From: a virus | Lineage: Duplodnaviria > Heunggongvirae > Uroviricota > Caudoviricetes | Direction: 5' to 3' (one strand) | Length of the DNA: 9,228 nucleotides | Virus record (IMG/VR): IMGVR_UViG_2585427777_000010 | In this document: in pieces, positions 1-9,228 of the stretch | How the letters are laid out: each line of letters begins with the position of its first letter | Numbering within the stretch: position 1 is the first letter of the stretch | Made by a program: the position numbers and the translations under genes | The notes under the pieces: model-generated | Seen by the model: the letters and a program-made list of their open reading frames with translations, nothing else | Databases searched by the model: none | What the model was told of the DNA's origin: nothing

Positions 1-206
1 ACGTCATGGAGCTGAGGCCATGCAGTGACTTCACGTAATGACATCCCCCCGGGGCCGTAAGCCAGCCCCAGACGTAGCAGAGTTGCAGCATCACGAATTT
101 CGCGGCGGCGGGTTAGAGCCCCGGCATTACGTGCCGAAGTATCCAGTTCTTCGGGCTTACCAATATGGGCCAGAATTGCTGACCAGTTATCGTGAGAGTA
201 ATTCAT
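1..206 (-). CDS. insL: IS186 transposase, N-terminal 68 codons (partial; continues beyond window start)
   Basis: Reverse-complement translation from the ATG at 206-204 gives MNYSHDNWSAILAHIGKPEELDTSARNAGALTRRREIRDAATLLRLGLAYGPGGMSLREVTAWPQLHD, which I recognise as the IS186 transposase N-terminus. It is absent from the ORF track because it has no stop inside the window. Confidence 0.85.
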   Translation of the reverse strand, partial: MNYSHDNWSAILAHIGKPEELDTSARNAGALTRRREIRDAATLLRLGLAYGPGGMSLREVTAWPQLHD

Positions 207-238
207 CGGCACGTTAAATCATATCAGGCGTAATACCA

Positions 239-261
239 CAACCCTTAAGTTAGCGCTTATG
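239..261. repeat. IS186 terminal inverted repeat (one end)
   Basis: Plus strand caacccttaagttagcgcttatg is the reverse complement of the remembered IS186 terminus CATAAGCGCTAACTTAAGGGTTG, 33 nt upstream of the transposase ATG. Confidence 0.65.
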
Positions 262-433
262 GGAGCAAATCCCCGCCTCATTAGAGGTCAACGTAGCTTA
301 GAAACCATCAAATTCATCATACATTTTTTTCATATCAACCCCCTCATAGAAATCATAACCACGTTTTGTGGTTTTTGTGACGTATAAACTACATCAAAGG
401 CAAGCCACGGTCAAATATATAGGCATGCTTACC

Positions 434-460
434 TGCACAAAAGTGCACAAATTTGCACAA
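434..460. repeat. Three phased direct repeats of TGCACAA at a 10-bp period, each followed by an A/T tract (fourth copy at 526-532)
   Basis: TGCACAA at 434-440, 444-450 and 454-460, with a fourth GTGCACAAAAAAA at 526-532, in a non-coding region. Confidence 0.6.
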
Positions 461-833
461 TTTTTTTGAACGACTTTTTACCCTTCCGGCCCGCATGGCG
501 GCTGGATCCGTCAAGGATCCGTGCGTGCACAAAAAAACGCGCTTTTTCTGCGCGCAGGTGACGGGGGAACAGCCCGCGTTTCAGGGGGTAAATAGCATTC
601 CCTGAACGATGTCGCAGAGATACAACAGAATGGCTGTATTTCTCACGCTGAGCGTGAAAAAGACGTGAGGGCTTTTGATTTGATGGGGTGAAAGGTAAGG
701 CCGTCAAAATCGCACTGAGACGGCGAGAACATGCAGTCAACGCGGTGGGATTGCGTAAGAGTCTGGCTGTCGATGATGGCAATAAGCAGGAAAGCGTCGT
801 GAAATTATCTGATTGATACAGGAGCTGGAGAGT

Positions 834-858
834 CGGGGCATAAATTTTTTATGCCCCG
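834..858 (-). terminator. Perfect hairpin about 27 nt downstream of the Q stop; candidate terminator or RNA-stability element of the P-Q transcript
   Basis: cggggcataaa-ttt-tttatgccccg, an 11-bp stem (GC-rich at the base, AT-rich at the top). There is no clear U-tract on the minus-strand transcript, so an intrinsic-terminator call is tentative. Confidence 0.4.
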
Positions 859-884
859 GCGAAGCAGCAGACAAGCGAAGCGCG

Positions 885-1931
885 TCAGGATGTGGGCTGG
901 GTGTCCAGCAGTGCATAAGGGTTAAAGCGGATCACCTCTTCGCCAAGCCAGTCATTGATGTGCTTCATGGCCTCCATGACGGGCATCAGCTCGTTAATTG
1001 CGTAAACCCGCGCGGCCTTCTCCACATCACCAAACGCACTTTTTTCGCCCGGCATCGCCCCCATCAGTTGCGGCGGAACGCGGTGCGCAGCCAGCACATC
1101 ATCACGGGATGCCGCCTTAACATTCATGAACTCATCCTTTGCGGTGATCTGCTGGAACGGCAAAATTTGCACCCCCTCTTTGCCCCCGTTGGGCGCATGG
1201 ATGAGCACGTTTTTAAACGCACCACCACCACGCGCACCCTGTAGCGTTTCTTTCAGGGAGTCCATGCTTTCGCGGTTTACCTGCGCTGCACCGATGTAGA
1301 TGATGCACCCGGCGTGGGATCCATTGTCGTAATACAGTTTTCTGAACATGTCCGCCGAATGAGACAGGCTGGCCGAGAGTAATGCGCCAAGATATTCCGG
1401 CATGCCGTAAATTTCCTGGTTAATGTCAGGATTCATCAGGTGGCACACTTTGCCAGGGCGAAACTGAAACGCGTCCTTGCCATCCTGCACATACCACCAT
1501 GATTCAAGATCGCTTCCGCGTCGCATGTATTTCGCCAGGGCGTGCCGTAATTTAAGCGGTTCGCCGAGCATATTGCTTCGAAGCTCAAGGAATGCGTTAC
1601 CGAACACAAACCAGTCCAGCGCCAGCGCCGAGAAATCCTGCCGGGAAAGCAGCGGGTGCGGAATATAGCAGCCGAGCAATACATTGCGCTTAAAGTAAAG
1701 CGCAGACTGATGCCAGGACGTTTGCCGGGCAGCTCTTGCCAGACCGTACCAGTCCACCGGGGTTTCGTACCACCGCCCGTTATCAGCACAGTACATATTG
1801 TCCAGCAGGTCATGCCCGGTCAGGCGATAAGGACCATCAAATGTGAATGCACTGAGCGATGATTCTTTCCTGAGCGCATCAGCGAGATCAATGCGTGAAC
1901 TCATGCGCACTTTTTTATTTTTTCTGCTCAT
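885..1931 (-). CDS. Q: Phage portal (capsid portal) protein, P2 gpQ-like
   Basis: 348-aa ORF in the position and orientation of P2 Q, immediately downstream of and overlapping the terminase ATPase gene. The Q start ATG (1931-1929) shares one nucleotide with the P stop TGA (1933-1931). Confidence 0.88.
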   Translation of the reverse strand: MSRKNKKVRMSSRIDLADALRKESSLSAFTFDGPYRLTGHDLLDNMYCADNGRWYETPVDWYGLARAARQTSWHQSALYFKRNVLLGCYIPHPLLSRQDFSALALDWFVFGNAFLELRSNMLGEPLKLRHALAKYMRRGSDLESWWYVQDGKDAFQFRPGKVCHLMNPDINQEIYGMPEYLGALLSASLSHSADMFRKLYYDNGSHAGCIIYIGAAQVNRESMDSLKETLQGARGGGAFKNVLIHAPNGGKEGVQILPFQQITAKDEFMNVKAASRDDVLAAHRVPPQLMGAMPGEKSAFGDVEKAARVYAINELMPVMEAMKHINDWLGEEVIRFNPYALLDTQPTS

Positions 1932-3682
1932 CAGAACTCCATAACCGTGAAACGCTCGTTTTCTCCTTCGCCGCCAATCGGTTCGTTAATGACAGCAAGC
2001 ATGGTTGCCCACGCAAGGTCGCCGTGGCTGATCCCCCTCGCTCGGTCCGTTTCGTAAGTGATAAAGCCGCCCGGTGTTTTCACCTTACGCACGGCGTTAA
2101 AGGCCGCGACCAGCTCGCGTTCGGCGCGATCGTATTCCCACCGCCCGGCACGCATTATTTGCAGCATTTTCAGTACCAGCGACCGTTTTGATGACAGCGT
2201 GAAGGTGTACGGAATAGCAGCAGGGAAAAACCGTTTCACTATCTGATAAACAGCCTCCCCGTTCCCGCCCGTCACATCAATGCCGATGTGTTCCACGTTG
2301 TAGCGATACGTGAACTCTTCAATGACTCTGGCCTGTTCTTCAAACTCCAGCCCCTGAACGCGTCGCGTCTCCACCGTTCGAAAACGGCCACCAGGAACAG
2401 CCGGAGGAACCACCACGGACACAGCGCCGCTGTCGCCGTTGCCACTGCTGCCGTTTGCGTCATACCCAATCCATACTGGACGATTCCCCATCGGGCGGGG
2501 AGCAAAAGGTTTCCAGTCTTTCCAGTCGTCGTATCCGTCAACACCGCAGCCAATCAGGATATTCAGGTTAAATGCCGATTCCCCTTCGCGGACAAACTCA
2601 CACATATAGAGATTGAGGAACTCGTCTTCGGTGTTTTCATCACGAATTTCGTCGATATCGGTGTGTTTCCAGCCGTGATTGACCACATCTTCCAGCGTGA
2701 CAATTTGCCGCCATGTCCGGTCAGGGCAGATAAGCCCGTTATGCAGCGTTTTCCAGTCCACAGAAAAACGCTGGCGTTTATGCGAGGCCTTTTTCTCGTT
2801 CCAGCGGTCGCCGTTCCAGTAGGCGTATGCCTCGTGCGTTTCGGTGGATGGCGTGGAGAAGTAGGTGCGCCGCAATCCGCTGAGGGTTGCCATAGCGCCA
2901 GCCACCTTGCGCAGTTCAGCAAAGCGACTGACCCAGAAAAATTCATCAAAATAAAAATTGCCCGTATAGGACTGTGCCGACGCAGCAGAAGTGCCGAGAA
3001 AATGCAGCTCTGCGCCGTTGGAGAGGATGATTTTATCGCCCCCTTTCAGCTCCACATCAACTTCAGCCGCGGCCTTCTGAATAATGCTTTTAAACTGGAA
3101 CGCCTGACGACGCGACGCAGACAAAAAAATCTGGTTACGCTGGTAAGGTTGCGCCACATCGTCACGCAGCGCCATCAGCAGTGCTTCCTGTGCAAAATAC
3201 CAGGTCGCCCCAATCTGTCGGGATTTCAGGATCATCCTGTTACGTATCCCGGCTTCCCTGCAAAGAGTCAGGGAGTCAAACCAGCCCCGCTGATGCCACT
3301 CCAGCCTGCTGATGATTTTTTCCCGCAGTGCAGCAATCTGTTCCGGCGTGAAATGATTTTTAAGTTTTTTCGCCCGGCCTTTCTTTCCTGTGGCCGTCGC
3401 ATCTGGCTGGCCATCATGCAGTTTTTTAAGCTGCCGGGTCAGCAGGTCTATTTCCTTGAAGTCACCACCTGTTTTATTCTGTTTTTCAGTAAGCTGGATG
3501 AGGCGCGCATCGATGGACTGCGTGACACGCTGCACGGGTGGCGTTTCATCCCACTGGTCGCGTTTTTTCCACGCATAAATCGTGTTCGGGTTTATTCCCA
3601 TCAGACGTGAGATTTCTGCGGGCGGATAACCCTGCCAGTAAAGTTGCCGCGCACGCTGGCGCACAAAAGCGTCCTGAATCAT
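1931..3682 (-). CDS. P: Terminase large (ATPase) subunit, P2 gpP-like
   Basis: 583-aa ORF of the size expected for P2 gpP (about 590 aa), transcribed divergently from the O-N-M-L cluster as in P2. A G-rich Shine-Dalgarno (GGGGGAG) precedes the ATG at 3682-3680. Confidence 0.9.
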   Translation of the reverse strand: MIQDAFVRQRARQLYWQGYPPAEISRLMGINPNTIYAWKKRDQWDETPPVQRVTQSIDARLIQLTEKQNKTGGDFKEIDLLTRQLKKLHDGQPDATATGKKGRAKKLKNHFTPEQIAALREKIISRLEWHQRGWFDSLTLCREAGIRNRMILKSRQIGATWYFAQEALLMALRDDVAQPYQRNQIFLSASRRQAFQFKSIIQKAAAEVDVELKGGDKIILSNGAELHFLGTSAASAQSYTGNFYFDEFFWVSRFAELRKVAGAMATLSGLRRTYFSTPSTETHEAYAYWNGDRWNEKKASHKRQRFSVDWKTLHNGLICPDRTWRQIVTLEDVVNHGWKHTDIDEIRDENTEDEFLNLYMCEFVREGESAFNLNILIGCGVDGYDDWKDWKPFAPRPMGNRPVWIGYDANGSSGNGDSGAVSVVVPPAVPGGRFRTVETRRVQGLEFEEQARVIEEFTYRYNVEHIGIDVTGGNGEAVYQIVKRFFPAAIPYTFTLSSKRSLVLKMLQIMRAGRWEYDRAERELVAAFNAVRKVKTPGGFITYETDRARGISHGDLAWATMLAVINEPIGGEGENERFTVMEF

Positions 3683-3836
3683 TGCTCCCCCTGAGTAATT
3701 ACAGGAAGATTACCCGCGCGCGAAACCGTTCTCCTTAACCCCCTGTTCTGGCCGTTTTCTTACAACAAAAGCCCTTTGTATCAGCCTGTTACGCTTTGCC
3801 ATCATGACTGAAGAACCAGTCAGAGGGGCAAAAACT
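3683..3836. promoter_or_regulatory. Divergent intergenic region between P (leftward) and O (rightward); expected site of the two divergent late promoters
   Basis: 154-bp non-coding gap between divergently oriented late genes; in P2 this interval carries the P and O late promoters activated by Ogr. No specific promoter elements could be assigned by eye. Location by synteny only. Confidence 0.4.
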
Positions 3837-4673
3837 ATGGCTAATGAAAAAAAGACATCCCGCAAAAAGTTTCGCGTGGCTGTCTCCGGATCAACTGTTG
3901 ATGGCCGCGAAATCAGTCCGGTGCATCTGCGTGAAGCCGCCGAGAACTTCAACCCGGATGTTTACGCCGCCCGCGTGAACGTTGAGCACTATCTCTCGCC
4001 ATGCCCGTCAAGCGAATTTTCCGCAATGGGCGATGTCACCGCGCTGAGTACGGAAGACATTACGGAAGGTCCGCTGGCCGGACGTACTGCGCTGTATGCA
4101 GAAATCGAACCGACCGAGCGCATGAAGCAGCTTGTCGCGGACGGCAAGAAAATCTATTCCAGTATCGAATTGCACCCGCAGTTCTCCGTTAACGGGCGCG
4201 CCTATCTGGTCGGGCTGGCGATGACCGACACCCCGGCAAGCCTGGGCACTGAACGCCTGAAATTCACGGCACAGCAACGTCAGGCGGTGATGACGTTCAA
4301 CAGTGTCCAGGGTGAAGCACCGCTTATCTCCGAAGCCATCGAGTCTGAAATCATCGAAATGGCAGAACAACGCCAGGAAGAAGGCACCCAGTGGTTTAAC
4401 CGCGTAATGGGGATTATTGGCCGTGGCCGCAAAGCGGATGACGCCAGTTTCTCCCGTATTCAGGAAGCGGTGGAAGGCGTCGCAACGTCACAGGCCGACA
4501 TTATCGACCGCTTTAATGCGCTGGAAACCCGCCATCAGCAGGACAGCCAGAAAATCACTTTACTGACCACAGAGCTGACAGCACTGAAGGAAAAACTGCG
4601 CACGCAGGACGGCGATCCGCAGAACCGGTTCACCGCAACGGGCGCAGCCTCCGATCAACTGGCTGACTTCTGA
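3837..4673 (+). CDS. O: Capsid scaffolding protein, P2 gpO-like
   Basis: Start chosen at the ATG at 3837 (MANEKKTSRKKFRVAVSG...), preceded by GAGGGG, rather than the track start at 3804. P2 gpO-like N-terminus, about 279 aa, with a C-terminal coiled-coil/charged region. Confidence 0.88.
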   Translation: MANEKKTSRKKFRVAVSGSTVDGREISPVHLREAAENFNPDVYAARVNVEHYLSPCPSSEFSAMGDVTALSTEDITEGPLAGRTALYAEIEPTERMKQLVADGKKIYSSIELHPQFSVNGRAYLVGLAMTDTPASLGTERLKFTAQQRQAVMTFNSVQGEAPLISEAIESEIIEMAEQRQEEGTQWFNRVMGIIGRGRKADDASFSRIQEAVEGVATSQADIIDRFNALETRHQQDSQKITLLTTELTALKEKLRTQDGDPQNRFTATGAASDQLADF

Positions 4674-4696
4674 TAAGACAAAGGAGCAAATTTTTT

Positions 4697-5749
4697 ATGA
4701 ATCTGGTGATGTCAGATATTACCCGCAACAAGCTGGGTTGCTATATGGCGCAGCAGGCGTCGCTTAACAATATCCCGGTTTCCGCACTGGTATCGCGATT
4801 TACCGTGGAACCCGCGGTGCAGCAACGTTTTGAAAACGCCTCAAAGGAAAGTACCGAATTTACGAAAAGAATTAACGTGATCGGCGTGACCGACCAGAAA
4901 GGCGAAAAAATCCTCCTGGACACCACCGGGCCAATTGCGCGCACGAATAGCAGTTATGACGGCATCAAACGCCGTAACCCGAATAACGTGATCGATATGA
5001 AGTCTCGTCAGTACCAGTGCGAACAGGTGAACTACGATACCTTTATTTCGTACCCACAGCTTGATACCTGGGCGGCCCACAGCGATTTTCAGTCCCGTAT
5101 CAGTACACAGATCGCCCGGCAGGTAGCGCTTGATCGCATCATGATTGGCTTTAACGGCACATCCCACGCCTACGAGTCTGATTTTCACACCAACAAGCTG
5201 CTTCAGGACGTAAACGTGGGCTGGCTGGAGCACATCAGAACCGATGCCAGCGAGCGCGTAATGAATGACGTGACGCTGACCTCCCGCAACATGGACAACA
5301 CTGTGGCGCACGCGGGTAAGTATGCGAATGCCGATGCTCTGGTACAGGATGCGCGCTCATCCCTGCTGGATGAATGGCACAAGGAAGCTGACGACCTCGT
5401 GGTGATTATGGGGCGCAACCTGTTTAACTCGCTGCGTCTGCCCGTGCTGAACAGCATCAGCGGCCAGAATCCCAATGCGGAATTACTTGCCGGACAGCTC
5501 ATCCTGTCATCGCGCGCCATTGGCGGACTGGATGTATTCCTTGCGCCGTTCTTCCCGGATTCAACGATGCTGATCACCTCGTTCAACAACCTGTCGATTT
5601 ACTGGCAGAAAGGTTCAATGCGTCGCCTGATGAAAGACGAGCCGGAATACAACCGCATCGCCACCTACCAGTCCATCAATGACGCTTATGTCGTTGAAGA
5701 CTATGGCAAGTGCGCGATGATCACTGGCCTGAAGTTCGCCGACAGCTAA
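4697..5749 (+). CDS. N: Major capsid protein, P2 gpN-like
   Basis: 350 aa, with blocks resembling P2 gpN (FTVEP, GEKI, NYDTFISY, IMIGFNG, DYASLDALV-like DALVQDA, LSIYW, YVVEDY). AAGGAG Shine-Dalgarno 10 nt upstream of the ATG at 4697. Confidence 0.92.
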   Translation: MNLVMSDITRNKLGCYMAQQASLNNIPVSALVSRFTVEPAVQQRFENASKESTEFTKRINVIGVTDQKGEKILLDTTGPIARTNSSYDGIKRRNPNNVIDMKSRQYQCEQVNYDTFISYPQLDTWAAHSDFQSRISTQIARQVALDRIMIGFNGTSHAYESDFHTNKLLQDVNVGWLEHIRTDASERVMNDVTLTSRNMDNTVAHAGKYANADALVQDARSSLLDEWHKEADDLVVIMGRNLFNSLRLPVLNSISGQNPNAELLAGQLILSSRAIGGLDVFLAPFFPDSTMLITSFNNLSIYWQKGSMRRLMKDEPEYNRIATYQSINDAYVVEDYGKCAMITGLKFADS

Positions 5750-5758
5750 TCAACTCAC

Positions 5759-5777
5759 GGCGGGCATCATGCCCGCC
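5759..5777 (+). other. Perfect GC-rich hairpin between the major capsid and small terminase genes
   Basis: ggcgggcat-c-atgcccgcc, 9 nt after the N stop and not followed by a T-tract; likely an mRNA 3' stabiliser or partial attenuator. Confidence 0.45.
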
Positions 5778-5794
5778 TGTAACGGAGAGAAAAA

Positions 5795-6595
5795 ATGATT
5801 ACTCCTGCACAACAACACTGGCAGAACGTGATGGCACAGCGCGCAGGCCGGGCGAATGAAGGTGTGGACCACGCCGCGCGTACCGCGCATGAAGAGGTGC
5901 TGTATCGTCTGCGTCTGGCACAGGCCAGGCTAAAGGGCGTACAGGCCAGAAGCGCGAAAGCCGCCATCAAAAAAGAGTTGTTGCCGGACTTTTCCGGCTG
6001 GATTGAGGGAACGCTGGAGACTGACGGCGGGCAACAGGACGAAGTAATTGCCACGCTGATGGTGTGGGCGATTGACTGCGGCGATCTTCCGCTGGCGCTG
6101 CGTATTGGTGCATATATGGTCCGTCACAACCTCATCATGCCGGATAACTTTGGCCGTACTGCTGCCACGGTACTGACCGAAGAAATCTGCAACCCGGTAC
6201 TGACGCAGGCCGGGACGGATGCCGACGCGGATTTATCCGCCTTTATCGAACCACTGGACACACTTTGGGAAATTGTCGCCAACCAGGACATGCCGGACGA
6301 AGTGCGCGCCAAATTATGCAAGGCGTGTGCCTTTGCCCGTCGTGGCCTGACCGATGCAGACAACATGGCCTCATCACTGAAGCTGCTGCGCGAAGCGATG
6401 CACCTGAACCCGAACGCAGGTGTGAAACGCGAGATTGCAACCCTTTCCCGCGCCCTGAAAAAAGCCGATTCCGCAGCCGCACCAGAAGACGCCAGCGCAC
6501 AGCAGACGCAGGACGAAAGCAGCAAAAGTAAAAAGACAACGCAGAAGCCTGCAACACGAAAAACCACCGCGACGCAGAAGGCAAAGCGCGGTTAA
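5795..6595 (+). CDS. M: Terminase small (endonuclease) subunit, P2 gpM-like
   Basis: 266 aa with an N-terminus (MITPAQQHW...) and internal motif (DMPDEVRAKL) resembling P2 gpM, and a basic low-complexity C-terminal tail. GGAGAG Shine-Dalgarno precedes the ATG. Confidence 0.85.
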   Translation: MITPAQQHWQNVMAQRAGRANEGVDHAARTAHEEVLYRLRLAQARLKGVQARSAKAAIKKELLPDFSGWIEGTLETDGGQQDEVIATLMVWAIDCGDLPLALRIGAYMVRHNLIMPDNFGRTAATVLTEEICNPVLTQAGTDADADLSAFIEPLDTLWEIVANQDMPDEVRAKLCKACAFARRGLTDADNMASSLKLLREAMHLNPNAGVKREIATLSRALKKADSAAAPEDASAQQTQDESSKSKKTTQKPATRKTTATQKAKRG

Positions 6596-6612
6596 CGACT
6601 GACCCCGTCAGC

Positions 6613-6683
6613 GGGCGGCGTGCGCGGTGTTCCGGTTTGACTCCGTGACCGTTTACACCGCGCACCCACCGCCCGATTTTTTC
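6613..6683 (+). terminator. Long imperfect hairpin followed by a T6 run between M and L; candidate intrinsic terminator or attenuator
   Basis: Perfect 11-bp inverted repeat gtgcgcggtgt (6620-6630) / acaccgcgcac (6655-6665), extended by gggcgg (6613-6618) / ccgccc (6669-6674), then gattttttc (6675-6683). Confidence 0.4.
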
Positions 6684-6696
6684 AGGAGTGAACCCC

Positions 6697-7191
6697 ATGA
6701 GTATGGTTGCCAGAACTAACCCCGGCCCCGCAGAGGACGACATCACCGACACCGATGATGGCGATACCCGTATTTCAGCGGGTGCATTCTGGCCGGATAT
6801 TGTGCTGCGCGAGCTGCGTCTGGCGGTACGACTGCCGGGCCGCGTGACCACCTCCCGCCTGCTGCATACCGCCACCGGGGCCATAGCACACGTTACCCGC
6901 GAGCTGGAAGCATGGCAGCAGGAACAACAGGCGGCTGGCTATCAGACGCTGGCCGATGTTCCGGCCCCTGTAATTAACGGAGAAAGCGTCAATCTCTGGC
7001 ACTGGCGCAATGCTGTTTATACCGCCACACGCGCCCTGATTCTGGAGCGTTACCGCGATGCGGACACAACGGACAAGGGCGACCGCCGGGCGGACGCACT
7101 GGATATACAGACATCGGATTTGTGGCGCGATGTGAGCTGGGCCATCTCTGACATTCTGGGACGACCGCGAATGTTTGCGGAGCTGTGCTGA
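6697..7191 (+). CDS. L: Head completion/stabilisation protein, P2 gpL-like
   Basis: Start taken at the ATG at 6697 (MSMVARTN...), 8 nt after a CAGGAG Shine-Dalgarno; the track start at 6688 is a GTG. About 165 aa, similar to P2 gpL (169 aa). The stop TGA (7189-7191) overlaps the next start. Confidence 0.85.
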   Translation: MSMVARTNPGPAEDDITDTDDGDTRISAGAFWPDIVLRELRLAVRLPGRVTTSRLLHTATGAIAHVTRELEAWQQEQQAAGYQTLADVPAPVINGESVNLWHWRNAVYTATRALILERYRDADTTDKGDRRADALDIQTSDLWRDVSWAISDILGRPRMFAELC

Positions 7192-7391
7192 TGAAAGTGA
7201 AGGCACTGGAAGGCGACACCGTGGATTCGCTCTGTTTCCGATACTACGGCACGACACAGGGCGTCACCGAAAAGGTGCTGGATGCCAACCCCGGACTCTG
7301 TCAGCAGGTATTTCTGGACGCCGGGCAGGAAGTGGAGATGCCGGAGCCGGAGAAGAAGAAACGAGAAATGATTCAGTTGTGGGGGGAGTAG
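7191..7391 (+). CDS. X: Tail protein X (LysM-like), P2 gpX-like
   Basis: 66-aa product MKVKALEGDTVDSLCFRYYGTTQGVTEKVLDANPGL... resembles P2 gpX (67 aa). Its ATG at 7191 overlaps the gpL stop (TGATG). Confidence 0.8.
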   Translation: MKVKALEGDTVDSLCFRYYGTTQGVTEKVLDANPGLCQQVFLDAGQEVEMPEPEKKKREMIQLWGE

Positions 7392-7393
7392 CA

Positions 7394-7717
7394 GTGAGCA
7401 CCATTCAAACAGGGATCACAGAGCAGGTTATTGCGTGGCTCTTTGACCACCTGCCAACGGTGTATGCAGTAGGCGCGGCGGTCAGCATTTCCGCGCTGAT
7501 GAGTCTTTATGACGGACGAACACTGGTTCAGACCGTAACGGGATCGCTGGCGTGCGGCGTTCTTGCCATGGCCGTGGCCGGGTCGCTGCGCTTCTTCGGG
7601 ATCCCTGAGGATGCAGTGACGTTTTTTGGTGCCTCAATCGGTTTTATGGGCGCAGAGAAAGCACGCGACAAGGTTATTGCAATATTTGATCGCAGGGTGA
7701 AGGAGAGGAACGAATGA
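7394..7717 (+). CDS. Y: Holin (class I-like, three predicted transmembrane segments), in the position of P2 gpY
   Basis: Translation from the GTG at 7394 (GGGGGGAG Shine-Dalgarno just upstream) gives three hydrophobic segments (VIAWLFDHLPTVYAVGAAVSISALMSL; SLACGVLAMAVAGSLRFF; VTFFGASIGFMGA) and a charged C-terminus (EKARDKVIAIFDRRVKERNE). The start is uncertain: GTG 7379 or ATG 7463 are alternatives. The long track ORF 7175-7717 is an out-of-frame upstream extension over X. Confidence 0.6.
   Translation: MSTIQTGITEQVIAWLFDHLPTVYAVGAAVSISALMSLYDGRTLVQTVTGSLACGVLAMAVAGSLRFFGIPEDAVTFFGASIGFMGAEKARDKVIAIFDRRVKERNE

Positions 7718-9228: not shown

Follow-up and report, generated by a model that had tools for sequence, protein, structure and literature searches.

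A full-length copy of IS186 (1,339 bp) appears to have transposed into the sequence GGGG-AGCAAAT-CCCC of a P88-like prophage, generating an 11-bp duplication of the target. The window, by which we mean the whole 9,228-nucleotide stretch of viral DNA analysed here (IMG/VR record IMGVR_UViG_2585427777_000010), opens inside this element. The site that was hit is, by prediction, the hairpin of an intrinsic terminator in the gpA-gpQ accessory hot spot beside cos, located between a micro-ORF and the DUF4760 operon that makes up the cargo of the hot spot. We regard it as highly likely that IS186 struck its canonical target within this terminator, that the hairpin was destroyed while no ORF, cos or late gene was cut, that the site is hit recurrently, and that read-through into the cargo may follow. 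Taken by itself, such an insertion is an ordinary event.

The left end of IS186 opens the window

The portion of the element inside the window carries the following features:

1 to 261, minus strand: left end of IS186/IS421, ended by the window edge; 99.6% identity in more than 2,700 records
206 to position 1 and beyond, minus strand: N-terminus of the transposase gene with its ATG at 206, from translation
239 to 261, minus strand: 23-bp terminal inverted repeat CATAAGCGCTAACTTAAGGGTTG, given as the reverse complement of the plus-strand letters

Positions 1 to 261 are the left end of IS186/IS421, with a match of 99.6% to this element along all 261 nt in 2,759 E. coli records. Individual genomes carried between 1 and 22 places matching IS186, with a median of 3, and the nucleotide search found three matching places in each of the K-12 strains, MG1655 included. 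This number agrees with the three IS186 copies known in K-12.

The minus-strand ORF that starts at 206 reads MNYSHDNWSAILAHIGKPEELDTSARNAG... (MNYSHDNW...TAWPQLHD), which is the N-terminus of the IS186 transposase; the 55 nt of the element beyond the ATG comprise a leader plus the inverted repeat. Of the 68 N-terminal residues encoded in the window, all but one agree with the IS186 transposase; the exception is A64P, a change caused by one substitution at window position 17 that is private with respect to all other IS186 copies. In relatives, the full-length transposase contains a DDE_Tnp_1 domain (PF01609 in strain MDR_56, L001), and the MDR_56 protein scores 133 bits on the NCBIfam IS4 model NF033592, above the cut-off of 115; its RefSeq product name is "IS4-like element IS421 family transposase". 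The repeat at 239 to 261 bounds a 1,339-bp element in MDR_56 and in seven other loci. One inverted repeat is inside the window, the other beyond its edge, and both were seen in these eight related loci.

The first-pass annotation had called an IS186 transposase gene on the minus strand and an element that ends at about 261. Indeed, the 99.6% match, the 23-bp repeat and the transposase N-terminus all agree on the identity of the element, the ORF from 206 reads as the IS186 transposase, and the inverted repeat at 239 to 261 closes the element.

The target site and its duplication

The second inverted repeat and the left copy of the duplication lie to the left of the window and were read in relatives with the same insertion. 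Complete E. coli genomes provided two kinds of relatives, IS-bearing (MDR_56) and IS-free (SWHEFF_68, L002), from which the empty site GGCGGGGAGCAAATCCCCGCC was derived. The IS-free SWHEFF_68 reads aaaaaaGGCGGGGAGCAAATCCCCGCCtcatt at this place, and the filled site, with both junctions present in MDR_56, reads ...GGCGGGGAGCAAATCC / IS / GGAGCAAATCCCCGCC.... Going by the relatives, the letters expected at the left end of the IS in the window's own genome are ...GGCGGGGAGCAAATCC / CATAAGCG. In the window itself, GGAGCAAATCCCCGCC (262-277) adjoins the IS and consists of the right copy of the duplication plus the remainder of the C-run.

262 to 272, no strand assigned: right copy of the 11-bp target-site duplication GGAGCAAATCC, based on the empty site in SWHEFF_68 and both junctions in MDR_56

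This duplication was identical in 8/8 loci with both IS ends readable, covering both orientations of the element, and the length of the element was the same in all of them. Counting the terminal C/G of the IS as target sequence instead would lengthen the duplication to 13 bp.

IS186 follows a target rule, 5'-GGGG(N6/N7)CCCC-3', with a duplication that spans the core (Lee et al. 2016, PMC5009759). In addition, it inserts in either orientation and hits the same site repeatedly (Lee et al. 2016, PMC5009759). The empty site, GGGG-AGCAAAT-CCCC, is a perfect GGGG-N7-CCCC version of this motif. Since GGGG-N6/7-CCCC motifs occur only twice in 16.7 kb of the IS-free SWHEFF_68 and the IS occupies one of the two, we do not take its placement for chance. 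The G-run/C-run target that had been proposed from the window's letters is thus in line with the published rule. Beyond that, the relatives supply both inverted repeats and an 11-bp duplication, where one of 8-12 bp had been anticipated; they allow the pre-insertion sequence to be rebuilt from genomes such as SWHEFF_68, and they carry phage DNA, not unrelated chromosome, to the left of the IS.

A P88-like prophage with variable cargo beside cos

On sequence similarity, we assign the host of the insertion to the P88-like prophages (Xuanwuvirus, Peduoviridae, P2 family). Identity to P88, P88_4B11, Shae_phiSM and others amounts to 92-97%, and the gene order is that of the P2 family, with Q-P running leftward and O-N-M-L-X-holin-endolysin running rightward. 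All late genes in the window (11/11) are full length and free of frameshifts.

835 to 857, no strand assigned: palindromic hairpin GGGGCATAAATTTTTTATGCCCC, 27 nt beyond the portal stop codon
885 to 1931, minus strand: portal (gpQ), intact, 100% identity over 348 aa to the RefSeq portal of MDR_56 (L001)
1931 to 3682, minus strand: large terminase, full length
Further genes, plus strand: scaffold, capsid, small terminase, head completion protein, tail X, holin, endolysin and LysB/C, all full length

By analogy with P2, the hairpin at 835 to 857 is likely the equivalent of the tQ terminator. With the IS ending at 261 and the portal stop codon at 885, the gap between them is 624 bp, close to the 620 bp of the first-pass annotation. 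The late genes of the window are mosaic. None of the complete E. coli genomes matched the window at >98.5% overall, and the capsid protein has an exact match in 2,619 collection blocks, most of them with other cargos.

The cargo between gpA and gpQ, adjoining cos, differs among relatives. Rousset et al. 2022 (PMC9122126) defined this interval beside cos as a hot spot of P2, and it corresponds to the old/tin region of that phage, next to cos, where the insertion had been placed at the outset. To the left of the IS, every relative carries a minus-strand operon of two genes. One encodes a DUF4760 protein of 165 aa with a single transmembrane helix at its N-terminus, the other a multi-pass membrane protein of 280 aa; beyond this operon follow ParM/StbB-like genes and then the replication gene gpA. 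The supplementary table of Rousset et al. includes the DUF4760 cargo arrangement and contains the DUF4760 accession 164 times (PMC9122126).

As for the possible function of these proteins, PADLOC gave no match for DUF4760 and a weak Csx27 match alone (E=1e-5) for the 280-aa partner. PHROGs lists both under "unknown function", and NCBIfam, a PDB sequence search and a literature search returned nothing informative on either protein. The DUF4760 cargo falls in no known defence family (PADLOC, NCBIfam).

In P2 (NC_001895), old and tin reside in the hot spot and are transcribed leftward from a promoter ~150 nt from cosR. The present cargo resembles old-tin in its gpA-gpQ position, its location on the minus strand and its apparent leftward transcription from a promoter between cos and cargo. 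It differs in content, comprising DUF4760, the 280-aa membrane protein and the ParM/StbB-like genes, and in being preceded by a micro-ORF and a predicted terminator.

The insertion falls in a predicted terminator upstream of DUF4760

Read on the minus strand, the empty site consists of GAGGCGGGGA-UUUGC-UCCCCGCCUU followed by UUUUUUAU, a U-tract. The intact site is predicted to form a 10-bp GC-rich hairpin ahead of this tract, which is the form of an intrinsic terminator. The G-run and the C-run of the IS186 target are the two arms of this predicted hairpin, and the hairpin is predicted to be lost at both junctions after insertion. In relatives, 13 nt separate the U-tract from the start codon of DUF4760. 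According to these predictions, the IS splits an intrinsic terminator between the micro-ORF and the DUF4760 operon. It cuts no ORF, and the feature found interrupted when compared with IS-free relatives is the terminator hairpin. The part of the leader that remains in the window is as follows:

262 to 280, minus strand: surviving part of the split intrinsic terminator (5' arm, loop and 3 nt of the 3' arm)
283 to 292, minus strand: anti-SD-like box GTTGACCTCT, complementary to the Shine-Dalgarno (SD) sequence of the micro-ORF and conserved in the alignment
298 to 333, minus strand: micro-ORF MKKMYDEFDGF-stop (11 codons), with a strong SD at 334-346
386 to 414, minus strand: candidate promoter of the micro-ORF/DUF4760 transcript (-35 TTGACC at 414-409, 17-nt spacer, -10 TAGTTT at 391-386)

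It had been suggested from the window alone that the insertion may have separated cargo from the late region. The cargo is indeed separated, but from its own candidate promoter, micro-ORF and predicted terminator, and not from the late region.

The pattern of the candidate promoter, TTGAC(T/C)-N17-TA(A/G)TTT, recurs in 22 of the 37 unique upstream regions compared, which come from different genera; an inverted repeat, ATTACC-N5-GGTAAT, often overlaps the -10 element. The only minus-strand match returned by a promoter scan (-35 at 381-376, -10 at 357-352) showed no conservation in other genera and was discarded. For the anti-SD-like box at 283 to 292 we infer a role; its duplex with the SD is calculated at -9 to -12 kcal/mol in most lineages, which is only modestly better than for shuffled spacers. 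In addition, a small hairpin presents the micro-ORF stop codon in its loop, with compensatory changes at synonymous positions. The ribosome-binding site (RBS) of DUF4760 is weak (GGAUGA, 5-6 nt from the ATG). An Rfam match to SorX was rejected as sub-threshold, with 19 bits against a gathering score of 46.6.

Micro-ORF, terminator and DUF4760 appear as a conserved module

DUF4760 homologues were fetched by protein alone, which yielded 11 full-length loci from eight other enterobacterial genera and 57 IMG/VR loci; Citrobacter phage Shae_phiSM was also part of the comparison set. All unique uninterrupted IMG/VR upstream regions (40/40) contained a micro-ORF of 8-20 codons with the ending (D/E)(E/N)x(D/E)G(F/Y)-stop, and a micro-ORF still preceded DUF4760 homologues with as little as 32% protein identity. 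Similarly, a hairpin followed by a T-run was present 16-59 nt past the micro-ORF stop in 40/40 unique upstream regions. The stems of these terminators are unrelated in sequence (GGCGGGG..., GCGGAGCC..., CGGGGCC..., GATCGGAGG..., AATGGAGAC... and others), and the stem of the Citrobacter phage, GGCGGAGA...TCTCCGCC, contains no G4/C4 runs.

The codons of the peptide were compared in 13 loci that had been obtained independently of the micro-ORF, 11 via the DUF4760 protein and 2 via DNA similarity. Within the DEFDGF codons, 6/6 third positions vary, compared with 2/12 first and second positions (P=0.0015); this third-position variation indicates that selection acts on the peptide. A reverse search with the 3' end of the micro-ORF retrieved 35 viral contigs, nearly all of which have a DUF4760 homologue downstream.

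The micro-ORF pattern also turned up in three contexts with no downstream DUF4760 (L036; L037/L048/L053; L059), which could have arisen by chance or could represent independent copies. Searching the literature for the string DEFDGF brought up a single, irrelevant paper. The micro-ORF/terminator/DUF4760 module appears to be conserved, and we have not found it described; annotations have so far missed its micro-ORF. The insertion is useful here as a pointer: it marks the predicted terminator inside a module often found in the hot spots of P2-family phages.

IS186 has hit the same base pair in both orientations

For an estimate of how often the site is occupied, junction-specific queries were run on 5,426 complete genomes:

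E. coli genomes carrying the exact site: 289
Site intact (empty): 280
IS in the window's orientation (A): 5 records, from 4 strains
IS in the opposite orientation (B), at the same base pair: 4 records

About 3% of the site carriers have the insertion. Because these 9/289 genomes were hit at the same base pair, with 5 versus 4 records by orientation, the insertion site is a recurrent IS186 hot spot. Inspection of the flanks distinguished three types of backbone:

Type 1: MDR_56 and MSI001 in the window's orientation; SWHEFF_68 empty
Type 2, with an extra 525-bp gene beside the portal: LS4 in the window's orientation; an ST131 isolate in the opposite orientation; phage vB_EcoM-705R2 empty
Type 3, a degraded remnant: H1827/12 and IMG/VR contig L057 in the window's orientation; E100341 and AST19 in the opposite orientation

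AST205 also carries the opposite orientation according to the junction query, its flanks having been left out of the backbone typing. The junctions of MSI001 seemed split at first and proved to belong to one contiguous insertion; an extra left-junction place exists in this genome at 1.249 Mb.

Other hot spots of IS186 have been described. One is the lon promoter of E. coli B (cited to SaiSree et al. 2001), and fimA, menC and other sites were hit in mutation-accumulation lines (Lee et al. 2016, PMC5009759). The present site has in common with these E. coli hot spots the element, the GGGG(N6/N7)CCCC rule, repeated hits in two orientations and a duplication that spans the core. It is different in that it sits on a temperate phage, in an accessory locus, and coincides with a predicted terminator stem instead of a promoter or coding region. 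A preprint independently ties IS186 to intrinsic terminators, and the searchable literature on IS186 hot spots did not contain the present insertion site. While the IS event is routine, it adds one phage-carried site to the short list of IS186 hot spots and illustrates how the sequence preference of a mobile element can coincide with a terminator stem.

Predicted consequences for cargo expression

The insertion puts 1.35 kb between the DUF4760 start codon and the candidate promoter and micro-ORF upstream. What this would mean for expression was judged from predicted promoters and terminators, and depends on the orientation of the element. In orientation A, that of the window, the transposase and cargo genes are read in one direction, and predictions gave no strong terminator on the cargo strand between the transposase stop codon and the end of the IS. 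Read-through is possible for these two reasons: the micro-ORF transcript would run into the transposase gene and, with the terminator gone, the cargo may still be transcribed by read-through from the micro-ORF or from the transposase promoter. In orientation B, by comparison, an internal terminator-like hairpin of IS186, GCCGGAAAGGGAGCTCCGGC, which is followed by a T-run and predicted to be strand-specific, would stand in the path of the incoming transcript, and the cargo would probably be silenced. A literature search on outward promoters of, or read-through from, IS186 yielded nothing usable.

The cargo ORFs are unchanged in IS-bearing genomes. Their protein (WP) accessions are the same as in IS-free genomes, which suggests that the insertions are recent. 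This bears on the idea that the insertion is kept by selection, serving as a genetic switch that changes the expression of a costly or toxic DUF4760 module through silencing or rewiring. The element that was hit is a predicted terminator that probably sets the expression of the cargo, the insertion is found in about 3% of carriers, and the GGGG-N6/7-CCCC stem is kept in 12/19 leaders, all of which could be expected of such a switch. However, GC-rich stems would be expected of any terminator, and the near-equal orientations (5:4 records) together with the intact cargo ORFs fit recent neutral hits, so we consider a selected switch unlikely. Our preferred explanation continues to be that IS186 has repeatedly struck its canonical target, which happens to lie in a terminator.

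At least two, and likely about four, independent insertions

Both orientations occur with the same 11-bp duplication, and at least two independent insertions are therefore certain. About four are likely, since both orientations exist within type 2 as well as within type 3, and since type 3 differs from the others 60 nt from the IS. Specifically, types 1 and 2 and the window have identical flanks, over 1,500 nt on the left side of the IS and at least 360 nt on its right side, and on account of this identity a single event could underlie their insertions of like orientation. Type 3, which holds both orientations, departs from types 1 and 2 on the right side at 60 nt from the IS and on the left side at 269 nt.

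Could one ancestral insertion have reached all carriers by descent or recombination, with no hot spot at all? The IS copies at the site are all identical, the flanks are shared by types 1, 2 and the window to the extent given above, and the mosaic late genes of the window point to frequent recombination near cos. Nevertheless, we hold a single origin to be very improbable. The two orientations with one and the same duplication need at least two events, the distribution of orientations inside types 2 and 3 makes some four likely, and repeated hits in two orientations are documented behaviour of IS186 (PMC5009759). Recurrent insertion into the terminator accommodates these observations.

The cos region appears to have been spared

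The insertion site is close to the region in which we place cos. By analogy with P2, the following elements were identified:

434 to 532, plus strand: four TGCACAA direct repeats (starts 434, 444, 454 and 526), analogous to the P2 repeats
538 to 554: GC hairpin, just before the candidate cleavage site
557 to 575, plus strand: candidate cos cleavage 19-mer GGTGACGGGGGAACAGCCC, with 13/19 positions matching the P2 cos 19-mer

These elements suggest a candidate cos at 434-575, with cleavage at 557-575. No other stretch of the window, on either strand, matches the P2 cos 19-mer as well as this one. Counted from 557, the TGCACAA repeats have offsets of -123, -113, -103 and -31, compared with -123, -111, -101 and -29 for the TGCAT repeats of P2. 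In P2, the 19-nt cohesive end is preceded by a GC hairpin, which is the same architecture as that of window 434-575, and the TGCACAA repeats and the GC hairpin are probably the terminase-recognition elements of cos. A BLAST search of the window for homology to the P2 cos returned short words only, the best being a 10-mer with E=0.2; this match lay in the terminator hairpin, on the wrong strand, and was set aside as chance. Similarly, the break of the P88_4B11 record, which corresponds to window 478/479 and not to 557, was rejected as a mapped end because the record shows no terminal redundancy.

Starting from the proximity to cos, the first-pass annotation had raised the possibility that the insertion damaged packaging sequences and rendered the prophage defective. 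We found no support for either. Positions 262-669 are identical to IS-free relatives, the conserved Xuanwuvirus backbone starts at ~434, and the distance from the IS is 173 bp to the first TGCACAA repeat and 296 bp to the candidate cleavage site; both the cos-like repeats and the candidate site are unchanged. No evidence of a defect emerged from the late genes either, 11/11 being full length. Moreover, Xuanwuvirus genomes range from 31 to 37.6 kb, for which reason an extra 1.35 kb on top of ~33.7 kb should be tolerated. If so, the prophage should stay inducible and package its DNA.

It is accordingly hard to credit that the insertion inactivated the prophage, be it through damage to the packaging signal or through an over-long genome, and we rate this as very unlikely. 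Two observations would favour inactivation: the IS is only ~300 bp from the inferred cos, and in the IS-bearing strains H1827/12, E100341 and AST19, the three to which remnant inspection extended (AST205 being left out), the prophage is a degraded remnant with truncated gpA and terminase genes. Yet the decay of these remnants consists of deletions elsewhere, not at the IS. Furthermore, neither the repeats, the first of which is 173 bp away, nor the candidate cosN differ from those of IS-free relatives, the equivalent elements of P2 occupy ~125 bp to the right of cosN, and neither the late genes nor the expected genome size gives sign of impairment.

The window begins inside the IS, genomes hold 1 to 22 IS186 places (median 3) that could recombine, and IS-IS recombination is common (PMC5009759), but a later deletion or inversion that replaced the DUF4760 cargo on the left in the window's genome seems most improbable given that both flanks are contiguous in 7/7 inspected occupied records and in IMG/VR contig L057. 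With all of these contiguous, we expect that the left flank very probably continues into the DUF4760 cargo in the window's genome, too.

Possible modes of action of the module

In the module, the micro-ORF has a strong RBS and DUF4760 a weak one, with a predicted terminator between the two. This layout is reminiscent of the trpL/pheL/pyrL attenuators, which likewise place a short ORF with a strong SD, and then an intrinsic terminator, directly before the structural gene (short ORF and predicted terminator in 40/40 regions here). The two differ in three respects. Neither single-sequence nor alignment folds yielded a competing helix that could act as an alternative antiterminator; the distance from stop codon to hairpin is 16 to 59 nt; and the conserved part of the peptide is its acidic-aromatic C-terminus, not a run of regulatory codons. 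The lack of a predicted antiterminator and the variable spacing argue against a classical attenuator that senses ribosome position. A cis-acting leader function of the micro-ORF in general is doubtful in our estimation, and we give slightly less than an even chance to the peptide being a trans-acting partner.

Another comparison is with ToxIN (type III) loci, where a terminator between antitoxin and toxin sets the ratio of the two. The likeness lies in a small, strongly signalled upstream element, an internal intrinsic terminator, a weakly translated effector and carriage on mobile elements. In contrast to ToxIN, the upstream element is a translated ORF of 8-20 codons instead of an RNA repeat array, and the present module is known from its sequence alone. 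As a tentative proposal, which we think possible rather than probable, the module would have three parts, namely a strongly translated micro-ORF, an internal terminator and a weakly translated DUF4760 membrane protein. The peptide would act in trans on DUF4760 in the manner of an antitoxin or cofactor, the terminator would determine, like that of ToxIN, how much peptide is made per effector, and the G4/C4 stems of many lineages would let IS186 repeatedly uncouple the two halves, with an effect on cargo expression that depends on orientation. If the peptide and DUF4760 do constitute a toxin-antitoxin-like or defence pair, three natural alleles of it exist, namely the empty site and the site filled in orientation A or B.

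A conserved micro-ORF precedes the DUF4760 gene

Upstream of every DUF4760 homologue that we examined, down to 32% protein identity, lies a micro-ORF of 8 to 20 codons, and in all of them a predicted terminator hairpin separates it from the DUF4760 gene. The position of this unannotated reading frame is as follows.

298-333, minus strand: micro-ORF MKKMYDEFDGF; counterparts lie in the IS-free relative SWHEFF_68 (L002, about 8036-8071) and in the relatives' loci L006, L012-L022 and L076-L132

The encoded peptides share the C-terminal end (D/E)(E/N)x(D/E)G(F/Y). Within the codons of the conserved hexapeptide, variation across 13 loci falls mainly at third positions, all six of which vary, as against 2 of the 12 first and second positions. 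The acidic-aromatic C-terminus looks similar to the C-terminal tails of single-strand-binding proteins.

The micro-ORF stop codon sits in the loop of a 4- to 5-bp hairpin (columns 57 to 70 of alignment A1; about 294-307 in the window, minus strand). In the same alignment, CG-to-UA compensatory changes pair synonymous codon positions with bases 3′ of the stop. An inverted repeat, ATTACC-N5-GGTAAT, is also frequent in the conserved candidate promoter of the micro-ORF, extending across the spacer and the −10 element (upstream regions of relatives L013, L015, L021, L034, L035, L044 and L046). Its E. coli version (window 386-414) is degenerate. The repeat looks like an operator.

A candidate cos region

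Two further features overlap on the portal side of the micro-ORF.

434-575: TGCACAA repeats (four copies), GC hairpin, G-rich 19-mer
429-782, minus strand: mechanical ORF of 117 aa with a TTG start, overlapping the cos-like repeats and the candidate cleavage site

The repeats, hairpin and 19-mer are spaced nearly base for base as in the P2 cos region; no sequence homology between 434-575 and P2 cos was detectable. By analogy with P2, this segment is probably the Xuanwuvirus cos. The overlapping ORF is unannotated in all relatives and is unlikely to be a gene.

IS186 in the window and in other strains

At window position 17, the IS186 copy has a private G where all other copies have C, which changes Ala64 of the transposase to Pro. 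No 100% match to window 1-261 was found among 5,426 genomes, the best copy reaching 99.6%. IS186 also occupies this site in one common degraded prophage remnant, with gpA and terminase truncated, carried by H1827/12, E100341 and AST19 (L005, L063 and L065, respectively); its orientation in one of these strains is opposite to that in the other two. In MSI001 (NZ_CP076645.1), the left IS/DUF4760 junction occurs twice, at about 1,248,655 and about 1,591,000, some 340 kb apart, suggesting either that the prophage region with the IS is present twice or that a rearrangement took place.

Mosaicism of the late region

The late region (window 3800-9228) is mosaic. Its capsid protein shares only 94.6% identity with the capsid of the type-1 relative that has the same IS flank. 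Prophages with very different cargo at the hot spot (zf-C4_ClpX and others) have capsids that match it at 100%, a pattern that implies recombination near cos.

A second small variable spot directly adjoins the portal stop codon (window about 886-904). Here, type-2 relatives carry an extra gene that is absent from the window.

L003 4960-5484 and L064 5638-6162 (type-2 loci): extra 525-bp gene, product WP_000236495, hypothetical

Farther into the late region, the LysB-like DUF2570 protein (window 8103-8495) lacks 4 aa that the type-1 relative has, through an in-frame deletion.

Follow-up and report, generated by a model that had tools for sequence, protein, structure and literature searches.

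The four copies of TGCACAA that lie in non-coding DNA beside the portal gene of a P2-family prophage of Escherichia coli probably form an accessory array for recognition by terminase, resembling cosB of phage lambda, at the P2-family cos site of a P88-like prophage; the assignment is drawn from sequence comparison. The feature is real and clearly selected, and it is a piece of a known kind of element that has been poorly annotated, not a new system. The whole stretch of DNA analysed, 9,228 nucleotides long, is referred to here as the window. It contains three distal boxes (box 1, 434–440; box 2, 444–450; box 3, 454–460) and one proximal box (526–532), all exact matches on the + strand with start-to-start distances of 10, 10 and 72 bp, and each box is followed by an A/T tract, just as the initial annotation had it. 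Box 1 forms the left edge of a conserved cos module, box 2 lies 82 bp upstream of the proximal box and box 3, the best conserved of the distal boxes, 72 bp upstream. All four are found on the side of the predicted cosN that faces away from the portal gene, 123, 113, 103 and 31 bp before it. The initial annotation had suggested a protein-binding array belonging to a P2-type cos, and the conserved position, register and distance to cosN described in the following paragraphs argue for such an array.

The window comes from a P2-family prophage of E. coli (Peduoviridae, genus Xuanwuvirus, P88-like), as judged from its open reading frames and from annotated relatives. The gene order Q, P, O, N, M, L can be read within it, with divergent Q–P and O–N–M–L operons. 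The portal protein gene Q (homologue of P2 gpQ; 885–1931) and the large terminase gene P (gpP homologue; 1931–3682), which encodes an N-terminal helix–turn–helix (HTH) and matches Pfam PF06056, Terminase_6N and Terminase_6C, are on the − strand. The + strand genes that come after P encode the scaffold, the capsid and the small terminase M (gpM homologue; 5795–6595, Pfam PF05944), with L following. A perfect 11-bp inverted repeat (834–858) lies just past the stop codon of Q, at the place occupied by the annotated terminators tQ of P2 and tW of 186. The order in relatives is gpA, cargo, cos and then Q, and the cos of the window has the same place, between the variable accessory region on the gpA side and the portal gene gpQ. 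The region 425–900 is present in 1,182 of 5,426 complete E. coli genomes.

The cargo side of the window has features of its own. Positions 1–261 (− strand) are the end of an IS4-family element, similar to IS421/IS186, which sits in the cargo region and outside cos; its terminal inverted repeat is at 239–261 and its transposase starts near 206 on the − strand, and relatives without the IS match the window from 261 onward. In these relatives the insertion point precedes the start codon of a DUF4760 cargo gene by 25 bp, and the IS probably splits this gene from its promoter-like site at 381–352 (− strand). In P88-like prophages, moreover, the replication gene gpA is directly followed by ParM and a ParR-like partition gene (at 1235–2513 in our locus L001 and 954–2229 in L002); partition genes are unusual for an integrated P2-like prophage.

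The number of heptamers in the window is not in itself significant, with five copies against 2.19 expected and at least five copies in 15 of 200 shuffled sequences. The phased triple is significant, being absent from all 200 shuffles even when three mismatches are allowed. The fifth TGCACAA (5806–5812) stands by itself at the very beginning of gene M and is consistent with chance. The region of the boxes was said to be without coding function, and this stands: a coding region is rejected because only mechanical open reading frames overlap it and because 1-nt indels that break the frame are found among close relatives with 95–99% identity. The box region also has no match in Rfam, which excludes a known RNA family.

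That the repeats lie close to cos, as had been claimed, is borne out by homology. The predicted cosN is the 19-nt cohesive-end sequence GGTGACGGGGGAACAGCCC at 557–575 (+ strand), which shares 13 of 19 positions with the P2 cohesive end GGCGAGGCGGGGAAAGCAC and has the same context as in P2, P4 and 186, namely a TGCA box followed by an A tract, a short inverted repeat and a G-rich 19-mer. It is identical in phage phiT5282H and in many genome loci. The cos of P2-like phages has 19-nt 5' cohesive ends located within a 55-bp conserved core (Ziermann & Calendar 1990, as reported in PMC9594776, PMC3931495 and PMC5694545). Positions 526–584 of the window align with the cores of P2, P4 and 186, and the proximal box aligns with TGCATTAAAA of all three; on this alignment the equivalent of the 55-bp core starts at the proximal box. 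A minimal cos of about 125 bp, if that is its length, would end near box 3. Taken from box 1 to seven bases past cosN, where the equivalent of the 55-bp core ends, the conserved module is about 150 bp in length.

An A7 tract and an inverted repeat, CGCGC-N7-GCGCG, occupy the DNA between the proximal box and cosN (533–556). Read on the − strand (555–537), the repeat would fold into a hairpin with T7 (the A tract in complement) behind it, and so resembles a terminator for leftward transcription. Its counterpart in P2 and P4 is CCGCCC-N8-GGGCGG with 6-bp arms, and the enrichment over shuffled sequences is weak. The TGCAC boxes are found with two different cosN sequences; therefore, the boxes and the cleavage site are separable modules, as are cosB and cosN. 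Lineages that pair TGCAC boxes with a P2-like cosN resemble the window more closely in every gene, and hence do not separate specificity driven by gpM from specificity driven by gpP.

The layout is kept throughout the family. Relative to cosN, which is predicted in the case of the window, TGCAC is found at −123, −113, −103 and −31 in the window and in Enterobacter phage phiT5282H, and TGCAT is found at −123, −111, −101 and −29 in P2 and at −124, −111, −101 and −29 in P4 and 186. In each of the five, the third distal box precedes the proximal one by 72 bp, and three direct boxes 72, 82 and 92 bp upstream of the proximal box recur in P2, 186, P4 and dozens of diverged prophages. P4 has been reported to have only the 55-bp cos core in common with P2 (PMC9594776, PMC9122126), but it nonetheless has three distal TGCAT boxes at the same distance. 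The alignment of cos regions proposed in the initial annotation thus finds position, register and distance to cosN maintained in syntenic relatives, in distant ones and in P4. A profile constructed from eight cores, with the window among the seeds so that its own score follows by construction, located cos downstream of gpQ in 47 of 80 independent prophage loci; these had been retrieved via gpQ, one genome per species, from hosts ranging from Enterobacteriaceae to Xenorhabdus, Photorhabdus and Collimonas.

Each lineage repeats its own box. In 50 cos regions, non-redundant at 85% identity or less, the pentamer of the proximal box occurs 1.76 times per 43-bp distal window and 0–0.02 times in four control windows, with positions peaking at −72 (26 of 50), −82 (21 of 50) and −92/−95 (12 and 7). 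Loci with TGCAC as the proximal pentamer have 53 copies of TGCAC and one of TGCAT in the distal window, those with proximal TGCAT have 31 of TGCAT and four of TGCAC, and those with TGCGT, two Collimonas lineages having it at both sites, show four against none. The box sequence is lineage-specific (TGCAC, TGCAT or TGCGT) and concordant between distal and proximal sites. Several copies of one motif adjoin cosN at a position that is conserved across relatives. Among 63 non-redundant regions of the TGCAC type, the information content per column is 0.10 bit in the left flank and climbs to 0.87 in box 1, 1.15 in box 2 and 1.31 in box 3; it is 1.05 in the T7 tract that follows box 3 (461–467, + strand), which is kept in TGCAC-type lineages, and 0.62 in the 47-bp spacer, whose length is preserved while its sequence drifts. 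Conservation sets in abruptly at box 1, and most matches in E. coli begin at 433/434. The first distal box is degenerate in several lineages, which counts against an array of the cosB kind.

The spacer contains further elements of more restricted distribution. The direct repeat that had been noted between the boxes, GGATCCGT at 504–511 and again at 515–522, has the coordinates given for it; the copies are separated by CAA and form an 11-bp tandem duplication (504–522, + strand) with a GATC in each copy. As a correction to the initial annotation, this pair is private to the P88 sub-lineage, other relatives having a single GGATC. The two GATC sites of the window (505–508 and 516–519) are inside this GGATCC duplication. 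Across lineages Dam sites (GATC) are over-represented immediately before the proximal box, in 22 of 66 lineages at −20 to −1 or, as the interval is also given, −25 to −4, and again at −70 to −51. A GC-rich palindrome in mid-spacer (486–503 in the window) has arms that vary by lineage, such as CGCCAG/CTGGCG, CCGCC/GGCGG and ACCGCGCC/GGCGCGGT; arms of at least 5 bp are present in 36% of lineages and 15% of shuffles, and the palindrome is weak in the window and absent in P2. The linear record of P88_4B11 (NC_049391) starts at the equivalent of position 479, between the distal boxes and the proximal box; the start was apparently set in assembly and does not look like a mapped end.

Outside the module the picture is one of diversity. 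Searching IMG/VR for the exact pattern gave 80 loci; in almost all of them the same module is followed by cosN, and gpQ comes about 400–455 bp after box 1. In five of these relatives (loci L115, L122, L126, L165 and L171) some 620 bp of additional DNA intervene between cos and the portal gene, making this a second, small site of insertion on the far side of cos. The sequence to the left of box 1 differs in almost every lineage, and often a terminator of a + strand cargo gene abuts box 1. The defence hotspot of P2 lies between gpA and gpQ, adjacent to cos (Rousset et al. 2022, PMC9122126). As the left flanks are diverse and the module is constant, the array belongs to cos and not to the neighbouring genes. 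Among the IMG/VR pattern matches and the E. coli genomes, every cos-type match with enough flank is followed by gpQ, and no P4-like satellite with a TGCAC-type cos was found.

The DNA at the boxes is predicted to be bent in this lineage. In a wedge model, the strongest predicted bend of the 9.2-kb window is centred at 449 (57.9 degrees per 31 bp, against a median of 14.4), and a second peak of curvature falls at 530–540; the T7 tract and the phased A/T tracts between boxes produce the predicted bend. The intrinsic bending put forward in the initial annotation is a prediction for the lineage of the window and does not extend to P2 or 186, where the predicted A-tract curvature is not conserved. 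A site for IHF between the repeats, comparable with I1 of lambda, was sought and rejected, as no WATCAANNNNTTR with at most one mismatch occurs in 434–580.

Experimental use of the P4 site bears on whether the distal boxes are required. The sequence listed as ‘P4 cos site (packaging signal)’ in Table S6 of PMC9942202, on the P4 + strand, starts at ATGCGTTTTCC, inside box 3, and the fragment appears to be without boxes 1 and 2; the adjoining stretch of P4 that contains those boxes is annotated there as the ‘Tsid terminator’. The plasmid pACK57 (Tridgett et al. 2021) is said to have an identical cos site and to have given 2e9 transducing units per mL (PMC9942202). If only that fragment is inside it, boxes 1 and 2 are not needed for packaging from a multicopy plasmid with a cos-deleted helper. 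The boxes may thus be accessory rather than essential.

Several other explanations would tie the boxes to their variable surroundings. It is very improbable that they have no function of their own and are kept as a homology arm for the recombination that exchanges cargo, or simply by shared descent. They do sit at the boundary of a recombination hotspot (Rousset et al. 2022, PMC9122126), but inside the block neither the gap that follows box 1 nor the 47-bp spacer is as well conserved as they are, a change of motif at the distal sites is matched at the proximal one, and the spacing is held despite drift of the spacer sequence. An operator or iteron for an adjacent accessory gene had been offered in the initial annotation; on a related reading the boxes would be the promoter or operator of leftward-transcribed accessory (defence) genes beside cos. 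The mapped transcript starts of old–tin in P2 (33424 and 33426, − strand) do put the −35 region over box 1 (33452–33456), an overlap that we infer from the coordinates and that is read as a secondary use of the site. This proposal is to be dropped as an account of the array and has only a very slight chance of being right: the boxes persist whatever unrelated cargo lies to their left and in either orientation of the genes, including + strand neighbours with a terminator abutting box 1; the sole promoter-like site in the flank of the window (381–352, − strand) is outside the boxes; and the proximal copy and the boxes of P4 would be left unexplained. Flank diversity and the promoter scan together rule out a cargo-gene operator or promoter. 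The partition genes of P88-like prophages raise the thought of a parC-like centromere for ParM/ParR. Type II centromeres consist of short phased direct repeats, and in relatives ParM and the ParR-like gene are 1.5–2 kb to the left. The array is, however, present at a matching distance from cosN in P2, 186, P4 and phiT5282H, and the stretches examined of these four records have no annotated par genes; a ParMRC centromere is excluded because the array occurs without them in those stretches, and we give the idea practically no credence.

Two other readings assign the distal boxes a different task. They may bind another protein, a nucleoid protein of the host or a phage factor other than terminase, which bends or marks cos or protects or circularises the chromosome end, leaving terminase to read the 55-bp core only. 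This would suit a gpM that has no recognisable DNA-binding fold, distal boxes that may be dispensable in cosmid assays, and the strong predicted bends at both box clusters in this lineage, and the lineage-variable palindrome and enriched GATC of the spacer hint at further factors. We nevertheless regard it as unlikely. The distal boxes share their lineage-specific pentamer with the proximal box, which is inside the core that terminase must use, and a host protein is not expected to switch motif within one host, whereas both TGCAC- and TGCAT-type prophages are found in E. coli; P4, moreover, copies the boxes of its helper, and the region has no IHF consensus. The second reading, to which we assign a small probability, makes the distal array mainly an intrinsic terminator or insulator that halts rightward early or cargo transcripts before cos. 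As TGCA is self-complementary, neighbouring boxes can fold together into a hairpin, and the U run would come from the T tract behind box 3. A terminator scan flags GTGCA-N6-TGCAC plus T7 at 443–468 and the T tract is conserved in TGCAC lineages; boxes 1 and 2 of P4 are the arms of an 8-bp hairpin of −14.0 kcal/mol, the one annotated as Tsid (PMC9942202), and 186 gives −12.1 kcal/mol. Yet the hairpin of the window reaches only −6.1 kcal/mol (z = −0.99, with 33 of 200 shuffles folding as well), and in P2 a weak hairpin (−5.9 kcal/mol, z = −0.4) is not followed by a T run. Termination does not call for three direct copies, for the motif of the proximal box or for a fixed distance of 72 bp to it, and a separate strong terminator already lies directly upstream of box 1 in many relatives and in 186.

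If the boxes are a recognition array for terminase, as we favour, the candidate readers are the HTH of gpP and gpM. The N-terminal HTH of gpP matches PF06056 at residues 6–63 (window 3494–3664), and HTH_23 also scores above its cutoff. Among the 178 loci that have both cos and the N-terminus of gpP, every TGCAC locus has INxNT(I/V)Y(A/S)WKKRD as its putative recognition helix and every TGCAT locus has xKRPTVQSWKQRD; the TGCGT lineages come without gpP sequence. This association between helix and box is consistent with reading by gpP but not decisive, because it amounts to a single phylogenetic split. The AF2 model of gpM is all-alpha, a TPR-like solenoid with a disordered basic tail, and not the usual combination of HTH and oligomerisation ring; no recognisable DNA-binding fold was found in this model and no relative among solved structures. 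The tails of P2 and 186 gpM contain KRGRP, which is similar to an AT-hook. Of the suggestion that the boxes are analogous to the R-sites of a small terminase subunit, the first half, a conserved array at a P2-type cos, is supported; in the second, gpM stands as one of two candidates. A more specific proposal, which we advance only tentatively, is that the reader of cos in Peduoviridae is no canonical small terminase but the HTH domain (PF06056) joined to the large terminase at its N-terminus, with the TPR-like gpM possibly serving as adaptor, and that it acts on a bipartite looped site of three phased distal boxes and one proximal box at a fixed 72 bp, with the type of box defining the packaging-specificity group.

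A mechanism along the following lines can be envisaged for the array. The terminase holoenzyme would read the proximal box, which opens the essential 55-bp core, and this would place the nuclease at cosN, at a distance of 31 bp. The three distal boxes, 72–92 bp upstream, would be occupied by additional protomers or by other DNA-binding domains within that oligomer, with the DNA between the box sites looped or wrapped; the predicted intrinsic bends at both clusters could help in this lineage. The outcome would be higher affinity and specificity and a stable complex on that end of the chromosome, as lambda cosB provides for cosN. The sequence of the box would set lineage-specific types of recognition (TGCAC, TGCAT, TGCGT), with the satellite P4 copying the type of its helper.

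The site is easily placed among known ones. Like the cos of P2, P4 and 186, it lies between the cargo hotspot on the gpA side and gpQ, has a G-rich 19-mer with 13 of 19 positions as in P2, a proximal TGCA box, an A tract and an inverted repeat before cosN, and three distal boxes at similar offsets. It departs from the cos of P2 in having TGCAC instead of TGCAT and a cosN with differences at 6 of 19 positions, from P2 and 186 in having A/T tracts between boxes that give a predicted bend, and from other P2-type cos sites in the lineage-specific GGATCCGT duplication of its spacer. The distal boxes lie outside the 55-bp core. The reference records of P2, 186 and P4 carry no annotation for them, and no description of them was found in the searchable literature, a body that excludes the primary paper of 1990; nor was a statement on the direction of packaging found in that literature.

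The cosB of lambda contains the gpNu1-binding sites R3, R2 and R1 and the IHF site I1, adjoins cosN, and is bound by the winged-helix of gpNu1. The array in the window is similar in having copies of a short motif on one side of cosN over about 100 bp, with predicted bent DNA between them, and in being separable from the nicking site. It is unlike cosB in that its four boxes are all direct repeats, three of them at 10-bp spacing, in that there is no IHF consensus and in its location on the side of cosN away from the terminase genes. The proteins also differ, gpM having a predicted TPR-like structure where the small subunit of lambda is winged-helix and the HTH being carried by the large subunit gpP. 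A looser analogy may be drawn with the small-terminase sites in the cos or pac of HK97 and other phages (PMC11331095, PMC10370121), which are likewise short, defined sites near the cut that govern the specificity of packaging. In the HK97 type, however, the TerS is canonical and ring-forming, whereas here its homologue has a different predicted fold, and the site in the window is bipartite, with three boxes and one separated by 72 bp.

The cos of P2-type phages is usually taken to be the 55-bp core, and the conserved module described here, about 150 bp long, carries a simple, lineage-specific repeat code. Two questions follow: which of the terminase subunits recognises cos in this large family of phages, and does the type of box set the compatibility between helper and satellite in packaging? 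On its right, the P2 defence-gene hotspot ends exactly at the array. The design of P2/P4 cosmid vectors for delivery is affected as well; one group has already remarked that longer cos flanks may contribute to improved transduction (PMC9594776). Were the tentative proposal of a bipartite site read by an HTH true, the types of box would decide which helpers and P4-like satellites can package one another.
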